Source of the DNA: Escherichia virus KFS-EC
Length of the DNA stretch: 64,000 nucleotides
Reading direction: 5' to 3' (one strand)
Sequence record: MH560358
The notes below the pieces were generated by a model that did not search any database, had not been told where the DNA came from, and saw nothing but the letters and a program-made list of their open reading frames with translations. Made by a program: the position numbers and the translations under genes. Shown here piece after piece: positions 1 through 64,000 of this stretch (the first letter of the stretch is position 1; every line of letters begins with the position of its first letter).

Positions 1-278
1 TAAAATAATTTTTTGATATTTTTCTATGATGTTTGTGTAGGTCACGTCAACCGCTAGCACCGTTGCTTCGAATCCACCGTTTAACCAATGGCTATGATCA
101 TGATCGTGAAAGAAACCTAGACCAGTACGAAGACCTTCTTTATATTCGGCGCGTACATTTAGATCATCATCGATAAACAGATAAAACCATGAATTTTTAC
201 TAGGATTGATGATACAACCTTTCAGATTAGGGAGAATATCACGACTAAGAATAAACTTATCACCTACTTTGAACATAA
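1..278 (-). CDS. hypothetical protein, paralog family A member (3' end cut by window edge)
   Basis: Minus-strand open frame from ATG near 278 running off the window; predicted C-terminal HDHDHSHW...ATVLAVDV motif shared with four nearby ORFs. Confidence 0.4.
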
Positions 279-280
279 TA

Positions 281-682
281 TTAGTCCTCACTTATAAGGT
301 CAAACCAATTGTTTTTCGCATAATGCTTAATGCGTGCTTGATCTGCTTCCGCTGGTGATAGATTCCATGCAACCACTACAACTTCTGACGCATCGTCATC
401 CGTTTCTGATACCCAATGATTGTGATTCATACAGTTATTTGCTATCGAGTGAGCAAATGATTTCATCACTGGAGACGTATAATCATAGTAACGGATTTTC
501 AGATTTTCATCAACATACAAGTAGATCGTATAAGGTTTATATTCAGTAACCAGTAACAGACAGTTACGCAATTCTGGGAAAATCTTTTTAGTTAATTTCA
601 TTTTATAATCCTCGGTCTCGGCTATAGTACACGGTACGCCATACAATTTCATGTTTCGTGTCGCTCCAGCACACGATCTCAT
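281..682 (-). CDS. hypothetical protein, paralog family A member
   Basis: ORF track; motif NHNHW...EVVVVAW; real start probably an internal ATG at 652 or 601 because the track start overlaps the upstream gene. Confidence 0.45.
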   Translation of the reverse strand: MRSCAGATRNMKLYGVPCTIAETEDYKMKLTKKIFPELRNCLLLVTEYKPYTIYLYVDENLKIRYYDYTSPVMKSFAHSIANNCMNHNHWVSETDDDASEVVVVAWNLSPAEADQARIKHYAKNNWFDLISED

Positions 683-842
683 TTACTCTTAAATCTTTGT
701 TATCAACAAAAGATGAACATTGTGACGCTTCTTTCATCATTTTATCTGCTGTTTTCTCATCAAATACAGCACAGATTTCTTTATACACTCGATAATCTTT
801 GAATTGACTCTGAATACCCATAATTAACACCATTCCAACCAA
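603..842 (-). CDS. hypothetical protein, paralog family B member
   Basis: ORF track; N-terminal FKDYRVYKEI...DKMMKEASQCSSF aligns with the neighbouring ORF 781-1044. Confidence 0.4.
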   Translation of the reverse strand: MVGMVLIMGIQSQFKDYRVYKEICAVFDEKTADKMMKEASQCSSFVDNKDLRVNEIVCWSDTKHEIVWRTVYYSRDRGL

Positions 843-1044
843 TTGTTTTTGAGAAAACGTTTATCCACTGTTGAGTGTAGCATGTTTCTTTCCATGATAC
901 AATACGAGTGGAATAATGGTTTTTGTTTCCAGAAAAGGACGGGCATTTTGATGCATCTTCCATCATCTTTTCGGCGAACTCTGGTGCGTATACTCGCAGG
1001 ATCTGTTGATATGCTTTGTATTCTTTAAATTTGCTCATAATCAT
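781..1044 (-). CDS. hypothetical protein, paralog family B member
   Basis: ORF track; FKEYKAYQQI...EKMMEDASKCPSF aligns with 603-842; 3' end overlaps the paralog. Confidence 0.4.
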   Translation of the reverse strand: MIMSKFKEYKAYQQILRVYAPEFAEKMMEDASKCPSFSGNKNHYSTRIVSWKETCYTQQWINVFSKTIGWNGVNYGYSESIQRLSSV

Positions 1045-1303
1045 TCACTACCTTATCAGCTTCTTTTGTTGTTTTTACATCAACTGCGATAACTCGTAAA
1101 GGTTCGTCATGGTTCCACCAGTGGTCATGAATATCAGCTTGTGATTTATCACCAAAGGAATCACGAATATCATTTTTACATTTATAGCTAATGTGACCTT
1201 CATAGTCAACATAAAGGTAATTATCGAAAATCGGCGTTTTTAAGATCATACCGAAAAATCTTTCTTTGTGTGTCTTATCCAGCGTTACAGTAATTCGCAT
1301 CAT
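1025..1303 (-). CDS. hypothetical protein, paralog family A member
   Basis: ORF track, ATG start; motif YLYVDYEG...HDHWWNHDEPLRVIAVDV. Confidence 0.5.
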   Translation of the reverse strand: MMRITVTLDKTHKERFFGMILKTPIFDNYLYVDYEGHISYKCKNDIRDSFGDKSQADIHDHWWNHDEPLRVIAVDVKTTKEADKVVNDYEQI

Positions 1304-1315
1304 AATATATTCCTC

Positions 1316-1495
1316 TTAGAAAGGGATGGTCATTTCTTGAGCTTGTACATTCTCGTTAGGATTAAACTTCATCCAACCGATATTGTCTACCAGCATATGT
1401 ACATTTTTATCATATCCTACGTGAGTAGTCAACACTAAATGTGCTTTACCTTCAACGATGATTTCCATGTACTTCTGAACTTCGATAGCTTTCAT
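1316..1495 (-). CDS. hypothetical small protein (59 aa), not in ORF track
   Basis: ATG at 1495 preceded by GGAGAATCAAA leader and a stem-loop promoter; TAA at 1316; hand-translated MKAIEVQKYMEIIVEG... Confidence 0.4.
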   Translation of the reverse strand: MKAIEVQKYMEIIVEGKAHLVLTTHVGYDKNVHMLVDNIGWMKFNPNENVQAQEMTIPF

Positions 1496-1527
1496 TTTGA
1501 TTCTCCGTTTGTTGTCTTGATGGGAGT

Positions 1528-1556
1528 ATCTTACTACTCCCTTTAATCATTGTCAA
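1528..1556 (-). promoter_or_regulatory. sigma70-like promoter TTGACA-N17-TAAGAT; hairpin GGGAGTAGTAAGATACTCCC (1522-1541) overlaps the -10
   Basis: Read on minus strand upstream of gene 1316-1495. Confidence 0.5.
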
Positions 1557-1559
1557 CTA

Positions 1560-1727
1560 TTATTTGTTAATTTCCGGTGCGTTGCTCGGATAGTAACCTT
1601 CTTTAACACCTAGATATTTTGCAACCATTCCGGTGATCTTCTGTGCTACTACGATATCGAATTTCAGGTAGTCTTCACCGTGGTTTGCTACAATGTATGC
1701 TTCGCATTCTGCTTTAGTCTGGAACAT
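1560..1727 (-). CDS. hypothetical small protein (55 aa)
   Basis: ORF-track frame; start moved to internal ATG (MFQTKAEC...) because the track N-terminus translates the promoter; SD AGGAG upstream. Confidence 0.4.
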   Translation of the reverse strand: MFQTKAECEAYIVANHGEDYLKFDIVVAQKITGMVAKYLGVKEGYYPSNAPEINK

Positions 1728-1761
1728 TTTTGATTCTCCTATATCTCGTTGGTATGTGTGC

Positions 1762-1790
1762 ATTATAGGGGATCGGTGATCCCCTGTCAA
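1762..1790 (-). promoter_or_regulatory. sigma70-like promoter TTGACA-N17-TATAAT with palindromic spacer GGGGATCACCGATCCCC
   Basis: Exact consensus hexamers with 17-nt spacer on minus strand upstream of gene 1560-1727. Confidence 0.6.
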
Positions 1791-1795
1791 CAACT

Positions 1796-2089
1796 TTATA
1801 ATGCTTTATATGCGTATTTCATAAATTTGTCTGCCACTTCATTGGCATGTTCAGATTCTACGCCTGATTCGAGAACAATAGCTAGGTCGGTTTCGTCATT
1901 CCCGCCGTACCAATGATTTGATGTTCGATTTTTTTCAATTGGAAATTGGTCACTTTTATCTGTGCGACAAAATACATCTAAATGCTCGTCGATGTAAAAG
2001 ATCCAATCTTCATAAAGAATAACGGTATTAGCAAGATTTTTATTGCCTTCAACGAAAGGTTCGGCTACAAACAAATTAGTATGTTCCAT
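1796..2089 (-). CDS. hypothetical protein, paralog family A member
   Basis: ORF-track frame; start at internal ATG (MEHTNLF...) with SD GAGGAAAA; motif IFYIDEH...SNHWYGGNDETDLAIVLE. Confidence 0.5.
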   Translation of the reverse strand: MEHTNLFVAEPFVEGNKNLANTVILYEDWIFYIDEHLDVFCRTDKSDQFPIEKNRTSNHWYGGNDETDLAIVLESGVESEHANEVADKFMKYAYKAL

Positions 2090-2105
2090 AGTATTTTCCT
2101 CAAAA

Positions 2106-2297
2106 TTATACAGCTTCGTAAACTTCCCAATGTCCAACACCAGCACGCTTAACGAAAAGGTTTTCTTTGATGTTATTCATAAACGTCTGGATGGATTTAA
2201 TGCGGTTTGAAGGTTTCCATTCTTCGTTGGCATTGCGTCGATACATCATAACATTACCAGTTCGCTTATATTCAGCAACCATTTTAAGACCACACAT
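2106..2297 (-). CDS. hypothetical small protein (63 aa)
   Basis: ORF track; ATG with SD GAGGA upstream. Confidence 0.35.
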   Translation of the reverse strand: MCGLKMVAEYKRTGNVMMYRRNANEEWKPSNRIKSIQTFMNNIKENLFVKRAGVGHWEVYEAV

Positions 2298-2354
2298 AAT
2301 ATTATCCTCAATTTGTGGGAGAGTATTACCCCTCCCAATGATTGTTATGTTATA

Positions 2355-2675
2355 TCACACAAAATGGCGTGTCAATGCTTCTTTTGCGGTTCCGCTAAGA
2401 CTTTCGATCTCGCCTGGCATAACATCAACCGCCAGAACTTCTACAACATCCTCGGACCCTAACCAGTGAGTATGACCTTTGTAGAACTTGATAACCAGAC
2501 TACCTTCCTCGTCCCATTTAACGCTATCGCTAGCCCACCACACATCACCGTCGATAAAGTTGATGTAAAGCACACTACGCCACATTGAATTAATTACTTT
2601 CAATACTGCGCCTTTCATCTCTTCCACGGTATGGTCTTCCATTTTGAAGACCTCACCTACCTGAACTTTTGCCAT
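2355..2675 (-). CDS. hypothetical protein, paralog family A member
   Basis: ORF track, ATG start; motif LYINFIDGD...HTHWLGSEDVVEVLAVDV. Confidence 0.5.
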   Translation of the reverse strand: MAKVQVGEVFKMEDHTVEEMKGAVLKVINSMWRSVLYINFIDGDVWWASDSVKWDEEGSLVIKFYKGHTHWLGSEDVVEVLAVDVMPGEIESLSGTAKEALTRHFV

Positions 2676-2692
2676 TTAGTCACCTCTCTTTA

Positions 2693-2872
2693 TTACATAA
2701 CACTCACGCCAGCCGTTGAAAGTTGATGTTTCAACTGAGCATTTTCTGCTACCGTCAAATCAATGATTTCTTGTGACGCTGCAATCATATAGCCATTGGT
2801 GATATTGTTTTGCATCAGTTCAATGGTTTCTTCGTTGTAGCGGATTTTAGCGATGATTTCGTTGAAGTTCAT
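2693..2872 (-). CDS. hypothetical small protein (59 aa), not in ORF track
   Basis: ATG at 2872 after GGAGAATCAATT leader and stem-loop promoter; TAA at 2693. Confidence 0.35.
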   Translation of the reverse strand: MNFNEIIAKIRYNEETIELMQNNITNGYMIAASQEIIDLTVAENAQLKHQLSTAGVSVM

Positions 2873-2906
2873 AATTGATTCTCCTAGTTCGTTTCGGTAT
2901 GTGTGT

Positions 2907-2936
2907 AGTATAGGGGAGTTTAACCTCCCCTGTCAA
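2907..2936 (-). promoter_or_regulatory. sigma70-like promoter TTGACA-N18-TATACT with palindromic spacer GGGGAGGTTAAACTCCCC
   Basis: Minus-strand motif upstream of gene 2693-2872. Confidence 0.5.
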
Positions 2937-2944
2937 CAACTTTT

Positions 2945-3256
2945 TTAAAGTTTTTCCATGATAACGGTCATAATTACATCTTCTGCGCGAGCGGTCAGAT
3001 TATCAGCGTCAGCATGTGGGCGGTTGGTTGTTACAGAGATAACACCGTTGCGCACTGGTTTGATATTGATATCAAGATGATCCGCGAAACGTTCGCCAGT
3101 TACAGAATGAATTTTGGTGTTAAATTCTTTTGCCAGTGCCTTGCGAACTTCACGAATCAGGATAGCGTTTTTCAGTTGGTTCTCCGCGCTCATGGTCTTC
3201 TGGGTGTTCATGGTTCCGTCGAAGTCAATCATTGGCAGCGTTACGATGTATTTCAT
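2945..3256 (-). CDS. hypothetical protein (103 aa)
   Basis: ORF track, ATG start after GGAGAATCAAAA leader. Confidence 0.45.
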   Translation of the reverse strand: MKYIVTLPMIDFDGTMNTQKTMSAENQLKNAILIREVRKALAKEFNTKIHSVTGERFADHLDINIKPVRNGVISVTTNRPHADADNLTARAEDVIMTVIMEKL

Positions 3257-3301
3257 TTTTGATTCTCCGTTTAAGAAAGTGTGTTTCGTTTTGATGTGTG
3301 T

Positions 3302-3330
3302 AGTATAGGGGATACGTGATCCCCTGTCAA
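3302..3330 (-). promoter_or_regulatory. sigma70-like promoter TTGACA-N17-TATACT with palindromic spacer GGGGATCACGTATCCCC
   Basis: Minus-strand motif upstream of gene 2945-3256. Confidence 0.5.
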
Positions 3331-3343
3331 CAACTTTTTTGAA

Positions 3344-3688
3344 TTATTTTTTCATGAGCTTAATGGCTTCTTCCATAGCCAGCACATTTCGATAGTTAGG
3401 GTATCGTGTTAGATCGTCATACATTCGCTTAAGGGTGGAAACTTCCTCAAACTCTGGGTTTTCTAGATACAGTTGAACAAATTGTTTCTCTACCATCTCG
3501 GCTTTTAGCTTGTCTGCTTGTTCCTGTTCATATGATTTCGTTGGACCCAACACCAACAAAATGATAAAGGTGATCAACGGGCTAATGATCAATGATAGGA
3601 TAACATAACCGATAACGCTACGGTTTAAACGGCTTGCATACATGCCTACCAGGAAAACAAAAAGGATATAGATAAACAGAAAGAACAT
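3344..3688 (-). CDS. hypothetical membrane protein (two predicted hydrophobic segments)
   Basis: ORF track; N-terminal FFLFIYILFVFLVGMYA and second hydrophobic stretch. Confidence 0.5.
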   Translation of the reverse strand: MFFLFIYILFVFLVGMYASRLNRSVIGYVILSLIISPLITFIILLVLGPTKSYEQEQADKLKAEMVEKQFVQLYLENPEFEEVSTLKRMYDDLTRYPNYRNVLAMEEAIKLMKK

Positions 3689-3695
3689 ATAATGG

Positions 3696-4169
3696 TTACT
3701 CCTTATTTTCGCGCTCGTACTTTTCGAAATAAAATTCTACTGGCTGGTCATGAATTGACAGCAAGCCAAAGCGTTTAGCCGCTCGCAATCCCATATTGCG
3801 CTGAATGTACTTCTGGAAGTTCTCGCGTATACACTTACGCCAGTATTCTAAGCCCATACAGCTTTTATAAAGATTGCATTGCACACACGCCGGATTCATG
3901 TTATCAAGTATATCATGTTCCGGTTTATGCATTCCTACAACCTTATACTTCCACGATCCATCATCATTACGGGCAATTCGTCCATTTTCATCATAGACTA
4001 CCTTTGAGCGTCGCAATACTGGTTTGATGTGGTCTGCGTGCCAGCGATCCCCTAGTTCCTCGCCACAATAGGCACAGCGTCCACCATATTTCATTTTCAG
4101 GATCTGGCGTTGCTCTTTCTTTGACAATTTTTTAGGTTTAGGGGCTTTCGACCCTTCATTATCACACAT
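3696..4169 (-). CDS. HNH endonuclease (zinc-finger type), putative homing endonuclease
   Basis: CAYCGEEL...HADHIKP...N...CVQCN motif set. Confidence 0.7.
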   Translation of the reverse strand: MCDNEGSKAPKPKKLSKKEQRQILKMKYGGRCAYCGEELGDRWHADHIKPVLRRSKVVYDENGRIARNDDGSWKYKVVGMHKPEHDILDNMNPACVQCNLYKSCMGLEYWRKCIRENFQKYIQRNMGLRAAKRFGLLSIHDQPVEFYFEKYERENKE

Positions 4170-5658
4170 CGAATACCTCTTTTACTGTATTTGCAGTGGT
4201 CTTGTCGTAGCGAATACGTTTGATGATCGGGAGAAATAAAGAGAACTCCGGTTCATCTTCTTTACGTGATTTGCTGCGAATGTACCCGTTGCATGTCATC
4301 TCAATGACTTTTCCAATCAGGTTATGACGGTCAGCCCATAACATTTCTCGGTCTAGTTCATTTCGACGATCGAACGGAATTACACGTTCAATACCATCAT
4401 CACCTTTTTCGGTTGTGGTGTCGGTTAATCCCGATCCGGTGTTAGTCATCATTCGTCCGCACGCACTACGGACAGTAAAACCGCCTACCTTATTAGGATC
4501 TTTACTATGCGGATATACATCAACAATTTCAGCGTCGAAGTCAATCACTTCTTTAAATTTAACCTGATCTTTACTGCGACGATCTTCAAATACACCATGT
4601 AAATTTTTAAGGATAATACCTTCTAAGCCCATGTTTACATAGCGATGATATACTTCGCGAGCTTCATCGATATTGTTAACTACAGTATTTTCGATTATCT
4701 GAACACGAGGATCGTTAAGTTCTTCAACAATCTGTTTTAGTTCTTCGAATCGATCTTTATATTGCTTCGTTGCTTTCTCGTTTCCGTAATACACATCACG
4801 GTCGATAACATCCCAGACAGTATAAACAATACATTGGGCTTCTTCTTTTGGAATAGTTCCTTTAAGTGATTTGTTGAGGATACCATTTCCGGTCTGACGG
4901 TCTGCAACAACGGATTCTTTTACTGCTTCCGCTACTGGCGTTAATGGCATTTCCTCTTCTTCAAATATCCATGACAGAGTACCATCATAAACGCTTTCAA
5001 CGAAGTTCTGCGCTGGTGTTTGCGAAAGGGTAGGCATATATACCAATTCGCCATCTAGAACAATTCCACGGCCTCGTAGACGCTCTAAAACCGCAAACAA
5101 ATCATCAAGTCCCTGATAGGTATTACCTGAACGGGTATAGATTGCTAATGTTTCCCCGTCAATATCAGCCATACCACGAGCGCCATCGCTTTTAAGTTGT
5201 GCATACGCCGGATACTTGATATTAGCAATAGTCTTATCAGAACATGACGATGCAAGGTGGCACGGCTGCTGGGGGATCAGTTTCTTCCATACCTTGTTTG
5301 CGGTGGTAGCGGAACAACCGCATTCCAAATCACGATTCAGGACCATCATTGCAACTTTAGCATCATCTTCTGACAAGCAGGTCAGAGTATCGGTAACTAG
5401 CTGTAATGCTGCGTTACCAGTTACTTGACGCGTGGCAAGTTTATTTTTAAAGACCTGTAATGCACCGGATAAAGACAATACAGACGAATAACGCGATGGT
5501 TTATCGTATTTCTTTACGCCAAACGTAACCTGTTTGCAATATGCCAGATAAAAGCATTCTTTCAGCGTTTCATTGCTCGCGGATTCTTTCAGGATCTTTT
5601 CTTTCAGCGATGTTTTGTCTGTTGCTGCAAGCTGGTTAATGATATTAAGAATTGACAT
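4162..5658 (-). CDS. 30: ATP-dependent DNA ligase
   Basis: Adenylation motif AQLKSDGARG (KxDG); ~500 aa; T4-like position; start set at internal ATG (track start is GTG). Confidence 0.9.
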   Translation of the reverse strand: MSILNIINQLAATDKTSLKEKILKESASNETLKECFYLAYCKQVTFGVKKYDKPSRYSSVLSLSGALQVFKNKLATRQVTGNAALQLVTDTLTCLSEDDAKVAMMVLNRDLECGCSATTANKVWKKLIPQQPCHLASSCSDKTIANIKYPAYAQLKSDGARGMADIDGETLAIYTRSGNTYQGLDDLFAVLERLRGRGIVLDGELVYMPTLSQTPAQNFVESVYDGTLSWIFEEEEMPLTPVAEAVKESVVADRQTGNGILNKSLKGTIPKEEAQCIVYTVWDVIDRDVYYGNEKATKQYKDRFEELKQIVEELNDPRVQIIENTVVNNIDEAREVYHRYVNMGLEGIILKNLHGVFEDRRSKDQVKFKEVIDFDAEIVDVYPHSKDPNKVGGFTVRSACGRMMTNTGSGLTDTTTEKGDDGIERVIPFDRRNELDREMLWADRHNLIGKVIEMTCNGYIRSKSRKEDEPEFSLFLPIIKRIRYDKTTANTVKEVFDV

Positions 5659-6124
5659 TTTCACCTCGTTTTGTTAAACGTTCACGAATATCATTGAGGA
5701 TACTACAAAATTCCGATTCAGTCAATATAGTCTTTAACGGATCAGTTCCACCTATGCTATGACGTAATTTCTTATTTCCGGTAGCGAGTAATGCTTTACA
5801 AAATTCTGGGTTATTCCGTGCCATCGTAACAAATGCCAGATGTACCAGTCTGTAATAATGCTCACTCATTCGATGAATCGGGCGACCCTGAAAATATAAC
5901 ATGTGATTCTCAATCTTTTCAGATCTTCCGGTTCTTTTTGCTTTGCCACCGTGCATCAAAAAGATTTCTCTTTGTCTCTGAGGGTTCTTAAATCTTAGCC
6001 CCTGTAAAAATCCTTCTGTGCTGTTAATATCGCAACCAAATAGACGGAATGGTCTTTTATTGAAATTACTCAATTCACCCGATGGATAAGGTCCACCCGC
6101 ATAGATATCAATTTCAGAAGTCAT
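5645..6124 (-). CDS. NADAR (YbiA-like) domain protein
   Basis: 159 aa; SNFNKRPFRLFG...TEGFLQGLRF and ...ALLATGNKKLRH resemble the E. coli YbiA/NADAR fold (alignment from memory); 3' end overlaps ligase start. Confidence 0.55.
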   Translation of the reverse strand: MTSEIDIYAGGPYPSGELSNFNKRPFRLFGCDINSTEGFLQGLRFKNPQRQREIFLMHGGKAKRTGRSEKIENHMLYFQGRPIHRMSEHYYRLVHLAFVTMARNNPEFCKALLATGNKKLRHSIGGTDPLKTILTESEFCSILNDIRERLTKRGENVNS

Positions 6125-6360
6125 TGAAACTAATCTCGCTAATCAGAGAGAACGGATCATAATCGTCATTAGGAATATCGATAGTAATCGAATGAGGATT
6201 TACCCATACACCAAACTGGTCTTCATCGGTGAATACTTCGGTATGGATTTCGTGGATGTTTACATTCATAGTTTTCATAATAAAATTCCTTAATAATCAA
6301 TAACTTACAAAATCATATAGCCAAAATATAGGCGGGATTATTTCCCGCCGTTTAAAATCA

Positions 6361-6684
6361 TTAACCGTAAACTACAACAATATTCTGTTTGTGTGTTACA
6401 GTCCATTTCAGATCGATCTCTTCTTCCTTCTTAACGCCATTAATAACGTCTGGATGAGGAACTTTATTAAGTTTCCCATGAGGAAGCAATACAGTCTTGC
6501 CCAGCAATTCTTTATCAACGTTATCACCGATATCAATAATCTTACCGACTAAAGGAATCTCTCCCATAGTTCGTTTTTGCTCGATGATAATACCAAAATC
6601 GCTCTTTACTTCGGTCCCTGCGCTTTCCGCTTTAGCTTCAATGATCACATAGTCACCAAGTGCTTTAGGAGTTTTAACGGTCAT
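6361..6684 (-). CDS. 31: GroES-like co-chaperonin (gp31 family)
   Basis: 107 aa; GDYVII and NKVPHP motifs; position between cd and ligase as in T4. Confidence 0.75.
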   Translation of the reverse strand: MTVKTPKALGDYVIIEAKAESAGTEVKSDFGIIIEQKRTMGEIPLVGKIIDIGDNVDKELLGKTVLLPHGKLNKVPHPDVINGVKKEEEIDLKWTVTHKQNIVVVYG

Positions 6685-6720
6685 AATTTTCTTACCTCTT
6701 CAATTCATCTCAATAGTAAA

Positions 6721-7332
6721 TTATTTATATTTCGCGACCTTTGGATTTCTCCGCAGACCGGAATGTATTTGCGCTATACAACAATAAGAAACATTAAACA
6801 TATCAGCTATAATTTGCTTCTTAACTTTTCCTTTAAGCCGCATTATTTCTTCGACTTGCGCATTTGTCAGTTTTGCCCGTGAGTGGTTTTCACCGACATT
6901 GTTATTGAGTCCAGTTCTAAATGAATGTCTCATATTTTCTAGTAAGGTTACTATTTCTAGATTCCACACATAATTGCAGGTTTTTACACCATTGATGTGA
7001 TTAACCTCAAGTCCGGTAACGTCTCCTAGAAATGCATTTGCTACAAGTCGATGTATCTTTTCGGCTTTAACTGAGATTTTACCATTGTCTTTTTGTTTTG
7101 ACAATGTTGAATAATAATATCCATATCGGTCTAAAATTGGTTTTATTATTTTACCAGCACGTTTTTGTTTTACGAGCTTAATATTACCGGGAGAAACTTC
7201 TCTATAAAATTCGATACTTCGGTCAATAGATCTCAATCTACCATAATTAGAGATTTCATACCACGGATAACCTACAGCTTGTCTCCATTCTTCCGGCGCT
7301 GGTAATACGATATTATCATCTTTTGTTTCCAT
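6721..7332 (-). CDS. HNH homing endonuclease with NUMOD4-like N-terminal motif
   Basis: WRQAVGYPWYEISNYGRLRS (NUMOD4-like) followed by HRLVANAFLG...EVNHINGVKTCN (HNH_3); start at internal ATG. Confidence 0.7.
   Translation of the reverse strand: METKDDNIVLPAPEEWRQAVGYPWYEISNYGRLRSIDRSIEFYREVSPGNIKLVKQKRAGKIIKPILDRYGYYYSTLSKQKDNGKISVKAEKIHRLVANAFLGDVTGLEVNHINGVKTCNYVWNLEIVTLLENMRHSFRTGLNNNVGENHSRAKLTNAQVEEIMRLKGKVKKQIIADMFNVSYCCIAQIHSGLRRNPKVAKYK
6722..6729 (-). promoter_or_regulatory. T4-type late promoter box TATAAATA
   Basis: Exact TATAAATA on minus strand about 40 nt upstream of gene 31 start. Confidence 0.4.
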
Positions 7333-7334
7333 TG

Positions 7335-7655
7335 TCAACTACCACCGTAAATTTCTACGATCTGTGCTGGAGTCAGCCCGTCTACATTAATCAGACTATC
7401 AAGCCCAAAACTACGGAAACCTTCAACTGCAATTTCATATACTGGCAAAGATGTTTCTGATTCTTTACGCGGTTTTTCAACATTAGGAACTAACCACTTT
7501 TCGTATGTTTCGAAAGGCATCAGTGCCGGATCTCGCGTGGCGATCATCTCGCGGACAGTACCATCTTTCTTAGTAAACTGCAAAGAGTGAGTACCGACCG
7601 AAAACATTTTCTTTAGTGCTTCACGAAGTGCGATATTATCAATTTGTTCGGTCAT
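7335..7655 (-). CDS. hypothetical protein (106 aa)
   Basis: ORF-track frame; start moved to internal ATG (track start is TTG). Confidence 0.4.
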   Translation of the reverse strand: MTEQIDNIALREALKKMFSVGTHSLQFTKKDGTVREMIATRDPALMPFETYEKWLVPNVEKPRKESETSLPVYEIAVEGFRSFGLDSLINVDGLTPAQIVEIYGGS

Positions 7656-8154
7656 TATCAATACCCTTCAAATCAGTCAATAATGCTTTTGGAATACGCG
7701 TGATCGTAATATCTGCATTATTCAGAATATCAGCCCAATCACGCCCACCATTTCGATCATATGTGTCGCAATAGTATAGATGTTTAATTCCACTGTTTGC
7801 AATTGCTTTAGCGCAATCTGGACACGGTGAAGCAGTACACCACATACTAGCGCCTTCAATCGATACACCGCTACGGGCAGCAAACAAAATAGCATTTAAT
7901 TCAGCGTGGATCTCGTTTTTCTGTGACCATGCACTATGCTCTGGTCGTTTTTCTGGGATCATTTTGCCGTCATCATCCAGCCAACCGCTTTTATGTGCAT
8001 GACAGCTACAATTTATTTGCCCTGCTGGAGTTCCGTTAAATCCAGTAGAAATGATTCGCCCGTCTTTTTCGATCAGTGCGCCTACCTTCCACGAAACACA
8101 TTTAGAGTTCTTTGCGATCAGATAGGCGATCTGCATGTAAGTTTGTGACAACAT
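7639..8154 (-). CDS. cd: dCMP deaminase
   Basis: Zinc-binding motifs HAELNAI and PCPDCAK. Confidence 0.85.
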   Translation of the reverse strand: MLSQTYMQIAYLIAKNSKCVSWKVGALIEKDGRIISTGFNGTPAGQINCSCHAHKSGWLDDDGKMIPEKRPEHSAWSQKNEIHAELNAILFAARSGVSIEGASMWCTASPCPDCAKAIANSGIKHLYYCDTYDRNGGRDWADILNNADITITRIPKALLTDLKGIDNDRTN

Positions 8155-8175
8155 AATATAATCCTCACATATTAA

Positions 8176-8379
8176 TTAACCGTATACGCGAAAGTATTCT
8201 ACTGATCCGTCGCTATACTGTTTTACATTGAATGTATTCACACCATGATTATTTCTCATGATGACATATACACTGCGACGTTCATCGCTAAACGGCATAA
8301 CTGGCGCTGGTTCAATATCAACACTAAAACCACGTTTAGCAAGTGCTTCGCCTAATTGCTTGAGTTTATCGGTAAACAT
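8176..8379 (-). CDS. hypothetical small protein (67 aa)
   Basis: ORF track. Confidence 0.35.
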   Translation of the reverse strand: MFTDKLKQLGEALAKRGFSVDIEPAPVMPFSDERRSVYVIMRNNHGVNTFNVKQYSDGSVEYFRVYG

Positions 8380-9257
8380 TAAAATTCTCCGTAGTTAACC
8401 TGAAAACATTCTACACCAATTGAGCGGTACATGTCAACCACTTGATCACGGTCATCTACCGCCAAAACAACATGATAACGCGGTGCAATTTCAGAGAAGA
8501 AGATCTCTTTCTTCACTTCATGATCAGGACGACGATCATTAGTTTCACGTTGAAAGTGATCACTAGGTTCAATACCCTGTTCACGCAACCATTGCAGAGT
8601 ATCTTCTTCGCAAACATCCTCACGCCCTGAGCATGTGATGATACGATAACCATTATCACGATACAGTTTAAGCATTTCGATCACTTGCGGACGCGGTTTA
8701 TCTTCTTTGACCTTTGTCCAGTCAAACGGATGACGACCGCCCTTATCCGCTAATGTCCCATCAATATCAAAGATCACTGCCTTTGGCAGCATGGTATTCG
8801 GTTTGTATACTTCTTGACCCATATATTCCTGCATCAGATAAAATTGGTTGCGCAAATGAGAAAGTGGGATTGCTTTCTCTCCGCGATAGAAATTACGTTT
8901 CTTTAGTGTCTCAAATGATTCATTGAACACTTGTTCAGTATACACCGCGTTAAATTCTTTTGCAAGTTCTTTGTAGAATACACGATGTTTTTCTTTCAGG
9001 TTAGTATCAGAGATAATGATACTTAATCCGCGTGATAGAGTCTCACGAGCAATCATTCTCTGAATAGACTCTACCAGCTTTTCTTTTTCCTTAGTATACT
9101 TGTATTTCAAATGTGAGTCAACACCAAACAACATAAGACGAAGGTCATCACGATTCACATTACGATAATTACTAAACCGGTTACATGTTTCCATAGCCCA
9201 TGTAGTTTTACCAGACCCAGAACAACCAACGGTTAAAATCACTTCACATTTCGGCAT
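8379..9257 (-). CDS. pseT: polynucleotide 5'-kinase/3'-phosphatase
   Basis: Walker A GCSGSGKTT plus HAD phosphatase motif DIDGTL; start at internal ATG with SD AAGGAG. Confidence 0.9.
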   Translation of the reverse strand: MPKCEVILTVGCSGSGKTTWAMETCNRFSNYRNVNRDDLRLMLFGVDSHLKYKYTKEKEKLVESIQRMIARETLSRGLSIIISDTNLKEKHRVFYKELAKEFNAVYTEQVFNESFETLKKRNFYRGEKAIPLSHLRNQFYLMQEYMGQEVYKPNTMLPKAVIFDIDGTLADKGGRHPFDWTKVKEDKPRPQVIEMLKLYRDNGYRIITCSGREDVCEEDTLQWLREQGIEPSDHFQRETNDRRPDHEVKKEIFFSEIAPRYHVVLAVDDRDQVVDMYRSIGVECFQVNYGEF

Positions 9258-9709
9258 TATTTCTCCTTCGGTTTGCACCGTTCCTCATTAAGTTCTTTGC
9301 GATAATAACACATGATCAACTTACTTTCAAGTGTATATCTCTTAATATCCGCAAGCCAGACTCTAAATTTTTGGGAGTCCTCCCACGACATAGAAACTCT
9401 AGGTTTACCGTCTATTGTATCCACTTTCAGGTCAATGTCAACTTTTTCTATTGGTGCTGGTAGTGAAGGATGTAATTTCGGTTCCTGTGAATAATGGTCC
9501 ATTGTACACGAAGAAAGCGCAAATACAATAGGCACAGCGAAGACGTGGATTATGGCGGTCTGGAAATTCTTATGTGCTTTCTTAAACATCCAGTGTATCA
9601 CGAAAATTGAAAACACCATCAGGATAATAATGCTTGCACCTATCCACAGATAATCAACCAGATTAAAATTGCTTATCTGCTCTTGTGTAGGCAATATTTC
9701 TATGCTCAT
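9257..9709 (-). CDS. membrane protein with lipobox-like FALSSC; possible spanin component
   Basis: Two hydrophobic segments; ATGA overlap with upstream gene; strong SD AAGGGAGG; sits next to pseT where T4 has its spanin genes. Confidence 0.4.
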   Translation of the reverse strand: MSIEILPTQEQISNFNLVDYLWIGASIIILMVFSIFVIHWMFKKAHKNFQTAIIHVFAVPIVFALSSCTMDHYSQEPKLHPSLPAPIEKVDIDLKVDTIDGKPRVSMSWEDSQKFRVWLADIKRYTLESKLIMCYYRKELNEERCKPKEK

Positions 9710-10029
9710 TTAGTAGCCTCCCTTAACTCTTCGGTAAACTCCTTAAATGAATCATTAAGCTGTTTCTCTACCAACTTGGGTTTTTGTGCTACTACATAGC
9801 CTCGTGTAGCGTCTTTCATTGCTTTGTTTTGTTCTTCTGCAAACTTAGTTCTTATTCCGTGCATCTCTTTTTGCAGCGAGTCTACAATCTTCATCTTCTC
9901 ATCGGTCTTTTTCTTATACTCTGTAAATTCCTGATTCAGTCGATCTACCTCCTTTTTATTTTCCCACCACATATTGCCACCTACCCCCAGCAATACAGAG
10001 ATGATAACAATGTATATCAGCTTTGACAT
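9706..10029 (-). CDS. type II membrane protein with coiled-coil, i-spanin-like
   Basis: Start at internal ATG (MSKLIYIVIISVLLGVGG...); N-terminal TM then charged helical region. Confidence 0.45.
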   Translation of the reverse strand: MSKLIYIVIISVLLGVGGNMWWENKKEVDRLNQEFTEYKKKTDEKMKIVDSLQKEMHGIRTKFAEEQNKAMKDATRGYVVAQKPKLVEKQLNDSFKEFTEELREATK

Positions 10030-10043
10030 ATTACCCCCAACGA

Positions 10044-10070
10044 CAAAAGGCGGGGAACTAGCCCCGCTTA
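10044..10070 (-). terminator. hairpin GCGGGGCTAGTTCCCCGC followed by short T-run
   Basis: Immediately downstream of rnlA stop on minus strand. Confidence 0.45.
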
Positions 10071-10073
10071 TTA

Positions 10074-11243
10074 TTACCAATCAATCTTATCAGCCGGAAT
10101 CAGTTTCTTATAATTCCGTAGATAGTAAGTTTTCATTGAATCCAGAATACGGTCATAATCAAGACCATCAAATGCAATCATCAGACACATGAAAATATAT
10201 GCTTGTGCATCACCATGTTTACGTGATTCGATAGTCGCATTTGATGCATATGTCTTTCTGTCTTCTCCCGCGTGTGCGTTATAAAATTCTGTTGCTGTCG
10301 TGAAGGCATTGCGAAGAATAGACCTGAATGCTTCCTCGAATAGCTCGATTCTTTCCAGTGCTTCCGGTTCGCCTTCATATGCAGCACGCAAATCATCGGT
10401 TTCGCTTTCTACGACATAGTAGATCAGGTTATTAGGAAACATCGATGTGTTTTTAATGTTATGCACACCAATATACCATTCACTCTTCACTTTGAACAGT
10501 TGACCGTCTTTAGTGCGTGCAACAATTCCTTCGATACCTTCTGCGGTCCGAACTTCGTCAAGAATATTGCTAAAACGCGCTGAATCAACCTGTAACGCAT
10601 TTACCAGATGAGGACGTAGGATTGCGTCAGCAAATAGCATTTGATGCGGTACGTACTCTCCTGTGACGTTATGACGTACATTCAGAAGTGTTAGCGACGG
10701 TTCAGAATATTCTACAACAATTCGGTTGCTGGGCGCTGTATATTCAAAGTTGAAAGTATAATCAGACCCAATATCAGCAATCTTAGCGCGTAGATCCGCA
10801 TACTTCTCTGAATACAGAAGACCGTTTGCTCTCTCTGCCTGGCTTGAGTACAAGGCCGCTTTAGACTTCAACTGAACATAGCCGTTATCAATGTAGGTGC
10901 TTACTAGACTACCGTCCATTTTGTCCATGACCATTTCCACATCTTCCGGCTTAAAGCGAGCGCGATCATTCTCGCCTAAATTAAAAAACTTCTCCATAGG
11001 ACGAGATGCAATGCGGACTGGTCGGTCTTTATCGTCAATTTCAAACATGATCCCGCGACACTCTAACGCATCTGGTTTATTCCACATTTCAGGTTTGCTC
11101 AAGTACAGATAGCTAAAAATGCGCATACGGGTTTGCATCGCCGTAATTTCATCTTTGTAATAGAACGTATCAGATCCGTCACATAGTGCCATCAGATTTT
11201 TGAACAATGCTAAAACTTTTTTGTTGTTTTCTTTTGTTGACAT
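10074..11243 (-). CDS. rnlA: RNA ligase 1
   Basis: Nucleotidyltransferase motif KMDGSLVSTY (KxDG); 389 aa. Confidence 0.8.
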   Translation of the reverse strand: MSTKENNKKVLALFKNLMALCDGSDTFYYKDEITAMQTRMRIFSYLYLSKPEMWNKPDALECRGIMFEIDDKDRPVRIASRPMEKFFNLGENDRARFKPEDVEMVMDKMDGSLVSTYIDNGYVQLKSKAALYSSQAERANGLLYSEKYADLRAKIADIGSDYTFNFEYTAPSNRIVVEYSEPSLTLLNVRHNVTGEYVPHQMLFADAILRPHLVNALQVDSARFSNILDEVRTAEGIEGIVARTKDGQLFKVKSEWYIGVHNIKNTSMFPNNLIYYVVESETDDLRAAYEGEPEALERIELFEEAFRSILRNAFTTATEFYNAHAGEDRKTYASNATIESRKHGDAQAYIFMCLMIAFDGLDYDRILDSMKTYYLRNYKKLIPADKIDW

Positions 11244-11640
11244 AATTTGTGTTCCATTCTGGTTTAAATTTGGTGATCAAAACAGGTTCTTCGATATCGG
11301 CAGTGCTTATAATATCCTTACCTGTTGGATTTTCTATGCACAACTCAAAGCACTGGCGGTAATAGAATGTTACTATCTTCCCTTCCTCTAGCGCCTTATG
11401 AATATTCTTACTCTTGCGAGTATCTGCCGTTGGTGTTTGTCTGTTAATGCTCGTCCGGTAATAATTGATCCGCTTTCTGAGATTGATAGTCTGACCAATG
11501 TATACCAGTTCATCATCAACCGCAATAGCATAAAGAACATTTAAACGGTTTTTCTGAGGAGGTAGAATCACATCACCATCTTTACACTCTAAACATGAAT
11601 ATTTAACGAATCCATAGTTTTCTATTAGCTCATTAATCAT
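11179..11640 (-). CDS. GIY-YIG-like small endonuclease domain protein
   Basis: VLYAIAVDDELVYIGQTINLRKRINYY matches the GIY...YIG...R pattern; 153 aa; 3' end overlaps rnlA start. Confidence 0.45.
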   Translation of the reverse strand: MINELIENYGFVKYSCLECKDGDVILPPQKNRLNVLYAIAVDDELVYIGQTINLRKRINYYRTSINRQTPTADTRKSKNIHKALEEGKIVTFYYRQCFELCIENPTGKDIISTADIEEPVLITKFKPEWNTNYVNKRKQQKSFSIVQKSDGTM

Positions 11641-11690
11641 TATCCTTTCCTCACGTCACAACAAAGGCGGGATTTCTCCCGCCCACCTTA

Positions 11691-12089
11691 TTAACTTTCC
11701 AGAATATCGCGAGCTTCGTTACGATCCTTGATGATTTTCAAGACAAATTCCAGTTTTTCTTTGTTCAGCGTTCCATTTTCCATTGCTTCTTTGACGGTAA
11801 ACACTCCGCCACCTTGCCCGTATACAGTGACAGTGATTTCACCTAACATCGTGGTATGAAAACCGCCAATTTTCGGTGATTCGAAAGAAACAATTACCTC
11901 GCGAACAGTATTACCGTCGTTGATTTCTGAGAGGGTAATGTCGTTTTTGTAGGCGGTTGCTTTAACCATACGGATCAGCATAGTCTGATCTGGGGAGATG
12001 GTCATTTTGTCCATTGTATGTTGCAATGCAGCGTAACCGAAAACTTTAACGAAGTCCAGAACGTCTTTGCGAGTTTGAAATTTAATCAT
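11691..12089 (-). CDS. hypothetical protein (132 aa)
   Basis: ORF track, ATG start after stem-loop promoter. Confidence 0.4.
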   Translation of the reverse strand: MIKFQTRKDVLDFVKVFGYAALQHTMDKMTISPDQTMLIRMVKATAYKNDITLSEINDGNTVREVIVSFESPKIGGFHTTMLGEITVTVYGQGGGVFTVKEAMENGTLNKEKLEFVLKIIKDRNEARDILES

Positions 12090-12122
12090 CTTGATACTCC
12101 TTAGTTGTTTTGGTATGGGAGT

Positions 12123-12151
12123 ATCTTACTACTCCCGTGATATGCTGTCAA
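12123..12151 (-). promoter_or_regulatory. sigma70-like promoter TTGACA-N17-TAAGAT; hairpin GGGAGTAGTAAGATACTCCC (12117-12136)
   Basis: Minus-strand motif upstream of gene 11691-12089; hairpin identical to the one at 1522-1541. Confidence 0.5.
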
Positions 12152-12159
12152 CTGCTTTT

Positions 12160-12309
12160 TTATGCAACCGCAAACATCAACATTTGAACATTCTTGGCTG
12201 TCTGGCTTTCAAAGTTCTGACATTCTTTGATAATGTCCTCTACTTTCTCGCCGGAGATCTCCGCGTAAGTTTCGATTGCCATTTTCAGTACCGCGTCAAA
12301 GTTGTTCAT
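12160..12309 (-). CDS. hypothetical small protein (49 aa), not in ORF track
   Basis: ATG at 12309 after GGAGAATCAAATG leader; TAA at 12160. Confidence 0.3.
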   Translation of the reverse strand: MNNFDAVLKMAIETYAEISGEKVEDIIKECQNFESQTAKNVQMLMFAVA

Positions 12310-12347
12310 TTGATTCTCCTTAAAGTGTATTTCGTTTCGATGGGGGT

Positions 12348-12376
12348 ATATTACTACCCCCGTTTCATGCTGTCAA
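12348..12376 (-). promoter_or_regulatory. sigma70-like promoter TTGACA-N17-TAATAT; hairpin GGGGGTAGTAATATACCCCC (12342-12361)
   Basis: Minus-strand motif upstream of gene 12160-12309. Confidence 0.5.
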
Positions 12377-12595
12377 CTACTTTTTAATGACAAGTTCGAA
12401 TTTTGCTACCTTGCGTCCTCGTTTATTGAAAGCAACCCACGGACGGTTTTCAATGTAGAACAATTCTTCGCCAATAATGAATACTGGCTGATTGTAAAGG
12501 CGACCCATCAGGTCACGCTGGCGAATGGTAGTAGATTCGTATACTTCGCCTACTACAAAGTGCTTGCTGATAGAGTCGGTGCAAGTAAATTTCAT
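12377..12595 (-). CDS. hypothetical protein (72 aa)
   Basis: ORF track, ATG start. Confidence 0.4.
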   Translation of the reverse strand: MKFTCTDSISKHFVVGEVYESTTIRQRDLMGRLYNQPVFIIGEELFYIENRPWVAFNKRGRKVAKFELVIKK

Positions 12596-12628
12596 TTTGA
12601 TTCTCCTTTGTTTCGTTTCGATGGGGGT

Positions 12629-12658
12629 ATATTACTACCCCCGTTATTCAGTGTCAAC
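12629..12658 (-). promoter_or_regulatory. sigma70-like promoter TTGACA-N18-TAATAT; hairpin GGGGGTAGTAATATACCCCC (12623-12642)
   Basis: Minus-strand motif upstream of gene 12377-12595; hairpin identical to 12342-12361. Confidence 0.5.
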
Positions 12659-12664
12659 TACTTT

Positions 12665-12883
12665 TTACTTGTTGTATTCATTCCACCATTGGGTTAGCTT
12701 ATCAATTATTTTTGTGTTTCTATCCAACTTCTCCCACCGTTTTCTAGGGTTTATCAACCGGAATAGGTAAGGTGTACTTGTTAAGTGAACTCGGTCAATG
12801 TAGTGATTGATGTACTGCTTTTCGATTCTAAGTTTCATCTTTTTACGATGAAAATATGCAATGACTTGTTCTTCTGTTTCCAT
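12665..12883 (-). CDS. hypothetical protein (72 aa)
   Basis: ORF track. Confidence 0.4.
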   Translation of the reverse strand: METEEQVIAYFHRKKMKLRIEKQYINHYIDRVHLTSTPYLFRLINPRKRWEKLDRNTKIIDKLTQWWNEYNK

Positions 12884-12905
12884 ATGTTCCTCCGTTTCGA
12901 TGTGT

Positions 12906-12934
12906 ATTATGCTATGGCAAGATCAGATTGTCAA
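12906..12934 (-). promoter_or_regulatory. sigma70-like promoter TTGACA-N17-CATAAT
   Basis: Minus-strand motif upstream of gene 12665-12883. Confidence 0.45.
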
Positions 12935-12944
12935 CACCCAATAA

Positions 12945-12969
12945 CAAAAAAGTCGCCACTATGGGCGAC
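12945..12969 (-). terminator. rho-independent terminator, hairpin GTCGCCCATAGTGGCGAC plus T6
   Basis: Directly downstream of the HAD-like gene stop on minus strand. Confidence 0.55.
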
Positions 12970-12981
12970 TTTGAACAAACA

Positions 12982-13458
12982 TTAATCATGACCGTGATTT
13001 GCAATATCCGCTCGCGTCTTATCTTTGTGATTTCCTACGTCAAAGACACGATAACCATTTTCACGCAAAACTTTAATCACTTCTGGGTTATCCTCAAAGA
13101 CTCCGACAACTTCATCTTTATCAAAGGATTTAATTACCTCTAATTTGATGTGATAGTCTTTACGGGAATCGGTACGGCCTCTCATAAAGATTTTATCAAA
13201 ACACACCCCGTTAGAAATTAACCAATCAATTGTTTCCATGTAAGCATGTGAACTTCGTCCGGTGAGGATGTAAATCAAATGCCCGTTGTCTGAAAGAGCA
13301 TTAATAACACGAATTACATCGTAAATGGGGGAATCTCCCCCACATGCCTTGTTATATTCGATCCATGACTCGACTTTATCAAGATTTTCGGTTGGCATCT
13401 TTGCTAGTCGATGTGTTGGATCTGTGATCGTAAAATCTAAATCGACAAAATATATCAT
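12982..13458 (-). CDS. HAD-superfamily hydrolase/phosphatase-like protein
   Basis: N-terminal FVDLDFTIT (DxD motif); 158 aa; ATGA overlap with nrdB. Confidence 0.5.
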   Translation of the reverse strand: MIYFVDLDFTITDPTHRLAKMPTENLDKVESWIEYNKACGGDSPIYDVIRVINALSDNGHLIYILTGRSSHAYMETIDWLISNGVCFDKIFMRGRTDSRKDYHIKLEVIKSFDKDEVVGVFEDNPEVIKVLRENGYRVFDVGNHKDKTRADIANHGHD

Positions 13459-14618
13459 AGATATTTCCCGAATCGGTTGTAGTCTTCGTCTGTTAAATCG
13501 GTATTAACCTGAGATACCAGATACATAATCTCTACTTCCTGCGCTGCATTCTGTACTTCGTCAGAGTTCAACCATTTACGCATCCACGGTAACGGATGAC
13601 GACGAACACTAAACGGGCTTTTCAGTCCGGCAGCACGCATACGGGAATCTGCCAGGTATTCTACATAGGTTTTCAGAATTTCCGGTGACAAGCCAGGAAT
13701 TGCCCCCATTGCGAATAAGTGATCTACCCATTCTTTTTCTTGCTCGACAACATCCAGAAAGATTTTCGTTGCTTCGCCTTCAAGTTCTTCCGCAATCTGT
13801 TTCCACTCATCACCATCAGCCCCCGTTTGCCATTGACGAATAATGTATTGTGTTCCTTTTAAGTGAAGTTGTTCATCACGCGCAATAAATTTCATGATCT
13901 TCGCGTTACCTTCCAGCAAACCACGTTCGGCAAAGCTGAAAGTACATGCAAAAGACACATAAAAACGGATTGCTTCCAGTGCATTAACGCAATGCATACA
14001 CAGATAGAGTGAGTCCATCAGATTGCGTTTAGTTTCTTCCACGTACGAAATGCTATCAGAATATGCATCAAGGTCAAATTCATTTTCAGAAGAACGACTA
14101 AAACTTTCTTTAGCGTCCTCGTATTCACGGATTTTCACCAGAACATCATCATAATATTGCCCGATAGATTCCGCTCGCTTCATGATAGCAGGGTTATCGA
14201 TGATCTGGTCGAACTCACTAGCCGGATCAATGAAACAGTTACGCATAATGTGTGTATAGCTTCGGCTATGAATCGTTTCGCTGAATGTCCATGTTTGCAA
14301 CCATGTATCGAGAGTTGGATCAGATACAATTGGACCAAATGCTGCGGACGGTGCGCGACCTTGAATAGAATCAAGTAATGTCTGATACTTCAAGTTTTCA
14401 GTAAAGAAACGCTTTTCAACGTCACCCATATTAAGATATTGAATGCGGTCGGTTGCAAGTGAAATTTCTTCTGGACGCCAGAAAAATGACAGAGATTTTT
14501 CAATTAATTCTTCAAATACTTGATGACGCTGAATATCATAGCGAGCGATACCCAACCCACTACCCAGAAACATCGGTTCGTTCATAATATCAACATGTTC
14601 GCGGTTAAATACGCTCAT
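13455..14618 (-). CDS. nrdB: ribonucleotide reductase small subunit (class Ia)
   Basis: 387 aa; adjacent to nrdA; continuous ORF. Confidence 0.9.
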   Translation of the reverse strand: MSVFNREHVDIMNEPMFLGSGLGIARYDIQRHQVFEELIEKSLSFFWRPEEISLATDRIQYLNMGDVEKRFFTENLKYQTLLDSIQGRAPSAAFGPIVSDPTLDTWLQTWTFSETIHSRSYTHIMRNCFIDPASEFDQIIDNPAIMKRAESIGQYYDDVLVKIREYEDAKESFSRSSENEFDLDAYSDSISYVEETKRNLMDSLYLCMHCVNALEAIRFYVSFACTFSFAERGLLEGNAKIMKFIARDEQLHLKGTQYIIRQWQTGADGDEWKQIAEELEGEATKIFLDVVEQEKEWVDHLFAMGAIPGLSPEILKTYVEYLADSRMRAAGLKSPFSVRRHPLPWMRKWLNSDEVQNAAQEVEIMYLVSQVNTDLTDEDYNRFGKYL

Positions 14619-14633
14619 TAATTCACCTCACTA

Positions 14634-14801
14634 TCACTTTTTAACACAAAAGAACTTAGTATTTCTGTTTATTTCGCTATCCTGCTGCAATTCCTGCACA
14701 GCTTCAAAACAATTTTGATGTGATGAAAACTCTACGCTGGTAACAGTTCCTTTATTATATACGCCTACGCTAACGGAAAGTAATAACCATATTGTAGCCA
14801 T
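14634..14801 (-). CDS. hypothetical small hydrophobic protein (55 aa), not in ORF track
   Basis: MATIWLLLSVSVGVY...; TAATG overlap with upstream paralog; stop 17 nt before nrdB ATG. Confidence 0.35.
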   Translation of the reverse strand: MATIWLLLSVSVGVYNKGTVTSVEFSSHQNCFEAVQELQQDSEINRNTKFFCVKK

Positions 14802-14974
14802 TAGTTCACCTTCTGCTTTTCAACACAGTACAGATTCATAAAGCGTTTATTGTCTTCGCGGATAACCTCGCGAGCTTTAACGCAATCCTGCTTTGTTGCA
14901 AACTCAATGCTTGACATATTTCCGTAATTATACATTGAATTGCTGATTGCAATCAATAACCATACAGTAGCCAT
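14801..14974 (-). CDS. hypothetical small hydrophobic protein (57 aa), not in ORF track
   Basis: MATVWLLIAISNSMY...; paralog of 14634-14801. Confidence 0.35.
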   Translation of the reverse strand: MATVWLLIAISNSMYNYGNMSSIEFATKQDCVKAREVIREDNKRFMNLYCVEKQKVN

Positions 14975-15141
14975 TATTCGACAACCTCAAAGCATTTATC
15001 ATCAGGAAGAATAGCCCATTCTACGCCATATTCATCCTCAACGTAGTAGCAAGCCCCATCATGTCGAGCATCATATTCATCACCGACAACAAAGCTATCA
15101 GCTAGCTCAAAATCTACAGCAACACATTTTAATTTGGTCAT
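14974..15141 (-). CDS. hypothetical small acidic protein (55 aa)
   Basis: ORF-track frame; start at internal ATG (MTKLKCVAV...) with SD GTGAGGA. Confidence 0.35.
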   Translation of the reverse strand: MTKLKCVAVDFELADSFVVGDEYDARHDGACYYVEDEYGVEWAILPDDKCFEVVE

Positions 15142-15172
15142 AATAAAATCCTCACTTGTTTTTGATGGTTGT

Positions 15173-15201
15173 ATTATAGCGGGGATTTCTCCCCGCGTCA
15201 A
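15173..15201 (-). promoter_or_regulatory. sigma70-like promoter TTGACG-N17-TATAAT with palindromic spacer CGGGGAGAAATCCCCG
   Basis: Just downstream of nrdA stop on minus strand, upstream of the small-gene trio and nrdB. Confidence 0.55.
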
Positions 15202-15209
15202 CACTTATT

Positions 15210-17453
15210 TTACAGCTTGCAAGATGAGCACTCGCTAGCGTCTTCCGTACCATCTGCACCGTCGCGAACGTTCGCATAATACAGGGTTTTCAGACCGTAA
15301 TATTGAGCAAACAGCATATCATCTAACACATCAGCAATATCGACTTTACCAGTCTTATAAGTGCTTGGATCGTAGGATGTATTGGAACTAATCGCCTGAT
15401 CTACAAACTTCTGCATGATCGCTGCCAGTGTCAGATAAGGCTTGTTACCTTTCTTGATCAGTGTCCAAAGCAGGTCAATAACATCAGCATTATTCTCTAC
15501 GTTCGGAATAACCTGATTAAATTGCCCTTCTTTCGATCCTTTAACCGATACAATCCCGCGAGGCGGTTCAATACCGTTTGTGCTGTTAGATACCTGAGAA
15601 GACGACTCACAAGGCATCAGCGCCGAAAGCGTACTGTTACGAATGCCATATTTTTTCAGGTCTTCGCGCAGTTCTTCCCAATCCATCTCATACACCGGAT
15701 CAACCAGTTCATCTACTGTCTTTTTGTACCAGTCGATAGGCAGTTCACCGCGACCATAGCGTGTTTCGTGCATCAGTTCGCAAGCACCCTTCTCTTTAGC
15801 CAGTCGCACACTAGCCTTAATCAGAGCATATTGCAAGCGTTCAAACGTTTTATGCGTAAACTCGTTAGCGTCTTCATATGTGAAGAAATTATCTGCTAGA
15901 TATGATGCAAAGTTAGTAACACCAATACCCAGAGAGCGACGTTTTTTGGCTGTCAGAGCTTGTTCTACAGGATAATCCTGATAATCTAACAGGTTGTCAA
16001 GTGCACGCACCATAACCATAGCAATGCGTTCTACTTCTTCCATATTTTCGATATCAAAGTTTCCTAAAACATATGCTGCCAAAGTGCATAGGCTGATCTC
16101 TGAATCATCACGACCCATCGGTTTTGTTGGCAGAGCAATTTCACAACACAGGTTAGATTGTTTAATCGGTGCTACATTACGAATAAACGCCCCGTGATTG
16201 TTCATGTTGTCTGTGAACGTTGGGTAGATTCGACCAGTGTTAAAACGTTCAATTGCCACCGCTAAAAACAGGTCTTCGGCTTTAACACGAGTTTTACGAA
16301 CACTCGGATCTTTTTCCAGTTTTTCGTAAAGCTGGCGGAAACCTTCCTCATCTCGGAAGTATAGATCCCACAACAAGCCACCCGCAACATCTGGACTAAA
16401 CAGAGTAATGTAATCCCGTTTAAGGAATCGCTCTACCATCAGGTTATTAATCTGTACGCCGTAATCAAGATGACGAATGCGGTTATCTTCCACCCCCTTA
16501 TTGTTCTTTAACACAATCAGACTTTCAAACTCTAAATGCCACATTGGGTAATAGAGTGTCGCTGCCCCGCCACGAATACCGCCTTGTGAGCATGACTTAA
16601 CGGCAGTCTGAAAATGTTTCCAGAATGGGATAACGCCAGTATGACGAACTTCACCATGCCCGATCTTAGATCCTTCCGCGCGAATCATACCAGCATTGAT
16701 ACCGATGCCAGCACGCTTGCTAATATACTTGATGATTGCATTTGCTGTTTCGTTGATGCCCTGCAATGAGTCATCACTTTCAATCACCACACACGAACTA
16801 AATTGGCGTGTTGGGGTACGCACACCTGCCATAATCGGAGTAGGCAGAGAGATTTGCTTATTCGCAACAGCATTATAAAAATCAATCACATGTTCAAGTC
16901 GATTTTCTGTCTCTTCTTGATGCAAGCACATACCGATCAGCATATACGCAAATTGCGGTGTTTCAATGATTTTCTTAGTGCTGCGATCCTGAACAAGATA
17001 TTTCTCTTTTAACTGCATCGCACCAGCATAGGTCATTTTAAAATCAAGTTTATGGTCGATGAATTTCTCCAGATATTCCACTTCTTCACGGGAATATTTT
17101 TGCAGAATTTCGCGATCATATTTTCCGGTTGCAATATTACGCTCAATATGGCTATAAAAATCAATAGGTTGGAATTGACCGTATACTGATTTACGAAGCG
17201 CGAACATTGCAAGGTTACTTGCTACATATTGATAATCAGGTGTTTCTACAGTAATGTTATCTGCGGCGACCTTAATCAATACTTTCTGGATATCATTGGT
17301 AGACATACCTTCTGTCAGAAGTGGTTCAACCATATCAAACAATTCATATGGATCAACGTTATGACCTTCGGCTGCCGCTTCCAGAATTTTCATTACTTTT
17401 TCTTTTTCAAACGGAACAGTCAGACCGGAAGACTTAACAACATTTTTAATCAT
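15210..17453 (-). CDS. nrdA: ribonucleotide reductase large subunit (class Ia)
   Basis: 747 aa; active-site NLCCEI; C-terminal CSSC tail. Confidence 0.95.
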   Translation of the reverse strand: MIKNVVKSSGLTVPFEKEKVMKILEAAAEGHNVDPYELFDMVEPLLTEGMSTNDIQKVLIKVAADNITVETPDYQYVASNLAMFALRKSVYGQFQPIDFYSHIERNIATGKYDREILQKYSREEVEYLEKFIDHKLDFKMTYAGAMQLKEKYLVQDRSTKKIIETPQFAYMLIGMCLHQEETENRLEHVIDFYNAVANKQISLPTPIMAGVRTPTRQFSSCVVIESDDSLQGINETANAIIKYISKRAGIGINAGMIRAEGSKIGHGEVRHTGVIPFWKHFQTAVKSCSQGGIRGGAATLYYPMWHLEFESLIVLKNNKGVEDNRIRHLDYGVQINNLMVERFLKRDYITLFSPDVAGGLLWDLYFRDEEGFRQLYEKLEKDPSVRKTRVKAEDLFLAVAIERFNTGRIYPTFTDNMNNHGAFIRNVAPIKQSNLCCEIALPTKPMGRDDSEISLCTLAAYVLGNFDIENMEEVERIAMVMVRALDNLLDYQDYPVEQALTAKKRRSLGIGVTNFASYLADNFFTYEDANEFTHKTFERLQYALIKASVRLAKEKGACELMHETRYGRGELPIDWYKKTVDELVDPVYEMDWEELREDLKKYGIRNSTLSALMPCESSSQVSNSTNGIEPPRGIVSVKGSKEGQFNQVIPNVENNADVIDLLWTLIKKGNKPYLTLAAIMQKFVDQAISSNTSYDPSTYKTGKVDIADVLDDMLFAQYYGLKTLYYANVRDGADGTEDASECSSCKL

Positions 17454-17525
17454 ATTACCTCACTTCATATTTTAGCAGGAACAAGTTTATCCTCCATATT
17501 GGGGGGCTTTCGCCCCCCCTTTTGT

Positions 17526-18761
17526 TTATACTGCCATTTGAGCGGTGATTGCTGGATGGCTTTGATAGTTGTGAATTTTAAAATCTTTCGGAGTCTTTGT
17601 CAATACCTCATCTAAAGATTTAAATTCCGGCAACTCAATTGTTGGTTTATCAAACGGAACACGGCTTAACTGTTCCATAACTTGATCAAAATGGTTTTTG
17701 TAAATGTGGCAATCCCCACACTGATAAACCAGTTCGCCAACTTCTAACCCGCAAATCTTCGCGATGATATGCGTTAACAGTGCATAGCTCGCTACGTTGA
17801 ACGGATTCCCTAAAAAGAGATCATTCGAACGCATGAAAAATAAACAACTCAATTTGTTGTCGTTGGAAACATAAAACTGTACCATCGGATGACATACACC
17901 TAACACAGCATTATGCGTTTCCTGTACGTTCCATGAATCAATGATAATACGACGACTATACGGATCATTCTTGATCATGTCAATAACTTTTTGTAACTGG
18001 TCTTCCCAAATCTTCGGGCGATAGACATATTCTTCATCGTCTTTAGTGCTTGATGTGTCTACGTCCATACTAACAAACATCGTGGTATCTGGTGCTAAAA
18101 TATCCCCGCCCAGATAATCACTATCAAGCAGATAACCGAAATAACCATCATCTACCCATTCCTGGAATCCCCACAAGCAATATGCATCATTAACAAAATT
18201 AGATTGAGTCTTCCAGTGGTCTGCTACTAAGAATAGATTATATTCAGAATCAAACTCTTCATAACGCATACCACGCCAGATAGCACATAAACGGTCTTCT
18301 GTGTCATTGGTTGGCGTAAAGTCTTCTACCCACGGGTGCTTAAATGTATGTGTATATTTGCTCTTAACGCGCTTAATTTTGATTTCACCATGTGGATGAA
18401 TCGGTTTGCGTCGCCACGCCATACCATACATATTGCCGACATTATAACCATTGAATCGCAAAGGATTCTTTTCTTTCATATCAAGACAGTTACCGCGCCA
18501 AATGTCGAAGGCTTCTTCGTCAAACTGACCGCGTGTAATTTCCTGTAAGCGACGGCGGTCAAGTGATCCCTCCATAAACCATAGCAACTCGCCAATTATA
18601 GAGGCTGTAGCCATCTTTTTAGTGGTCAGTAATGGGAAACCCTTGCTTAAATCGATTCGCATCTCCGCGCCGAATTTAGAGAGCGTACCTACCCCCGTGC
18701 GGTCTTCACGAGGACAGCCATTATCAAGAACATCACGCAATAGTTTCAAATATTCTTTCAT
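17526..18761 (-). CDS. td: thymidylate synthase family enzyme with ~115-aa internal insertion
   Basis: DRTGVGT, SRRIIIDSWN, VCH, DLFLGNPFNVASY, HIYKNH motifs; 411 aa versus about 265-290 typical. Confidence 0.8.
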   Translation of the reverse strand: MKEYLKLLRDVLDNGCPREDRTGVGTLSKFGAEMRIDLSKGFPLLTTKKMATASIIGELLWFMEGSLDRRRLQEITRGQFDEEAFDIWRGNCLDMKEKNPLRFNGYNVGNMYGMAWRRKPIHPHGEIKIKRVKSKYTHTFKHPWVEDFTPTNDTEDRLCAIWRGMRYEEFDSEYNLFLVADHWKTQSNFVNDAYCLWGFQEWVDDGYFGYLLDSDYLGGDILAPDTTMFVSMDVDTSSTKDDEEYVYRPKIWEDQLQKVIDMIKNDPYSRRIIIDSWNVQETHNAVLGVCHPMVQFYVSNDNKLSCLFFMRSNDLFLGNPFNVASYALLTHIIAKICGLEVGELVYQCGDCHIYKNHFDQVMEQLSRVPFDKPTIELPEFKSLDEVLTKTPKDFKIHNYQSHPAITAQMAV

Positions 18762-19002
18762 CCCACATCACCTTTTTCTTATTGATTGCTTTCTTACGCA
18801 GTTTTGCTACTGTCTCGTCAATGTCTATAAAGATAACACCACGGTCGAATATAGTAGCAGGTCTTGATATATCGCTATTTTCTTGCACAGGAAGCCATGA
18901 TGCGCTAGCTTCATCATAGAGATATTGTAAACCGTAATAATCTACGGCTACTGCGTAGTTTTCACTGGTAGCCGTCCATAATTGAATAATACCGACTTTC
19001 AT
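18733..19002 (-). CDS. hypothetical protein (89 aa)
   Basis: ORF-track frame; start at internal ATG; overlaps td start. Confidence 0.35.
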   Translation of the reverse strand: MKVGIIQLWTATSENYAVAVDYYGLQYLYDEASASWLPVQENSDISRPATIFDRGVIFIDIDETVAKLRKKAINKKKVMWDERIFETIA

Positions 19003-19095
19003 TATTGTTCCCGTCCGCAATGTAAACACCGACTACCAGCAAACATCAAAGATTCACCACAATGTTTGCACTCATAATCTGTCAGAATTTTCATG

Positions 19096-19665
19096 TTACA
19101 CCTTCTTACGTTCTAAAATTTGTTCGCTGATCAGGTAATCATCAAGGAAGTAACTATGTTCTTCTTTTGTTGCAAAGTCAAAATATAATTCCTGAATCAT
19201 TTCCTTAGAGATCCCAACATCATATTCGAACGGATCATTAATTCCTGCTCGTTGAACATATGTTAACACAATACGATCCGAAAAGTCAACCGCTTTTTCA
19301 ATCAGGGAAGGTCCGCCGATAACACTTACCAAACCTTGCGTTTTCTCTAGGGCTTTTAACAGATCCTTCAATTCAATTCCAGTATACACATCAGGTTGGT
19401 CGCCGTTTTTAGCTTTCGGTTCTGGCTTGTTGGTATCGGTGCTAACAACCACATTCAAACGTCCCCAAAGTGCTTTAGGCAGACTTTCAAAGGTATTGCG
19501 TCCCATTACTACCGCAGAAAAATCAACCTCGCCAATAGTGCGGATTTGAAAGTTTTCCATATCTTTTTTGATTGGACGACCCCACGGTAAACCGCCTTTA
19601 AAACCAAAAGCCCAATTTTCATCCGACATTTTAGTGTTACCAATCGCAAATACACATTGAATCAT
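19096..19665 (-). CDS. frd: dihydrofolate reductase
   Basis: GGLPWGRP motif; 189 aa; directly upstream of td. Confidence 0.85.
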   Translation of the reverse strand: MIQCVFAIGNTKMSDENWAFGFKGGLPWGRPIKKDMENFQIRTIGEVDFSAVVMGRNTFESLPKALWGRLNVVVSTDTNKPEPKAKNGDQPDVYTGIELKDLLKALEKTQGLVSVIGGPSLIEKAVDFSDRIVLTYVQRAGINDPFEYDVGISKEMIQELYFDFATKEEHSYFLDDYLISEQILERKKV

Positions 19666-19681
19666 AATATATGATCTCCTA

Positions 19682-20011
19682 TTAAATCAGTTTAAAGAAG
19701 TTTTCGTTTACATTTTCTTCGGTGATTGCTGTCTTAAATTCAGTCCCATCATCAGGAGAAACATAATAGCGTTCGGAATAATCACGCCACATTTTCAGTA
19801 AGCTGACACCGACATTGACACCGTTTTCCCAGAAACGGAATACAATTTTATGTGCGGTGTAACGATAATCACTTTGAATCAAGCTACCATCACCGCGACG
19901 GGATTCATAAACAGTAATACATTCACGGTTAGCGGCTTTAAGGCATTCTTCAATAGTGCCGCACGAGATAATACTTACTTTTTCATCTACGATTTGTTCT
20001 ACAGTCCACAT
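19682..20011 (-). CDS. hypothetical protein (109 aa)
   Basis: ORF track. Confidence 0.45.
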   Translation of the reverse strand: MWTVEQIVDEKVSIISCGTIEECLKAANRECITVYESRRGDGSLIQSDYRYTAHKIVFRFWENGVNVGVSLLKMWRDYSERYYVSPDDGTEFKTAITEENVNENFFKLI

Positions 20012-20042
20012 AATATAGTCCTCTCTTTGTTTCGATGTTTGT

Positions 20043-20070
20043 ATTATACATCATCTGTGTTCGGCGTCAA
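20043..20070 (-). promoter_or_regulatory. sigma70-like promoter TTGACG-N16-TATAAT
   Basis: Minus-strand motif upstream of gene 19682-20011. Confidence 0.5.
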
Positions 20071-20396
20071 CCTTTTTGTTCCATGAAAAGCGGTGCTGTT
20101 TCTTCTTTCAGTTTAATAACTAGCGCGGAAACTTCATCAAGAAAATCTTTTTCCATATGAGCAAGCATTGATTTAGAATCTTTGATGACTCTCAAAGAAT
20201 ATTCACTTAGATTTCCTTTTCCTAACAATAATGCGGGACACACACTATGTGGGATCTCGATTTCATGATATTCACTCATAGTATAATATTTGTGAATTTT
20301 TAAATCTATATTTCTTCGTTGTACGTCTACATCAGCAATGACATACAGACGTTCGATTTTATCACTTTTTTGAGAAAGGGTAGCATTCAAAAACAT
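20067..20396 (-). CDS. hypothetical protein (109 aa)
   Basis: ORF track. Confidence 0.45.
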   Translation of the reverse strand: MFLNATLSQKSDKIERLYVIADVDVQRRNIDLKIHKYYTMSEYHEIEIPHSVCPALLLGKGNLSEYSLRVIKDSKSMLAHMEKDFLDEVSALVIKLKEETAPLFMEQKG

Positions 20397-20426
20397 TGTT
20401 AATCCTCCGTTGTTTCGATGTGTGTA

Positions 20427-20454
20427 TTATACATTACCACATCAGCATGTCAAC
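20427..20454 (-). promoter_or_regulatory. sigma70-like promoter TTGACA-N16-TATAAT
   Basis: Minus-strand motif upstream of gene 20067-20396. Confidence 0.5.
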
Positions 20455-20478
20455 ACCTTTTTCATAAAATTTTAGGCA

Positions 20479-20505
20479 ATAAAAAAGCCTCCCCGAAGGA
20501 AGGCT
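20479..20505 (-). terminator. rho-independent terminator (GC hairpin plus T6) after gene 32
   Basis: AGCCTTCCTTCGGGGAGGCT hairpin followed by TTTTTTATT on minus strand, downstream of gene 32 stop. Confidence 0.55.
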
Positions 20506-20515
20506 TTAAAATTCA

Positions 20516-21484
20516 TTACATCCCTAACAGAGCGTCAAGATCATCCAGATCAGAAGCGGAGGAAGTACCGCCACCCAGGTCCAGAGATGCCATCAGGTCA
20601 TCAGCGGAAGAACTCGACGCTGCGATAGCTGCGGTAGAAACAGACGCGGCGATAGCTGAGGTAGTGCCAGCATCGAATGCATTCATCTGTGCGTCAAAAT
20701 CGTCAAGCTGGCTGTTAATCGCTGCCGCAGCACTGGAAGCCGCCGCACCAGCTACCATAGAAACGCCCATAGTTTTCTTAAATTTGGTTTCCAGTTCATC
20801 GAACGGTTTAAACTGGCTAGGCGCTACAATCTCACCCAGATCAACCATGTTTTCCATCAGATATTTCTGATATGCTTCGTCTTCAATCTTCGGAAGCTGT
20901 GATTGCTGCATGAAACGAGAATCATCATAGTTCTGGTGTTTATCAACCTTCTTAGCTTTCAGGAGGAAGTTAGCACCGGAGAACACACAAGTTACATCTA
21001 CCGGAACTTCGCCCATATCGGTATTCACGTTCACCATTGCAACGATCTTATCATAAATTTTCTGACCGAAGCGGAATTTGAATACATTACCTTCATTTTC
21101 TGGTGCTTGAGGATCTTTCAGTACCAGAATATTTGCGTAGTAAGAGGCTTTACGCTTAATCAGTTGCCATTCGGTTTTATCGGTATTGTACAGGTCTTTT
21201 TCGTTAATATATTTGCACACAGGGCAAGAATCAAAATCACCGTGGGTGCTTGAGCAGTTTTCCCAATACCATTTACCATTAACTTTGAAGGAATGGTTTA
21301 CCAGTTTCACAATCGGCAGACCGTCTTCTGTCTTAGACGGCAGGAAGCGAATCAGGGCTTCACCGTTACCTGCTGCATCAGTCTTAATCTTCCACTCTTT
21401 CGGGTCTTCTTTGGAGAAACCGTTGCCACCTTTCAGTGCGGCCAGTTGAGCTTGCAGTTTGGAAGAATCTTGGCGTTTAAACAT
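20516..21484 (-). CDS. 32: single-stranded DNA-binding protein
   Basis: Zinc-binding [14 protein letters not shown]; acidic Ala/Ser/Asp-rich C-terminus; start at internal ATG with SD AAGGA. Confidence 0.95.
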
Positions 21485-21520
21485 ATTCACTATTCCTTCT
21501 TTTGATTAATTTACTAGACT

Positions 21521-21548
21521 ATTATACAGATTTAAATTTACTTGTCAA
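21521..21548 (-). promoter_or_regulatory. sigma70-like promoter TTGACA-N16-TATAAT upstream of gene 32
   Basis: Exact consensus hexamers on minus strand. Confidence 0.55.
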
Positions 21549-22225
21549 CTATTTGTTTCGGCTTTTAATTGAGATATTTCTTTACACTCTTTAACTACTT
21601 TAACAAATAATGCTCTTGCTTTTGCGGCGTCAATAACAAGTAGTTTCTTGTACGCCTTCATTTTAACACTATAAGTTTGCCAAATCAAGTCTTTGGCTAC
21701 CTTGTCGTGTGCGTCGATTATATTTAGAAAGCTATCTAACAACATAAACGACTCAAACGATATAATCCGATTTTGCAGTAGTTTAAAGATACCGCTAGTT
21801 TCGGTTGCGGGATTGTATGTAATTAGCTCTTTAAGAGTAACCCCGCGTTTCTCTGAGAAGTATACCAGACTTTTAATGTCATCGTCAAATCGTGTTGCCG
21901 CATCAGTGATTTTACCGATGTACTCCATGTAAAACCCGTATGCGTCAACATCAGTGATTTCACCTACCCATGCATCGGTATTAGCTACCAGATTGCTTAG
22001 GAATAGGAAGTATAATTCTCTTAGATTGTACTTTTCCGCTAATTTTGCGAAATAATACTTATCTCTGCGTTTATTGAATGCGGCATTAGACAACCGCATC
22101 CTCCAATTGTATTTTACGCAATCATAACGCCCGTTCATATGAGCTTTCATCATGCAATATAACATATACACAGATTTAGCATTAATTCGCATATCTGGAT
22201 CTGGAGGAAGACGGTTTCTGATCAT
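21545..22225 (-). CDS. 59: helicase loader (gp59-like)
   Basis: 226 aa; position directly upstream of gene 32; YNWRMRLSNAAF...ISFESFMLLDSFLNIID. Confidence 0.75.
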   Translation of the reverse strand: MIRNRLPPDPDMRINAKSVYMLYCMMKAHMNGRYDCVKYNWRMRLSNAAFNKRRDKYYFAKLAEKYNLRELYFLFLSNLVANTDAWVGEITDVDAYGFYMEYIGKITDAATRFDDDIKSLVYFSEKRGVTLKELITYNPATETSGIFKLLQNRIISFESFMLLDSFLNIIDAHDKVAKDLIWQTYSVKMKAYKKLLVIDAAKARALFVKVVKECKEISQLKAETNS

Positions 22226-22234
22226 ACATACCCC

Positions 22235-22504
22235 TTAAATATCGAGAGTGTTGGTCGGTTCGTCGATCACTCCCTTCCTGAGCGTTCTATTTACTATACA
22301 TTCTTGTGTGATCTTGTCAATAATGGACACCGGAATATACTTCTGATAGTGACCATATTCGATAGAGTTTTCCTCTACAAACTGCGTTGTCGCTTCAAGA
22401 TAAGTCAATCCCTTTTCAACAACCAGTTTTTCGATTGCAAGACCGTTTGCTGTTTTGTTCGCGGCTTTTACCGCATGTTCATTAAGCATTGAACACCCGA
22501 TCAT
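22235..22504 (-). CDS. 33: late transcription accessory protein (gp33-like)
   Basis: Position and size; start uncertain. Confidence 0.55.
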   Translation of the reverse strand: MIGCSMLNEHAVKAANKTANGLAIEKLVVEKGLTYLEATTQFVEENSIEYGHYQKYIPVSIIDKITQECIVNRTLRKGVIDEPTNTLDI

Positions 22505-22757
22505 AGAGTTCTACCGCTTCGTCGCGTTCTGCTTCGAAGGTTTCTCGCTGTTGCTGGTGATACAGTTTAAACAGAATGCCCCACATTTTACCATCTACGC
22601 CTAATTCTTCTTTAGCACGCTGTTTGATCTCTTTGATCTTATCGCCATATGCTTCTTGAATGGTTTTCTGATCACTGGCTTCTTTAATCAGTTGTGCCAG
22701 GGTATTTCCGTGCACTGCTTCGTCAAATACTACTTTTTCTTTTTTCTGTTCAGTCAT
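22482..22757 (-). CDS. dsbA: DsbA-like dsDNA-binding late-transcription protein
   Basis: 91 aa; position between rnh and 33. Confidence 0.6.
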   Translation of the reverse strand: MTEQKKEKVVFDEAVHGNTLAQLIKEASDQKTIQEAYGDKIKEIKQRAKEELGVDGKMWGILFKLYHQQQRETFEAERDEAVELYDRVFNA

Positions 22758-22761
22758 AATA

Positions 22762-23358
22762 TTAACCCTCTTTCGTCATTAATTGAAAACCACGTTCAGC
22801 TTTTGAAATTTCGCTAGGACTTAAATCGTCACCAACATATTCTAGCATCATTTCTCGGATAATGTCAAGTGCTTTTTCATCACCTGATTTTAACTCGAAC
22901 TCAAGTTCATAGTGAGCCTCTCCCATTCTTTCGCCGACTTTGCAATAATAGAAAGTGTCTTTGCACATTTCCACTATAGCACCCTCAAGGTCAAGTGTCA
23001 ATGACTTGCGGTATGTCATTACTTGAAGTAAAGGAACGATAAGGTCGGAGTTTACGCCTAGACTATCAACATAGTGATAGAAATCATCCGTTGTTGAAAA
23101 AGTAATTTCTTCTCGGTTGAAGAGTCCAGATTCACTATCACCTATTTTGACCATGATCAATGATCTATTAACGTCAAGTCGAGCATAAATTCCTTTTCGA
23201 CGTAGTGCATGATCTTCGGTATCATAATAAAATTCGTGTTTTAGAGTGTTAGCACGATCTACTAGATTGTACCCGTCATACATTGCTACCCACAAATCAC
23301 AGATTGTTTCGACGCCAATTTGTGAGTGTGCATAGTATTTTAATTCAAGTTCTTTCAT
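22762..23358 (-). CDS. CYTH-like (triphosphate tunnel metalloenzyme) domain protein
   Basis: N-terminal ExExK (MKELELKY), central RRKGIYARL...VKI and C-terminal YELEFELK acidic strand pattern. Confidence 0.45.
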   Translation of the reverse strand: MKELELKYYAHSQIGVETICDLWVAMYDGYNLVDRANTLKHEFYYDTEDHALRRKGIYARLDVNRSLIMVKIGDSESGLFNREEITFSTTDDFYHYVDSLGVNSDLIVPLLQVMTYRKSLTLDLEGAIVEMCKDTFYYCKVGERMGEAHYELEFELKSGDEKALDIIREMMLEYVGDDLSPSEISKAERGFQLMTKEG

Positions 23359-23368
23359 ATGTCAACCC

Positions 23369-24316
23369 TTAGAACTCACCAATTTTCTGCAACATTTTAA
23401 CCAACGCATTTGTTACAAAATAGTTATAAATTTTACCGCGTGGTGCTGGTTTAGATTTTTCCCATGCTAACAAAATTTCATATTCGATGTTATCGGGAAT
23501 AAATTCGAAATCAATAAGTTCGCGGTTTTCGTCAAAGCGTCGTGCTTCTTCCTCTGTCATCAAAGACTTTGGATCTTCGGCATCGAAAATTTGCTCTAAC
23601 CATTTGGTTGCAATTGGTTTAGCCCTTTCTCCTTCCAGTCGTGAGATAATGAAATCACTACGGCACTTGATAGAAGCTACACCGTCTTTTGCGTCACCCT
23701 TAACACATTTTACCATAAGGTCTTTGTAAGGGCTACCATATTTGCATTTCTTCCACGCTTTCTGTACTGGCGCCCACTGTTTCACGTTTTTGTATTTGTG
23801 CAACTGTGTGTAGTCACCATCGCCTGAGTTGATCAGCACCTGGCGACCTTCGACAGAAAACTTTTTAGTTAATACAGCGATTATATCATCTGCTTCAACT
23901 TTGTCAACCTTAATAACGTGATAAGGCATGTTCTCTTTAAACTCTTCGGTGATCTTATTGATCGCAGCAAAGATCATCTCCCAATCACGCGGATCTGCGT
24001 CTCGTTTTTCCTTACGGTTGCGTTTATAGTAAGGGGCGATATCACGTCGCCAGTAACCTTTGCTTGAATCAAAAGCAAGTACCGTAATAGGGTATTGCTC
24101 TTTGAATTTTGTCATATTATAACGCATGGTGTCAAGGATAAGATGACGGATCATGCCTTCATTAATAGGATCTTCCGGTTTAAAGGTATGTGAGATAGTA
24201 GCAATCATAAGCTGCGACATATCAATCAAATGCACACCTTCCGGCAGTTTATCTTCTGGATCATCAAAGAAATCATTAAGTGTAGCGGTAGTTTTTGTAA
24301 ACGGGTTATACGTCAT
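23369..24316 (-). CDS. rnh: RNase H / FEN-type 5'-3' exonuclease
   Basis: 315 aa; acidic active-site clusters (GDGDYTQLHKY); T4-like position upstream of the tail-fibre genes. Confidence 0.85.
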   Translation of the reverse strand: MTYNPFTKTTATLNDFFDDPEDKLPEGVHLIDMSQLMIATISHTFKPEDPINEGMIRHLILDTMRYNMTKFKEQYPITVLAFDSSKGYWRRDIAPYYKRNRKEKRDADPRDWEMIFAAINKITEEFKENMPYHVIKVDKVEADDIIAVLTKKFSVEGRQVLINSGDGDYTQLHKYKNVKQWAPVQKAWKKCKYGSPYKDLMVKCVKGDAKDGVASIKCRSDFIISRLEGERAKPIATKWLEQIFDAEDPKSLMTEEEARRFDENRELIDFEFIPDNIEYEILLAWEKSKPAPRGKIYNYFVTNALVKMLQKIGEF

Positions 24317-24318
24317 AA

Positions 24319-24504
24319 TTAAGTTCTCTCCACTCTCACAACAACATATTCGCCAAACGAGTTAGATACTTCACGATCATACCCGTATTTCTCCATAACT
24401 CGCAGAATTGCATTGTTTAATTCGGCACGGAAATAATTGTAATCCTTATCTGGGATTCTGTCAACTATCCATTTTGCACCGTCTGACAAATCAACTTTAA
24501 CCAT
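24319..24504 (-). CDS. hypothetical small protein (61 aa)
   Basis: ORF track. Confidence 0.35.
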   Translation of the reverse strand: MVKVDLSDGAKWIVDRIPDKDYNYFRAELNNAILRVMEKYGYDREVSNSFGEYVVVRVERT

Positions 24505-24510
24505 AATATA

Positions 24511-25092
24511 TCATCCTCTTTTTGGAAAATTTAAATAAGCATACTCGCCAACTATTTCATGTGCTGCACGGTCATAAGCCTTAGCCGCCTCAACTTCTGT
24601 CTCAAAGTATCCTAGATGTATATTCTTTCGATTGATAACAATATACGCCTTCCACGGCTTTTTCTTGCTTGGTGATAATGATACACCTTTATATTTGCTA
24701 TGGCAAGCCTTTTTCTTTGAGACGTTAAACTGATTTTGCTGTTCGGTTGCTTCTCTCATGTTTGACGGTCTATTGTTAGTTTTGTCTTGGTCTATGTGAT
24801 CTATTCGTTCAACCTGAGTACCATACTCTAAAAACCAGACAACTCTATGTACAAACAGATTAAGTTTATGACCATTGTTGTAAAATGTAAAGTATAAATA
24901 TCCTTCTTTATGGAGACATACCCTTACCACATCACCTTTTTTGTATATGGACCCTTCTTTTCGGAATCCAGCAGCTACAGAATCCTTTAAATGGTATAAT
25001 ATTCCATCGACATGATAGAATCTACCTTTTATCGCTTTCTGTGTCTCGATATCCCAAAATTTTGTTTTTGCCACAACAAACACCACACACAA
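24511..25092 (-). CDS. HNH homing endonuclease with C-terminal AP2-like DNA-binding domain
   Basis: HRVVWFLEYG...IDHIDQDKTNNRPSNMREAT (HNH_3) plus YKGVSL...WKAYI...LGYFETEVEAAKAYD (AP2-like). Confidence 0.7.
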   Translation of the reverse strand: MCVVFVVAKTKFWDIETQKAIKGRFYHVDGILYHLKDSVAAGFRKEGSIYKKGDVVRVCLHKEGYLYFTFYNNGHKLNLFVHRVVWFLEYGTQVERIDHIDQDKTNNRPSNMREATEQQNQFNVSKKKACHSKYKGVSLSPSKKKPWKAYIVINRKNIHLGYFETEVEAAKAYDRAAHEIVGEYAYLNFPKRG

Positions 25093-25126
25093 TAAATAAT
25101 TTCATATTATAACAGGAGACCCAATA

Positions 25127-28100
25127 ATGGCAGATTTTTCTCAACATTTCAAGGCCACCTTTGGCTTTGACGCTGGTAATGAAAAGGTCGTCAATGTAGC
25201 ATACGCAGATAAAAACACATCAACGGATGCGGTCAACGTTGAATTTTTCAATTACCATAATGGTATTACTCAGTATGACACAACTCGCGGTTATGATCAA
25301 TACGGAACTACAATCTATCAAAACCGTCCGTATTATGCAAAAGAAGATATCACAAAGCCAGCAGGTGATTTTGACCCGACTAAATGGCAAGCACTGCGCA
25401 CGGACCCACGTTGGGATTATATTGCAGCAACTTCCGGTGATACTCCTTTAAAGTCTGGTGATTATATCGCAGCAGATGGTCAATTTGCAAACTTGACTTT
25501 CTCGATGCCAACTAAACCAGCAGAGGGAGACACTATAACAGTAAAAGATATCGGTGGCAAGTGTGGTGTTAACGAATTATCGTTCTTGAGTTCAGGACAT
25601 GAGTTTTACCATAACGGTAATGTGTATAACCGAAAATGGTATTGCACTACCCCGTATGCAATGAACTATTTCATCTTTGTTCGGAATCGTTGGCATGTTT
25701 ATCAGACGGGAACAGAGCCGCGCGGTGTGTACGCACAGCCAGCGATTGATGCTATTCAAATGCAGAATGGTGATCAGGTATTTCGTCGTAGTTCGTTGGG
25801 TAATATTACCTTAGTGCTTCCTAAGTTTGCCAACAATGGCGACATGATCCAGACTACAGACCTTGACGGATTAACCGCAACCAACCACGTTACGGTTAAA
25901 GTTCATGAGCACGCAGAAGAACAATCAATTGGCACGTCCGGTCTAAAAGAGATTATTGGTAAGCGTAGCGGTCATGGTGTATTCATCTTTGACAAGACGG
26001 AAAACTTATGGCGTTTGTGGGATGGTGATCAGTCTGTTCGTCTTAAACCGATCATCGATGACACTCGCTTGCAACCTAATAGCTATGTTGCTGTATTTGG
26101 TGGTCGTGATGTTACTCTGACGCTGCCAACCAATGTCGAGCCGGGTGATCGTATTCAAGTTTCTATGCAGTATATGCACGGAAACCAGAATTGCCGTATT
26201 ATCACCCCCACAGAGGATACAAAAATCCTTATGCCGAAAAACATGGTTCAGTTTCCGAAGCGTAGCGAGTACCCATTCAACGGGACCGACACATGGAAGG
26301 AAGTGTCTGAATTGTCGTTCAATGCGGCTAGTGATTATGTACCTTATCTGGAGTTCTCTTATTCAGAAGGTGATGATGGTAAGAAATACTGGTTGGTGGC
26401 ACACGCTCATCCGATCGTAGAACGAGTAGATCCGACTCGTAAAGCGCGTGTCGGTGTAATTGCACTGGCTACCCAGACTGAAACGAATAAAAACCATGAA
26501 GAGAATCCTAGCGACGAAGTTGCAGTAACACCAAAAATGCTGGCTAATAAAACAGCCAACGAAACTCGACGCGGTATTGCTCGCATTGCGACTCAAGCGG
26601 AAACGCATCAAGATACTGGTTCCAACTTCATGGATGATGTTATCGTTACGCCTAAAAAGTTAAATGACTGTGTTGCTACCGAAGCCCGTCGTGGTGTGAT
26701 GGAAATTGCAACCCAGCACGAAACCAATGAAGGTTTAGACGATACCCGCGCTATTACTCCTAAGAAATTAGAAGAACGTCGCGCTTCCGAAGATTTAGCT
26801 GGTATTGCTGAAATTGTTCAGGCTGGCGGTAGTGCTGCCGCTCGACGTGGCGAAGCTGGTACAGGGATCTATAACATCAACGACCATGCTAAAATTGTTA
26901 CTCCACAAAACATCAACGAAGTCAAGGCGACAGAAACTTCCCGTGGTGTTGGCTATCTGGCAACTGACGCGGAAGTGCAAGGGGCTACAGAATCAACCCC
27001 GCAAGATGCTTTACTAATCACGACTCGCACGCTAACGAAACGTACTGCTACCGAATCGCGCACTGGTATCGCTGAAATTGCAACCCAGGAAGAAACAAAC
27101 TTAGGTCAAAGTGATAACCATATCATCACGCCTAAAAAGCTGCATACTCGCCGCGCAACGGAAACTTTACATGGTTTAGCAGAAATTGCAACTCAGCCGG
27201 AATTTGATGCAGGTCTTGATGATGCTCGCATTTCTACCCCATTGAAGATTAAAACCTTCTTTGAGAATGCACAGCGTTTGAAAGTAGATCCGACTCAGGG
27301 GCTTAACCTTACTGGTGATTTGTGGCAAGGTATCATGATCAGCGGTCTGGATGCAACCGAAGACACAAAAGGTGTCGCTAAAGTTGCTACTACTCAGCTT
27401 ACGGATGCTGGTCAAGATGATACTACAATCATCACGCCTAAAAAGCTGCAAGGCAAAAAAGCCACCGAAGGTAAAGAAGGTATTATCCGCGTTGGTACTC
27501 AAGACGAAACCGTCGCTGGTACTATGGACAATGTAGCAATTTCGCCTAAAAACTTCAAATATGTTGTTCAGACAGAAGAAACATGGCAAGCAACGGAAGC
27601 CCGTCGCGGATTCCTGAAAGTAGCAACACAAGAAAACTGTTTTGTTGGTGATAATCTGCAAGGTTCTACTCAAGAGCTTGATGAATATCAGCATGATGGG
27701 ATTGCGGTAACTCCGAAAGGATTAAACTACGCACTTGCTAATTTCTTACCTAAAATGGCAACCGCTCAGAATAGTTTGAAATTGGGTAACGTAGAGGCCG
27801 CTAAATGGGCGCGTAGAGACATTGACCAGACCATTGAGAGCAATTACACGTTTAATAAAAACGTTAACTTGAAGGGCGATTTAGAGTGCTTAAAATCCGG
27901 TTCCTTTGAAACTCTGTTTGTGACTAAGAACTCGACTGACGATCCGAGTAATGGTCATCTGGTATTGGGTGAGCGTGGAGTTGACGGTCACACCGGAATT
28001 ACTCTGCATGGCACAACCTTGTCAGAAGGTATGGAAAACTCATGGTCTATTATCGTTGGTGGTACTGGAACGGCGCAAGCAGTTAATAGTGATGCTATCG

Positions 28101-28867
28101 CTTTCTGTAAGATTGACGATTCTGGATCTGTTGAGCATTATGCCTTTGCTATGGAACGTGACGGCGATGCGTTAGCATATAGAGACTTCATAGCAGGTCG
28201 TAACCTGTATGCGAAACAAGGCGGTTTATATATTGTAGACCACGCCAATCCGGCAATGACTCGCTCTACAGACGGTATGTTGAATATCGGTCACGGTGGA
28301 AGTGTTAACATCAAAGCCGGTTATCAGAATCTGACTACAGAGATCGCAGGACAGAAATACCAGATCGTTCACGCAGGAAACGCAGACGAAGTTCTCGACC
28401 GTCAGTTTGTCAAGAATGCTGGCGATACGATGACCGGAAAGCTGATTATGGATAATGCGCCTATTGTTTCTGTTAAGCATGAGGCTATCGCGGCAACCGC
28501 TCCGGCAATCGGTAACATCGGTTTCTGGAACATGCGAGTAACTACCCAAAACATCAAAGAAACCTATCCAGAGAAGAAAAACGGCACATTGATGCAATGG
28601 GGTACTGATGAAAACGGCCTTACCCAAATCTGGTCGCCTGATGGTACTCATAAGCATTATATCCGTTCCGGTACAGATGGTCAATGGACCGCATGGGGCG
28701 AAATTTACACCAAACAGAACAAGCCTACCGCTCAGGAAATCGGGGCAGTTGTTGCCGAAGGTGGATTGATGAACTCTATGACGGTTCGTGACTGGATCAA
28801 GGTTGGTAATGTTAAAATTATTGCCAATAATCTGACTCGTACCGTAGATTTTATCTGGGAAGACTAA
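25127..28867 (+). CDS. 34: long tail fibre proximal subunit
   Basis: 1246 aa; repeated ATE-RRG-IAEIATQ motifs; first gene of the plus-strand tail-fibre module. Confidence 0.85.
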   Translation: MADFSQHFKATFGFDAGNEKVVNVAYADKNTSTDAVNVEFFNYHNGITQYDTTRGYDQYGTTIYQNRPYYAKEDITKPAGDFDPTKWQALRTDPRWDYIAATSGDTPLKSGDYIAADGQFANLTFSMPTKPAEGDTITVKDIGGKCGVNELSFLSSGHEFYHNGNVYNRKWYCTTPYAMNYFIFVRNRWHVYQTGTEPRGVYAQPAIDAIQMQNGDQVFRRSSLGNITLVLPKFANNGDMIQTTDLDGLTATNHVTVKVHEHAEEQSIGTSGLKEIIGKRSGHGVFIFDKTENLWRLWDGDQSVRLKPIIDDTRLQPNSYVAVFGGRDVTLTLPTNVEPGDRIQVSMQYMHGNQNCRIITPTEDTKILMPKNMVQFPKRSEYPFNGTDTWKEVSELSFNAASDYVPYLEFSYSEGDDGKKYWLVAHAHPIVERVDPTRKARVGVIALATQTETNKNHEENPSDEVAVTPKMLANKTANETRRGIARIATQAETHQDTGSNFMDDVIVTPKKLNDCVATEARRGVMEIATQHETNEGLDDTRAITPKKLEERRASEDLAGIAEIVQAGGSAAARRGEAGTGIYNINDHAKIVTPQNINEVKATETSRGVGYLATDAEVQGATESTPQDALLITTRTLTKRTATESRTGIAEIATQEETNLGQSDNHIITPKKLHTRRATETLHGLAEIATQPEFDAGLDDARISTPLKIKTFFENAQRLKVDPTQGLNLTGDLWQGIMISGLDATEDTKGVAKVATTQLTDAGQDDTTIITPKKLQGKKATEGKEGIIRVGTQDETVAGTMDNVAISPKNFKYVVQTEETWQATEARRGFLKVATQENCFVGDNLQGSTQELDEYQHDGIAVTPKGLNYALANFLPKMATAQNSLKLGNVEAAKWARRDIDQTIESNYTFNKNVNLKGDLECLKSGSFETLFVTKNSTDDPSNGHLVLGERGVDGHTGITLHGTTLSEGMENSWSIIVGGTGTAQAVNSDAIAFCKIDDSGSVEHYAFAMERDGDALAYRDFIAGRNLYAKQGGLYIVDHANPAMTRSTDGMLNIGHGGSVNIKAGYQNLTTEIAGQKYQIVHAGNADEVLDRQFVKNAGDTMTGKLIMDNAPIVSVKHEAIAATAPAIGNIGFWNMRVTTQNIKETYPEKKNGTLMQWGTDENGLTQIWSPDGTHKHYIRSGTDGQWTAWGEIYTKQNKPTAQEIGAVVAEGGLMNSMTVRDWIKVGNVKIIANNLTRTVDFIWED

Positions 28868-28871
28868 TTAA

Positions 28872-28889
28872 AGGGGGCGAAAGCCCCCT
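28872..28889 (+). promoter_or_regulatory. intercistronic stem-loop AGGGGGC-GAAA-GCCCCCT (GNRA loop) between genes 34 and 35
   Basis: 7-bp GC stem with GAAA tetraloop, no T-run, 12 nt before gene 35 ATG. Confidence 0.45.
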
Positions 28890-28900
28890 ATGGGGTTATT

Positions 28901-30040
28901 ATGACACAAGAGATAGAATTACGCAATACTGGAATTAAGTTTGCGCATTTCGACGAAGACTCCGCGACATTTACAAGCATTTCAGAAAACAACTCTGTGA
29001 TGTATAAGCTGGAAGTGCGCGGATCTAATGCGGATTCTTCCAAACCAGCAAGGATTAGATTTAATGGAGTGGAGATCGTCGGGACTGGCTATGAAACTGG
29101 CCTAAATTTTAAAGTTCTTACTCCAACTGGAAAACTACACGAAGAAAAGGTATTCTATGGTCGCGGTGCTGTTTTGGCAATGCGTGATTATCTTTCTTTG
29201 TTGAAAGGTGACTATATCATTGCGATGGCAACGCATGGAGAATTGTTTGCAGATCCGATAAGTGATGTTGTATTTTCTAAGATGGGATCTGTATCATTCC
29301 CGAATCACATTTTGTTACAGCAAATTCCTCGTGTATCCTATGCAGCAATTTATTCTACTAAAATGGGTAAAATTGTGTGCGAAGGGATGCAAGCAACGCA
29401 CGGAGAAGGTCAAGATTCGTCTATACAAATTGAGAAGGTTTATGATACTATAGATGATCTTGCGGTCACAGGAACACCACAACGATTTTTAGATTATCCG
29501 GTTGAGTATGTTAGCGAAGATGCCGAACATTTCGAGCTAATACAATGGCCTCATGATGAGATCAGCGCACCACTTGAATATTTTAACATAAAGGCAGGTG
29601 ACAAACTATCAATATCCTTTGAATTGTTCCGTGATAGTGCCGCAGCCGCAGCCAACGTAACAGCGCGTTTCTATCACAACTACTTCACTGATGGACAATA
29701 TCAAACTGGCGTTCGTTATAATGCCAGCCAGAAAGATCAATGGGAAAAGTTTGAAGCCGTCTATACCGTACCGGAAGGAGTTGATAGTGTTGCCACTGGT
29801 TGTATCAGATATCCAACCAACTCAAATGAAGGTATTGTTAAAATTAGAAACATACTAATAACGCCGATCAGTGGAGTCGTCAAAACTACTGGTCCTACTT
29901 CATTTGGTGTTAATGGTGTTAGAACAACTCATATTCAGGATAACGGTGATTTTACTAACCCTGTAATGAGTCTTCTTAAACTGCCTAGAGATAATAAACA
30001 CATCACATCCAACAACTTTAAAGAGTTCGATGTTGATTAA
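28901..30040 (+). CDS. 35: tail fibre hinge protein (gp35-like)
   Basis: 379 aa; position between 34 and 36. Confidence 0.6.
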   Translation: MTQEIELRNTGIKFAHFDEDSATFTSISENNSVMYKLEVRGSNADSSKPARIRFNGVEIVGTGYETGLNFKVLTPTGKLHEEKVFYGRGAVLAMRDYLSLLKGDYIIAMATHGELFADPISDVVFSKMGSVSFPNHILLQQIPRVSYAAIYSTKMGKIVCEGMQATHGEGQDSSIQIEKVYDTIDDLAVTGTPQRFLDYPVEYVSEDAEHFELIQWPHDEISAPLEYFNIKAGDKLSISFELFRDSAAAAANVTARFYHNYFTDGQYQTGVRYNASQKDQWEKFEAVYTVPEGVDSVATGCIRYPTNSNEGIVKIRNILITPISGVVKTTGPTSFGVNGVRTTHIQDNGDFTNPVMSLLKLPRDNKHITSNNFKEFDVD

Positions 30041-30051
30041 CATTTTTAACA

Positions 30052-30083
30052 AGCCGATCCTCGTGGTCGGCTTTATTTTTATA
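30052..30083 (+). terminator. rho-independent terminator (AGCCGA...TCGGCT hairpin plus T-run)
   Basis: Downstream of gene 35 stop on plus strand. Confidence 0.5.
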
Positions 30084-30201
30084 CAGTTGGTTAAAACATA
30101 ACCAAAACGAAGAAAGATCTTTAGAATAATAGAAAATTTGTTTCGGTTAAAAAATAGTCAGTGCCTACGGCACGTCGCGAAGCGATATTTTGTTAACATT
30201 C

Positions 30202-30209
30202 TATAAATA
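30202..30209 (+). promoter_or_regulatory. T4-type late promoter box TATAAATA
   Basis: Exact TATAAATA about 34 nt upstream of gene 36 ATG. Confidence 0.5.
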
Positions 30210-30242
30210 CTCGGAACTATAACTAATTTTTGAGGTTACTTT

Positions 30243-31733
30243 ATGGCAGATTTGAAACATGGATCTACTGTAGGCGGATCTCCCATTTGGACGCAAGGAA
30301 ACTTGACGATCCAGCCAGCGGGGGATCAGCTTTTCTACAAAGGTCATAAAATCTATACCGCTTTTGATAAACCTTCGGCTGCCGATTTTGATGCTGTTAG
30401 TGCTAAAGACGGTGGCACATTTCAAAAGCAGGTCCATTTTGAGGAAGGTTTAAGCGTCGGTAGTGCATCGGCTGGAGAAACCAAAAAGAACGGGATCTTT
30501 AAAGGAAATAGTGATGCGGCTAACTTTGATGGTGTAAGTTGGGGTTTCCATTCGTGGAAATCTATTGGTTTTGTTAATGCTCGTGATGATGTTATCATGG
30601 CTTATATTGACACTACCACAGGTGATTTTAAAACTAAAGGGACTATCGAAGGGACAACCATTAAAGACACAGGTCAACGCGTCTATAGCCCTGTTAATAA
30701 ACCAACGAATAATGATTTAGATTTGGTGTCTCGTCGCGGTGATACCCTCACAGGAACATATAATTTAAACACTGTCACTGTTAAACTATCGGTTGATTCG
30801 AAATTAATTGCAAGGGAACGTGATTTAATTAATTTTGATGCGACTAAGATCTATTATGGTAACGTTCTTGATACGTTGGTCTTCCGAAGTAAAGATGAGC
30901 CTACCATTTTTGTTAATGGCAGAGAAGGTCGTTTTTATCACACCAACAATAAACCAACTAAAGCCGATGTTGGGCTAGGCAATGTCACCAATGATGCACA
31001 GGTTAAACGTGCTGGTGATATTATGGAAGGTAACTTGCAAGCGCCTAGAATGTTGGCGACAAACGATCCGGCTGGTCCTAATGAATTGGTTCGTTTGAGC
31101 TACTTTGAGAGAAAATCAATGGTAGCAAATCCAACCATCATAGGAAACGTTGATTGGAACACTCTTATTAATCGCGGTATCTATCGTGTGGAAAATGCTG
31201 GGTCAGGTACTAATAAACCGTCTGATAGCTATTATAACGGCGTTTTGATGGTATATCGCCCAGAAGATGCGGTCGGTACTCGTCGAATTGTTCAGGTGTA
31301 TTATCCTGAATCTATTGACCATCCGATGTGCTGGCGTTCGTGTTCTAATGAATCATGGACTGCATGGAACTATGTAGATCACCGTAAATTGGCTGATATT
31401 CGCTATGTTAACGTAACTGGAGATACCATGACAGGACCGTTAACTGTTCCGGCTGCAAACGGTGTTAGCACAGCTAGAGGTGCATATAATGGTGATAACT
31501 ACTATGCTGGGTTAAATAGTGCCGATGGCACGGCTATGATTCACCGTATCAGCGATATTAAAGCCACTGAAAAATTGGGTATTACACATGATTCGAAAGC
31601 TGTTTTCGTTAAATCGCGTGGAAATACTCAAGCCACCGACCGCTATGAACTTTACCACGAAGGGCATAAACCTACCCCTGCCGAAGTTGGCGCGGTTCCG
31701 CTCAATGCGGTAATTGATTTTGGTACTTTCTAA
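30243..31733 (+). CDS. 36: tail fibre protein, gp36-like N-terminus with extended C-terminal region
   Basis: MADLKHGSTVGGSPIW N-terminus; 496 aa. Confidence 0.7.
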   Translation: MADLKHGSTVGGSPIWTQGNLTIQPAGDQLFYKGHKIYTAFDKPSAADFDAVSAKDGGTFQKQVHFEEGLSVGSASAGETKKNGIFKGNSDAANFDGVSWGFHSWKSIGFVNARDDVIMAYIDTTTGDFKTKGTIEGTTIKDTGQRVYSPVNKPTNNDLDLVSRRGDTLTGTYNLNTVTVKLSVDSKLIARERDLINFDATKIYYGNVLDTLVFRSKDEPTIFVNGREGRFYHTNNKPTKADVGLGNVTNDAQVKRAGDIMEGNLQAPRMLATNDPAGPNELVRLSYFERKSMVANPTIIGNVDWNTLINRGIYRVENAGSGTNKPSDSYYNGVLMVYRPEDAVGTRRIVQVYYPESIDHPMCWRSCSNESWTAWNYVDHRKLADIRYVNVTGDTMTGPLTVPAANGVSTARGAYNGDNYYAGLNSADGTAMIHRISDIKATEKLGITHDSKAVFVKSRGNTQATDRYELYHEGHKPTPAEVGAVPLNAVIDFGTF

Positions 31734-31738
31734 TATTA

Positions 31739-31765
31739 GCGGGGATTATCTCCCCGCTTTTCTAA
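31739..31765 (+). terminator. rho-independent terminator (AGCGGGGATTATCTCCCCGCT plus TTTTCT)
   Basis: Downstream of gene 36 stop on plus strand. Confidence 0.5.
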
Positions 31766-31803
31766 ATAATATTATTCTAATAACCGTTTAAGGATTTTAT
31801 AAA

Positions 31804-34566
31804 ATGGCAGATTTAAACAGAATCCAGTTTAAACGCACTAGCGCAGCCGGACGTAAACCGGATGCTGGTACGATGAATCCGGGAGAGTTGGCAATTAACT
31901 TAGCAGACCAATATCTGCTTACAAAAAATGATGGTGGGCAAATTGTTAATTTAAGCTGCCCTCCAGTTTATGACAAGAGCGTTAATGTAAAAGGTCGTGT
32001 GGTTGCAGATGACCTTATGTGGAGTAATACCGCAAACTATTTCGATGACCCGACCGCACGAAATCTTGATAAATTTGGGGCATTTCGTACTAATGATATG
32101 GATGGTCATCTAGCACTTGCTTTGCATATTCCCCATCCTAGCGGTATAAATCATGCTCGTGGGTTTGATTTTACTTATGGTTCTAACGTTGTTCCTACTG
32201 TAAAAACCTATGGTTATAACGCTGATGGTGTATTGGCATATTCATATCGCATGTATCACGAAGGTGATAAGCCTAGTCCGTCAGAATTAAATGTATACAG
32301 CAAACAAGAAGTAGACCGGATGTTCCAGAAGACCATCAACTTTGGTGTAGAAACTGGATGGTTTAAAATTGCTACCGCCTTTATTCCGCAAAATGATGGA
32401 CGTAGCTTGAAAATTAGATTGATTGGTGGAAGTGGGTGGAACGTAGGACAAACTGGACAATGTAATATTATTGAACTTGTTATAAGGACTAGCAACGGTT
32501 CGCCTAAAGGAATTAACTTTGTTGCGTATCATCATGTTTCTGGTTACGAAAATCAATTTTGTGCCATTAATACAGGTGATGACACTTATGATATCTATGC
32601 ATATTACTTCGAATTTACTAATATGGTAATGGCTGAATATCAAGCGTCCAGCGGTGTTAATTTAACTGTACTTGATCGACCTGAATATGTCGGCGAAAAA
32701 CCTGTAGCTGATCATATCTATGATGCATATACAATATACTCCTTTAACAGTTTCAGTAACCGTGGAACGTTAAATTTTGCTGGAAACCCTCAAGGCCAAT
32801 ATGACATTGAGCATTTGAACGTGCAACAAACTAACAGCAAAAAGATGTTGCGTCGCTTCCGTAGTTCTGGTCCTGCCACTATCTGGCATGAGACAGTTGA
32901 TGATAACCAGTATCGTCTTGCTACTGGATACGAAGATACAAATCAGGAATTATTGCTGACAGCAACATCCGGGTTACATGTCAAGAAATTAACATTGGAT
33001 GGCGGTGTCACTGGAAATTCTGGTATTGATATTCGTCGAGGACCAAACGAATCAAGCCATTTTAATTTCATGGATTATCGCACTGGACAAGATGTTCGTA
33101 ATGGTTGGTTTGGTTTTGGTGATGGAACAACCAAAGATTTTATTTGGTGGAACGATAACGGTCAAAACTCTATAAACCTGATTGAAGACGGTGAATTACA
33201 TATTACTGGCGGTAGAGGCCAGAAAATTGTAATGAATAGCGAAGTTGCATTATCTGAAAATGCTCGTTTGGCTGTTAAAGGTGGCAATTATGGCTTAATT
33301 TTTAGAAATGATGGCGTTGGCTTCCATATTCTTACCACAGATCTCGGTGATTCATTTGGACCGTGGAATACTCGTAGACCATTCAGCTATGATTTTGCGG
33401 ACGGTGGATTGTATTTAGGTGGTACTGCAACCGCTCGTTGTTTGCATCTGGGAATTGATGGTAGCACTCGTCTCGAAGACAACCTTTTCTTTAAAGCTGG
33501 TTCTCGTCAATCTATGGACTATATGGAACTAGTCCATTGGGGGGCAAGCAATACAGGTCGAAATAACGTTTTAAGTCTTCGTGACTCAAAAGGATTTTTC
33601 GCAGAATTTGAACGATTGGGTGATGATACCATTAAAAACACCTTCTTCGGGAAACTTAAAGTTAATCGTGGTTCTGACGCAATCGTCATGAATGCCGAAA
33701 CGGGTGATTCGTCTATATATTTGCTGGGTACTTGTGCTGATAATAACAACTGGTATATCGGTAAAGGTGGTGCTGATAATGGATTAGCGTTCTATAGCTA
33801 TGCTACTAATGCTGCTATCAATATTACAAACGCTGGTGATATCGCGCTAAGTCCAAAAGGTGTCGAAATGACTCATGTCAATAACGTTCGATTCTATGTT
33901 CATGGTGAACGTTGGACTGCTAGCCAATCTGGAGGCTGGGGCGATCAATGGGGATTAGAAGCGCCGATATTTGTCGATCATGGTTATGTTGGACCAGATA
34001 GCTATTATCCAATTATTAAAGGAAGAAGTTTAATCACCAATCAAGGGTATACAACTGCCGTCGATTTTGGTCTTCGTCGTGTTCCTCAAAATTGGGGGCA
34101 AGCTATTATTCGTGTTGGATCTGCGGATGCATCGCCAGCGGCTGGTCATCCTCAAGCTGTATTCGAGTTCCATCATGATGGTACTTTCTATTCTCCTGGT
34201 AATGGTAACTTTAACGATGTTTATATTCGTTCCGATGGTCGTCTGAAAATTAATGTTGAAGATTACGAAGAAAATGCGGTGGATAAGGTAAATAAACTCA
34301 AAGTTAAAACCTACGATAAAGTTAAATCTCTTAATGACCGAGAAGTTATAGGTCATGAGATTGGTATTATCGCACAGGATTTACAAGAGGTATTACCGGA
34401 AGCTGTTAAAACCGCAAAAATTGGTGGTCTTGATAACCCAGAAGAAATTTTAACAATTTCAAACTCCGCAGTGAACGCGCTTTTAATTAAAGCGGTCCAA
34501 GAAATGAGCGAAGAAAATAAACTTCTTCGTGAACGTCTTGCTGCAATTGAAGCTAAATTAGGGTAA
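31804..34566 (+). CDS. 37: long tail fibre distal subunit with C-terminal chaperone-like domain
   Basis: MADLNRIQFKRTSAAGRKPDAG...GELAINL N-terminus; 920 aa; C-terminal SDGRLKINVE...GIIAQDLQEVLPEAV...coiled-coil tail. Confidence 0.85.
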   Translation: MADLNRIQFKRTSAAGRKPDAGTMNPGELAINLADQYLLTKNDGGQIVNLSCPPVYDKSVNVKGRVVADDLMWSNTANYFDDPTARNLDKFGAFRTNDMDGHLALALHIPHPSGINHARGFDFTYGSNVVPTVKTYGYNADGVLAYSYRMYHEGDKPSPSELNVYSKQEVDRMFQKTINFGVETGWFKIATAFIPQNDGRSLKIRLIGGSGWNVGQTGQCNIIELVIRTSNGSPKGINFVAYHHVSGYENQFCAINTGDDTYDIYAYYFEFTNMVMAEYQASSGVNLTVLDRPEYVGEKPVADHIYDAYTIYSFNSFSNRGTLNFAGNPQGQYDIEHLNVQQTNSKKMLRRFRSSGPATIWHETVDDNQYRLATGYEDTNQELLLTATSGLHVKKLTLDGGVTGNSGIDIRRGPNESSHFNFMDYRTGQDVRNGWFGFGDGTTKDFIWWNDNGQNSINLIEDGELHITGGRGQKIVMNSEVALSENARLAVKGGNYGLIFRNDGVGFHILTTDLGDSFGPWNTRRPFSYDFADGGLYLGGTATARCLHLGIDGSTRLEDNLFFKAGSRQSMDYMELVHWGASNTGRNNVLSLRDSKGFFAEFERLGDDTIKNTFFGKLKVNRGSDAIVMNAETGDSSIYLLGTCADNNNWYIGKGGADNGLAFYSYATNAAINITNAGDIALSPKGVEMTHVNNVRFYVHGERWTASQSGGWGDQWGLEAPIFVDHGYVGPDSYYPIIKGRSLITNQGYTTAVDFGLRRVPQNWGQAIIRVGSADASPAAGHPQAVFEFHHDGTFYSPGNGNFNDVYIRSDGRLKINVEDYEENAVDKVNKLKVKTYDKVKSLNDREVIGHEIGIIAQDLQEVLPEAVKTAKIGGLDNPEEILTISNSAVNALLIKAVQEMSEENKLLRERLAAIEAKLG

Positions 34567-34604
34567 TTGGAAAGCGGGGAGAAATCTCCGCTAAGGATTC
34601 TTAT

Positions 34605-34928
34605 ATGGGATATTGGGTAAGTAGTGAAATTAATACTAAAATCGATGCTTTAAAATGGCATGTATTTGATATTCCTAACGGCTATGGTACTGCTCGTGCT
34701 GGTGTCGCTGTAATGCGTCATAATGCTGGTGGTGGGTGGTCTGATGCACATATTAACGTAGATGGTTTGACCGTTGCTCGTCGTCGTGGTGGGACCAATT
34801 GGGGATCTACTATAAATTCGTTTGTTCCTGCTGGCTGCACCGTCTCCTTTGGTTTAGGGGGTGAAGGTGGTGACTCAGAATTGCTTTTGCATGGCTTTTG
34901 TGTGTCTGGAAGTCATAAGGGGTCATGA
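34605..34928 (+). CDS. hypothetical glycine-rich protein downstream of gene 37
   Basis: 107 aa; GGGW, GGEGGD glycine-rich stretches; SD AAGGA upstream. Confidence 0.4.
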   Translation: MGYWVSSEINTKIDALKWHVFDIPNGYGTARAGVAVMRHNAGGGWSDAHINVDGLTVARRRGGTNWGSTINSFVPAGCTVSFGLGGEGGDSELLLHGFCVSGSHKGS

Positions 34929-35087
34929 TTGGGGACAGATCCATTCTTGTATTGTGCCGCAGGGAGTAACGATCACGGTAACTACAAACAGGGGTATTTC
35001 CCATCTTCGTTATAGACGCTTGAGCAACCGTTAAAAAAAGAATTAAGGAAAACTCCCAGGGAAGGGAACTACTAAGGAGAAACGGCT

Positions 35088-35306
35088 ATGGTCTATAATA
35101 TCGTCATTGGTGCTTTGTCTAATTTCGGAATGAAACTATTGTCAAAGTTAATTAGTGAAAAGATGCTCACTAAAATTTTCTTCTATTGCGCTCGTCGTCT
35201 TGCGGCTTATACCAATACGCCAATTGATGATCGTTTTGTGGAAGAACTTTATAAGGAGTTTAATAAAGATCAGTCAGAAGATAGCAACGAGCAAAATAAA
35301 AAATAG
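35088..35306 (+). CDS. hypothetical small protein (72 aa)
   Basis: ORF track; SD AAGGAGAAA upstream. Confidence 0.35.
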   Translation: MVYNIVIGALSNFGMKLLSKLISEKMLTKIFFYCARRLAAYTNTPIDDRFVEELYKEFNKDQSEDSNEQNKK

Positions 35307-35361
35307 TGATAGTCAAGTACCTAAATAAGAGTACACTGTCATAGTTATCTTAGGGCATTAT

Positions 35362-36018
35362 ATGCAAGTTTCTGAAAAAGGGAAAGACTTTTCTATCTCA
35401 AATGTCCTGCGCGCTATTTTCACAACTAAAAGCACGGAGTTGCTCGTACTTCGTGTTTTTGCTGCCGTCGTGTTGTCCATATTAGCATTTGTCGTTTATA
35501 GTAAAAACGAGTTATTTGCGCTTTATAAAGAGACTCGTTATGAGACTTATGCTCACGTTCTCCAGGTAGAGAAAGACCGCAATTTTGATAATGCAGCACA
35601 GGAGCAGTTACAGATAGTTCATGTGTCGGCTGATGCCGATTTTTCTGCTGTTTTTAGTTTTCGTCCGAAAAACCTAAACTATTTTGTTGATTTGGTGGCA
35701 TATGAAGGAAAGTTACCGCATACAATCGATGAAAAAAATTTAGGCGGATTCCCTATCAATAAAACGAGTGAAGAATATCGTAGGCATCTTTTAGGTAAAT
35801 CCTATTTTACCGATAAAGATTTCCAGTATATTCCATCAAGAGAAAAGAAATTAGAGAGTATCGATATAGGGGTTATGTATTCTTGTCCTATATTCAATCT
35901 CGACAATGTCTATTCTGGTAGTATCTCCATTGCATGGAAGAATAAACCGGATATTGACATTGAGAATTTAGATACTCTTTGCAATCAATCTGCCAGAATC
36001 CTCGGAAGGATTAGATAA
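35362..36018 (+). CDS. t: holin (T4 t family)
   Basis: 218 aa; single N-terminal TM (VLRVFAAVVLSILAFVVY) then large periplasmic domain; position after tail-fibre genes. Confidence 0.85.
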   Translation: MQVSEKGKDFSISNVLRAIFTTKSTELLVLRVFAAVVLSILAFVVYSKNELFALYKETRYETYAHVLQVEKDRNFDNAAQEQLQIVHVSADADFSAVFSFRPKNLNYFVDLVAYEGKLPHTIDEKNLGGFPINKTSEEYRRHLLGKSYFTDKDFQYIPSREKKLESIDIGVMYSCPIFNLDNVYSGSISIAWKNKPDIDIENLDTLCNQSARILGRIR

Positions 36019-36022
36019 CTTA

Positions 36023-36056
36023 AAGGGGAAGCCTTTCGGCCTCCCCTTCTTTTTAT
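36023..36056. terminator. bidirectional terminator between convergent holin gene and minus-strand gene
   Basis: GGGGAAGCC-TTTC-GGCCTCCCC hairpin flanked by A-run and T-run. Confidence 0.5.
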
Positions 36057-36301
36057 TGGCGCATAGAAGCCCCTGAATCACATTTTGACGCTGTATGATG
36101 AAAACAGGTAGCGTACCAGTCATCGGCTTGTTTGTCTTCGTCAGAAAACGCGTAATTGCGTTGTATGCCGTTTTCTACTTTGACCAGTGCAATAGCTGTT
36201 TCTGGAAGATCAATCAATCGGACAAAATCACCATCTTCCCACTCTACACGAGCAATATCATAGCCCATCTCAAAGTATACAATCGCTTGTTCTAATTTCA
36301 T
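36053..36301 (-). CDS. hypothetical protein (82 aa)
   Basis: ORF track. Confidence 0.4.
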   Translation of the reverse strand: MKLEQAIVYFEMGYDIARVEWEDGDFVRLIDLPETAIALVKVENGIQRNYAFSDEDKQADDWYATCFHHTASKCDSGASMRQ

Positions 36302-36627
36302 TCTGGAAACTTCCCGTAAACATTCTCTGCCAGCTTACGTGCATCTTTTACAATATCTTTCATATAATGACTATAATTTTTAGCTAGATCAATGATGCAA
36401 TCAACAAAGAAGTAATAGCGTCGCAGTGCTACCAGCTCAACATCTTCAAGATGACCATTTTCTCCAATCGCTGAAATATGTTTAAATTCCTTTCGGATCG
36501 CGTCCATCGCTACATTAACTTCTTTTATAATATCTTTCGTATTATATGCACCTCGACTAATCAAAATTTTGGTTAGGTCTTCTGCTTTTTCGTGAAAGTT
36601 GTCAATTTCAAACTCGATCATAATCAC
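36298..36627 (-). CDS. hypothetical protein (109 aa), paralog of 36736-37068
   Basis: C-terminal IVKDARKLAENVYGKF matches IVDEARIMTENIFGKF in the neighbour. Confidence 0.4.
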   Translation of the reverse strand: MIMIEFEIDNFHEKAEDLTKILISRGAYNTKDIIKEVNVAMDAIRKEFKHISAIGENGHLEDVELVALRRYYFFVDCIIDLAKNYSHYMKDIVKDARKLAENVYGKFPE

Positions 36628-36735
36628 CTCTCATAATTTCACGCTGTTGTTTCAACATTTTTTCGTGGTTTGCTAATTCTATACCTTGTAATAGCATAAC
36701 CAGTGCAATTTTCAATGATTCATCATCTTTCATAA

Positions 36736-37068
36736 TCAAAATTTACCGAAAATATTCTCTGTCATAATTCTTGCTTCGTCGACTATTTTCGTCATGTTCA
36801 TGGTGTAGTTATGATCATTTAGTGCCTTAATGACAACGAGCAAGGAATCTAAAAACACTCGATATCGGGTATATTCTACGCTATTTGTGAATACCGATGT
36901 TTTCTCTACTTTATCGATCAGATAGCCTAAAGCCGATAGCGCCTCGTTTACTTCCCTTGTTACTTTATCGGCGCTAAACAACACCGGATAAAGACGCGGT
37001 GTGATTAACCGCGCTGCCTCTTTCAATTCGGTCGCTTTCCATGATTCATATTTGTCATAGTTAAACAT
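36736..37068 (-). CDS. hypothetical protein (110 aa), paralog of 36298-36627
   Basis: ORF track; shared C-terminal motif. Confidence 0.4.
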   Translation of the reverse strand: MFNYDKYESWKATELKEAARLITPRLYPVLFSADKVTREVNEALSALGYLIDKVEKTSVFTNSVEYTRYRVFLDSLLVVIKALNDHNYTMNMTKIVDEARIMTENIFGKF

Positions 37069-37080
37069 TGTATAGTCTCC

Positions 37081-37413
37081 TTACAGATGAAAACCTGTTA
37101 CGATCACCGCGTCGATCATACCGCTAGGAATAAACGGTTCGCCCTCTTTTATTTCAACTTTGAATTGATGCCATTTCGCTAATACTTCTTCCGGTACACC
37201 CAGCGATTCGGCGTCTGCTTTAGTTTCATCCATAATCCAACTAGGCTGCATGAGAGCATAGTTTACATAGTCCATTTCTGGGGTCATGTCATCAATGTTA
37301 ATATATTTGCAGTTGACGCGTTTCAGAATTTCAAATTCTTTATTATCAACCTGTACCATGTATAATTCAGTAGTTTCTGGAATCAGTTCCCACACAATCA
37401 GTACATTTTTCAT
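37081..37413 (-). CDS. hypothetical protein (110 aa)
   Basis: ORF track. Confidence 0.4.
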   Translation of the reverse strand: MKNVLIVWELIPETTELYMVQVDNKEFEILKRVNCKYINIDDMTPEMDYVNYALMQPSWIMDETKADAESLGVPEEVLAKWHQFKVEIKEGEPFIPSGMIDAVIVTGFHL

Positions 37414-37421
37414 AGTTCACC

Positions 37422-37790
37422 TCACTTAACAAAGATTTTCTTTAATGCTTTCAGGATCGTTGCTTCCGGCGCTTCTTCCGGTGGAGGAAGCAATTCTACC
37501 ACTTCCTCTTCCAACTCGATATAGTCTACCAGATATTCTACATAGAATGCAAGTGCTTCCATGAAATTAGATGCTACATCCGATTCACCACACGCGCCTA
37601 CATGCATTGTATAAACATCACTGCGATCAAGTTTGTGGATGCTTCCAAGATAGTTTCGGTTATACCAGACTTCCCACACTTTCAACTTTCCGGTTTTGGT
37701 TGCTGTTTTATAATCGGTTTCGTAATGATGCAATTGACGTTGCAAATCATTGATAATAACACATTTTTCGTAATTGTTTTGAATTTCCAT
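37422..37790 (-). CDS. hypothetical protein (122 aa)
   Basis: ORF track. Confidence 0.4.
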   Translation of the reverse strand: MEIQNNYEKCVIINDLQRQLHHYETDYKTATKTGKLKVWEVWYNRNYLGSIHKLDRSDVYTMHVGACGESDVASNFMEALAFYVEYLVDYIELEEEVVELLPPPEEAPEATILKALKKIFVK

Positions 37791-37800
37791 GATGTAATCC

Positions 37801-37992
37801 TCACTTATCGTTAAGAAGTTCTAAAACTTTCTGTCGTACTTTGTCAATATTAGTTGATTCAAAAACTGTACGGTATCCCCAGCTTTGACCGTATGAGCGG
37901 TTGCAATCTCCATATCCCCATTGTTCAACCTGATAGTATTCAAGGAATGGGTGCTGCCGAACTATGATACCATCGCGATTAAAAATTACCAT
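37801..37992 (-). CDS. hypothetical small protein (63 aa)
   Basis: ORF track. Confidence 0.35.
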   Translation of the reverse strand: MVIFNRDGIIVRQHPFLEYYQVEQWGYGDCNRSYGQSWGYRTVFESTNIDKVRQKVLELLNDK

Positions 37993-38015
37993 AATATAAT
38001 CCTCACGTCAACAAC

Positions 38016-38297
38016 TTATTTTCGGTTGTACTTCTGCCACTTTCGGTAATACTGCTTGTAAAATTGTTTTGCGTTTTCACCATCTTTACTATACATGTTA
38101 TCTACCATCAAGTCAATAAGACCTCCCGGTGTCTGGTAGTTCCCCGCTCGGATAAGTTCTTTAATTAAATTGTCCTGATGATCTTTGTATACTACGTTAA
38201 TGATGGTCTTTTCTGCTTTCTTCGTCCCGATCATCCGGTGATTAGCTTTCATCGCATCCCACCAATCTTTTGTGATCTTCATGTTATTGAATTGCAT
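38016..38297 (-). CDS. hypothetical basic protein (93 aa)
   Basis: ORF track. Confidence 0.4.
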   Translation of the reverse strand: MQFNNMKITKDWWDAMKANHRMIGTKKAEKTIINVVYKDHQDNLIKELIRAGNYQTPGGLIDLMVDNMYSKDGENAKQFYKQYYRKWQKYNRK

Positions 38298-38308
38298 AAT
38301 TTAACCTC

Positions 38309-39067
38309 TTACTTGCAAACGTATTGATCTACATCAATTGCGCCACCGAATGTAGGATGACGTTTTTCGAATCGAATAGTTCCGTCGTTTGGTTCGAAAA
38401 CGGAGTATTCATATAGATCTTTCTTGCCAACATTCTTATAAAACCCGCCTTTAGTCATAACGGTTTCTTGTACGTTTGCTTTGTGTACGTTGTATTCATC
38501 AATGTATACAAAATCAACCATCTTCCCATTTTTAATTGTTACTTTAAGATCTCCTGGTTGGTTTCCATATTTTGCATACAGTGGGGCTTCTTTAATTTTG
38601 GTGGAAATTCCATCTTTCATACTCCACTCATAACGAACGGTGCATTGATAGGTAAAAGTTTCGACCTTCGGTTCTTCTACAACTTTTGCTTCCTGTTTCG
38701 GTTGTTCTTCGTCAACCTTCGCAGAAGTCTCTGAATCGCTTTCCGACGCAGTTTCTTCTTTAGGTAATACATTCATCAAGTTTTGAATTTGAGCGTTATA
38801 TACAGCCTCCAGTGGCTGAATCTGCCCGATATTGATCATTGTATCACGAACAGTTTTATTCCAGTTGCGTTGCTCTTGTTTAAGCGACAGATCAATCTTA
38901 ACAGCCTTAACATATACTTCATGAAGTTTAGAATCCAGTGCGGAGATTGACTCATTGGCACAAATAAACTTCTCTGATTTGGTAGTGGCTTTAGCGCAAT
39001 CAAAGGACGCAGCATTAGCACCGAAAGCAGTAGCAGAAAGAACGATAGCAGCGATAATGTTTTTCAT
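38309..39067 (-). CDS. secreted protein with DUF1311/LprI-like (lysozyme-inhibitor-type) N-terminal domain
   Basis: Signal peptide MKNIIAAIVLSATAFGANA-AS; then FDCAKATTKSEKFICANESISALDSKLHEVY...EQRNW pattern; own promoter. Confidence 0.55.
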   Translation of the reverse strand: MKNIIAAIVLSATAFGANAASFDCAKATTKSEKFICANESISALDSKLHEVYVKAVKIDLSLKQEQRNWNKTVRDTMINIGQIQPLEAVYNAQIQNLMNVLPKEETASESDSETSAKVDEEQPKQEAKVVEEPKVETFTYQCTVRYEWSMKDGISTKIKEAPLYAKYGNQPGDLKVTIKNGKMVDFVYIDEYNVHKANVQETVMTKGGFYKNVGKKDLYEYSVFEPNDGTIRFEKRHPTFGGAIDVDQYVCK

Positions 39068-39101
39068 AATATATTCCTCAATGTTTTGTCTTGATGGGAG
39101 T

Positions 39102-39130
39102 ATCTTACTACTCCCTTAATCCGGTGTCAA
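39102..39130 (-). promoter_or_regulatory. sigma70-like promoter TTGACA-N17-TAAGAT; hairpin GGGAGTAGTAAGATACTCCC (39096-39115)
   Basis: Upstream of gene 38309-39067; hairpin identical to 1522-1541 and 12117-12136. Confidence 0.5.
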
Positions 39131-39137
39131 CTACTTT

Positions 39138-39293
39138 TTAAATTTCTTCTACAGTAAAGTCTTCAATGTTGTTGTGCTCGGAGAACGTTGCCAGACCAGC
39201 ATTCCATGCATCATCCTCAGAGAAGAATACACCGTAACGTTCATATCCTTTAGCGCCTTCAAATTTAATCATTAATTTGTGAGTATGTTTCAT
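39138..39293 (-). CDS. hypothetical small protein (51 aa)
   Basis: ORF-track frame; start at internal ATG after GGAGAATCAAA leader. Confidence 0.35.
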   Translation of the reverse strand: MKHTHKLMIKFEGAKGYERYGVFFSEDDAWNAGLATFSEHNNIEDFTVEEI

Positions 39294-39324
39294 TTTGATT
39301 CTCCTTCGTTGTCTTGATGGGTTT

Positions 39325-39353
39325 AGTATAGGGGATCGCCGATCCCCTGTCAA
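39325..39353 (-). promoter_or_regulatory. sigma70-like promoter TTGACA-N17-TATACT with palindromic spacer GGGGATCGGCGATCCCC
   Basis: Upstream of gene 39138-39293. Confidence 0.5.
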
Positions 39354-39363
39354 CATCTATTTT

Positions 39364-39576
39364 TTAATTTTTACCCGCTCGTGCATTAATACGCATTTTC
39401 TGCATAGCCATGATCTGGCTTACTGCTTCTTCTTTACGTTCTTGCGTGATAACGTGACCAGATTCCGCAAACTCTCCCGCAACTTCTTCTACGATCTCGC
39501 GAACTTGAGAACGTCCAAAGATGCGGTTTCCTTCGTAGCTCATAAATTCAGTCACTACTTGCTCAATAGATTTCAT
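39364..39576 (-). CDS. hypothetical small protein (70 aa)
   Basis: ORF-track frame; start at internal ATG after GGAGAATCACATG leader. Confidence 0.35.
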   Translation of the reverse strand: MKSIEQVVTEFMSYEGNRIFGRSQVREIVEEVAGEFAESGHVITQERKEEAVSQIMAMQKMRINARAGKN

Positions 39577-39605
39577 GTGATTCTCCTTTCGTTTGGTATG
39601 GGAGT

Positions 39606-39634
39606 ATAATACTACTCCCATTTCTTTACGTCAA
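39606..39634 (-). promoter_or_regulatory. sigma70-like promoter TTGACG-N17-TATTAT; hairpin GGGAGTAGTATTATACTCCC (39600-39619)
   Basis: Upstream of gene 39364-39576. Confidence 0.5.
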
Positions 39635-39637
39635 CAA

Positions 39638-39799
39638 CTATTTTAAATTATTTTCGACCTTCACCCATTCCGCGTATTCTTGCGCGGCTACTTTCGGATT
39701 TAGTCCGTCTTCGTACATTGCATCAAGTAATTCTTTGTCGGTGGGCTTATACCCTAGATAAGCCTCCACCTGATTTTTCCAAATTTTATACCAGTTCAT
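39638..39799 (-). CDS. hypothetical small protein (53 aa)
   Basis: ORF-track frame; start at internal ATG. Confidence 0.3.
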   Translation of the reverse strand: MNWYKIWKNQVEAYLGYKPTDKELLDAMYEDGLNPKVAAQEYAEWVKVENNLK

Positions 39800-39803
39800 A
39801 TTA

Positions 39804-40076
39804 TCACCAATCAAGAGCGCGTGTCTCTGCGTCTTCCCATGCTTGATCCATAACAGCCTTGAAAACATATTCTAGAGTATCATCTTTAGAGAATCCGAAG
39901 ACTTTAGACGGAATATCTTCGATTGCTACTCCCGCAACTTCTGCATTACGCGCTTGGCAATAATGCAACTCTAAGTTATCGAGATAGCGACCGCCTAATT
40001 TCTCCATATCATCCCAGCATTTCCAGTAACCTACTTTATTTGCAATTGCTAACACTTTGCTGTTTTCGTTGCTCAT
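39804..40076 (-). CDS. hypothetical protein (90 aa)
   Basis: ORF-track frame; start at internal ATG after GGAGAATCAAAGATG leader. Confidence 0.4.
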   Translation of the reverse strand: MSNENSKVLAIANKVGYWKCWDDMEKLGGRYLDNLELHYCQARNAEVAGVAIEDIPSKVFGFSKDDTLEYVFKAVMDQAWEDAETRALDW

Positions 40077-40107
40077 CTTTGATTCTCCTTTTGTTTGGTA
40101 TGTGTGT

Positions 40108-40136
40108 ATTATGCGAGGCTGGATTCGTGAAGTCAA
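40108..40136 (-). promoter_or_regulatory. sigma70-like promoter TTGACT-N17-CATAAT
   Basis: Upstream of gene 39804-40076. Confidence 0.45.
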
Positions 40137-40144
40137 CAACTTTT

Positions 40145-40176
40145 TAAAATAAAAAAGCCGACCACAAGGATCGGCT
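40145..40176 (-). terminator. rho-independent terminator (AGCCGATCCTTGTGGTCGGCT plus T6ATTTT)
   Basis: Directly downstream of gene 40187-40582 stop on minus strand. Confidence 0.6.
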
Positions 40177-40186
40177 TAATAATCAG

Positions 40187-40582
40187 TTACTTACTAAATT
40201 TCTTTTTGGCTTCGTCTACCGCATGAGATGCCAGTACCGCAGCCGCATGTGCACTTTTATCTGTGTTGCAGAGAACGCCCAGATAAACATCACGCCAAAG
40301 TTTAATCATCTCGTAGATCATATCAATATCATTTTCTTGTTTGTTGGCGATGCTATTCGTCGTTATCTGGTAAGGTAACGGCTTGATCTGTACTGGTTCC
40401 GCCATCGGGCTAATCGGTTTCGGATCAGTCATAATAGGTGCTGTTGTGGGTGGTGTTTTCCATACATCATTATTCCACGGTTTAATCGTTGTGTCGTAAA
40501 GTTTATAAGGATTTTTGTCTGGGTCAACCATCCATGCATGATGAGTACCCAAACCATTTGAAGTGATGCGTCGTTCAGTCAT
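40187..40582 (-). CDS. hypothetical proline-rich protein (131 aa)
   Basis: ORF track. Confidence 0.4.
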   Translation of the reverse strand: MTERRITSNGLGTHHAWMVDPDKNPYKLYDTTIKPWNNDVWKTPPTTAPIMTDPKPISPMAEPVQIKPLPYQITTNSIANKQENDIDMIYEMIKLWRDVYLGVLCNTDKSAHAAAVLASHAVDEAKKKFSK

Positions 40583-40784
40583 ACTTTCCCTCCAAAAATT
40601 CTTTCATCAAATAGTCTATCGTTGCTCTGTGTTCTGGTGTGTTTGTTATCTCTGCTAACTTATTCAGAGATTCAATAGTGATCCGGTTGGCTTCTTCCAT
40701 AGTCTCAACGACCATTGGCACAATCTTTTTATTGTTGTACACAAATGCAATATAACCGCCTTCTGGATATTCTTTCATAATCAA
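40575..40784 (-). CDS. hypothetical small protein (69 aa)
   Basis: ORF track; overlaps neighbours. Confidence 0.35.
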   Translation of the reverse strand: MIMKEYPEGGYIAFVYNNKKIVPMVVETMEEANRITIESLNKLAEITNTPEHRATIDYLMKEFLEGKYD

Positions 40785-42142
40785 CCCTTCTTAAGTTCTT
40801 TAAGATCTTTCTTATATTCCTTCATTGCGGTCGTCTTTGTCCAATACTCATATTCACTATGATGTTTATCGGCATCTTTGACCAGTCGATCATACTCTTC
40901 TTGAGTAACGCTATATAATGGCATAGAAACTAGCTTATCGGCGTATGGACGCAGTTTTTCATGTCCATTTATGGATTGCATTACCTCGGCCTTTTTCTTG
41001 CCCTGTAGCTCGATTTCGCCCTTAATTACGCGATCGATAAATTCGGCTTTAGCCATTGCATAATTGTATGCTTCCAGCGTTTCCGCTTGCATCAATTCAA
41101 TGCGTTTATCGACATACCCTAATCGGATTTCGACGAATCGACGGATCAGATCGCTCGCTTTCTCGAATACTTCTACTAAACCACGTTCGTTAACTACTAC
41201 GATATTCTGGGCTACTAACTGCGTTAGTTTAAAATCCTTCATGATTTGCTCATGTCGAGCGGATTCATCTTCGCTTTTGAAATAATCGCGTTTCAGTGTT
41301 ACTTCAAATCTGAATCCGTCCTTAGAGCAACGGTCATTATACGATACAATCAGATCTTTTTCTTCCAGTGCATCCAGTACCGCTACATATTCTTCACGGT
41401 CGAACTTATAAGGAACTTCTGATATTGTCAGTTTAGTCTTGCCGTTTAGTTCATATGTACCCTCAAGAATCACACCATCGCGATCATCTCGCGGGATAAC
41501 TTTACCTGTGAATTTCGGGAATTGAACACTAGGTTCTTTATCCAGTTTTCCGGCAAGTGCTAGCTCTGTGCATTCAATAAGGCTTTCCAGTGAATGCGGT
41601 AAAATGTCAGTTTTATACCCTGTAGCAATACCACTAATACCATTAGCCAATACCATTGGCACAACTGGCAAGTAGAAAGCTGGCGGGATGTGTTCCAGAT
41701 CTTCGTGCTTAGGTGCGCAATTCATATCTTTATAGATTTTAAAGAAGTTTTCATGCACACGAGCAAAGATATAACGTGCCGCACCTGCTTTCTGGACTAA
41801 ACGCGATCCGAAGTTACCTTGACCGTCAAGCAGTGGAGTATTATTGCTCCATGTATTCGCCATGAGTGATCCGGCTTCTACGGCATTAGTTTCCCCGTGG
41901 TGATAACCCAACTCAGCAACACCAGATCCAATATCTGCCATCTTACGGAATTTCTTACGGTCGCCTTTACTCTTTTGCAAAGCACATTCCATAACAAAGC
42001 GTTGCACTGGTTTAAGTCCGTCTACCAATTGAGGAATCCCGCGTTCCTCGGCAGAATAGATCGCATATTCCTTAGCTTCATTATGTACAATGCTTTCAAG
42101 GCTGCGGTAAGTAACTGATTTATTCATCTTCACCTCATACAC
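40781..42142 (-). CDS. 52: DNA topoisomerase II medium subunit (GyrA-like cleavage-religation)
   Basis: 453 aa; LKPVQRF and GYHHGE motifs. Confidence 0.85.
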   Translation of the reverse strand: MYEVKMNKSVTYRSLESIVHNEAKEYAIYSAEERGIPQLVDGLKPVQRFVMECALQKSKGDRKKFRKMADIGSGVAELGYHHGETNAVEAGSLMANTWSNNTPLLDGQGNFGSRLVQKAGAARYIFARVHENFFKIYKDMNCAPKHEDLEHIPPAFYLPVVPMVLANGISGIATGYKTDILPHSLESLIECTELALAGKLDKEPSVQFPKFTGKVIPRDDRDGVILEGTYELNGKTKLTISEVPYKFDREEYVAVLDALEEKDLIVSYNDRCSKDGFRFEVTLKRDYFKSEDESARHEQIMKDFKLTQLVAQNIVVVNERGLVEVFEKASDLIRRFVEIRLGYVDKRIELMQAETLEAYNYAMAKAEFIDRVIKGEIELQGKKKAEVMQSINGHEKLRPYADKLVSMPLYSVTQEEYDRLVKDADKHHSEYEYWTKTTAMKEYKKDLKELKKG

Positions 42143-42497
42143 GCTTACAAATCACATTCTTTACTTTATCAGATTTATCAGCCCAATCCAATAGCCATTT
42201 TAACGGAAGGATTGAAACAATAAACGGGGCAGCAATCAAAGCAAACATGATACACCGGATAATCAGGAAAGCGCAAGTAACAAAGCTAGCGATACTGATC
42301 CCGACAAAACAAAATACCATAGAAAACAGAGTAATGATATAGAAAGGCCAGAATACCCACTCCCGCATCTTAACGCCTTTGTATTCTCTGAATTGCTTAA
42401 AATCTACAAACAACTCTCGGATAGACGCATACAGGACCGAAAAATCATCTTTCATTGCTCTGAATGAGCAATCTTCTATTTTAGAATGACCTAGCAT
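42135..42497 (-). CDS. hypothetical membrane protein (120 aa)
   Basis: Two to three hydrophobic segments. Confidence 0.45.
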   Translation of the reverse strand: MLGHSKIEDCSFRAMKDDFSVLYASIRELFVDFKQFREYKGVKMREWVFWPFYIITLFSMVFCFVGISIASFVTCAFLIIRCIMFALIAAPFIVSILPLKWLLDWADKSDKVKNVICKRV

Positions 42498-42499
42498 TA

Positions 42500-42793
42500 T
42501 TAACCGCCTTTCATCATTGATACTGGAATTGTTTTCTGATTTGTGTATAATTGGCCTACTTCAATTTTTTCTTGAATCACCACGACGTTACAATATCCAC
42601 TGTCTTTAAGTTTTCTGATAATGACTCGCTTTTGTTCGTCGGTAATAGGATTGACTGTTCTCACCAATTCACCGCAAATAATAGCACCATCTTTACAATT
42701 ACCAGTAACTTTCATGCTACGACCGTGAACAACAACCACGTCACCGTAAATCACATTTTCGTCGTCGTATTTGGTAATAACCGTTACCGTCAT
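42500..42793 (-). CDS. hypothetical protein (97 aa)
   Basis: ORF track. Confidence 0.4.
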   Translation of the reverse strand: MTVTVITKYDDENVIYGDVVVVHGRSMKVTGNCKDGAIICGELVRTVNPITDEQKRVIIRKLKDSGYCNVVVIQEKIEVGQLYTNQKTIPVSMMKGG

Positions 42794-42805
42794 AATGTAT
42801 TCCCT

Positions 42806-42832
42806 CTAAGAAAGGCCGCGCAAAGCGGCCTA
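42806..42832 (-). terminator. hairpin AGGCCGCTTTGCGCGGCCT followed by TTTCTT
   Basis: Downstream of gene 42839-43165 stop on minus strand. Confidence 0.45.
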
Positions 42833-42838
42833 TGTTGA

Positions 42839-43165
42839 TTATTGTTCTACAGTATAGCCGTTGTTTTCAAGCCATGCAATAACAATCTTTTCACCAATTT
42901 CATCGAGCATTTCATCAGCGCCATATTCTTTGATGAAAATCGATGGATCATTATTGCTTACTACGTGCTGGATCACAACATGTTCAGGAATTGCGTCTAG
43001 CAGTTCGCTATGATCATACTCATTAACGATATCTTCAACACTAACACTATTAACCAAATCAACATCATCCATAGTCACAGTAACGCGACCGGACGGACGA
43101 AGTGAATATTGGCTACTTTCAACTTCAACATGTGCACTTTCGCAAGTAACTTTCATATCAACCAT
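42839..43165 (-). CDS. hypothetical acidic protein (108 aa)
   Basis: ORF track. Confidence 0.4.
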   Translation of the reverse strand: MVDMKVTCESAHVEVESSQYSLRPSGRVTVTMDDVDLVNSVSVEDIVNEYDHSELLDAIPEHVVIQHVVSNNDPSIFIKEYGADEMLDEIGEKIVIAWLENNGYTVEQ

Positions 43166-43179
43166 AATTAATTCCTCTG

Positions 43180-44181
43180 TTAGTAATGGCTAAAACCTTC
43201 GGTTACATCTTCAACCACATAGTAACGATGACAGCGCATTTTGGCATTCGCATAATCTTTCGGAATACTTACAACATGACGCGGATCAACTTTACATTTA
43301 ATGATTCGGCCTCTTCCACCGCCATAGTGCGGAATATAGTGTTTCGCTGCAACGTGGAGGCCATTAGAGCAAGTGCGATCATCATCTGGGTCCACGTCTT
43401 TACGCTTCATTTTAACCGTGCGCCCTGGGCTATTATCAAACGTATGCGTAAAGAAATCTTTATAATCAACATCAACACGTTTCCATGCATAGAAACAACC
43501 ATCTTCCCCGATCTCAATGTCGTTGTGCTCTAAGAAGTCAAACAGACGATCTACGGCCTTACGGCTAGGGTTTTTCTTGCACTTCTCAAAGAAGTTCAGA
43601 TAGTGCGTATATGGCTTATTCTCTTTAATCGACTCCACAACTCGACGAGTCAGATTATTATCAAGAACAATATTATGATAATACACAATACCATTTTCGA
43701 TACGGAAAGCGCCGTGATAATATACTTCAACCGCTTTCTTAATGTCAATCAGCGTAATTGCTTTAATAAAATCATTCTGCTTAACCGCTTCCAGTGCTTC
43801 ATTAAAGTTAACATGTGATGGATCAGCAGTATAAACAATGTCACCACATGTAATAGTAATAAACTTAGTTGAGGCTATGGCTACGATTTTTGAGGAAGTA
43901 GTCACGGGCTTTTTTGCGCGTTCACCGCCTTTTCCTTTACTGGTTTTACGGCGTGCTTTACGTTTTTCTAGTGCCTTGCGACCTTCCGCTACTGCGTCTT
44001 TCTGAATCAGTAATACGCGGGAAGCAGTACGACGAGATACACCAAATGCTGCCGCAAGTGCTTCGCGGGTAGTAAACTTACCTTCGCCCCACTGTTTAGC
44101 CAGTTTGATTTGTTTTTCAGAATCCAGGCATTGAACGTTACGGTCAGAGACGGTGATTTTTGCTTTAGTCATAGTATTCAT
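43180..44181 (-). CDS. rIIB: rIIB-like membrane-associated protein
   Basis: 333 aa; position downstream of rIIA; conserved stretch RLFDFLEHNDIEIGEDGCFYAWK...FDNSPGRTVKM. Confidence 0.75.
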   Translation of the reverse strand: MNTMTKAKITVSDRNVQCLDSEKQIKLAKQWGEGKFTTREALAAAFGVSRRTASRVLLIQKDAVAEGRKALEKRKARRKTSKGKGGERAKKPVTTSSKIVAIASTKFITITCGDIVYTADPSHVNFNEALEAVKQNDFIKAITLIDIKKAVEVYYHGAFRIENGIVYYHNIVLDNNLTRRVVESIKENKPYTHYLNFFEKCKKNPSRKAVDRLFDFLEHNDIEIGEDGCFYAWKRVDVDYKDFFTHTFDNSPGRTVKMKRKDVDPDDDRTCSNGLHVAAKHYIPHYGGGRGRIIKCKVDPRHVVSIPKDYANAKMRCHRYYVVEDVTEGFSHY

Positions 44182-44234
44182 TCCTCTATTAGTTGGGCGA
44201 CTATCGCCGCCCGATTCACATCATTATACCAGAA

Positions 44235-44366
44235 TTATTTTGCTTCGACAACCTTGCGGATTGTGCGGTCTGATACATTATAGATTCGTGCCAGTTCGCC
44301 TTTAGTCAAGCCGCGAGCGTATTGTTTACGGATGGTTTCTTTCTGGATAGCGGTCAGTTTAGTCAT
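44235..44366 (-). CDS. hypothetical small helix-turn-helix-like protein (43 aa), not in ORF track
   Basis: ATG with SD; ARGLTKGELARIYNVSDRTIRKVV resembles an HTH; coordinates +/-1. Confidence 0.3.
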   Translation of the reverse strand: MTKLTAIQKETIRKQYARGLTKGELARIYNVSDRTIRKVVEAK

Positions 44367-44377
44367 AATATCACCTC

Positions 44378-46486
44378 TTAAAATTTAACATTCTTAACCA
44401 GTTTCATAAAGTCTTGTGCGCGTTTGTCATTATGCAGAATACGATACCAGTTATCTACAATATCATACAGTAACGGGCTATTCTCTTTAAACTTCGCACA
44501 AACTGCTTTAATTCGTTCGTTTGCTACCGTGAATTTTTCATCACAAATCTTTTTAGTTTCTTCGTCCATAATCCAACGAGTACGAAGGAGTAACTTGGAA
44601 ACCTCTTTATTATAATGACGACCGTACAGTCTGTCAATAAATTCTGGAACACAGCGTTCTAGTTCATCGTCATGAAACAACATAGTGATCACACCCAGAT
44701 ATTCGCCATACCCCAGATGATTGGTCTTAACCTTCTTAGCCAGACCAGCCAGCTTACCGCAAACAAATTCTAGCGCACATTCCAATTGTTCGTCAACGAG
44801 ATATTTTTGTGTCTCGTTTCGAGTAATAATATACTTTGTTACCCCGAAGTAGTCAAGCGCCGTGTGTAATGTATTTTCACTATGGATCGATTTACGACTA
44901 CGGCTTTCGAATGCATCACCTACGCGGAACATGTGCAAGCCTGATAACTCGCGAATCTCTGCCGCTTTCATGTGATGGCTGGTTTTATGCCAATTGTCAC
45001 CAATCTTTTCCATAATATACACGTTAGGCAGCTTGGGAGTAGCTTCACGTTGTGTACGCTCGGTCTTTTCCGGTTTAACTGCTTTAGCACGCAGATCATC
45101 GGCCTCAGACACTTTAATCACGGTCATTTCAGAATCATCATAATACTGTTTGATGTACTCGAAAGTCTCCATATGTTTTTCGTTGTTCTGACGGAACACC
45201 AGTACCTTTTTATTGATTCCGTATTCCTGGACCATGCCGTTAAGAGTCAGTGCACGCAGTTTCGGTTTATCTGTATCATCAATAAGACACGTAATATCTT
45301 CTTTATGCATCCATACAAAATGCGTAATGTTGTATTGACTGCTAACGAAAGCAGGGCGCAATTTACTGATTGTGTGACGAGTACGATACAGAGTATACAC
45401 CTGACCTTCTACGTCATTTGGCGAATCTTTACCAGCATTCACAAACTTATTATAGATTGCTACCGGATCATCCCACTGACCGATCTTACCCATCTTGCTA
45501 ATAATATTGCGTTGCGTCGATGAATACTCGCTCATAAATTGAGCAAGTTTACGCTCTGTTTTAATGTTGGCGATCTTTTCTTTAACCTTTTCCAACATCA
45601 TTTCATTGATTTCTGCAATGCGTTTTTCGATGTTCGCTTTAGTCTCAATTGACAAGTGAACTTCTTCACGCGATGGCATAAGGTCCAGATCACCCAACTC
45701 AAAATTAATGTAAATGGTCTGGTGCTGGCGGTTTACAGCTTCTAACCATGTTCCGCGAACATATTCATACGGGATCGGATACTGGATCTTACCCATGATT
45801 GCATATACTACATAGGAATCGTTATCACGCCCATTACAAACATAATAATTATCAAAGCTAGGGAAATAATTAATTTCGATTGCATTGATATTAGGTTTGT
45901 GTTCCCCAAAATGACGCAGTACAAATTGCGCTTCTCGATGCCATGTCTGAATGTCTTTTTCTTTCACCGGAATAGTGATTTTCAGACCATTGTCTTCATA
46001 GGTCGGTTCGTCGAAAATCTGCACCATTTTCGGCATCGAGTTTTGCACAAATGCCGTAAAGCCATAAGCGCGACCATTGTAATAGTTTACGATTGTAAAG
46101 GTGTCGGTATAGCTATAAGCAGATTTCGCACCTAAACCAAAAGATCCGATATAATCATTAGTCTGGTCTTTTGTTGATTCAAAGTAAACCGTAAACAGTT
46201 GTTCTAATTCTTTCTTAGACGGAATACCAGTACCATAATCACGCACAGAAAAATACGGTTCGATTGCAGTCGGTAAATGAATATCAAACGGACGATCTAA
46301 GGTTCCGGCTTCTTTGTGAGTGTCGGTAGCATTGCACGAATACTCACGGACGCAAGCACGCTCACAATATTGATAAGTGTTCTTAGAAAGCACCATAAAA
46401 GCCTTGCTACTTGCTTTCAGTGAAAAATCAACCGCACCGCTCAAGTCACTGCCAAATACTTCTTCATTATCAATATGCATTTTCAT
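44378..46486 (-). CDS. rIIA: rIIA-like protein
   Basis: 702 aa; N-terminal GHKL-like ATPase region (GTGIP, GxGxKS); position between topoisomerase gene and rIIB. Confidence 0.75.
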   Translation of the reverse strand: MKMHIDNEEVFGSDLSGAVDFSLKASSKAFMVLSKNTYQYCERACVREYSCNATDTHKEAGTLDRPFDIHLPTAIEPYFSVRDYGTGIPSKKELEQLFTVYFESTKDQTNDYIGSFGLGAKSAYSYTDTFTIVNYYNGRAYGFTAFVQNSMPKMVQIFDEPTYEDNGLKITIPVKEKDIQTWHREAQFVLRHFGEHKPNINAIEINYFPSFDNYYVCNGRDNDSYVVYAIMGKIQYPIPYEYVRGTWLEAVNRQHQTIYINFELGDLDLMPSREEVHLSIETKANIEKRIAEINEMMLEKVKEKIANIKTERKLAQFMSEYSSTQRNIISKMGKIGQWDDPVAIYNKFVNAGKDSPNDVEGQVYTLYRTRHTISKLRPAFVSSQYNITHFVWMHKEDITCLIDDTDKPKLRALTLNGMVQEYGINKKVLVFRQNNEKHMETFEYIKQYYDDSEMTVIKVSEADDLRAKAVKPEKTERTQREATPKLPNVYIMEKIGDNWHKTSHHMKAAEIRELSGLHMFRVGDAFESRSRKSIHSENTLHTALDYFGVTKYIITRNETQKYLVDEQLECALEFVCGKLAGLAKKVKTNHLGYGEYLGVITMLFHDDELERCVPEFIDRLYGRHYNKEVSKLLLRTRWIMDEETKKICDEKFTVANERIKAVCAKFKENSPLLYDIVDNWYRILHNDKRAQDFMKLVKNVKF

Positions 46487-46500
46487 AATATAATCCTCAC

Positions 46501-46758
46501 TTAATTAAAATCTTCTTTGTCCATCTCTGCGTAGATTACATCCCACGCCCATAAATCAATAAACGCATTATATGTCACGGTGCAATCGTTGTCAATCACT
46601 TCTTTCGCATATTTCTTGATGTTTTCGTAGGAAACTTGCGGATCAATTTTGTGTTTACGAAGGTGTGCATATTCATACCTCAAACATTTCATAAACAGGT
46701 CCATCGATTTCTTTTCTCGATGACACTTGGCGATCAGAAAATCAAAACTTCGACTCAT
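46501..46758 (-). CDS. hypothetical protein (85 aa)
   Basis: ORF track. Confidence 0.4.
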   Translation of the reverse strand: MSRSFDFLIAKCHREKKSMDLFMKCLRYEYAHLRKHKIDPQVSYENIKKYAKEVIDNDCTVTYNAFIDLWAWDVIYAEMDKEDFN

Positions 46759-46768
46759 TTTCTACTCC

Positions 46769-46963
46769 TTATACATTTTCAATCACCCATTGCAGATGGG
46801 CTTCTGCGTCAACCAGTTCAGCGCGGCTTTTCTCTAAACACTTGCTGTATTCTTTACGTTCCCAATCAGCAATTTCGTTTTTCAGGACTTCTTCATAGTA
46901 AGCAATTACGCCTTTCAGGTCTGAAACTTTACGGCTTGCCAGTTCGATGTAATGGTTACGCAT
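46769..46963 (-). CDS. hypothetical small protein (64 aa)
   Basis: ORF track; GGAGAATCAAAATG leader. Confidence 0.35.
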   Translation of the reverse strand: MRNHYIELASRKVSDLKGVIAYYEEVLKNEIADWERKEYSKCLEKSRAELVDAEAHLQWVIENV

Positions 46964-47150
46964 TTTGATTCTCCTTTGTTACTAGATAACGAATTTGGTC
47001 TTGCATTGCGATCAGTTCCCAGCGTGCTACTTTCATCATGGAAACCGACTCTTTGAACATAATATTAGCTTTTTCCTTATTCCCTGTCAAGTAGATTTCT
47101 GCAATTTTTTCACAAAATTTTTGAGTTTCTTCATTCTTAAACGGTTTCAT
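46956..47150 (-). CDS. hypothetical small protein (64 aa)
   Basis: ORF-track frame; start moved to ATG (track start is TTG). Confidence 0.35.
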   Translation of the reverse strand: MKPFKNEETQKFCEKIAEIYLTGNKEKANIMFKESVSMMKVARWELIAMQDQIRYLVTKENQNA

Positions 47151-47180
47151 ATAAGTCAACCTTTTGTTTTCGATGGGGAC

Positions 47181-47209
47181 ATTATGATATATCCCCGATC
47201 CAGTGTCAA
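47181..47209 (-). promoter_or_regulatory. sigma70-like promoter TTGACA-N17-CATAAT; flanking GGGGA...TCCCC inverted repeat
   Basis: Upstream of gene 46956-47150. Confidence 0.45.
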
Positions 47210-47216
47210 CAGATTT

Positions 47217-47516
47217 TTAATCTTTTTTCAGTACATCCATTACTCGCTCTGCGATCAGTTCTCGTAAGCACTGATAACCATGATATTTGATGGCAATGTC
47301 ACGCAGATCATTAACCAGTTCCCGTACTTCATGGTCTTTCAGATCGTCTCTGTATTTCGATTTAACCGTGTCTTTAGGTGGACTGTGGATAACCTGAAAA
47401 CCTTGTTCTGCAATCACTGCGGCTTCTCGCTGGCGTTCATGTTGTACTGTATTTTTGATCAGGTCTGCTTCCATGAACTTTGCCATACTCATCATCATGT
47501 TATTCTTTTTGCTCAT
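47217..47516 (-). CDS. hypothetical protein (99 aa)
   Basis: ORF-track frame; start at internal ATG with SD GAGGA. Confidence 0.4.
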   Translation of the reverse strand: MSKKNNMMMSMAKFMEADLIKNTVQHERQREAAVIAEQGFQVIHSPPKDTVKSKYRDDLKDHEVRELVNDLRDIAIKYHGYQCLRELIAERVMDVLKKD

Positions 47517-47550
47517 TATTAAATCCTCATAAAAGAAAAGGGAGACTCCC

Positions 47551-47578
47551 ATTATAGAGAATCTCCCTTGTATGTCAA
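47551..47578 (-). promoter_or_regulatory. sigma70-like promoter TTGACA-N16-TATAAT
   Basis: Just downstream of topoisomerase gene stop on minus strand. Confidence 0.5.
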
Positions 47579-47581
47579 GTG

Positions 47582-49405
47582 TTATGATTGCATCCAAATT
47601 TTGCGTTGATCTGCATCTTCACTATAGAGCAAATCGAATAGCTCTTTATAGTTTTCCGGCAACGTGATGATCTCCATGACAGGATCGTTGATCACGCGAT
47701 GATAGTCTGATTCTGTGAGCGATGCTAAACCTTTGATATATCGAATGTTGTAACCTTTGATATTATCTCGGTCGTTCTCGAAATCTTCTAGGTCATAATA
47801 CCATCGAACATCATCACCTTTCTTTGGTTCCGCAATGATAATAGGTGTTTTGATAAACCGGATTCGTCCATCTTCGAACAATTCAGGCCAACGTGCAAAG
47901 AAAGAGATCAGACTAGGTTTAATAGACCCGATGCCGTCAGTATCAGCGTCAGTCATAATCGCAATATTTTTGTATTGCATAACTTCCAATGCATCAACAC
48001 CAAATTGCAAGCCAGTGATCGCCATGATGTTAAAAATTTCGGCGTTCTTAACGATCTTTGCCTCCGGTTGTTCCCACGTTGTAAGAGTTTTGCCTCGCAA
48101 CGGGAAACCGCCATGTAAATCTTGGTCACGTACAGAGATCAGATAGTTGATCGCGGAATCACCTTCCGTCAAAAACAGGGTAGTTTCTGCGTCAGTTCCA
48201 ATAAGGTTAGCTTTAACGTGTTTTGACACCTTAGCCCGTTTTGCTGCCTTTGCTGCCTTAGTCGCTGCCGCTTTATCTGCTGCCTCTTTGCGTGCCAGGA
48301 CTACAGCAATAATAGGCATGATAATGTTTTCTTTCTTCGCAATGACTTTAGCCAGCTTTTTAAAATCAAGATCAATATGACGCTTGATATCACCAGTCGG
48401 GTTAGTCAAGCGTTCTTTTGTCTGTGAATCAAAACGAAGGTTAGGCAATTCACGAACAATAAGAATACAGGTCAATCCAGATTTAACCGCAGCTTTAGTA
48501 ACATCAACCTTATATTCTTTCTTGATTCGTTTTACAATCTCTTCACAAAGATCATCTGTCACATAATCAACGTGTGTTCCCCCGTTTTTGGTAAACAGAC
48601 CGTTAGCAAAGGATACTGATTTAAAACCTTCTCCCTCGACCGCCGGAACTAGGGCAAGTGAAAAGTTTTTATCTTCAATGACAAACGGATCATCATTGTA
48701 TAGTTTAGCATAATCCTTGAACTTACTAACAATACGTTTACCATTAAACTTAAACGTGATCTTAGGAAATATTACGCTCAATGATTGCAGACGATCATGA
48801 ACAATATCTAAAACAGAGTTGTCCATCATATAACCTTCGAAGTGGTCGAAGTCTGGACAAAATGTAACCTTCGTTCCCTTCAATTTTGATGGTTTTGATG
48901 ACCATGTGACATTTTCAGCACCGTTTGTGCATTGAACGGTCATTTCTGTTTCGCCGTCACAGGTCACACCAGTAAACCAATCGCTAAAGAAATTTGATAA
49001 CGACGACCCAACACCGTTCATCCCTTGCGTTAATCGATTGGTATCATCAAAGTTAGACCCTGCTTTTGTTCGTGTCCATGCGGCTACAGGTTGCGGAATC
49101 TGCGTACCCTCTGGGGTAGTAACCATATGTTGAGGAATACCGCGACCATTGTCTGTTACCGTAACAATATTGTTTTGGATATCGACGCTAATCACATTGG
49201 CAAATTCAAAGTTAGTGCGGATCGCCTCGTCTACAGAGTTGTCGATGATCTCATCAATGATTTTAACCAGTCCTGGAACATATGAAATTTTTGTCCATTT
49301 ACCGAACAGGAAACGTTGATGTTCTTCGTAAGTTGTTGATCCTATATACATTCCTGCACGCTTAAGGACATGTTCACGATCAGATAAAATGCGAAACTCA
49401 CTCAT
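47582..49405 (-). CDS. 39: DNA topoisomerase II large subunit (GyrB-like), single ORF covering the T4 gene 39 and gene 60 parts
   Basis: 607 aa; GHKL motifs EIIDNSVDEA and DNGRGIP; TOPRIM region; uninterrupted. Confidence 0.9.
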   Translation of the reverse strand: MSEFRILSDREHVLKRAGMYIGSTTYEEHQRFLFGKWTKISYVPGLVKIIDEIIDNSVDEAIRTNFEFANVISVDIQNNIVTVTDNGRGIPQHMVTTPEGTQIPQPVAAWTRTKAGSNFDDTNRLTQGMNGVGSSLSNFFSDWFTGVTCDGETEMTVQCTNGAENVTWSSKPSKLKGTKVTFCPDFDHFEGYMMDNSVLDIVHDRLQSLSVIFPKITFKFNGKRIVSKFKDYAKLYNDDPFVIEDKNFSLALVPAVEGEGFKSVSFANGLFTKNGGTHVDYVTDDLCEEIVKRIKKEYKVDVTKAAVKSGLTCILIVRELPNLRFDSQTKERLTNPTGDIKRHIDLDFKKLAKVIAKKENIIMPIIAVVLARKEAADKAAATKAAKAAKRAKVSKHVKANLIGTDAETTLFLTEGDSAINYLISVRDQDLHGGFPLRGKTLTTWEQPEAKIVKNAEIFNIMAITGLQFGVDALEVMQYKNIAIMTDADTDGIGSIKPSLISFFARWPELFEDGRIRFIKTPIIIAEPKKGDDVRWYYDLEDFENDRDNIKGYNIRYIKGLASLTESDYHRVINDPVMEIITLPENYKELFDLLYSEDADQRKIWMQS

Positions 49406-49504
49406 TATTAAACCTCTTCATAACATAACCATAACTTACTGCAACCGCCACAAAGACGGCTGCAACAATCATATTAAAAATTGAGTGATTGTCAAGTATA
49501 TGAC

Positions 49505-49678
49505 TCATGACACGCGCACATTTTTATCATAGTACCCGCCATTAATCCCGCGCGGGGCAGTTAATCCCTGTTTGCATTCTTTACCACATTCAGGGCATTC
49601 TGCCTTTTCACGCTCGGAAATTTTGCGGATTTTCTGAAATTGACCGTGTTCTTCACAAGAATAATCGTATAATGGCAT
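49505..49678 (-). CDS. FmdB-family zinc-ribbon small protein
   Basis: MPLYDYSCEEHG...CPECGKEC; start at internal ATG. Confidence 0.45.
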   Translation of the reverse strand: MPLYDYSCEEHGQFQKIRKISEREKAECPECGKECKQGLTAPRGINGGYYDKNVRVS

Positions 49679-49679
49679 A

Positions 49680-50348
49680 TTATCCCCTTTGTTTCTTAAC
49701 TGAATTTGGATCTGGATTTTCTGGTAGGTCTTCCAGACCCATAGCATAACGTTGTGCATAGATTAGCATAAGAATATCGCGAGCGCAATCATGAATTGCA
49801 TCATGTGCGATAAAACCATCTAGCGTACCCATTGGTAACGGACACTCACACATCCCGCGATGCATCAATGTACGCTCAATGGCGGTGCGAACATCTCGGA
49901 TATTCCAGAATCGCACAGGTTCAAGGCTGAACGTCTCTCGTGTATTGTGTGCACGGCGGATCATATCAACTAGTAACGGAATATCAAACGCATTACCGCG
50001 TGACCACAATACGGATTTAACCGGATCTACTCCTACGGCTTCATAGAATGCGTTAAAACGCGCTAAACCTTCTTTAGTTGATACTTCCGTACCATTTGTG
50101 ATTAATTGCTTTCTCATGCCTTCTGAGGCGGTATTCTTCCACCATTCAACCACACCATGATCAAACACCCTTACACCTTTCTGGGAAGGAATATCAAATT
50201 TTACCAGAAAGGAATTGTCAACCAGTTCTTTAAATGTAGGTGGATTGTGCGGATCTTCTTTAAATCCGATTGCCGCCATATTGATAACCGCCCCATCAGG
50301 CGGATAACCTAAACTTTCAAAGTCAATCATTAAATCCACTGGAAGCAT
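49680..50348 (-). CDS. dexA: DEDDh 3'-5' exonuclease (DexA-like)
   Basis: MIDFESLG (DxE) and HDAIHD motifs; start at internal ATG with SD GGAGGA. Confidence 0.8.
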   Translation of the reverse strand: MLPVDLMIDFESLGYPPDGAVINMAAIGFKEDPHNPPTFKELVDNSFLVKFDIPSQKGVRVFDHGVVEWWKNTASEGMRKQLITNGTEVSTKEGLARFNAFYEAVGVDPVKSVLWSRGNAFDIPLLVDMIRRAHNTRETFSLEPVRFWNIRDVRTAIERTLMHRGMCECPLPMGTLDGFIAHDAIHDCARDILMLIYAQRYAMGLEDLPENPDPNSVKKQRG

Positions 50349-50349
50349 T

Positions 50350-50589
50350 TTAAATATCCTCCGCGATGTGCCGGAATAACTCCAGATCATTTTTATCTAA
50401 CACTAGATTGCATTTGGTTGACCGATAATTGCAAACATTAATCAGTAAACTTTCCATCGCCTGTACCGACTGTACTTTATGTCGAAAAGACATTACATGT
50501 TGTGCATAATCAGCGTGAATTTTATCACGATGGAATGTTACGATGGCATCTAAACATAACAGTTTATCAATTTCATCAATAATCATCAT
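50350..50589 (-). CDS. hypothetical protein (79 aa)
   Basis: ORF track. Confidence 0.35.
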   Translation of the reverse strand: MMIIDEIDKLLCLDAIVTFHRDKIHADYAQHVMSFRHKVQSVQAMESLLINVCNYRSTKCNLVLDKNDLELFRHIAEDI

Positions 50590-50590
50590 A

Positions 50591-50773
50591 TCAGTAACCC
50601 CGCTTAGTGAAGTGATCTATCATGGAATTAATACAATCGGCCTCGCTGATTCCAGATATACCCCATCCGTAGTTACCCCACCTGAAATGCATGTATACAC
50701 ATTCGCCATGATACGATACTTTCACTTCGTCAAATTCTGGGATACTTCGCATAATCATAATAATATTCCTCAA
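50591..50773 (-). CDS. hypothetical small protein (60 aa)
   Basis: ORF track; ATGA overlap with dda. Confidence 0.35.
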   Translation of the reverse strand: MRNIIMIMRSIPEFDEVKVSYHGECVYMHFRWGNYGWGISGISEADCINSMIDHFTKRGY

Positions 50774-52161
50774 ATATAGTCTACACGATACCGAGCACGG
50801 GTAACACCAACATATAATAACTGCATTGCCAATTCAAAGTCAACATTGTCTGTACACATGCAAGGGGTATACAGGAACACGCGGTCTACGCTGATCCCTT
50901 GTGACTTATGAATGGTGCAAGCTGGTAATGCTTTTACATTCAAGAACATACGCCTCATCGTCCAGAAGGAATCCCAATCTGGTTTAAATTTTGGATTCTC
51001 TTTCTTCATTTCGCGATATTGTCCGGCGACCGTATTCAGATAGATAGAGAAAATGTTCTTCTGACGTTGTTCTGTCAGAATGTTGATTTCTACTAAATCC
51101 GGTTTATCTGTAGTGATTCCGACTGCATCTAAACCGACTTTCTGATTTAGGATTTCTTTGTCTTCGTCATCATCGACGCTTTCCACTTTCAGAGTATAGC
51201 CTAAAACTGGTTGCGGATCTACCCCCGTGCAACGTAATGTAAATTCGCGCGGGATGACCTCTTTAACTCGGATCATCTCACCATTGTTAAAAATAACATT
51301 GGGAATCTTCTTCCCGCGTTCATCTCGCAGATATTCGATCAACGGTTCCTGAGTAACCAGAATTTCATCTACAATCACTGGTTCATCGGTGTTATAAACG
51401 CGCTTACGTACAATTTCATTGAGTTTTTCGACGCTCTTGTTAGTGTAGGCCAGAATACGGTTTTCTAGAAGGTCTTCCGGCGTTTTAACGGTTTCGAAAT
51501 AATGCTTCATAAACTCCGGCAGAGTTGAGCTATGGAATACACCCTCGTTACCGCACTGCTTTTCGAATACCCATTTACCGTTACGGACAGCGGTCGCCAC
51601 ATCAATTATTGGCGCATTAGATCGTTTAATCTCTGTAAGTTCTACATTCTGGAACCTTTCATCGGTGAAGAAAGGAGAGATCGACGTTGCACCGCTCGTA
51701 TCAACTGGTCGTAACTGGTACAGATCACCCACAGCAATAATAACAATTCGACCGTTAATACTCTTCATGAGGATATCAAATAGTTTCTTATCGACCATAC
51801 TCGCTTCATCAACAATGATGATCTGAACATCATCAAGTTTAGGAGTATCTTTTTGCTCAAATACTTGAGTGTCTTCATAGTTGGTCGGATTGAGTCGCAG
51901 AAGTGCATGTAAGGTAAACGCTTGACGGCCTACCGCCTTACTCAAAACTTTTTTAGCCTGGTGGGTAGGCGTTGCCAAAACCACACCAGTTACACCACGG
52001 CGGACCATTTCCTGAACAATGAATTTCATCATTGCGGTTTTACCAGTACCCGCCGCACCACGGACAGTTGTATGCTTCTTTTGTTCAATACGTTTCATTA
52101 GAACATCAAAAGCATGTTTTTGCCCGTCTGTTAACATATCGAAAGTTAATACTCTGCTCAT
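50770..52161 (-). CDS. dda: SF1 DNA helicase (Dda-like)
   Basis: Walker A GAAGTGKT; 463 aa. Confidence 0.9.
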   Translation of the reverse strand: MSRVLTFDMLTDGQKHAFDVLMKRIEQKKHTTVRGAAGTGKTAMMKFIVQEMVRRGVTGVVLATPTHQAKKVLSKAVGRQAFTLHALLRLNPTNYEDTQVFEQKDTPKLDDVQIIIVDEASMVDKKLFDILMKSINGRIVIIAVGDLYQLRPVDTSGATSISPFFTDERFQNVELTEIKRSNAPIIDVATAVRNGKWVFEKQCGNEGVFHSSTLPEFMKHYFETVKTPEDLLENRILAYTNKSVEKLNEIVRKRVYNTDEPVIVDEILVTQEPLIEYLRDERGKKIPNVIFNNGEMIRVKEVIPREFTLRCTGVDPQPVLGYTLKVESVDDDEDKEILNQKVGLDAVGITTDKPDLVEINILTEQRQKNIFSIYLNTVAGQYREMKKENPKFKPDWDSFWTMRRMFLNVKALPACTIHKSQGISVDRVFLYTPCMCTDNVDFELAMQLLYVGVTRARYRVDYI

Positions 52162-52475
52162 TATCCTAAAATCCTCACCTTGCGAACACAGATAGTATTG
52201 AGTTCTCGCCGTACCCGTTCTTTTTCATATTCAGGAATTTTATATTCGATACCATCCCGAACAATTTCAGAAGACCGGATTATGCCAAATTTTCGTTTAG
52301 GTACAACCTTGTATTTCGGTTCACCCGCCAATAGACTCTCACAATAATCTATCTGATCACACATTGACGCTAACGCAGCATCATGTGTTTCGCAAGTTAG
52401 GACGCGACCCTTCGCGTCCACTGAGTATTGAAAGAATCCGTCTTTATCACGATAACATATAGCAAATACATGCAT
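52161..52475 (-). CDS. hypothetical protein (104 aa)
   Basis: ORF track; ATGA overlap with dda. Confidence 0.4.
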   Translation of the reverse strand: MHVFAICYRDKDGFFQYSVDAKGRVLTCETHDAALASMCDQIDYCESLLAGEPKYKVVPKRKFGIIRSSEIVRDGIEYKIPEYEKERVRRELNTICVRKVRILG

Positions 52476-53230
52476 TATAAACCTACCTTCGCTTTCATCA
52501 ATTCAATCCACGACGCATCAATCGGAAGCCCGTATTTCACGCGTTCTTTTTGTGCTGGCGTTAAGTTCTCATACTTAGAAAGAGATTCAATCAAAACGCT
52601 GGTATATTTTAGCACGATTTCGGTATTGTTTGCAATAGCCTTAAGTTTTTCTTCTTTCTTGTTGATTTCGCTAAGGGCTTGCTTGAGATCTGCAATTTTC
52701 TGATAACGTTCTTCCATACGGAAGAGAGTATTTTTAATCGCTCGCTCGGCTGCCTCTGCTTTCTCCGGTTCGTTGTGCTTTTTGTGGCGCTCGATTGCTA
52801 ATTTCTTTTCTTCGATTGCTATTTCCTGATTTTTGATGCGATTCTCGTTAAGTTCGATCCACTCGATGTACTTCGCACGTAGGGTAATTTCATCATCAGA
52901 AAGTTTACCGTTAGTTCCTAGTTCCTGGATCTCTTTAAGAGATTCGATAGTGTGATTGCCACGGAAAGAATTGTATTTCCGTTTAACCGGAATTACATTG
53001 CCATCAACATATCCTAGATTGCAATCAATGCGCTCTAAGGAGAGTCCATCATCACCTTCACCGAACGCTTCACCTGAATATGCGCAATGAGTCTGACGGT
53101 AAATGTTACGCACAGTGACTAAGCTCATAGAGAAGTCTTTGTTGCGACGTGAAGCGCCAGTCATGATAGAGTTCAGACGGAAAACAACCAGCGCCAATTC
53201 TTCGTTAGATTTAAAAGCAAACAGTTTCAT
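52475..53230 (-). CDS. hypothetical protein with degenerate HNH-like N-terminal region and C-terminal coiled coil
   Basis: HCAYSGEAF...LSLERIDCNLGYVDGNVIPV pattern; 251 aa; own promoter. Confidence 0.4.
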   Translation of the reverse strand: MKLFAFKSNEELALVVFRLNSIMTGASRRNKDFSMSLVTVRNIYRQTHCAYSGEAFGEGDDGLSLERIDCNLGYVDGNVIPVKRKYNSFRGNHTIESLKEIQELGTNGKLSDDEITLRAKYIEWIELNENRIKNQEIAIEEKKLAIERHKKHNEPEKAEAAERAIKNTLFRMEERYQKIADLKQALSEINKKEEKLKAIANNTEIVLKYTSVLIESLSKYENLTPAQKERVKYGLPIDASWIELMKAKVGL

Positions 53231-53259
53231 AATTGATTCTCCTTAGTTGGTATGTGTGT

Positions 53260-53288
53260 ATTATTGTCTATCTGGTTTGTGCTGTCAA
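53260..53288 (-). promoter_or_regulatory. sigma70-like promoter TTGACA-N17-AATAAT
   Basis: Upstream of gene 52475-53230 with GGAGAATCAATT leader. Confidence 0.45.
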
Positions 53289-53291
53289 CAC

Positions 53292-53795
53292 TTAAATTAA
53301 AGAAAATTTGTAAATCTCTATCAGATCGCCATTACACGCGTAAACTTCCTCGATCTCATCAAGGATCATGGTCGTCCCTGTCTTGTATATGCACTCGCGC
53401 TCATCTGCCAACATAGCATACAAAGACAGTCGAGTAGTTGGATTGTCATACTCTTTAGACACCACTCGGTCAATAGCATGTTCGTAATAATTCATGCAAG
53501 GCTTGGTAGGTTTTATTGCAATAATCTTTCCTGTTGCATAAACATCGGTTGCAAAGTCCTCTGCTGTTGATTGCAGTGGCGTAAAGCTCATAGGACGCTC
53601 TACAACGAAAGAATCACCCACAATTAAGGTATCCAGCTTACGGCCTTCTCTTTTGCTCACACCGCGATACAAGGCTTCATGATGCACTAACCGCTCAGTC
53701 TTTTCGATCAATCCATTAAGGATCGACATATCGATATTTTCTTTAGAGTTCATCACTTCATCAATGATGTTAAGTTCTTCTGGTGTAAATTGCAT
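53292..53795 (-). CDS. hypothetical protein (167 aa)
   Basis: ORF track. Confidence 0.4.
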   Translation of the reverse strand: MQFTPEELNIIDEVMNSKENIDMSILNGLIEKTERLVHHEALYRGVSKREGRKLDTLIVGDSFVVERPMSFTPLQSTAEDFATDVYATGKIIAIKPTKPCMNYYEHAIDRVVSKEYDNPTTRLSLYAMLADERECIYKTGTTMILDEIEEVYACNGDLIEIYKFSLI

Positions 53796-53864
53796 AATAA
53801 AAAAGCCTCCAATCTTTCGACGGGAGGCATAATAAAACCATTATAGAGTAGTGTCAACTAATTT

Positions 53865-54383
53865 TTAGTAGCCGCGTTCTTGACGGGCGAAGTTTTCAGC
53901 ATTTTTCAGATAGTACAGCTTGAAGATATCCTTAGCGGTTAAACCTAAGCCCAGCATTTTAATCAGCACAAAATGCCAGATATCGATCAATTCCATCGAA
54001 ATTTCGGTTTTATCGTCATCTGACAGGTCAGCAAATTTACGCGATCGTGCTTCGCCGTGGTTTTTCTTCCACACTTTAGTAATTGCGCTTGCATCTTTGC
54101 CATTTGACATGCCACCCAGGGCAACATAAAGTTCTCGTGTCTCGTCGTCGATTGCGTCATCCCACAACTTCATCCAGTCAAGGATTTCTCCACAAGTTTC
54201 CAGCTTATCAGGATGCGGCACCCACTCAAATTTATCAGCTAGTGCGACCTGTAATCCTTTTTGCATATCTAACATTACTTGCAGCGGATCTTTGCCGCTA
54301 GTGATTGCCTCGGAATACGCAATACCAGCTTTAGACATAGTTTCATCATTAACAAGACCAGCACAAGAATTAAATTCACTCAT
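53865..54383 (-). CDS. 56: NTP pyrophosphatase, gp56 (dCTPase/dUTPase)-like
   Basis: 172 aa; position adjacent to gene 61; conserved C-terminal LYYLKNAENFARQERGY; start at internal ATG. Confidence 0.6.
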   Translation of the reverse strand: MSEFNSCAGLVNDETMSKAGIAYSEAITSGKDPLQVMLDMQKGLQVALADKFEWVPHPDKLETCGEILDWMKLWDDAIDDETRELYVALGGMSNGKDASAITKVWKKNHGEARSRKFADLSDDDKTEISMELIDIWHFVLIKMLGLGLTAKDIFKLYYLKNAENFARQERGY

Positions 54384-54393
54384 AATAAACCTC

Positions 54394-54957
54394 TCAAATA
54401 ACATTAAACACTGCAAATTCACCGTGATACTTATACGCATAGTCATTATATACTATTGCGGCGTCTATTTCTAGGTCAAATTGTCCTATATAGACTTTAT
54501 TTCCTTCATTGTCCCTTATCTGGGCGACCCATTTACCCGAACGACTATTATAATGCACTCCTTTAAAATTGCTAGTTTTAGTTTGGTTATTTCTTCTCAT
54601 ATTTTGGGTATTCTGTTTTTGTGTCGCCTCTCTTAAGTTTGGAGGGTCGTTGTTTTCTGGATTCCCGTCAATATGGTCAATGACAGGTGGGCAATACCCA
54701 TGCTCTAAGAAGAATACTATTCTATGCACAAGCTCAAAATATTGTTTTCCTTCAAAAGAAAACGAGACTTTTAGGTGTCCGGCTGTGACTTTAGATACCT
54801 TTACTATATCACCAACCTTATAAAACTGGCCTTCTTTCGTCGTTCGGCTTGCTTTGCTGTTTGTTTTATGAATCAATATACCACTTTCGTGTCTATATCT
54901 TCGACGTATTTCATCCTTTAGTTCATCGCTCCATTCTTTGGCTTTCCTTACCCTCAC
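54394..54957 (-). CDS. HNH homing endonuclease with C-terminal AP2-like domain
   Basis: HRIVFFLEHG...IDHIDGNPENNDPPNLREAT plus FKGVHY...WVAQI...IGQFDLEIDAAIVYN; paralog of 24511-25092. Confidence 0.7.
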   Translation of the reverse strand: MRVRKAKEWSDELKDEIRRRYRHESGILIHKTNSKASRTTKEGQFYKVGDIVKVSKVTAGHLKVSFSFEGKQYFELVHRIVFFLEHGYCPPVIDHIDGNPENNDPPNLREATQKQNTQNMRRNNQTKTSNFKGVHYNSRSGKWVAQIRDNEGNKVYIGQFDLEIDAAIVYNDYAYKYHGEFAVFNVI

Positions 54958-54974
54958 AATACAACCCTCATTAA

Positions 54975-56003
54975 TTAAAATTTACAATATTTCATAAACC
55001 GCATTTTAGCCATCAGACCTTGTACGGTGTTCTCTTTGATATATTCCATGATCTGGTCGCGTGTAGCGCCCTCGTCCTGAATCATGGCGTTAACGTCTTT
55101 AGAATGCCACGGGCAACGGTCCCACAATACAATCTTTTCCCCTGCATTGATAAACTTTTCCAGTCGGTGCATTGTATCGGCAGACCGTGGTTCCGCATCA
55201 AGTACAAACACTCGCTGGTCTGGGAAAGGGATTTCATCTAATCCCAAAGTACCGCCAGTAATTGCACACCCGTTATCAATAAACAATGAATCGATCGGAC
55301 CTTCTAAGAAATACACTGGTTTACTCGGATCGGCGCGTTCAAGACCATAGACCTTACTCGCTAACTCGTGAGTTTTAATCGTCATATATTTGGTCTTTCC
55401 GTAATCCTTTCTCAATGCTCGCCCCTGAATGGATTCTATCTTGTTCTCGCGGTTAAAGATAGGAATCACTAAACGTGGTTCAGGTTGTGGATTCTTGAAA
55501 GTATCAGCCTTAATGTGATTTGCTACCTTTTGCCATTCTCTCGTGAAATACAGAAGATCCCATTTATCGTGAGGGATGCAACGATCACTGACATACTTTA
55601 TTATAGGATGATTAGCCGGAAGAGTATCTAATCTCTCGCAGAAAGGCAATGTTTGCACTTTCTTAATCTCCGACTTTTCTACCTTTTTCAGTGGCTTGAA
55701 CGTGGTGTTCTTGTGGTCGCCTTGTTCCTTCCGTCGTTCCATAAGCCATTCCCTGAATAGGTCCGGCTTATACTGTTTGAGAAATTCACCTAACGGCTGA
55801 TTGTAGTTACAGTTGAAACAGCCGCAACGCAAACTATCCTTATAGGTATAGATACGGAATCGCGCTTGAGTATGATTTTTCTTTGAGTCACCGCAGATCG
55901 GACAACTACAGACCAGCGTAAATGAGCTAGTATGCAACCGTTTAAAATTTCGTTCGCCGTATATGGCTTTTTCCGCTATTTCATAATCTGCGTAGTAAAT
56001 CAT
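54975..56003 (-). CDS. 61: DNA primase
   Basis: Zinc ribbon CPICGDSKKN...CFNC plus TOPRIM region; 342 aa. Confidence 0.9.
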   Translation of the reverse strand: MIYYADYEIAEKAIYGERNFKRLHTSSFTLVCSCPICGDSKKNHTQARFRIYTYKDSLRCGCFNCNYNQPLGEFLKQYKPDLFREWLMERRKEQGDHKNTTFKPLKKVEKSEIKKVQTLPFCERLDTLPANHPIIKYVSDRCIPHDKWDLLYFTREWQKVANHIKADTFKNPQPEPRLVIPIFNRENKIESIQGRALRKDYGKTKYMTIKTHELASKVYGLERADPSKPVYFLEGPIDSLFIDNGCAITGGTLGLDEIPFPDQRVFVLDAEPRSADTMHRLEKFINAGEKIVLWDRCPWHSKDVNAMIQDEGATRDQIMEYIKENTVQGLMAKMRFMKYCKF

Positions 56004-56012
56004 AATAACCTC

Positions 56013-56216
56013 TTATAGCTCAAATTTCATGAAAGTTCCTACACTTTCATTTTCATTCTCTCCGTTTTCATCTAAGCCAAATTTGTAGACACTACCATCT
56101 GGCGATGTGTAAGAGAATACACGAAAACGGCCTACCGAATCAAGTTCTGTAAATTCATATTCTTTTCCGGCTTCAAAAAGTGCATATGTGCTTTTAAGAC
56201 ATTTCATCGTAATCAT
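56013..56216 (-). CDS. hypothetical small protein (67 aa)
   Basis: ORF track. Confidence 0.35.
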   Translation of the reverse strand: MITMKCLKSTYALFEAGKEYEFTELDSVGRFRVFSYTSPDGSVYKFGLDENGENENESVGTFMKFEL

Positions 56217-56536
56217 TTAAGCGCCACCGACAACAGAATGAGAACTACACCAACATACATTGTGATCTCGGATAACTTTTCTGTTTTTGTTTTGTGTCCA
56301 GATAATCCGAAAACAACAACACCGATAATAGCGGACAGCAAGCCAACGATAAACATGATGATACTAAGCACCGTCTTTCTCCTTTTTGCGTTTTTCTTTA
56401 CCCGCTACACTAGGTCCACGATTGGTAATAGATCCGCTCGTTTCACCTGCTGCGATCTTCTCAGGATTGCCGCCAGCATCGCCAGTGGTCATATCTTCTT
56501 TGAGTTTATTTTCTTCAACAAACTGTTTAAATCCAA

Positions 56537-56914
56537 TCATAGAATAATCTCTTTCAGTAAGTCAACAATCTGGTCTTTCGTCAGTTTATCCTGATTCTCT
56601 ACAATCTTGATAACACAAGCATTAACATCTTTTCGAGTCACGCGGGAGATCGTTTTAATACGATGAAACGGTTCGTAGAAATATACTGCTTCATTATAGA
56701 GCGCAGCAATTTTTCGACGCATTTGATCTTTATCTGACAAGAAAACAAGTGCTGTTTTATGACCTTCTACACCCGCCACGTTATATAGTTCAGCAACACC
56801 CCAGCGACCTTCCGGTTCAATCATTCCGGCGTGTTTACCGTCGATAAAAATAAGAATATCTCCGTTGAATGCGGTTTTGAATGCTACATCTTCCGGCGTA
56901 ATCATATTTTTCAT
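56537..56914 (-). CDS. hypothetical protein (125 aa)
   Basis: ORF track. Confidence 0.4.
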   Translation of the reverse strand: MKNMITPEDVAFKTAFNGDILIFIDGKHAGMIEPEGRWGVAELYNVAGVEGHKTALVFLSDKDQMRRKIAALYNEAVYFYEPFHRIKTISRVTRKDVNACVIKIVENQDKLTKDQIVDLLKEIIL

Positions 56915-56944
56915 AATATAGTCTCCTTAGAGTTTCATTATAGA

Positions 56945-57580
56945 TCAAGCGAATGTAGAAAGCAAATGTTTTGTTTCTTTCAGTTGTCGTTCAAGATCTT
57001 TGCGTTTCTCTTTAAGTTGCATTTTAGCATTATTTCGCTGTTTTTCAACATCTTTATCAATACTCTTATTCCAGTTATCAATATCAGAATAAGTTGGCAT
57101 ACCCAATTCTAGACCTAATGCGGTTGGATACAAGGTAACAGTCCATAAACCGCTAATCTTCTTAAATAGGTCGGGGTGTAGTGTACTATCTACATCTTCC
57201 GGTGTCAACTCTTTTTCTTCTTTCAGTGGTGGGATCTCGTCATATGGTTCCAGTGCATTTACTTTAATGTCAGATACCTCATCAAAGAATCCGCGTACAT
57301 CCGCAGGAAATACACAAGCAATTTCCCAACCGTGATCACGCAGAGAAGTAATATTTTTCACTCCCCCACCATGTGTGATGATTGATGTGACATTGCCATC
57401 AAGGTCCACCGAATTTACGAGAAATGGCTTATCGTCTGTCAGATCATTATAAAACTGTGCTTCGGCTGTAGTCATCTCCAGAAACAGATCTCGGATCGGA
57501 CGACCATCAGGTGCGTTACCTTCCTTGAGAGTATAAAAGCGACTTACGATCCATTTTGGCGGTAAAGCATTAGCGATCAT
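56945..57580 (-). CDS. hypothetical protein (211 aa)
   Basis: ORF track; SD AGGAGA upstream. Confidence 0.45.
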   Translation of the reverse strand: MIANALPPKWIVSRFYTLKEGNAPDGRPIRDLFLEMTTAEAQFYNDLTDDKPFLVNSVDLDGNVTSIITHGGGVKNITSLRDHGWEIACVFPADVRGFFDEVSDIKVNALEPYDEIPPLKEEKELTPEDVDSTLHPDLFKKISGLWTVTLYPTALGLELGMPTYSDIDNWNKSIDKDVEKQRNNAKMQLKEKRKDLERQLKETKHLLSTFA

Positions 57581-57630
57581 GTTATATCTCCTATCAAATC
57601 ATTCACCAGCGCCCCGCAGGGCGCATTTTA

Positions 57631-59043
57631 TTAGAAAGTCATGTTATTTGCTAGCTCGTCGAGTTTTTCTCGTTTCTCGGCTTGCTGTGCGCTTTGTGGT
57701 TTAACCTGTGCATTCTCCTGATCTGCGATCTGGTTTGGGACTTCATACCAACGCTGATTGCCTTTTTTCACACCAACGTTAAACCGTGAATAATAGTTCT
57801 TATCACCGTAACGAGACTTGATCTGCTTCATGAGTTGGACGCCCATTTTAGCCAGGTCTTCGGTTTCGATAACACCCAACATAAAGTCGGCAGTAGCCGG
57901 AAGACCTGCCGATTCAGCGGTATCACTCATGTTAAGGTCGGAAGCATCCCAACCCGCGCGGGTAGTCTGTGCCGCAGTCCAACCAACAACATCCCACTTA
58001 ACAAAAAATCCTCGCAGTTCTTCCGCAATCGCCTTAACTAGTGTGTAACTATTTTCAGAGTATACACGCAAGCGAGACGATGCGCAAATCCCAAGATAGT
58101 CAACAATCACAACATCAGGTTTAAACTGTTTCTTGAGTCGCAATTCATTCATTAACGCCTCAAAGTGATTGGAGTTCGCGCCACCAGTCGGATACTGCTT
58201 GATCATCAATTTTCCAACCGGACGATCTCCGTTCTTCTTATTCTTAACCCGCTTCATACGTGCGGAATATTCCGCAAAAGAAACATTACCATTATCCAAT
58301 TCATCTAATGTAATGTCAAGCAAGTTTGCGTCAATACGTTTGGCTACGACATGCTCTGCCATCTCCATTGAGATATACAATACATCATAACCACATTCCA
58401 TATAATCCGCAGCAAGAGAACACAGTCCAAGCGATTTGCCAACGTTTACACCAGCAAGCAACACATTTAGCGTTTTTCTTTCCGCCCCTCCTTTCGTGAT
58501 TTTATTCAACATCGGCAGCTTAAATGGGATCTTATTCGCCTTAGTCTGATATAACAGGAATCGTTTTTCAAAGTCATTAAACCAGTCATGACCTACATCA
58601 GAATCAAACGTAATGGATAGTGCTTCCTGCATAATTTCAGGAATAGCGCCCTCACTAGGCAATTTCTTATTCTGTTTCTCTTTTGGTAGTTGTGCGTTCG
58701 CCTGAATCTCTAGCGCCCGTGACATTGCATTGTACATAGCACGGTCACGAATAAATTTTTCGGTTTCCTTCATTAACCAATCAAGGTCTTCCGGTGTATT
58801 CTCCAGCGAATCGAGAAGAGTTTTAGCCCCTTCATATGTTGTCTGATTGCCTCTCTCCTTGTCTAAAGCAATCTGTAATGCAGTTGGCGTAGGAATATTG
58901 GAATATTCGTCTACGTGCTTTTTAATCAGCTTATAAATCAGTTTTTCTTCGTCTTCGGTGAAGTAGTCCGCTTTAAGGTGAGGCCATACATTCGTAAAGA
59001 ATGCGCCATTGTAAATCAACTGTGAAAAGATAGTTTTAATCAT
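57631..59043 (-). CDS. 41: replicative DNA helicase (DnaB-like)
   Basis: Walker A GVNVGKS; 470 aa. Confidence 0.95.
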   Translation of the reverse strand: MIKTIFSQLIYNGAFFTNVWPHLKADYFTEDEEKLIYKLIKKHVDEYSNIPTPTALQIALDKERGNQTTYEGAKTLLDSLENTPEDLDWLMKETEKFIRDRAMYNAMSRALEIQANAQLPKEKQNKKLPSEGAIPEIMQEALSITFDSDVGHDWFNDFEKRFLLYQTKANKIPFKLPMLNKITKGGAERKTLNVLLAGVNVGKSLGLCSLAADYMECGYDVLYISMEMAEHVVAKRIDANLLDITLDELDNGNVSFAEYSARMKRVKNKKNGDRPVGKLMIKQYPTGGANSNHFEALMNELRLKKQFKPDVVIVDYLGICASSRLRVYSENSYTLVKAIAEELRGFFVKWDVVGWTAAQTTRAGWDASDLNMSDTAESAGLPATADFMLGVIETEDLAKMGVQLMKQIKSRYGDKNYYSRFNVGVKKGNQRWYEVPNQIADQENAQVKPQSAQQAEKREKLDELANNMTF

Positions 59044-59357
59044 ACGTAGCCCCCAACTACACGCATAACAAAGGTCTTGAGTTTATACCAGAAAGTTTCT
59101 TTTTTCAACTTTTCTTCTGCTTCTTTGATCTGCGCGGTTAACGCCTTAATGACGTGTGGATATACCACATCACGATCTGACGGCGTGGAGTAGTCGACCA
59201 CAATACCTTTAGTGTCTGGATCGTATTCAACATTATGAATATAGACAATATGATGTTCTCCCTCTTCATCAACAATTATCAGTTCCTGAATAACTGTCTT
59301 CATTGCTTCTTGAATCAAGCTGTGTGCTTCTTCTAAACTTGTTGGTTTCTTATCCAT
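59040..59357 (-). CDS. hypothetical protein at the gene 40 position
   Basis: 105 aa between uvsX and 41; assignment by position only. Confidence 0.35.
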   Translation of the reverse strand: MDKKPTSLEEAHSLIQEAMKTVIQELIIVDEEGEHHIVYIHNVEYDPDTKGIVVDYSTPSDRDVVYPHVIKALTAQIKEAEEKLKKETFWYKLKTFVMRVVGGYV

Positions 59358-59398
59358 AATATAATCCTCTCAGTCAAAATATCATTTTACTACTTTAA

Positions 59399-60148
59399 TT
59401 ATTCTATGTCAACAAATTTCCAATTTGGAAAGTCTGGACTCATACAACGACGCCGAACGGTTCCGCGCTCGTTTCCTAGTACCTTAGATACTTCCGATAC
59501 AGATTTATAAATCACACCATCAACAAATACAGCCTTTCGGTCTTTCCTGTTTTGGTTTTTGCTCTTTTCTCTTCTGGCTTCTACGTTATCCGAATCATTC
59601 CATTGTCTCTTTGCTGTCTCTCTGGAAGATATTGCCTTTTGTTCTTTAACAATATCTTTAACGAGTTGTTCTTGTCCTGTTATCTTCGCCCACACATTAA
59701 CAGACTGGATAGCATTAGCCTCACTCATTCCCCAGCGTTTGCCGGATATATTCTTACGACGCACGCGTAGAAATTCGTTAAAGACTTCTTCGCATTGGTG
59801 CATATAATCACGAAATCCATATTTCTTAGCCCATGCCTCTTTAATTGCATCAGACATATTTTCGGCAATACGTCTACGCATCCATGCATACTCCTTATTA
59901 TTGCGACCGTGACTGGTCATGCACATCATACGCGAAGCCATAATAAGACCCACATGTTTAGGATACATTTTAGCTAAAAGTAGATGTGCTGTAAAGTGTT
60001 CCTCTGGAGTCAATGGAACGAGATTTTCGTGGTCATCGGTTCCACCCATACAACGTGGTTTAACGTGATGGATCTCTACATATCCGGTCGGCTTCTCGCG
60101 GGTTCTTGCTCGTTCAATCAATTTTTCGTAATGTGCTTTGTAGTTCAT
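59399..60148 (-). CDS. HNH homing endonuclease
   Basis: EIHHVKPRCMGGTDDHENLVPLTPEEH motif; start at internal ATG with SD GGAGGA. Confidence 0.7.
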   Translation of the reverse strand: MNYKAHYEKLIERARTREKPTGYVEIHHVKPRCMGGTDDHENLVPLTPEEHFTAHLLLAKMYPKHVGLIMASRMMCMTSHGRNNKEYAWMRRRIAENMSDAIKEAWAKKYGFRDYMHQCEEVFNEFLRVRRKNISGKRWGMSEANAIQSVNVWAKITGQEQLVKDIVKEQKAISSRETAKRQWNDSDNVEARREKSKNQNRKDRKAVFVDGVIYKSVSEVSKVLGNERGTVRRRCMSPDFPNWKFVDIE

Positions 60149-60161
60149 GTGATCCTCCATA

Positions 60162-60185
60162 TGAAAAAGGGGCATAACGCCCCTT
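60162..60185 (-). terminator. rho-independent terminator (AAGGGGCGTTATGCCCCTT plus TTTTCAT) after uvsX
   Basis: Between uvsX stop and the HNH gene start on minus strand. Confidence 0.5.
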
Positions 60186-60199
60186 AACTGTCACTGATA

Positions 60200-61270
60200 T
60201 TATGCTAACATATCTTCGATTTCTTTGTCAACTGCTTCGTCGCTGATAATCTGGCCTAACTGATAATGATCGTTGATTGCTTTCTGGAAGTGCTCATTGG
60301 TCAGTAGAGGTTTCCAGAACTCCACACTGTCAGTGTCTTTTGCACGCACCTTGCGGTCTTCAACTTCCATTTCTCCGGTCTCCTCGTTAAGAATAGCGCG
60401 AGAATACCAGCCATTTGATGGTTTAACTACCCAACCCAACTCCACCGCAAGATCCAGCAATCCAGAATAAGGATCGATGCCACCACTAAACGTTACGCTA
60501 ATCGGGAACTTTGATCCCTCTCTAACCGTTCGTGATTTCTCGGCTTTCAGAATAAAGTCATAACCCGTAACCTCGGTTCCTTCTTTCTGCTGGCGACGCC
60601 CAATGATGAAAATTTCATTGGAAGAGTAAACGCCACCAGTACCGCCACCCATGATATCTTTCGGGTAAAGATCCATTGAGCTATAAACGTGGTTAATCGC
60701 AATGCACGGAATATCATTCATGGTCAGATACGGCGTAATCATACGGAACAAGCCTTTAAGTGCTTTAGCTCTCGTCATATCCTGCGCCGATTTCTCATTA
60801 ATCGCGTCTTCAACTTCTTTTTTACTTGCCAAGTTACCGATTGAGTCAATAAAGATGATCACTTTATCTTCACGGGTAATTTGCTCAAGCTGGTTCATGA
60901 TCTCAAATTTAAGTTCTTCGATGTTCTTGATTGGAACGTGCACCACTCGATCAGGATCTACACCCATAGATGACAGATACGCGGAAGTAATGCCAAATTC
61001 TGAATCAAAGAACAAACAAGCCGCATCTGGATTCTGTTTCATGTATGCACTAACACAAGTTAATCCCATGTTTGATTTAAAGTGCTTAGACGGACCAGCA
61101 AAGAAAATCAGACCAGATTGAAAGCCTTTTTTAAGATCACCAGAAAACGCAATATTCAGCATCGGGTTCTTAGTGCGAGTATTTGTTTTTTCGTTAAAGA
61201 AGCTGGATTTAGACAGTACCGCAGTAGTTTTCAGGGTAGAGTTCTTTTTCAGTTTTTCCAGTACAGACAT
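60200..61270 (-). CDS. uvsX: RecA-like recombinase
   Basis: Walker A AGPSKHFKS; 356 aa. Confidence 0.95.
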   Translation of the reverse strand: MSVLEKLKKNSTLKTTAVLSKSSFFNEKTNTRTKNPMLNIAFSGDLKKGFQSGLIFFAGPSKHFKSNMGLTCVSAYMKQNPDAACLFFDSEFGITSAYLSSMGVDPDRVVHVPIKNIEELKFEIMNQLEQITREDKVIIFIDSIGNLASKKEVEDAINEKSAQDMTRAKALKGLFRMITPYLTMNDIPCIAINHVYSSMDLYPKDIMGGGTGGVYSSNEIFIIGRRQQKEGTEVTGYDFILKAEKSRTVREGSKFPISVTFSGGIDPYSGLLDLAVELGWVVKPSNGWYSRAILNEETGEMEVEDRKVRAKDTDSVEFWKPLLTNEHFQKAINDHYQLGQIISDEAVDKEIEDMLA

Positions 61271-61281
61271 TATTAATACCT

Positions 61282-61470
61282 CTATTCAGTTAATCCGTAA
61301 TACTTTAATTGCTTCATTGTTATTCGATCTTTGTAGTGCTCTTGAATTAACTTTTTCATCACATCAACATCGATCGTCACAAATACTTCGTTGCTGTGAT
61401 TTCCGTGAACTTTCTTGAAATGCTCTATGCCTTCCTCACGTTCACGTTTAATCTTTTCAATGTCTCTCAT
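61282..61470 (-). CDS. hypothetical small protein (62 aa)
   Basis: ORF-track frame; start at internal ATG; only gene between 43 and uvsX. Confidence 0.35.
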   Translation of the reverse strand: MRDIEKIKREREEGIEHFKKVHGNHSNEVFVTIDVDVMKKLIQEHYKDRITMKQLKYYGLTE

Positions 61471-61531
61471 AATATATTTCTCACATTGGCGGGTATCGTA
61501 ACCCAACACCCGCCATTATACACACTTTATC

Positions 61532-64000
61532 TTAAATGTCAAACAGGTCCGTAAGCGATGCCACCTTTTCATATTGCAGCTTTGCAGCCGTGGTAATGTT
61601 CTCCAGTGGTTTGACGAAAGTCTTATTAAACAACAAAGGCCAGTCCAACCACTTCAACACCTCTGATTCAATTTCTGGAGGAATACGAGTACCAGACAAC
61701 CAACCAAAACAGATTTCTCCAAACGGATTTCGATCTTTAAGCGGTACAATCATAACCTTCTCGCCTTCACGAATCGGATCTAGTCCGAATTTTCGAGCAT
61801 TACGATTATAACACAATACACTCTTAACCGCATACGGACAACCCTTAATCGGATACCCGTTTGAATCGCTGTATTTCTGTAGGTTGTTTGCAGATGATAC
61901 CGCAGCAACATCAAGATAGTCAAGTTTTCTAAATTCTTGCTCAAAAATACCGTAGTATTCCTGCAATGACTCTTCACCTTCCTGCAACATACGGCGAATA
62001 CATTCTTTCAGTGATTTCTGACATGCTTTAGGGGTGGAGCTACGTTGCGTTTCCAAGCCCATGATTTTTAGCTTAGGTTCAGCAAAGCGCGTTCCTTCCA
62101 TATCCCAAACATTAAGAGCATAACGCTTTTTGCCAGTCCAGAATCCACCGATACCCGCAGATTTCAACGGAGGACCAGCAATTGCCTCACGGTCCATAAA
62201 CATCAAGTGCTCATAGTTATTCATGTACTCGCATAACTCGCGATATCCCTTGTCGATAATAGGTTCCATCCGATGTTTACCGAAATTATCAAGGAAGTCA
62301 ACAAGTTTTTCGGTATCGTCGAAACGATCTTCCCCGCCAACCTTATCAACAACATTGTTAACCAGCACATAAACGGAGTCAGTATCACAATAACGAACAT
62401 ATGCAAAATCGGTTGTTCCGCAAAGCTCGTTTAAGTATTCGTTAATCTTACGCTCAATCCACTGAATTGCAAGCTGACCAAACAAGGTGATCGCACTAGC
62501 GTTACGGAGATCATAAAAACGGAATTTAGGATTCCCCAACGCACCATAAAGGGAGTTGATCAAAACTTTTCGAGAAAGCTGGTTTGTATTGCACAAGATC
62601 GACTCGTCTTTACATTCTTCCAGCAATTTCTCTAAGGCATCTTTACTTAATTCAGAAAGCATCGATTTAAACGCTTCATCAAAGTCGTGACGCACTTCAA
62701 CGCTATAGCTAATGGTTCCCCCATAAACATGATTTTCATCGTGTAGAATCGCTTTACAGAGTTCAGCATTGCGATCACATGCCAGCATCATATTTTTGTA
62801 CTGCTTGCGCTGGTCGAATACCTTTTTAATCTCAATCGGTACGATACCATGAATATCTTTTCGATACATCCACCCGTTAGGCGAGCAAGAATACTCATCG
62901 CTCGGACGCGGGGCAGTTTTATTGATATACTCGTGCATCGGTGCAGCATCAAAAGATCCAGCGATTGTTTCCGGCGAAATGTTAACCTGACGGATGATTG
63001 ATGGATACAGACTTGTTAAGTCAAAGCTCATCATCCAGCGATAAGCATTAGGTACAGGTTCTTTTACAAAAGCACCTGGATAAGTCTGCTTAGGCTGTAT
63101 CTTGTTCTCCGGTACTACTTTACCCTCAGCTTTCAGAGATCCGAAAATAATAGCATCCCATACTTTCATCGGGTTATAAACATGGTTAAATTTAATCTTT
63201 GCATAGAAACATAGGCTATACACCAGATCGATAAATCCGCGCTTTTTATCAATCGCCAGCACACGATCAACGTCGCCGATGTTATAATCGATGTAAAGTT
63301 GATGGTTGTCATCACGCAATTTCTTTAACGGACCGTCATAATCAACCTTACCGATTCCTGTCTCATATTCAGCAACATAATCTAATGCATATGTTGGTTG
63401 AGTCGTAAAGCTAAATTTCTTGTACAGGTCAATATAATCAAGGCTTTCGATCCCCATGATCGTAAATGCTTCACGCTCGTTGCCAAAATCATCCTGTGAG
63501 ATTCGGGATTTAATCTTACCGCACGGGCTTAGACGGGTAGCGGTTCTACTTCCGAACTTATTACTGATACGCTTAATGATATATGGAATATCGAATGTTT
63601 CTGTGTTCCAGCCAGTGAAACCAACTGGTCGGTTTTCCTCAAAGAATCGGATGTATTCTAACAGCAATTCATCTTCTGTATCATAGACATTATAAACAAC
63701 GCGCTCTACAATATCTGGACGAAGAATGGATTTGCTTGCTTCCCAAGATTCACCGTTTTTTCCTTTCAAGTCAAATACAAAGAAACGATCATGTACGGAA
63801 TCATAATGCGTAATTGCATCGATAGGATATTTCGCTTCTTCTGGTTTAGGAAATTCCGGTGCAGTGACCTCAATATCAACCCAGGATACACGGATTTTAT
63901 TTCGGTCATATCGAATCTCACCTTTATATGTATCGGACAGATAGGAGATGATAAAATCATCCATCCCTAGTGCCTCCTGCCCCATTTCTCCCATCTTTTT
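61532..64000 (-). CDS. 43: family B DNA polymerase (partial; N-terminus beyond window end)
   Basis: Exo motif VDIEVT, pol motifs SFDLTSLYPSII, KVLINSLYG, VRYCDTDSVYV; frame remains open to position 64000. Confidence 0.95.
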   Translation of the reverse strand, partial: KKMGEMGQEALGMDDFIISYLSDTYKGEIRYDRNKIRVSWVDIEVTAPEFPKPEEAKYPIDAITHYDSVHDRFFVFDLKGKNGESWEASKSILRPDIVERVVYNVYDTEDELLLEYIRFFEENRPVGFTGWNTETFDIPYIIKRISNKFGSRTATRLSPCGKIKSRISQDDFGNEREAFTIMGIESLDYIDLYKKFSFTTQPTYALDYVAEYETGIGKVDYDGPLKKLRDDNHQLYIDYNIGDVDRVLAIDKKRGFIDLVYSLCFYAKIKFNHVYNPMKVWDAIIFGSLKAEGKVVPENKIQPKQTYPGAFVKEPVPNAYRWMMSFDLTSLYPSIIRQVNISPETIAGSFDAAPMHEYINKTAPRPSDEYSCSPNGWMYRKDIHGIVPIEIKKVFDQRKQYKNMMLACDRNAELCKAILHDENHVYGGTISYSVEVRHDFDEAFKSMLSELSKDALEKLLEECKDESILCNTNQLSRKVLINSLYGALGNPKFRFYDLRNASAITLFGQLAIQWIERKINEYLNELCGTTDFAYVRYCDTDSVYVLVNNVVDKVGGEDRFDDTEKLVDFLDNFGKHRMEPIIDKGYRELCEYMNNYEHLMFMDREAIAGPPLKSAGIGGFWTGKKRYALNVWDMEGTRFAEPKLKIMGLETQRSSTPKACQKSLKECIRRMLQEGEESLQEYYGIFEQEFRKLDYLDVAAVSSANNLQKYSDSNGYPIKGCPYAVKSVLCYNRNARKFGLDPIREGEKVMIVPLKDRNPFGEICFGWLSGTRIPPEIESEVLKWLDWPLLFNKTFVKPLENITTAAKLQYEKVASLTDLFDI

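Follow-up and report, generated by a model that had tools for sequence, protein, structure and literature searches.

The locus and its genes

The window, that is, the whole stretch of 64,000 nucleotides that was analysed, is a segment of a Krischvirus genome (RB49/JSE-like, Straboviridae). The gene considered here spans exactly positions 22762 to 23358 on the minus strand and encodes a protein of 198 amino acids. The original prediction had placed this ORF between rnh and dsbA, where it is indeed found, with both neighbours recognizable from their Pfam profiles:

22482..22757, minus strand: dsbA, late-transcription dsDNA-binding protein (Phage_DsbA, PF11126, E 5.4e-22)
22762..23358, minus strand: the CYTH/TTM gene, 198 aa, orthologous to RB49ORF244c and Phi1 ORF245
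23369..24316, minus strand: rnh, T4 RNase H/FEN-type 5'-3' exonuclease (PF09293, E 2.6e-37; PF02739, E 6e-18)

The slot of the CYTH gene is bounded upstream by rnh and downstream by dsbA, beyond which follow gp33, gp59 and gp32, all on the minus strand. The TAA stop codon of rnh is followed by GGGTTGACAT and then by the ATG of the CYTH gene, with an AAGGG Shine-Dalgarno sequence 7 nt upstream of this ATG. At the other end, dsbA starts 4 nt past the stop of the CYTH gene, and its Shine-Dalgarno sequence is supplied by the final codons of the latter, GAG GGT TAA. No T4 late promoters (TATAAATA) were found in the vicinity of the CYTH gene, and the gene is probably expressed together with the early replication genes. 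Sigma-70-like candidate sites were noted as well, with putative internal promoters of the TTGACA type. Over a 2.6-kb stretch around the gene, 57 phage records share 96-98% identity with the window, the best being Escherichia phage FL15 with 98.1%.

Fold and family membership

The gene encodes a protein of the CYTH "triphosphate tunnel" fold, and its resemblance to the CYTH family is far above chance. The assignment had been proposed from sequence motifs; Pfam profile, profile-profile alignment and predicted structure now agree on it. The Pfam profile CYTH (PF01928) matches residues 41-190 with 27.9 bits (E 2.5e-6), compared to a gathering cutoff of 23.2 bits, and hhalign aligns the phage family to 90 canonical CYTH proteins with a probability of 99.9% (E 6.7e-35). 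The AlphaFold2 (AF2) model, computed from a 19-sequence alignment (pLDDT 91.6, pTM 0.84), consists of eight main strands and a C-terminal helix and thus displays the eight-stranded antiparallel beta-barrel tunnel of the CYTH/TTM superfamily. Absence of a CYTH profile match and absence of an eight-strand tunnel had been named in advance as findings that would speak against the assignment; neither occurred. A Foldseek search with the model retrieves 5a60 (E 2.3e-12, TM 0.78), a structure of E. coli YgiF, which is also the only sequence match in the PDB (E 0.015 with the single sequence, 0.0029 with the family profile). Among 1.8 billion representative proteins, the family profile finds 204 relatives at E <= 0.001.

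Scans of the protein against the NCBIfam and PADLOC profiles, the latter comprising defence proteins and not phage counter-defence proteins, gave zero matches even at E values up to 10; the protein therefore belongs neither to a curated equivalog nor to a known defence-system family. Non-catalytic proteins with the TTM fold are known, namely Med18/20 and RESC1/2, and these precedents weigh against simply assuming catalysis in the phage protein.

Active-site residues and their conservation

The following segments of the gene encode the presumable elements of the tunnel:

23338..23352, minus strand: codons of E3-L-E5-L-K7, which form the ExExK motif of strand 1; E3, E5 and K7 do not vary in alignments A1 and A2 and are equivalent to YgiF Glu-4, Glu-6 and Lys-8
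23173..23187, minus strand: codons of Y58-A-R60-L-D62 on strand 3, as placed by hhalign, hmmalign of 156 homologs, two AF2 models and the motifs in PMC8233210 and PMC4641920
22888..22911, minus strand: codons of Y150-E-L-E-F-E-L-K157, last barrel strand with the ExE motif; invariant and aligned to YgiF Glu-160 and Glu-162
22768..22806, minus strand: codons of the C-terminal plug helix, S185-K186-A-E-R189-G190-F-Q-L-M to about residue 197; helix 186-195 in the model, aligned to YgiF SKAARGY

The N-terminal ExExK signature in MKELELKY had been recognized correctly and corresponds to E3, E5 and K7. The alternating acidic strand YELEFELK, with which the protein was said to end, exists as well, at residues 150-157, but it is not the C-terminus: the last barrel strand comprises residues 148-159 in the AF2 model, and two helices, approximately 40 residues, lie beyond it. 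Opposite the acidic ExE motif, a basic patch is formed by R60 on strand 3, K71 on strand 4, and R82 and R117 on strands 5 and 6.

Nine alleles that range from 98% to 31% identity have the residues E3, E5, K7, R60, K71, R82, E84 and R117 in common without variation, as well as E151, E153, E155, S185, K186, R189 and G190. Every residue that takes part in the two-metal TTM mechanism is thereby retained, even in syntenic orthologs at 31% identity. D134 varies, being a Tyr in one metagenomic relative (P0044), and the phage clade has invariant residues of its own, Y8, Y9, K40, C132 and Y138. Conservation is concentrated in the tunnel: 19 of the 45 tunnel-facing strand positions are invariant versus 3 of the 47 facing outward (Fisher p 4.7e-5), and the bias is also present inside the variable central region described below. 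When the window is compared to Phi1, dN/dS is 0.28 for the CYTH gene and 0-0.09 for dsbA, gp33 and gp59; the gene is under purifying selection, which is looser than that on these three neighbours.

Strand 3 and the position of the predicted catalytic arginine

Strand 3 is atypical, since it reads Y-x-R-x-D in place of small-x-R-x-R. Across the phage clade the pattern is Y/V/I-x-R-x-D/N, since the syntenic orthologs that are more distant carry a Val or Ile in place of Y58. Where other TTMs bind phosphate through an Arg, the phage tunnel has an Asp, and this could alter substrate, metal stoichiometry or activity.

The register of this strand decides which residue takes the place of the catalytic Arg. 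In the pairwise HMMER alignment to YgiF, Tyr-58 lies opposite Arg-56 and R60 opposite Arg-58; Tyr-58 would then occupy the catalytic position, and the enzyme could be impaired or cyclase-like. This register was rejected on the basis of hmmalign, hhalign, the ungapped N-terminal side and the hairpin geometry. When 156 homologs are aligned to the family HMM by hmmalign, column 60 is Arg in 153 of them and column 62 in 116, whereas column 58 holds a small residue. In the hhalign alignment, a two-residue gap falls in the beta3-beta4 hairpin, and the N-terminal side is gapless, the 14 residues from D46 to R60 matching those from E42 to R56 in YgiF. The same picture emerges from the models. In that of a canonical relative (P0053, in YgiF numbering), strands 54-60 and 63-69 are joined by an N61-G62 turn, and Lys-69 is paired with Gly-54 and Arg-56 with Thr-67; in the phage model the strands comprise residues 57-62 and 67-76, and K71 is paired with Y58 and R60 with M69. 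With the invariant Lys as an anchor, R60 would be the catalytic Arg, Y58 would occupy the small/aromatic position and D62 that of the second Arg. Alignments and hairpin pairing are thus consistent in suggesting R60 as the equivalent of YgiF Arg-56.

Predicted chemistry and comparison with known enzymes

In YgiF, the residues that bind the metals and inorganic triphosphate (PPPi) have been established by structure and mutagenesis: metal site 1 is completed by Glu-160, the water that attacks is activated at metal site 2, which consists of Glu-4, Glu-6 and Glu-162, Lys-69 contributes to substrate binding, and Arg-56 is essential for catalysis (Martinez et al. 2015, PMC4641920). Their counterparts in the phage protein are E153 (site 1), E3, E5 and E155 (site 2), R60 and K71. 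The protein is therefore likely to be a single-domain, soluble member of a divergent, phage-specific branch of the CYTH/TTM family that acts as a two-metal triphosphohydrolase on a small triphosphate, and not as an adenylate cyclase. By homology to YgiF, AtTTM3 and ThTPase, the catalytic activity, its metal dependence and its chemistry may be pictured as follows: The substrate would enter with a bound Mg2+ or Mn2+ ion, whose coordination is completed by E153 in metal site 1. A second metal would be held in site 2 by E3, E5 and E155 and would activate a water molecule for attack on the terminal phosphate, while K7 is a predicted phosphate binder and R60 may aid the leaving group. The products would be orthophosphate and the diphosphate form of the substrate. 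Candidate substrates are (i) inorganic triphosphate or a short polyphosphate, as with YgiF, and (ii) an organic triphosphate, nucleotide or thiamine-triphosphate-like, whose organic part would be positioned against Y58 and the plug helix.

YgiF (CYTH + CHAD, PDB 5a60/5a61) is the closest solved relative through its tunnel domain, yet the two proteins differ in several respects. YgiF has 433 residues with the CHAD domain at 221-433, whereas the 198-residue phage protein ends at the plug helix and has no Pfam CHAD match; strand 3 reads Y-A-R-L-D in the phage protein versus G-L-R-I-R in YgiF; and the beta3-beta4 hairpin is two residues shorter in the phage protein. An identity of 23-25% argues against the host gene having been captured recently. 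With D62 in place of the second Arg, the specificity may or may not be that of YgiF for PPPi. The mammalian 25-kDa thiamine triphosphatase (3bhd, 5a64) is 14-16% identical. Of its W/Y-x-R-x-R motif, the phage protein has the aromatic residue, with Y58 at the position of ThTPase Trp-53, and the first Arg, but the second Arg is an Asp. NeuTTM, CthTTM, SaTTM and BH2851, which are small stand-alone TTMs of bacteria and archaea, are remote in sequence. Superfamily, size and ExExK motif are shared with the class IV cyclases CyaB and YpAC-IV (2fjt, 3n0z), a likeness from which some phage records have their label "adenylate cyclase". The direct orthologs are RB49ORF244c and Phi1 ORF245 (PHROG 14893), 98% and 83% identical, respectively, and likewise located between rnh and dsbA; they show no substantive difference, the window carrying the RB49/JSE-type allele.

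Distribution and synteny

A tblastn search of 50,697 phage records with three family members yields matches in Krischvirus genomes only, in 57 of 57. T4 and the other Straboviridae among these records have no such gene, which is in line with the earlier impression that T4 lacks it. In one of the 57 genomes (G2494) the gene is in two pieces, so it may be dispensable. More distant members come from uncultured, metagenomic relatives (P0043, P0044 and P0045; 48%, 40% and 34% identical) and occupy the same rnh-CYTH-dsbA-33 slot, their DsbA and gp33 being 69-81% identical to those of the window. The gene thus appears to be an old resident of this slot and not a recent insertion. Among the 1.8 billion representative proteins, the nearest cellular relatives reach only E values of about 1e-12, which likewise indicates that it was not recently captured from a host. 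Its function is probably an accessory one that is peculiar to the RB49 lineage. Other viral proteins with the TTM fold are mainly capping triphosphatases of giant viruses and a few CYTH proteins of uncultured phages.

A central allelic cassette

The gene is not of uniform ancestry among Krischvirus lineages, as a comparison with the phage Skers reveals. The proteins encoded by the flanking genes are 97-99% identical between Skers and the window, versus 59% for the CYTH protein. At the DNA level, sliding identity falls from ~100% to 33-73% between positions 23328 and 22912 and is back at ~100% beyond. An identity drop between such flanks points to the exchange of a central cassette among Krischvirus lineages:

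22912..23328, minus strand: central allelic cassette of ~415 bp, approximately residues 11-149, delimited by sliding DNA identity versus Skers, protein identities and dS

Compared to Phi1, dS is 0.43 for the CYTH gene and 0.04-0.17 for the neighbouring genes; the raised value indicates an older allele introduced by recombination. The C-terminal 50 residues are near-identical across alleles. A special constraint or an overlapping signal was considered for this region and rejected, since the DNA comparison places it outside the cassette; its conservation follows from its position beyond the cassette, where recent ancestry is shared with dsbA. The Shine-Dalgarno sequence of dsbA does sit within this part of the gene.

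Alternative functions

That the protein might either make or destroy a nucleotide signal, or process triphosphate ends, had been suggested at the outset. Making such a signal is the task of class IV (CyaB-like) adenylate or nucleotidyl cyclases, with which the phage would produce cAMP or another cyclic nucleotide to reprogram its host. Such a role is very improbable, even though the enzymes belong to the same superfamily, the depositors of PHB13, AV108 and KMB43 chose the label "adenylate cyclase", and the HMMER register would put a non-basic residue at the central Arg position, as in cyclases. According to Vogt et al. 2021 (PMC8233210), class IV cyclases are marked by HFxxxxExExK, by a small residue at the position of the central Arg and by ExA instead of ExE in the last strand. 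All three signatures are missing: the protein opens with MK-ELELK, just two residues ahead of ExExK and without the HF motif; the central Arg is kept as R60 according to hhalign, hmmalign of the 156 homologs and the hairpins of two AF2 models; and the last strand retains an invariant ExE (E153-F-E155). In addition, of the bacterial CYTH proteins annotated as cyclases, most of those that were tested proved to be phosphatases (PMC3440374). The missing signatures lead to the prediction of a hydrolase of the TTM/ThTPase type, so that of the activities suggested at the outset, making a signal is disfavoured and triphosphate hydrolysis fits best. On these sequence grounds, the "adenylate cyclase" label in the three records is probably an over-annotation, whereas "inorganic triphosphatase", as used for Ec_Makalu_002, is plausible. 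Less improbable than a cyclase, but still quite unlikely, is a polynucleotide 5'-triphosphatase that removes the gamma-phosphate from 5'-triphosphate mRNA or from pppAC Okazaki primers and thereby feeds decay or primer removal. The capping triphosphatases Cet1 and those of mimivirus and vaccinia have the same fold and are the commonest viral TTMs, and the gene adjoins rnh inside the replication cluster; pppAC-initiated Okazaki primers are handled by RNase H. Adjacency to rnh is nevertheless weak evidence, because lineage-specific ORFs are common between the conserved core genes of T4-like genomes and T4 has no CYTH gene there. The Pfam search gives CYTH (PF01928) alone, without a match to mRNA_triPase (PF02940), and instead of a tunnel open to a polynucleotide 5' end, as in Cet1-like enzymes, the protein has a conserved C-terminal plug helix, which shuts one tunnel end in small-molecule TTMs (PMC4641920).

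A third alternative concerns the role of the protein and is compatible with the chemistry of a triphosphate hydrolase: the tunnel may destroy, or as a non-catalytic sponge sequester, a triphosphate signal or immune nucleotide of the host, for instance an alarmone, the triphosphate of thiamine or adenosine-thiamine, or a linear oligonucleotide with a 5'-triphosphate, and the rapid turnover of alleles would reflect an arms race. This counter-defence role is unlikely; in decreasing order of probability, the alternatives rank as signal erasure or counter-defence, RNA 5'-triphosphatase and class IV cyclase. In its favour are the sharp divergence hotspot seen in Skers (59% versus 97-99% in the flanking genes), the clean edges and raised dS of the exchanged cassette, a fast-evolving surface around a fixed tunnel, the Tyr at the position that serves in ThTPases for stacking against the organic part of the substrate, and the limitation to one lineage, as is typical of accessory genes. 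Several observations argue in the opposite direction. In T4-like phages, gene segments are commonly replaced in a mosaic manner even where no arms race is involved, and a dN/dS of 0.28 indicates purifying and not positive selection. Y58 is a Val or Ile in distant syntenic orthologs, so aromatic stacking is not conserved clade-wide. No PADLOC model matches, in a library of defence and not counter-defence proteins, and the literature search gave nothing in support; for a sponge in particular, the intact metal-binding glutamates favour an enzyme instead. A more specific form of the idea is a shade less probable again: rather than a housekeeping PPPase, the protein would be an enzyme of host interaction and erase one particular organic triphosphate made by the infected cell, recognized in a pocket with Y58 and D62, and the cassette would be the footprint of the arms race. 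The target might, for example, be the triphosphate of thiamine or adenosine-thiamine, a nucleotide resembling an alarmone, or a (d)NTP of immune signalling. If true, the TTM fold would here serve in counter-defence or signal erasure for the first time in a phage.

For jumbo phages, it has been speculated that CYTH and MazG triphosphatases degrade unmodified NTPs (Iyer et al. 2021). Clearance of unmodified NTPs on behalf of a phage with modified DNA was rejected for the present gene: Krischvirus phages mostly have canonical cytosines, among them RB49 and TB34, and SAP and TB34 differ in modification but carry the same CYTH allele.

Earlier annotations and significance

The CYTH assignment itself is not new. 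The GenBank note of RB49ORF244c (AAL87844.1) reads "similar to P45267, P30871, HI1598, ygiF", and Nolan et al. (2006; PMC1524935) list the same ORF with a CYTH domain (E 0.0026), so that the RB49 ortholog was flagged as ygiF-like and CYTH in 2003 and 2006. The assignment is well supported but unsurprising and already public, whereas PHROG 14893 is still of "unknown function". A literature search covering the function of phage CYTH/TTM proteins, anti-phage roles and the Phi1/RB49 comparison returned nothing on the gene beyond the 2006 table, and no functional study of this gene or of another phage CYTH protein was found. What goes beyond the earlier annotations is the exclusion of a cyclase function, the unusual Y-x-R-x-D motif of strand 3, the synteny that extends to distant relatives and the exchangeable allelic cassette. 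An appropriate annotation would be "CYTH/TTM family triphosphatase (substrate unknown)"; "hypothetical protein" understates the evidence.

CYTH enzymes are ancient and widespread, yet little has been learned about what they do physiologically, even in E. coli. Here, a phage lineage keeps a CYTH gene in a fixed slot, with the active site frozen and the rest turning over fast. Interest in the gene would be much greater if the substrate were a signal of the host. The system is tractable for finding the substrate in vivo: the phage is a lytic coliphage of 164 kb with E. coli K-12 as host, natural alleles of 31-98% identity are at hand, and nature has provided one disruption.

Exchanged and apparently mosaic segments in and near the CYTH gene

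In the CYTH gene, which encodes a predicted triphosphate tunnel enzyme between rnh and dsbA, the central ~415 bp share 33-73% DNA identity with the Krischvirus phage Skers, and the first 30 nt and last 150 nt of the gene, together with all neighbouring genes, are ~100% identical to it. The dS of the Phi1-type allele is raised (0.43; 0.04-0.17 for the neighbours). As judged from these DNA comparisons, the central segment is an exchanged allelic cassette. A further short segment of apparently mosaic character resides in rnh, the gene for the T4-type RNase H, where a patch near the 3′ end has 57-80% identity to both Skers and RB49, the remainder of the gene being 93-100% identical.

22912-23328: central cassette of the CYTH gene, ~415 bp, defined by DNA identity to Skers
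23449-23538: low-identity patch inside rnh, ~90 bp, near the 3′ end (C-terminal domain)
24511-25092, minus strand: homing-endonuclease ORF with HNH and AP2 domains, 193 aa (PF13392, PF00847, PHROG 99)

The profile matches of the homing-endonuclease ORF (PF13392, E 1.6e-12; PF00847, E 3.6e-8; PHROG 99) identify a gene flanked on one side by a homolog of RB49ORF246c (24319-24504) and on the other by gene 34 (from 25127). Since the alignment to JSE, RB49 and most relatives ceases at approximately 24522, the ORF is, on this comparison, an insertion present only in some Krischvirus genomes; it is common to FL15, ELT4, G37-3, FL20, PHB13, pEJ01 and PTE-Eco09, among others.

The CYTH allele in other Krischvirus phages

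The Krischvirus phages SAP and TB34 are 99.96% identical, yet differ in cytosine modification status, and the genus is without a recognisable modification pathway (PMC13390438). Both phages carry the same CYTH allele; therefore, the CYTH gene does not explain their difference in modification. The window belongs to the same genus as these two phages.

In vB_EcoM_G2494 (MK327935.1), the sole Krischvirus genome with such a split, the CYTH gene (146593-147185) is matched in two pieces, annotated as two hypothetical proteins. A frameshift or a sequencing error accounts for the split; a genuine split would point to the gene being dispensable in culture.

Promoter motifs

In the region 21400-25300 (minus strand), 23 sigma-70-like promoter matches were found, an excess over shuffled sequences (12.2 +/- 3.0). 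In eight of these, the -35 hexamer is a perfect TTGACA; all eight are on the coding (minus) strand, and they include the five sites listed below. The match upstream of gene 32 is situated where an early promoter is annotated in RB49.

23907-23880, minus strand: perfect match (12/12), inside rnh
21548-21521, minus strand: perfect match (12/12), upstream of gene 32
23365-23337, minus strand: match overlapping the CYTH start codon
23001-22973, minus strand: match inside the CYTH ORF, upstream of dsbA
22868-22839, minus strand: match inside the CYTH ORF, upstream of dsbA

Across both strands of the whole window (64 kb), only three copies of TATAAATA, the canonical T4 late-promoter octamer, are present (5.4 expected by chance), and no copy lies close to the CYTH gene. 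The window contains late genes, gene 34 among them.

6722, minus strand: TATAAATA octamer
24893, plus strand: TATAAATA octamer
30202, plus strand: TATAAATA octamer

ORF overlap and start codons

As is also the case in RB49 and Phi1, the ORFs of dsbA and gene 33 overlap by 23 nt (22482-22504). For gp32, the listed ORF begins with a GTG at 21490; an in-frame ATG (MNMFKRQ...) lies two codons downstream of it and is therefore probably the true start.

Follow-up and report, generated by a model that had tools for sequence, protein, structure and literature searches.

Two short genes in the DNA of Escherichia virus KFS-EC (record MH560358), here designated HEG1 and HEG2, are very probably (a probability of roughly 0.85) free-standing HNH-AP2 homing endonuclease genes that are mobile in Krischvirus now, or were recently, by intronless homing. 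The window, i.e., the whole analysed stretch of 64,000 nucleotides, is part of a Krischvirus, an RB49-like, T4-type coliphage. Intronless homing, proposed in the initial annotation, agrees with four lines of evidence described below: precise insertion junctions, flank haplotypes that co-segregate with the inserts, inserts that are less diverged than their surroundings, and decayed HEG1 copies in phages PHB13 and FL20. Nuclease activity and homing of the two proteins are what we infer from these comparisons. The finding is correct and already known: the class was described between 2004 and 2010, and near-identical orthologs (98–99.5% identical to HEG1 or HEG2) are already in the databases, mostly under the label of homing or HNH endonuclease. 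The discovery value is accordingly small, as the feature is an ordinary, previously annotated one. In the literature searched, no HNH-AP2 gene of the T4 group has been the subject of a cleavage or homing experiment, and the exact empty and occupied junctions, together with the flank haplotypes, would serve as substrates and yield predictions when a T4-type HNH-AP2 enzyme is first tested biochemically.

At the first locus, the features are as follows.

24319..24504, minus strand: 61-aa ORF (homolog of RB49ORF246c), adjoining rnh; it follows directly after HEG1, and its Shine-Dalgarno sequence shares bases with the stop region of HEG1
24511..25074, minus strand: HEG1 coding sequence, 187 aa from GTG 25074
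24523..25113, no strand: locus 1 cassette, whose 591 bp stand where RB49 has 43 bp of intergenic DNA
25084..25113, no strand: remnant, in diverged form (about 65% identity to empty-site phages by manual alignment), of the native spacer between ORF246c and gene 34
25127..28867, plus strand: gene 34, for the proximal subunit of the long tail fibre; transcribed divergently from HEG1
25203..25225, plus strand: haplotype block in gene 34 codons 26–33, differing at 12 of 23 bp and in 3 amino acids

The open reading frame 24511–25092 reported in the initial annotation does exist, on the minus strand; its outer end, 25092, is the TTG of the maximal frame, and the likely start is GTG 25074. This start is favoured by the annotation of the orthologs in ELT4, pEJ01, G37-3, and PTE-Eco09 as 564-nt coding sequences, by a Shine-Dalgarno sequence that precedes it in the relatives, and by the resulting length of 187 aa, the same as that of HEG2. 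The alignment of HEG1 with HEG2 also starts at this GTG. The Shine-Dalgarno sequence is GAGGT in the relatives and GTGGT in the window, and the weaker form may keep the expression of HEG1 low here. The position of HEG1 had been given as between rnh and gene 34. This is right on the gene 34 side, whereas on the other side the 61-aa ORF intervenes, and rnh is not the direct neighbour.

The junctions of locus 1 were set by anchor-based exact matching and a 12-genome alignment. The native sequence at 24511–24522 supplies the last four HEG1 codons and the stop, and doubles as the Shine-Dalgarno sequence of the downstream ORF. At the other end, the remnant at 25084–25113 occurs in this version only in HEG1 carriers. 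In all of them, AATAAATA at 25091–25098 replaces the late-promoter octamer of gene 34, TATAAATA, that is found at empty sites, and on the minus strand the remnant holds an extended -10 element (TGTTATAAT) upstream of HEG1. Within HEG1 itself, a perfect TATAAATA occurs on the plus strand (24893–24900); it is antisense to HEG1 and precedes the start of gene 34 by 227 nt. As a significant feature this copy was discarded, since chance alone would give 5.4 octamer matches in 64 kb and 3 are seen. Late transcription of gene 34 in carriers may start within HEG1. A separate observation concerns the minus strand at 25216–25231. Upstream of the promoter region of HEG1, the carrier-type gene 34 block forms there a weak hairpin that, with the T-run after it (CGCATCCGTTGATGTG TTTTTAT), resembles a terminator. 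The scan for terminator-like sites found one such site, with 0.7 expected by chance; by inspection, haplotype B of gene 34, the version of the empty-site phages kaaroe and RB49 (JSE has haplotype A), is without the T-run seen in the carrier-type block.

The second locus comprises the following features.

53865..54383, minus strand: gene 56 (dCTPase), 172 aa, from ATG 54383
54345..54380, minus strand: gene 56 codons 2–13, with six strictly synonymous changes (TCA>AGT, CTG>CTT, AAC>AAT, GAC>GAT)
54384..54965, no strand: locus 2 cassette, 582 bp replacing ATTCA in the 14-bp gene 61/gene 56 spacer of empty-site phages
54394..54957, minus strand: HEG2 coding sequence, 187 aa, with a GTG start after GAGGG
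54975..56003, minus strand: gene 61 (DNA primase), upstream neighbour of HEG2

HEG2 has exactly the coordinates first given for it, to which the strand (minus) can be added, and its neighbours are, as claimed, gene 61 and gene 56, both conserved. The old gene 56 Shine-Dalgarno sequence (TTAATGAGG) now serves HEG2, and gene 56 has a new one, GAGAGG, that comes with the cassette and overlaps the HEG2 stop codon. The longer frame listed there, from 54446, runs into HEG2 and is not gene 56 as annotated. At both loci the cassette slots between a ribosome-binding region and the start of a conserved gene, and HEG1 and HEG2 are therefore probably expressed from host transcripts. The GC contents of the HEG1 and HEG2 inserts are 35.5% and 37.3%, respectively, compared with 40.5% for the window and 39.9–45.0% for the neighbouring genes.

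Comparison with related phages revealed that both sites are usually empty. Using a 6.2-kb stretch around locus 1, we retrieved 57 phage records at 90–99% identity, all of them RB49, JSE, Phi1, or ECD7-type coliphages, from a collection of 50,697 records; a 3.7-kb stretch around locus 2 retrieved the identical set. HEG1 is present in seven of these records (ELT4, PHB13, FL20, pEJ01, FL15, G37-3, and PTE-Eco09), and the site is empty in the other 50. HEG2 is present in six (G2494, phiS, ELT3, AV108, TB34, and SAP), leaving 51 empty. The insertions are thus far from universal among the relatives. Both genes are, as first described, free-standing insertions between conserved genes, namely ORF246c and gene 34 or gene 61 and gene 56, and the remaining records are cleanly empty. 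The junctions of both cassettes are identical in every carrier examined. Scans of IMG/VR with RNase H and gp56 as queries matched distant T4-like contigs almost exclusively; just two Krischvirus loci spanning the locus 1 junction were recovered, and both are empty. None of the 50,697 phage records contains HEG1 and HEG2 together. Since the two carrier sets are disjoint, the window represents a mosaic that is absent from that collection.

A patchy distribution of this kind could in principle also be left by ancestral insertions that were deleted repeatedly, the genes being immobile relics that were never gained through an endonuclease. Decayed copies, which such a history would accommodate, do occur. 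In PHB13 (L086) and FL20 (L087), HEG1 is a pseudogene whose N-terminal half is frameshifted and contains stop codons; the HNH and AP2 parts are still readable, and the records annotate just truncated fragments. The native spacer, however, is the same and intact at all sampled empty sites, with the TATAAATA late promoter at locus 1 and the 14-bp gene 61/gene 56 spacer at locus 2, and independent deletions would not recreate such uniform sequences. The divergence of the cassettes also argues against repeated deletion. In the five carriers whose HEG1 is intact, mean divergence is 0.2% for the cassette, 2.3% for the 600 bp next to it, and about 4% farther out in the flanks; the HEG2 cassette diverges by 0.46% among its carriers, against 0.9–3.0% in its flanks. 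The cassettes are thus 2–20 times less diverged than the flanks, on carrier backgrounds that differ by 3–6%. These comparisons indicate recent lateral spread rather than old vertical inheritance, and we regard repeated loss as highly improbable. Homing accounts for the decayed copies as well, as the frameshifted genes of PHB13 and FL20 fit what is expected late in a homing cycle.

Genome comparison further indicates that flanking markers were co-converted with the cassettes. PTE-Eco09, a carrier, and kaaroe, which has an empty site, differ within 23873–26057 only by the cassette, the 23-bp gene 34 block, and three single sites. This near-isogenic pair sets bounds on the co-conversion tract. 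The block encodes AYADKNTST in the window and ALADKNVNT in most empty-site phages. It is found in all seven HEG1 carriers and in about 12 distinct empty-site phages (e.g., JSE and MIZ2-6), an association with HEG1 carriage of P about 4e-4 when relatedness is ignored. As a strict marker of HEG1 the block was rejected on account of these empty-site phages, in which it could, on the contrary, be a footprint of loss, a point in favour of the repeated deletion weighed above. On the reading preferred here, the block would be a marker converted along with the cassette and a candidate for the region that HEG1 recognises or cleaves, although its presence in about 12 empty-site phages means that it may be merely a linked allele rather than a target. 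At locus 2, the six synonymous changes in gene 56 are present in all six HEG2 carriers and the window, and in none of the eight empty-site records with the same gene 56 allele (P about 3e-4, relatedness ignored); they were absent from the other gene 56 alleles sampled. Gene 56 codons 2–13 would accordingly represent a co-conversion tract and a candidate recognition site of HEG2. The substitutions that co-segregate with the cassettes could also be passive hitch-hikers from the donor and not immunity mutations.

The initial annotation assigned an HNH_3 nuclease motif and an AP2-type DNA-binding domain to both proteins, and Pfam matches bear out both domains. The HNH_3 matches (E 1.6e-12 for HEG1 and 9.2e-14 for HEG2) are both above the curated cutoff. 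For AP2, HEG1 scored 34.0 bits against a cutoff of 33.3, and HEG2 scored 29.9 bits, just below the cutoff, with E 7e-7. The AP2 half in addition matched solved plant AP2/ERF domains with E 3.4e-8 (HEG1) and 9.1e-8 (HEG2); HNH-AP2 homing enzymes are the presumed ancestors of the plant AP2/ERF DNA-binding domains. In HEG1, HNH_3 covers approximately residues 74–115 and AP2 approximately 126–176 of 187; in HEG2 they cover residues 76–117 and 130–179. The AP2 halves of HEG1 and HEG2 also align with each other. Both proteins also match phrog_99 'HNH endonuclease' (E 1.7e-46 and 1.3e-44), and no NCBIfam model was found for either. We regard the domain assignments as settled by the Pfam, PHROG, and PDB matches.

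The closest solved nuclease is I-HmuI (PDB 1U3E) of Bacillus phage SPO1, to which full-length HEG1 and HEG2 align with E 1.2e-5 to 3.9e-4. The alignment spans the beta-sheet region and the HNH motif, and the sequence identity is low. Residues D74, H75, N87, and N96 of I-HmuI, which we take to be the metal ligands and the general base, correspond in the alignment to D92, H93, N105, and N114 of HEG1 and to D94, H95, N107, and N116 of HEG2. Both proteins have a nuclease domain of the His-Me finger type, like I-HmuI, and because these catalytic residues are in place they look catalytically competent. Enzymes of the I-HmuI type are nickases, and the single active site, as in I-HmuI, makes nicking the default expectation. 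I-HmuI is an intron-encoded HNH homing endonuclease, whereas HEG1 and HEG2 are free-standing. The C-terminal DNA-binding part of I-HmuI is helical (helix-turn-helix), not AP2. In Pfam, neither NUMOD4 nor a helix-turn-helix domain was found in HEG1 or HEG2, so by domain content both combine an I-HmuI-like active site with a place outside the NUMOD4, HNH_3, and helix-turn-helix architecture.

The retained active site also bears on whether the two proteins have been domesticated, that is, whether they mainly serve the phage by cutting or excluding competitors, or as AP2-type regulators, with no selfish homing. A pure regulator would have no need of the HNH catalytic residues, which both proteins keep. 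Most relatives dispense with either gene, and HEG1 has become a pseudogene in two of its seven carriers in the collection, both points against domestication. Domestication would nevertheless fit the placement of both genes within host operons, where they share ribosome-binding sites with essential neighbours, and it has precedents: AP2 domains have been co-opted as phage-encoded repressors (CasPRs), and T4 homing endonucleases mediate the partial exclusion of T2 (reviewed in PMC2993671). Exclusion of competitors is, however, itself a product of homing and does not define a distinct mechanism. On balance, domestication seems to us improbable, if somewhat less so than repeated loss.

HEG1 and HEG2 are clearly related to each other. 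They share 39% identity over 184 residues (E 7e-38), far past chance, and the motifs quoted at the outset for their extended similarity, HRVVWFLEYG...IDHIDQD in HEG1 and HRIVFFLEHG...IDHIDGN in HEG2, are present. A tblastn search of the window found no third paralog. The description of the two genes as paralogous holds in the sense of a common family but does not extend to a duplication within this genome, as each is nearer to genes at other loci. HEG1, whose family matches comprise 2,040 phage records, is 53% identical to RB16 'homing endonuclease 2' and to Slopekvirus homologs beside gene 46, and 51–53% identical to genes at two other Krischvirus loci (phiS, AV108, and G5211). At three further Krischvirus loci, HEG2 has relatives of 46.5%, 44.6%, and 42% identity; the first lies at about 3.2 kb in JSE-like phages, and the last is RB49ORF040c. 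As both genes have closer relatives elsewhere, we conclude that HEG1 and HEG2 arrived independently and did not arise by duplication. Were they true recent paralogs, one copy having been transposed to the second locus, their equal length of 187 aa, shared architecture, GTG start, and similar 5' leader (GAGG, 7–8 nt, GTG) would be readily understood. An identity of just 39%, lower than that of each gene to its matches elsewhere, is difficult to reconcile with such an origin, and the lack of any record in the collection with both genes points to separate arrival. We give recent duplication almost no weight.

The two genes closely resemble known systems. HNH-AP2 homing endonuclease genes were reportedly defined by Magnani et al. 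in 2004. Nolan et al. (2006) noted HNH-AP2 genes in RB49 and RB43 (PMC1524935), and Petrov et al. (2010) counted one in RB49, two in JSE, three in RB43, and six in RB16 (PMC2993671). The T4-related members (RB49ORF040c, RB16 'homing endonuclease 2', and those of RB43, JSE, and KP15) share with HEG1 and HEG2 an N-terminal HNH_3 domain, a C-terminal AP2 domain, and a length of approximately 180–190 aa. They too are free-standing genes placed between conserved ones in this phage group; the insertion sites differ: ORF246c/gene 34 for HEG1 and gene 61/gene 56 for HEG2, but beside gene 46 for the RB16 member and at about 26.4 kb for the RB49 member. The best tblastn matches of HEG1 and HEG2 include no T4 record. 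The 'mob-like HNH' genes, to which the T4 Mob proteins belong, and the HNH-AP2 genes form separate categories in Petrov et al. (PMC2993671). In ICP1, a Vibrio phage, the IPA-HNH genes described by Barth et al. (2023) form a divergent branch (PMC10448857). Like HEG1 and HEG2, they combine an N-terminal HNH with a C-terminal AP2 domain (PMC10448857); their HNH is too divergent for Pfam HNH_3 (PMC10448857), which HEG1 and HEG2 match strongly. The ICP1 genes lie at the borders of segments that related phages exchange, and a frameshift has inactivated one of the copies (PMC10448857), features that parallel the mosaic gene 56 and the decayed HEG1 copies of PHB13 and FL20.

The same genetic logic is seen in the free-standing genes of T4, namely SegF beside gene 56, SegG at gene 32, and MobE at nrdB. 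Gene 56, which adjoins HEG2, is a target of SegF as well; unlike HEG1 and HEG2, the Seg proteins belong to the GIY-YIG enzymes. In T4 intronless homing, a gene located between conserved genes brings about cleavage within or close to the neighbouring gene of a relative, and repair is accompanied by co-conversion of the flanks (PMC2993671).

The proposed homing of HEG1 and HEG2 would take place in a cell co-infected by a carrier and a relative lacking the gene. The AP2 domain and the N-terminal (beta) region would place the single HNH active site near the empty site, and the nuclease would introduce a nick or a staggered break, a nick being converted to a double-strand break through replication. 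T4-type recombination-dependent repair would then use the carrier genome as its template, transferring the cassette along with nearby markers. Both the recognition regions and the basis of carrier immunity are best sought, in our view, in the clustered substitutions specific to carriers. For HEG2, the recognition region would likely comprise the gene 61/gene 56 spacer and gene 56 codons 2–13; for HEG1, it would likely be the ORF246c/gene 34 intergenic region, possibly with gene 34 codons 26–33. Carriers would be protected by the insertion itself together with the clustered adjacent substitutions.

The surroundings of HEG2 show a marked contrast in divergence. The gene 56 allele of the window is 71% identical to the RB49/Sf20/ECD7 allele and 58% identical to the JSE allele, whereas srd, modB, and gene 61, which flank gene 56, are 96–99.9% identical in the same genomes. 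One possible, though tentative, explanation is that the flank haplotypes are the actual recognition sites of HEG1 and HEG2, and that repeated attack around gene 56 by three different homing endonuclease families drives the extreme divergence of gene 56 alleles (58–71% identity) in genomes that are otherwise 96–99.9% identical. If this were true, the phage group would offer the first tractable system for measuring target recognition by an AP2 domain in a homing enzyme, and would also allow the endonuclease-driven diversification of an essential gene to be measured.

Gene 56 (53865–54383) is a sharply bounded hypervariable cassette amid three homing endonuclease insertion sites, and the region of genes 61 and 56 is a homing endonuclease hotspot in which other families occupy adjacent sites in relatives. 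The hotspot is relevant to how homing elements shape the mosaicism of phage genomes. Both other hotspot sites (approximately 56004–56012 and 53796–53864) are empty in the window. An unrelated gene of the ECD7 type, with NUMOD4, HNH_3, and HTH_7, lies just upstream of gene 61 in ECD7, KMB43, and FL20. TB34 and SAP have this gene as well, alongside HEG2. In JSE and G37-3, a gene for a 306-aa protein containing NUMOD3 lies on the opposite strand between modB and gene 56. The hotspot genes of relatives are found at loci L005:3335-3898, L006:3912-4475, and L007:1815-2735.

One further gene of the window was noted. The minus strand at 22762–23358 encodes a 198-aa protein with a CYTH domain (Pfam E 2.5e-6), a homolog of RB49ORF244c. 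Its counterparts in relatives are labelled hypothetical protein, adenylate cyclase, or inorganic triphosphatase.

Follow-up and report, generated by a model that had tools for sequence, protein, structure and literature searches.

A peptidase S74 intramolecular chaperone domain at the C-terminus of the distal tail fibre protein gp37 of Escherichia virus KFS-EC

The fibre locus and the C-terminal domain of gp37

The distal long-tail-fibre gene of Escherichia virus KFS-EC raises the question of what kind of domain its product ends in, and with it the questions of where the mature fibre polypeptide stops and where receptor specificity resides. The window (the whole stretch of 64,000 nucleotides of record MH560358 that was analysed) belongs to a Krischvirus (RB49-like) genome with the T4-type gene order gp34, gp35, gp36, gp37 and holin t. 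PHROG and Pfam matches identified gp34 (25127-28867), gp35 (28901-30040) and gp36 (30243-31733); the open reading frame that follows (31804..34566, plus strand) encodes the 920-residue precursor of the distal subunit gp37, with matches to PHROGs 1699/5667 ("long tail fiber protein distal subunit") and to the Pfam families Gp34_trimer and Peptidase_S74. The module is closed by a small Dc5-like gene (35088..35306, plus strand; phrog_402), whose homologue in phage kvi is annotated as Dc5, and by holin t (35362..36018, plus strand; PF11031 Phage_holin_T, E = 3.3e-60). Transcription of gp36-gp37 probably starts at a T4-type late-promoter motif, TATAAATA (30202..30209, plus strand), upstream of gp36, although the motif is suggestive by its position alone; the number of such motifs across the window was not above chance. 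A consensus scan of the gap between gp37 and the next open reading frame (34567-34604) found no terminator; relatives have a hairpin annotated in this gap.

Residues 428-529 of gp37 (33085..33390, plus strand) form a Gp34_trimer-like trimerisation domain (PF21446, E = 2.3e-12) that aligns with the fibre structures of T4 gp34 and Mu S (4UXE, 5YVQ). The gp37 proteins of the Krischviruses kvi and MIZ4 are 82-85% identical to that of the window; no other record of the exact 920-residue protein was found.

The last 111 residues of gp37, residues 810-920 with the stop codon (34231..34566, plus strand), begin with Ser810 and read SDGRLKINVEDYEE...LAAIEAKLG, the peptide quoted in a preliminary description that had likened it to self-cleaving chaperone domains and had proposed a search with the peptidase S74 profile. 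This search gave a match far above the gathering score: in the full-length protein, PF13884 (Peptidase_S74) scored 52.9 bits (gathering score 22; E = 4.6e-14) over residues 810-869, spanning profile positions 1-58 of 58, and it matched the isolated 111 residues with E = 1.8e-15 and 57.4 bits, while the PHROG 1699 match extends to the C-terminal end of gp37 (E = 3.8e-40). The domain lies at the extreme C-terminus (residues 810-920 of 920) of a fibre protein. Ser810, Asp811, Lys815, Asn817 and the core residues G854/I856/A857/Q858 were invariant among 31 homologs. The motif SDGRLK (34231..34248, plus strand) contains the predicted scissile nucleophile Ser810 and the predicted general base Lys815, assigned by conservation and by a spacing (+5) equal to that of Ser1264 and Lys1269 in T5 pb1, where the mutation S1264A stops cleavage (PMC4690869).

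The predicted structure agrees with this assignment. An AlphaFold2 monomer model of residues 811-920 reached pLDDT values of 83-95, and the best PDB structures that Foldseek retrieved with it were the MyRF ICA domain (7DC3, E = 6.6e-6), the K1F chaperone (3GW6) and that of GA-1 (3GUD), with probabilities of 0.99-1.0. The segment also aligns with S16 gp37 (PDB 6F45, chain A), including SDRRIK. DSSP assigned model residues 187-219 to a long C-terminal helix (residues 887-919 of gp37; 34462..34560, plus strand), which by analogy with T5 pb1 and K1F (PMC4690869) is presumed to form a trimeric coiled coil that nucleates folding. The model of the tip upstream had low confidence (pLDDT 28-65), which prevented the upstream "sensor" residues described in K1F and T5 from being mapped on gp37. 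Profile, catalytic residues and predicted fold together confirm the domain as a peptidase S74 intramolecular chaperone, so that gp37 would be expected to mature by autoproteolysis.

The domain is also present in the gp37 proteins of kvi, MIZ4, FL38 and G37-3, and in at least 1083 phage records. The statement that it stands in place of a T4-type tip holds as well: T4 gp37, used as a control, matched Collar and Phage_fiber and lacked S74. Its presentation as a departure from the norm has to be reversed, as a chaperone-ended gp37 is the majority arrangement and T4 the exception; RB49, like "the vast majority of T-even-like" phages, carries a self-cleaving domain whose removal is followed by attachment of gp38 (PMC9569957; also PMC3157838).

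Proposed fibre maturation and a putative separate adhesin

The cleavage site R809-S810 was placed by alignment with S16, where cleavage has been reported at DLNVS^SDRRIKK, and with the fPS phages, for which the junction DVYIR^SDGRLKI has been predicted (PMC7917993). The predicted mature fibre polypeptide comprises residues 1-809 (31804..34230, plus strand), and its last strand, DVYIR (34216..34230, plus strand), is the proposed adhesin docking surface; a docking role of the tip has been proposed from the S16 structure (PMC7917993). DVYIR is nearly invariant in 31 homologs; it is identical in gp38-type fibres and in most fibres followed by the gene cassette described below, and is replaced by DIYIR in the fibres of UPWr_E1, G2248 and L007. 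NDVYIR^SD of the window's gp37 recurs unchanged in kvi, MIZ4 and the fPS phages.

Homology with these systems suggests a course for folding, cleavage and adhesin attachment. Three nascent gp37 chains would join via the C-terminal helix, and the chaperone would then act as the template on which the intertwined beta-structure of the distal part folds; with the correct trimer in place, Ser810, activated by Lys815, would cut the bond between R809 and S810. The 111-residue chaperone would be released and be absent from virions, and the mature fibre of 809 residues would end in ...NDVYIR with a flat tip. On the exposed tip an adhesin encoded by another gene would dock, and the tip would not itself be the receptor-binding site; in this phage the adhesin would most likely be an RB49-type gp38 encoded at a displaced locus beyond the window. 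We consider it very probable that residues 810-920 are a self-releasing S74 chaperone whose departure leaves a tip that docks a separate adhesin of this kind.

Conserved catalytic residues could in principle lack activity, and the S74-like domain might then be kept uncleaved as a structural C-terminal knob; yet Ser810 and Lys815 are invariant, and cleavage does occur in homologs that share the motif, those of S16 (PMC7917993), T5 (PMC4690869) and T2/T6 (PMC3157838), so that hardly any weight is given to this reading. The location of the receptor-binding site deserves a longer argument. The preliminary description had placed it just upstream of the chaperone, which is at odds with the fibres of the T2, S16 and RB49 types, where release of the chaperone exposes a flat tip on which a monomeric gp38 docks and sets receptor specificity (PMC9569957, PMC7917993, PMC3157838), and with the literature on the genus Krischvirus, which assigns specificity to gp38 (PMC9569957, PMC12032242); the approximately 50 residues before the cut are, moreover, shared without a difference by kvi and MIZ4, both gp38 carriers. 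A mature tip that itself binds the receptor, as in T5 pb1 or the K1F endosialidase, with no separate adhesin, would fit the position of the T5 pb1 receptor-binding domain directly before its chaperone (PMC4690869), the peak of variability between the gp37 proteins of the window and kvi at residues ~600-760, as expected of a specificity region, and the outcome of tblastn searches of the 64-kb window with the gp38 proteins of kvi, MIZ4 and FL38, which gave no match. However, the RB49-type displaced gp38 locus maps approximately 25 kb past the end of the window, in an interval that corresponds to 161.7-162.5 kb of FL38, between open reading frames of 291 nt and 222 nt near rI/tk; the close backbone relatives PHB13, FL38 and Sf20 have a displaced gp38, and FL38 encodes its gp38 elsewhere even though the slot after its gp37 is empty. 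Direct binding by the tip is accordingly unlikely, and a separately encoded adhesin is preferred; its identification as the displaced gp38 relies on relatives, because the 64 kb contain no gp38 gene.

A mosaic gp37 and the gene slot behind it

A sliding comparison of 30-nt identity located a mosaic breakpoint in gp37 at 34207..34245 (no strand assigned), on the codons of the cleavage site. To its left, identity to MIZ4 is 87-100%; to its right, identity to G37-3 and to the E. coli prophage fibres L006 and L009 is 93-100%, and the pattern at the protein level agrees with the nucleotide breakpoint. Judged by its sequence, gp37 is a shaft and tip of the kvi/MIZ4 type joined to a chaperone of the G37-3/prophage type. 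The crossover at the cleavage site thus joins the tip to a heterologous chaperone; compatibility of the two is assumed.

The slot behind gp37 is occupied by a 107-residue open reading frame (34605..34928, plus strand), in which the paralog s1 (residues 1-89) is fused to part of the paralog s3 and truncated by a frameshift. In its intact form, this cassette consists of three C1q/TNF-like paralogs of approximately 100 residues in the fixed order s1-s2-s3, straight after the fibre gene; it was intact and in order at all ten comparison loci, and always downstream of S74-ended fibres, in three Krischviruses (G37-3, UPWr_E1 and G2248) and in prophages of E. coli and Salmonella. The window departs from this arrangement by the s1/s3 fusion, the loss of s2 and the frameshift. 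Residues 1-82 of the slot product are 98.8% identical to s1 of G37-3; the product has no Pfam match. Compared with G37-3, s2 has been deleted together with the stretches of s1 and s3 next to it, and overlapping blastn segments to G37-3 and a multiple alignment place the fusion point at a glycine-codon microhomology (34857..34872, plus strand). Further downstream, a GGGG run (34918..34921, plus strand; the base seen only in the window was reported at 34919) has one G more than the GGG of four relatives. The extra G leads to a premature stop at 34926-34928; without it, the open reading frame would have 143 codons for amino acids and end at 35034. This base may be a sequencing error rather than real. 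The rest of s3 (34922..35034, plus strand; within the open reading frame 34861..35034) lies out of frame, ends in ...HDWGQIHSCIVPQGVTITVTTNRGISHLRYRRLSNR and a stop, and is near-identical to s3 of G2248. These features suggest that the slot holds a decayed cassette.

Other interpretations of the slot gene were considered and rejected. As a divergent gp38 it found no match in a BLASTP comparison with kvi gp38, and none of the 31 members of its family matched PF05268 (GP38) or PF21721 (Gp38_N), even at E up to 10. Fusions of the small domain to fibre proteins were rejected as well: the three giant matches in a deep HMM search proved to be ankyrin, NHL and repeat artefacts. As a side observation, M-[GA]-x-W in the slot family recalls the tryptophan prong PGWIGSSA, a motif-level hint that loses force because distant family members have Y, L or N at position 4.

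The s1/s3 hybrid, with 107 residues or with 143 if the extra G is disregarded, might still function at the processed tip, perhaps in homotrimeric form, either as a cap or as an adhesin: the open reading frame retains the N-terminus of s1 along with the greater part of the predicted beta-sandwich, and the cassette from which it derives shows strict linkage to S74-ended fibres and occurs in the Krischviruses G37-3 and G2248, which lack gp38 at both known loci, the two that were checked. The conserved order at all ten other loci speaks against such a function, as here s2 is gone and s1 has a foreign last strand; the product is truncated by the frameshift, no record of the exact 107-residue hybrid was found elsewhere, and the s1/s3 junction was absent from the viral and metagenome contigs searched. 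A functional hybrid is for these reasons improbable, and the slot is better read as the decayed cassette. For the intact cassette, a full-text literature search that included the Krischvirus papers found no description within the literature searched. It is conceivable, although we hold this only tentatively, that s1, s2 and s3 form an undescribed heterotrimeric C1q/TNF-like cap that replaces gp38 on the cleaved tip, and that recombination at DVYIR^SD exchanges this module between Krischviruses, which are virulent, and temperate prophages of enterobacteria; the window would then record one such exchange, followed by decay.

Significance and comparison with known systems

An S74 chaperone at the end of gp37 is already known and is standard for long tail fibres of the T2, S16 and RB49 types. 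Recognising the domain averts two mis-annotations, that of all 920 residues as a virion protein and that of a receptor site at the gp37 C-terminus. For host-range prediction and fibre engineering, mature gp37 is by analogy expected to end at R809, and specificity should be encoded by an adhesin gene of its own that has to be sought beyond the window; the cleavage junction would offer a natural recombination seam for swapping chaperone-plus-adhesin modules. If the cassette is indeed an alternative adhesin, it would constitute a second, unannotated class of specificity determinants in T-even-like phages and in E. coli and Salmonella prophages, and this side observation could outweigh the chaperone finding in importance.

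T4 gp37 occupies the same position in the fibre and shares the Gp34_trimer-like domain; its C-terminus, however, carries the Collar and Phage_fiber needle domains, both absent from the window's gp37. T4 gp37 works with the chaperones gp38, which acts in trans, and gp57A. Searches of the window by tblastn with the C-terminus of T4 gp37 and with T4 gp38 gave no significant match. The K1F endosialidase, the GA-1 neck appendage and T5 pb1 belong to the same Pfam family and share the Ser/Lys+5 dyad and the predicted fold with a terminal coiled-coil helix (PMC4690869); in these proteins the chaperone comes directly after the domain that binds the receptor or acts as an enzyme, whereas the end of the T-even fibre is a docking site. 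For the cassette paralogs, the analogue would be the trimeric C1q/TNF-like head domains of C1q A/B/C, collagen VIII NC1 and BclA.

The gp37-gp38 tip of S16 (6F45) has the SD-R-K motif and the GxIAQ core in common with the C-terminus described here; approximately 111-113 residues are released, and the tip then receives gp38 through tryptophan "prongs" (PMC7917993). The S16 chaperone differs in its identity of only ~30% and in the residue before the cut, Ser in S16 and Arg here. The fPS phages have an identical junction, DVYIR^SDGRLKI (PMC7917993), and chaperones that are ~63-64% identical; they are members of Tequatrovirus with gp38 immediately downstream, unlike the window. RB49 and other Krischviruses are counterparts from the same genus: in its first 20 kb the window is 95-97% identical to them in nucleotide sequence, and they have the same gene order and the same S74 arrangement (PMC9569957); in contrast to the RB49 type, gp37 of the window is mosaic, and it is adjoined not by gp38 but by the broken remnant of a cassette.

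The C-terminal domain of gp37

The translation of positions 34231-34566 agrees exactly with the peptide quoted in the preliminary description and begins with Ser810 of gp37, the precursor of the distal long tail fibre; the putative cleavage junction reads NDVYIR-SDGRLKI. The whole of the Pfam profile PF13884 (Peptidase_S74) is matched by gp37 residues 810-869, with 52.9 bits where the gathering score is 22 (E 4.6e-14), and PHROG families of distal fibre subunits align with gp37 as far as their C-terminal ends. In an alignment of homologs (n = 31), S810, D811, K815 and N817 were invariant, together with the core residues G854, I856, A857 and Q858; Ser810 and Lys815 have the same Ser/Lys+5 spacing as the pair Ser1264/Lys1269 of T5 pb1, where the mutation S1264A abolishes cleavage (PMC4690869). 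In the AlphaFold2 model of residues 811-920 (pLDDT 83-95), an alpha/beta unit is accompanied by a helix spanning 887-919; the solved structures that match this model best were 7DC3 (MyRF ICA domain; E 6.6e-6), 3GW6 (chaperone of the K1F endosialidase) and 3GUD (chaperone of GA-1). The segment was also aligned, SDRRIK motif included, to 6F45 chain A, the tip of S16 gp37, which represents a processed homolog. These four independent tests (profile, catalytic residues, fold, and processed homolog) identify gp37 residues 810-920 as an intramolecular chaperone, and they bear out the earlier suggestion that the C-terminus resembles self-cleaving chaperone domains, for which a peptidase S74 profile search had been proposed.

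By homology, the C-terminal helices of gp37 would trimerise, and the chaperone would then template the intertwined distal fold; with Lys815 as activator, Ser810 would cut the R809-S810 bond and release 111 residues, leaving an 809-residue fibre with the terminus DVYIR. This succession of trimerisation, templated folding, cleavage and release is deduced from knowledge of the family; the observations made here are confined to sequence and model features.

The exposed fibre end and the location of gp38

The first 20 kb of the window share 95-97% identity with PHB13, Sf20, RB49, and FL38; the window is a portion of a Krischvirus genome (RB49-like, Straboviridae). The fibre module genes occur in T4 order, with gp34 (25127-28867), gp35 (28901-30040), gp36 (30243-31733), and gp37 (31804-34566; 920 aa), followed by a 107-aa ORF (34605-34928), a Dc5-like gene (35088-35306) and holin t (35362-36018). 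TATAAATA motifs, the T4 late-promoter consensus, were found at 24893-24900 and 30202-30209, directly 5' of gp34 and gp36; the count of motifs of this type in the window (3 vs. 5.4 expected) is not above chance. The Pfam domain ILEI weakly matches the gp35-like hinge protein, below the threshold (20 bits vs. a cut-off of 27; E 9.8e-4).

The preliminary description had placed receptor binding just upstream of the chaperone. In the Krischvirus lineage, the exposed end of gp37 probably serves a separate adhesin as a docking surface and is not itself the receptor-binding site; over the ~50 residues that precede the cut, the gp37 of the window is identical to that of kvi and MIZ4, which carry gp38 of 259-261 aa (PF05268 and PF21721) directly 3' of gp37. 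The initial observation is confirmed, and its interpretation partly supported. No gp38 of any type was found in the 64-kb window, which is not decisive since the displaced locus would lie, by synteny, ~25 kb past the right end of the window. The gp38 gene is displaced in RB49 (PMC3157838); in FL38 it was located at 161,725-162,510, ~55 kb from gp37, and displaced copies also occur in PHB13, Sf20, GEC-3S, and others. Three states are seen among Krischviruses: gp38 adjoins gp37 (kvi, MIZ4); the slot directly 3' of gp37 is empty and gp38 is displaced by ~55 kb, near rI/tk (FL38, PHB13, and others; FL38 loci L014:7378-11137 and L017:226-1011); or a cassette of small genes fills the slot and at the displaced locus gp38 is precisely lacking (G37-3, L018:3628-4201; G2248, L019:961-1534). 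Near this locus, G2248 carries an extra hypothetical gene of 714 aa on the minus strand (L019:2894-5038) that is absent there in G37-3 and FL38.

A three-gene cassette and its probable remnant in a mosaic gp37 region

In the Krischviruses G37-3, UPWr_E1 and G2248, three tandem ~100-aa genes, s1, s2 and s3, replace gp38 in the slot (comparison loci L003:4501-5407, L004:4501-5401, and L005:4501-5407). The triad also occurs in prophages of E. coli and Salmonella with a siphovirus-like layout, where it lies 3' of a fibre of 1031-1228 aa that ends in an S74 domain (L006-L009:6001-6907; L010/L011:5308-6300; L013:5698-6656); throughout these phages and prophages, the order s1-s2-s3 is fixed, always behind an S74-ended fibre gene. 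The three proteins are paralogs of one another: a ten-sequence alignment shows no variation at M1, at W4 or in an F-x-IPNG motif. No Pfam family was found for them, and they weakly match only a PHROG with unknown function. In the AlphaFold2 model of a small paralog (pLDDT 83), a sandwich of seven strands comes after an N-terminal helix, and a C1q/TNF-like jelly-roll is predicted for all three. Of 5426 complete E. coli genomes, 25 contain the triad, which is annotated there as "hypothetical protein (x3)"; the small-paralog family is tiny, and in 1.84 billion proteins it forms 18 clusters at 50% identity. An independent frameshifted s1 variant in public assemblies (P0011; 112 aa) shows that small paralog genes decay in other lineages too.

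In G37-3 and G2248, gp38 was found neither in the slot nor at the displaced locus; at the latter, the flanking sequences share 94-96% identity with FL38 and gp38 is precisely missing. Since these two phages lack gp38 at both known loci, cassette and gp38 look mutually exclusive. The triad may form an alternative heterotrimeric adhesin cap that replaces gp38 on the processed tip.

In sliding-window comparisons, gp37 shares 87-100% identity with MIZ4 up to ~34236, and 93-100% identity with G37-3 and E. coli prophage fibres from ~34237 on; the crossover therefore falls on the codons of the cleavage junction (breakpoint 34207-34245, MIZ4/kvi-like on the 5' side and G37-3/prophage-like on the 3' side). 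The chaperone and all sequence 3' of it come from another lineage than shaft and tip, and the comparison suggests that a virulent phage exchanged sequence with resident prophages. In the gp38 slot (34605-35034), a glycine-codon microhomology (34857-34872) joins s1 residues 1-89 to the central part of s3, s2 is deleted, and an extra G in the run 34918-34921 truncates the hybrid to 107 aa; no second copy of this hybrid was found in any other collection searched. The truncated slot ORF reflects either the decay of a remnant or a sequencing error in the homopolymer. On the most economical reading, an RB49-like phage with a gp38-type tip would have taken up a segment carrying chaperone and cassette, either from a phage like G37-3 or from a prophage of its host; the generically working chaperone would then have been kept, and the cassette left to decay because adhesion was supplied by gp38 encoded elsewhere.

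Comparison with known fibres

A self-cleaving chaperone on gp37 is already known and is ordinary for the genus Krischvirus; the cassette is the sole element that might be new. The S74 domain can be detected in no fewer than 1083 phage records; many gp37 genes are among them, as are T5-like fibres and PblB proteins of streptococci. One called protein of 303 aa in an E. coli record (P0041) combines PF13884 with PF05268 and PF21721, that is, chaperone and gp38, and could be a gene-call read-through or a genuine fusion. A giant NHL-repeat protein (P0081; 3591 aa) with a C-terminal Peptidase_S74 at residues 3498-3550 illustrates that the chaperone also occurs on a beta-propeller protein of very large size that is not fibre-like. 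Proteolytic cleavage of gp37 followed by gp38 capping was described for T2 and T6 by Trojet et al. (PMC3157838). The earlier statement that a T4-type tip is missing holds: nothing in the window was found to correspond to the T4 tip or to the gp38 chaperone of T4. T4 gp37, which served as negative control, matches Collar and Phage_fiber without S74.

Follow-up and report, generated by a model that had tools for sequence, protein, structure and literature searches.

The window analysed here, i.e., the whole stretch of 64,000 nucleotides from Escherichia virus KFS-EC (record MH560358), is from a Krischvirus, an RB49-like relative of T4. Between the gene for the distal subunit of the long tail fibre (gene 37) and the holin gene (t), it contains two small ORFs, which are genes or gene remnants and not chance ORFs. 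The features of the region are as follows (positions in the window; + denotes the strand presented):

31804..34566, + strand: gene 37, distal long-tail-fibre subunit, 920 aa (Pfam, PHROGs)
34574..34591, + strand: stem-loop GCGGGGA-GAAA-TCTCCGC in the interval between gene 37 and ORF1 (read from the sequence)
34593-34597, + strand: Shine-Dalgarno-like AAGGA of ORF1 (read from the sequence)
34605..34928, + strand: ORF1, 107 aa, ATG start; almost certainly a chimeric, frameshift-truncated remnant of a three-gene (A-B-C) cassette
34605..34865, + strand: segment of ORF1 assigned to gene A (96.6% nucleotide identity to gene A of phage G37-3)
34866..34872, + strand: deletion junction with a 7-nt exact microhomology, GGTGGTG (alignment to intact cassettes)
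34873..34925, + strand: in-frame gene C codons DSELLLHGFCVSGSHKG, then Ser (alignment to intact cassettes)
34919..34922, + strand: GGGG run, frameshift site (alignment; GGG in all three relatives)
34921..35034, + strand: rest of gene C (codons 65-100 and stop), +1 frame with respect to ORF1 (translation)
34926-34928, + strand: ORF1 stop codon TGA (sequence)
35035..35087, + strand: true intergenic spacer, 53 bp (alignment)
35074-35079, + strand: Shine-Dalgarno-like AAGGAG of ORF2 (read from the sequence)
35088..35306, + strand: ORF2, 72 aa, ATG start; Dc5/phrog_402/PM2 gp l-like, lysis cluster
35298-35303, + strand: A6 run in ORF2 (extra A seen in the alignment)
35362..36018, + strand: gene t, T4-type holin, 218 aa (Pfam Phage_holin_T, E 3e-60; phrog_860, E 2e-87)
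36025..36046, no strand assigned: GC-rich hairpin followed by a T-run, 3' of t, terminator-like (read from the sequence)

The gene 37 product matches phrog_1699 (long tail fibre distal subunit, E 1e-145) and Gp34_trimer of Pfam (E 2e-12), and it carries at its C-terminus (residues 810-869) a Peptidase_S74 domain, i.e., a self-cleaving chaperone domain (Pfam, E 4.6e-14). It is 82% identical to gp37 of phage kvi, 80% identical to a prophage fibre (L013), and 42% identical to gp37 of RB49. From 34432 on, i.e., over its last approximately 135 nt, the gene is instead 96.6% identical to G37-3. The stem-loop that follows gene 37 is kept in the alignment with the phages G37-3, UPWr_E1, and G2248, and the annotation of G2248 places a putative terminator at its counterpart; a consensus terminator scan missed it because it has no T-run. 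At the other end of the region, the hairpin after t probably serves both convergent units, and terminators are annotated at its counterpart in G37-3 and G2248.

Intact versions of the segment directly 3' of gene 37 are present in G37-3, UPWr_E1, and G2248. They comprise a cassette of three small paralogous genes, A, B, and C, which encode 98-101 aa each. The intact cassette also occurs in metagenomic Krischvirus contigs and in approximately 20 siphovirus-type prophage loci (E. coli/Salmonella prophages of roughly 23-38 kb), in which it lies 3' of a side-fibre gene, and at every locus found it directly follows the gene for an S74-processed fibre. All ten loci analysed by orthogroup contain one A, one B, and one C, in the order A-B-C, with 1-3 nt between the stop codon of A and the start codon of B and with the stop codon of B overlapping the start codon of C as TAATG. 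Identity across these ten loci is 0.61-0.71 within a type and 0.27-0.35 between types; the three paralogues are 25-35% identical. The order A-B-C 3' of a fibre with an S74-like motif was also seen in nine IMG/VR prophages (eight of the nine loci intact). When 1.84 billion representatives were searched with an HMM of the family, 18 proteins were returned, of which 15 are stand-alone family members of 97-129 aa, and none of the 18 clusters contains a fusion of a cassette protein to a fibre. The three long matches (5-22 stretches each) are probably spurious; the one inspected (P0053) is a tandem-repeat protein. No paper mentioning the cassette was found, and the family has been undescribed until now.

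Aligned with the intact cassettes of G37-3, UPWr_E1, and G2248, ORF1 is almost certainly a remnant of such a cassette, A(1-89)::C(49-65) plus Ser, that would have arisen by a deletion and then a frameshift. It is 91% identical to gene A of G37-3 over 98 aa (tblastn, E 9e-57), keeps the cassette position directly 3' of an S74-type gp37, and retains within residues 1-89 the family residues W4, G33, D47, and G54 and the FDIPNG[WY] loop. At the junction, codon 89 of A is joined to codon 49 of C, and 463 bp of the relatives, namely the whole of B with the adjoining end of A and first half of C, are missing. The microhomology, which in a wider view amounts to 11 of 13 matches over 34860-34872, is common to Gly codons of A (approximately 86-89) and C (approximately 45-48), and the blastn segments overlap there at 34857-34872. 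A tblastn search of A, B, and C against the 64-kb window returned parts of A and C only and no B. ORF1 also lacks the codons for the last β-strand of A (VEYFKFMEF), which comprises residues 89-97 in the AF2 model of an A-type protein; this strand is replaced by the C-derived DSELLLHGFCVSGSHKGS, and the C-terminal strand motif [FY]-x-[FY]-[RM]-[RE] is not found in ORF1.

The end of ORF1 is explained by an extra G (GGG to GGGG), which shifts the frame and thus introduces a stop after 107 codons. Gene C continues in the +1 frame as part of a mechanical ORF (34861-35034), and the translation of this remainder, GHDWGQIHSCIVPQGVTITVTTNRGISHLRYRRLSNR*, is identical to the C-terminus of the gene C product of G2248 and UPWr_E1. 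The locus is therefore without a full A-B-C set, i.e., it has lost B and half of C, and C is out of frame. The two ORFs, as delineated in the original prediction (107 aa and 72 aa, between gene 37 and the holin gene), were confirmed, and they are indeed 159 bp apart; however, the gap of about 160 bp is not non-coding as had been stated, since approximately two-thirds of it (34929-35034) is the remainder of gene C, and only 35035-35087 is intergenic. Programmed frameshifting at ORF1 was considered and set aside because there is no slippery-site context beyond GGGG. GC content over the cassette remnant is 0.45-0.47, compared with 0.34-0.42 in the flanks, a slight rise that carries little information on origin.

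ORF2 differs from ORF1 in being, with near certainty, an intact and naturally occurring 72-aa allele of a conserved Dc5/PM2 gp l-like gene that forms a lysis cluster with the holin gene t. It matches phrog_402 (E 4e-20), and its RB49 homologue is annotated as Dc5, a name that appears in the literature as an annotation label only. The exact 72-aa product is present on nine independent contigs, with a precomputed Pfam assignment to PF26925 (Phage_PM2_Gpl); PF26925 was not reported for ORF2 in a direct search of the local Pfam copy. PM2 gp l scores 24.8 bits against an HMM built from five ORF2-family members, and ORF2 matches the core conserved between the family and gp l (L-x-S/T-E-x-hydrophobic ... 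A-x-x-hydrophobic-A ... T-x-x-D-D/N). The 72-aa allele stops seven codons earlier than the 79-aa form. With respect to gene neighbourhood, ORF2 lies 55 nt upstream of t, its homologue in Suspvirus mistaenkt (Ounavirinae) overlaps the holin start, the layout in Erwinia phage vEam_PM_21 is the same as in Suspvirus mistaenkt, the homologue in Vibrio phage 1.112.O is directly 3' of a lysozyme-like gene, and in PM2 gene l follows gene k. PM2 gp l is reportedly an accessory lysis factor with a role in outer-membrane disruption. By analogy, we infer that ORF2 may encode a small accessory lysis protein acting with the holin.

A property of ORF2 that bears directly on the original prediction is that the Dc5-like gene is kept in Krischvirus whatever fills the slot after gene 37. 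Together with the homology to PM2 gp l and the adjoining holin/endolysin genes, this places the 72-aa ORF outside the fibre module; in the original prediction, both ORFs had been viewed as occupants of the place where T-even phages encode the gp38 adhesin or chaperone. The slot itself was correctly identified: phage kvi encodes a 259-aa gp38 adhesin between gene 37 and the Dc5-like gene, as do other Krischvirus in the same slot, and some members of the cassette-type prophage family have a 98.5%-identical gp38 there. The gp38-bearing prophages also contain a scar ORF, Dc5(1-9)::C(41-100). In RB49-type phages, gp38 is encoded at a remote locus and the slot is empty; such a remote gp38 is absent in the cassette phages. 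By tblastn, gp38 was not detected in UPWr_E1 (whole genome) or G37-3 (approximately 95% of the genome), and kvi gp38 had no match in the 64-kb window.

Thus, the reading of ORF1 and/or ORF2 as short divergent homologues of gp38 is scarcely credible. It rested on their position between gene 37 and t and on the high glycine content of ORF1, which was rightly noted (20 Gly of 107 aa, 18.7%). However, neither ORF1 nor ORF2 nor the +1-frame ORF matches Pfam GP38 (PF05268) or Gp38_N (PF21721) at E<=1, which agrees with the earlier statement that neither looks like a full-length gp38. Likewise, none of 29 cassette family members matches GP38, and the profile of the family aligned with kvi gp38 gives an hhalign probability of 0.4%. 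The profile search against gp38 families that had been proposed as a check therefore came out against homology, and the glycine-rich stretches taken as reminiscent of adhesin-type motifs are not gp38 motifs. ORF1 is almost certainly an A/C deletion chimera with a frameshift and not a short adhesin, the fold predicted for the cassette proteins is a jelly roll and not the gp38 architecture, and ORF2 is a member of the family of PM2 gp l, i.e., a known family unrelated to gp38, which the original prediction itself had named as grounds for its rejection.

Nothing significant was found for A, B, C, or ORF1 in Pfam, NCBIfam, PHROGs, or PADLOC, and none of the 29 family members matches Pfam C1q or TNF. 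A weak match to phrog_9116 ('tail protein', E 0.009) disappeared when intact family members were used, and a PDB profile search returned only designed 'Pizza' propeller proteins, in which PNGxxxDSAG repeats gave approximately 5 bits per domain, i.e., chance. Structure prediction was more informative. The AF2 model of an A-type protein (pLDDT 82) consists of an N-terminal helix and a compact antiparallel β-sandwich superposable on C1q/TNF heads, and subunit A is thereby modelled as a C1q/TNF-like jelly roll. A Foldseek search of this model against viral models returned tail-fibre proteins and C1q-domain proteins, and the same type of head fold is also found in fibre proteins and lectins. Conserved positions of the family are 19-27, G33, D47, G54, 75-77, and 95-97; the N-terminal helix and the segments near 39-46, 60-64, and 83-92 are where variable positions cluster.

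It has to be considered whether the decay of the cassette in KFS-EC is real and complete. If the true phage had an intact A-B-C cassette and a 79-aa Dc5, the deletion and the two homopolymer insertions would be errors. Indeed, each of the two frameshifts consists of one base inserted into a homopolymer (GGGG or AAAAAA), the exact 107-aa product and the exact gp37 of the window were found in no other record, and the exact junction sequence was not found in IMG/VR. Nonetheless, such an artefact is very improbable. The A6 allele of ORF2 is on nine independent contigs from different samples, and this 'insertion' is thus natural; the 7-nt microhomology is too short for assembler repeat collapse; and the nearest relatives differ by side, with G37-3 (96.6%) on the left and two contigs with intact cassettes (L028 and L030, 98.5-98.9% identity from 34857 on) on the right. 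Moreover, in the comparison with kvi, which covers approximately 47 kb, no other coding frameshift was seen: 157 kvi ORFs have a match in the window, and none of them is genuinely split (19 flagged as such are wrong-strand ORFs or stop-to-stop length differences), and the other homopolymer indels are all intergenic by reading of the kvi gene table. Decayed cassette genes are also present elsewhere, e.g., a frameshifted A (P0018), a truncated A (P0027), and a frameshifted B (L037). It is also highly improbable that ORF1 retains a function, whether its product acts as a single-subunit derivative or rare +1 reading of GGGG yields a 143-aa A::C fusion. Its Shine-Dalgarno site and start codon are intact, low-level quadruplet reading is possible at GGGG runs, and AF2 folds the chimera (pLDDT 74.9) into a complete, closed sandwich whose last strand is the C-derived SELLLHGF, although the alignment used consists of intact family members and biases the model. 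However, B is missing and C is half missing, compared with all three types in 10 of 10 analysed loci, no frameshift-stimulatory element is evident, and, as mentioned above, the product occurs in no other record.

The explanation favoured here, taken as a whole, combines a chimeric remnant, an adhesin-related role of the intact cassette, and a lysis-cluster ORF2, and its probability can be put at roughly 0.6. Concerning the cassette, the odds are close to even, if slightly short of it, that its intact form encodes a heterotrimer at the fibre tip, an adhesin or an accessory in place of gp38. A, B, and C would then be three different subunits of one 1:1:1 complex, a view that the three orthogroups, the fixed order, and the translational coupling support indirectly. 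This C1q/TNF-like heterotrimeric knob might act at the trimeric fibre tip after self-cleavage of the S74 chaperone; its conserved end (the FDIPNGW loop and C-terminal F-x-F-R/M) could serve assembly or docking, and the Gly-rich variable loops at the opposite end could face the receptor. The fibre of G37-3 is 85% identical to that of a prophage (L005), and an identical A protein is found 3' of two very different fibre tips (L005 vs. L006/L009), both of which also occur with gp38. No co-variation between cassette and fibre tip was found, and there is consequently no pointer to a specific docking surface. In KFS-EC, there is an even chance that the cassette is non-functional and that recognition is performed by something else, most likely a remote gp38. 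The latter would be encoded at an RB49-type locus, flanked by counterparts of RB49p078 and RB49p080, approximately 54 kb beyond t and outside the window; with it present, the cassette would be redundant and could decay freely. In a stronger form, which is on balance unlikely, A, B, and C would form a 1:1:1 pseudo-threefold C1q/TNF-like cap that docks on the C-terminus of the trimeric fibre once S74 processing has exposed it, and this cap would be the actual receptor-binding adhesin. If so, it would be a heterotrimeric adhesin with genes of its own that can functionally replace the monomeric gp38 and be replaced by it, and that is exchanged as a module between lytic T4-like phages and temperate siphoviruses, and the window would capture this module being lost.

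The same observations can be accommodated differently. The position of the cassette is usual for chaperone-type genes of fibres, the same A protein accompanies different fibre tips, as a general helper might, and RB49-type fibres fold without the cassette; its products may thus be fibre assembly or folding factors and not virion adhesins, in which case the remnant would be a lost helper that gp37 does without. This is improbable, given that the fibres have their own S74 intramolecular chaperone, that the predicted fold is the C1q/TNF-type head of fibre proteins and lectins, that the variable Gly-rich loops at one end resemble a binding face, and that its strict alternation with gp38, itself an adhesin, points to an adhesin-like role. 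It is distinctly improbable that the cassette is cargo (a 'moron') unrelated to the fibre, e.g., for superinfection exclusion or anti-defence, in a recombination-prone spot. The slot is an exchange hot spot, the cassette family is without a described function, and the cassette is dispensable in KFS-EC; however, at approximately 25 loci in two unrelated phage types, it always accompanies an S74 fibre gene within the late structural operon, with coupled translation, and the cassette phages searched (UPWr_E1 and G37-3) have no detectable gp38. No PADLOC defence model was matched, and by eye the N-termini do not resemble signal peptides, which argues against envelope exclusion.

The host range of T4-like coliphages is now predicted mainly from gp37 and gp38 (PMC12032242; bioRxiv 10.64898/2026.04.02.716166). 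Within this context, some Krischvirus (G37-3, UPWr_E1, G2248, and metagenomic relatives) carry an uncharacterised cassette, and G37-3 and UPWr_E1 are without detectable gp38. If the cassette is an adhesin, it would constitute a receptor-binding module of a new, portable class; models that predict receptors would have a gap at this point, and phage engineering would gain a candidate part. As regards annotation, ORF1 should be recorded as a pseudogene remnant and not as a 'gp38-like' gene, and the 72-aa ORF as a gp l-like lysis-cluster protein.

Comparison with known systems shows both likeness and difference. ORF2 and PM2 gp l share the aligned conserved core, and both adjoin a holin gene; however, gp l comprises 51 aa, and the longer ORF2 has an additional segment at its N-terminus, ends in an acidic tail, and is paired with a T4-type holin. 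In relation to C1q/TNF heads, such as those of the C1q A/B/C heterotrimer, lymphotoxin a1b2, the BclA C-terminal domain, and phage fibre knobs, the cassette proteins are shorter (approximately 100 vs. 130 aa), have 7-8 strands and no sequence-level match, and are encoded by free-standing genes instead of being joined as a C-terminal domain to a fibre or collagen stalk. Tail-fibre assembly proteins (the T4-type gp38 chaperone, gp57A, and Tfa of Mu, P2, and lambda), of which Mu Tfa stays on the fibre tip, are, like the cassette, encoded by small genes immediately 3' of a fibre gene; nonetheless, neither Pfam nor PHROGs nor NCBIfam has a family that matches the cassette, its fibre has its own S74 chaperone, and the jelly roll predicted for its proteins resembles a lectin or knob. 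The gp38 adhesin of T2/T6/S16-type phages shares with the cassette the slot directly 3' of a gene 37 with a cleaved C-terminal S74 domain. The two alternate in both Krischvirus and the prophage family and are alike in combined size (approximately 300 aa for the cassette and 260 aa for gp38), and yet there is no sequence or profile similarity between them: gp38, described as a monomeric adhesin in which glycine-rich motifs and hypervariable segments occur (PMC12032242), is one polypeptide of approximately 260 aa, whereas the cassette encodes three separate predicted jelly-roll proteins of approximately 100 aa.

The original prediction placed two small ORFs, separated by about 160 bp of non-coding sequence, between gene 37 and the holin gene. 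The observation is real, and both positions were borne out, but the description was wrong. The interval is arranged as follows:

31804-34566, gene 37, 920 aa, with a Peptidase_S74 intramolecular chaperone domain at its end
34605-34928, ORF1, 107 aa
35088-35306, ORF2, 72 aa
35362-36018, T-type holin gene t, 218 aa

Megablast assigns the window to Krischvirus, i.e., RB49-like T4 relatives; no identical record was found by this search, and the top local match is G37-3 (96%, split in two pieces). In G37-3, UPWr_E1, and G2248, the tandem ORFs A, B, and C (98, 99-101, and 100 aa, respectively), which are mutually paralogous (25-34% identity), lie between gene 37 and the small ORF that precedes t. 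Nucleotide alignment shows that 463 bp of these three phages are missing from the window: gene A is intact up to ...GGTGAAGGTGGTG and is followed by mid-gene-C sequence, ACTCAGAA... The crossover is a 7-nt exact repeat, GGTGGTG (34866-34872), of glycine codons that are common to A and C but non-equivalent in position (~86-89 in A vs. ~45-48 in C); ORF1 accordingly encodes A(1-89)::C(49-...). All relatives have GGG 17 codons past the junction; in the window this run is GGGG (34919-34922), and the apparent extra G shifts the ORF1 frame, with TGA then at 34926. The remaining gene C (GHDWGQ...RRLSNR and stop) persists in the +1 frame at 34921-35034, where it encodes protein identical to gene C of G2248 and UPWr_E1, so approximately two thirds of the supposed non-coding interval is dead coding sequence of gene C and only 53 bp is real spacer. 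Gene B is wholly missing from the window. Judged from its sequence, ORF1 is a pseudogene remnant. An AlphaFold2 model of the 107-aa chimera, biased by its alignment, still gives a closed sandwich, with lower confidence (pLDDT 74.9); nonetheless, such a predicted sandwich cannot substitute for the missing B and C.

It is highly probable (roughly 0.9) that the 463-bp deletion is real. The competing explanation is that the deletion and insertions arose in sequencing or assembly, and it draws on the fact that no other occurrence was found of the ORF1 product, the window gp37, or the junction sequence. However, assemblers do not collapse 7-nt microhomology, and the flanks of the junction differ in their nearest relative, which is G37-3 for the A part (96.6%) and the contigs L028/L030 from 34857 onward (98.5-98.9%). 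A further length difference, A5 to A6 at 35298-35303, by which ORF2 is 72 instead of 79 aa long, is a natural allele: nine independent contigs, all from different samples and including a 163.7-kb metagenomic Krischvirus contig, encode the identical 72-aa protein. The other homopolymer length differences from phage kvi are all intergenic, according to our reading of the kvi gene table, and none of the 157 matched kvi ORFs is truly interrupted in the window: the 19 flagged ones are wrong-strand ORFs or stop-to-stop length differences.

The intact cassette belongs to a small, undescribed family for which no model was found in Pfam, NCBIfam, PHROG, or PADLOC. It comprises 37 clusters in 5.8 billion proteins, and every source name or context examined in this set is E. 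coli, Shigella, or Salmonella. Among 1.84 billion representatives, 18 clusters were obtained at 50% identity; the 15 that are clear family members are all free-standing proteins of 97-129 aa. Only three of 50,697 phage records carry the cassette. Beyond Krischvirus, it is found in a family of siphovirus-type prophages (IMG/VR contigs of 23-38 kb) whose portal is lambda-type, whose capsid protein is fused to an S78 protease, and whose tail tip is GpJ-like. In the prophage loci examined, A-B-C always lies directly 3' of a fibre gene (1020-1230 aa) that ends in Peptidase_S74. A-, B-, and C-type genes occupy positions 1, 2, and 3 in all ten loci analysed, where mean identity is 0.61-0.71 within and 0.27-0.35 between types, only 1-3 nt separate the stop of A from the start of B, and the stop of B and the start of C overlap in TAATG. 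Such an old triplication, retained with one copy per type, fixed order, and coupled translation, is the pattern that subunits of one complex would show. Decayed cassette genes also occur elsewhere, namely P0018, P0027, and gene B of an IMG/VR prophage (UViG_2778261069_000012; L037, 4800-5106). In the latter, B is seemingly frameshifted in an otherwise intact cassette; no ORF was called for B, and C begins later by one base.

AlphaFold2 predicts an A-type member (29-sequence alignment, pLDDT 82) to form a short N-terminal helix of lower confidence and a 7-8-strand beta-sandwich, and Foldseek matched it, against viral models, to tail-fibre and C1q-domain proteins. Within orthogroups, conservation is highest at 19-27 (FDIPNGW), G33, D47, G54, 75-77, and 95-97, and variability at the N-terminal helix, ~39-46, ~60-64, and ~83-92 (Gly-rich loops). 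Since alternate loops of a sandwich share an end, its topology suggests that one end would be conserved and the other variable.

The fibre and the cassette move together between Krischvirus and the prophage family. The prophage fibre L005 is 85% identical to residues 71-954 of G37-3 gp37, and residues 69-920 of the window gp37 share 68-73% identity with prophage fibres vs. only 42% with RB49 gp37. Window gene 37 itself is a mosaic, with residues 1-68 Krischvirus-like and residues 69-909 matching the side fibre of a prophage at 80% identity; its last ~135 nt turn G37-3-like, from 34432. Fibres of this group occur with two unrelated types of tip and with two variants of S74, and the window tip is nearest to those of gp38-partnered fibres (kvi 82%, L013 80%).

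The gp38-like reading of the original prediction finds no support, the cassette having no homology to gp38. The relation lies instead in position: a gp38 adhesin occupies exactly the slot of the cassette in Krischvirus phages such as kvi, FL04/15/20, G5211, G2494, and MIZ4/5. In approximately 42 Krischvirus records, including RB49, whose slot is empty, gp38 is found at a remote early-region locus (RB49p079), in agreement with its reported displacement in some Krischvirus (PMC12032242; bioRxiv 10.64898/2026.04.02.716166):

L026 9368-10144 (RB49 45367-46143), opposite strand, remote gp38, among early genes

The remote gp38 is missing in all three cassette phages, and tblastn found no gp38 in UPWr_E1 (complete genome) or G37-3 (~95%), with positive controls that worked. 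Three states were thus seen in the Krischvirus records examined, i.e., remote gp38, gene 37-adjacent gp38, and cassette with no gp38 in the two genomes searched. In prophages, the slot is sometimes filled by a gp38 that shares 98.5% identity with kvi gp38 and is directly followed in L013-L016 (4001-4213) by the 70-aa ORF P0028, in which the first nine codons of Krischvirus Dc5 are fused to the second half of gene C. This scar is the footprint of a Krischvirus segment that replaced A, B, and half of C, and it indicates that the adhesin region was exchanged very recently between lytic Krischvirus and siphovirus-type prophages.

Mainly because each Krischvirus genome checked carries one of the two, gp38 or the cassette, the comparative evidence suggests that the cassette performs the job of gp38, or at least renders gp38 dispensable. 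Several observations weigh against a simple tip cap. The same A protein stands behind two quite different fibre tips, gp38 is also found with both tip types, and RB49 has one of them, yet its slot is empty; only the last ~15 residues of S74, which are adjacent DNA, co-vary with the partner. The cassette may therefore instead be a chaperone or unrelated cargo. As for the phage studied here, no gp38 lies within the 64-kb window, and the remote locus would fall ~54 kb past t, beyond it; our best guess is that the phage carries the remote gp38. The cassette could have entered through a recombination event within the 3' end of gene 37, where G37-3 identity begins at 34432, and, being redundant, could then have decayed. 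The remnant is of interest for what it leads to, namely a fibre-linked cassette of three paralogues, uncharacterised and C1q/TNF-like, which takes turns with gp38 in the lytic as well as the temperate phages of enterobacteria.

Upstream of gene 34 (24893-24900, +) and of gene 36 (30202-30209, +), the T4-type late promoter motif TATAAATA occurs in exact form, and none was found between 30202 and t. The window has three such motifs vs. 5.4 expected by chance, i.e., no excess; their placement, not their count, is suggestive. Four segments have no blastn match in the collinear region of kvi (3352-3708, 6708-7347, 24523-25091, and 36423-36735) and are presumably insertions or replaced segments. Just 3' of t and convergent with it, an 82-aa ORF (36053-36301, -) scores 27.9 bits (gathering score 25; E 3e-6) against Pfam PF11195, Tad2-like (Thoeris anti-defence 2), and is a candidate anti-defence gene kept in Krischvirus relatives.

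ORF2 is a known, little-studied small gene of the lysis cluster. It is labelled Dc5 in RB49, is kept in Krischvirus irrespective of slot content, and matches phrog_402 (E 4e-20); its conserved core (residues 9-62) is whole in the 72-aa allele. A tblastn search recovered relatives from 385 phage records, among them Ounavirinae, Erwinia phages, and Vibrio phages. The relative in Suspvirus mistaenkt and in Erwinia phage vEam_PM_21 is flanked on one side by the tail-fibre gene and on the other by a small gene (annotated as a holin in mistaenkt) whose start it overlaps; in a Vibrio phage it lies 3' of a lysozyme-like gene. ORF2 is regarded as functional and as belonging to a lysis unit with t, not to the fibre unit. 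PM2 has been counted among the spanin-less phages (PMC6139136). The identical 72-aa protein has a precomputed Pfam match to PF26925 (Phage_PM2_Gpl), and PM2 gp l scores 24.8 bits over 42 aligned residues against a five-member ORF2-family profile. The late operon of PM2 ends with gene k and then gene l; Krupovic et al. reportedly showed in 2007 that gp k is the holin and that breakage of the outer membrane needs gp l.
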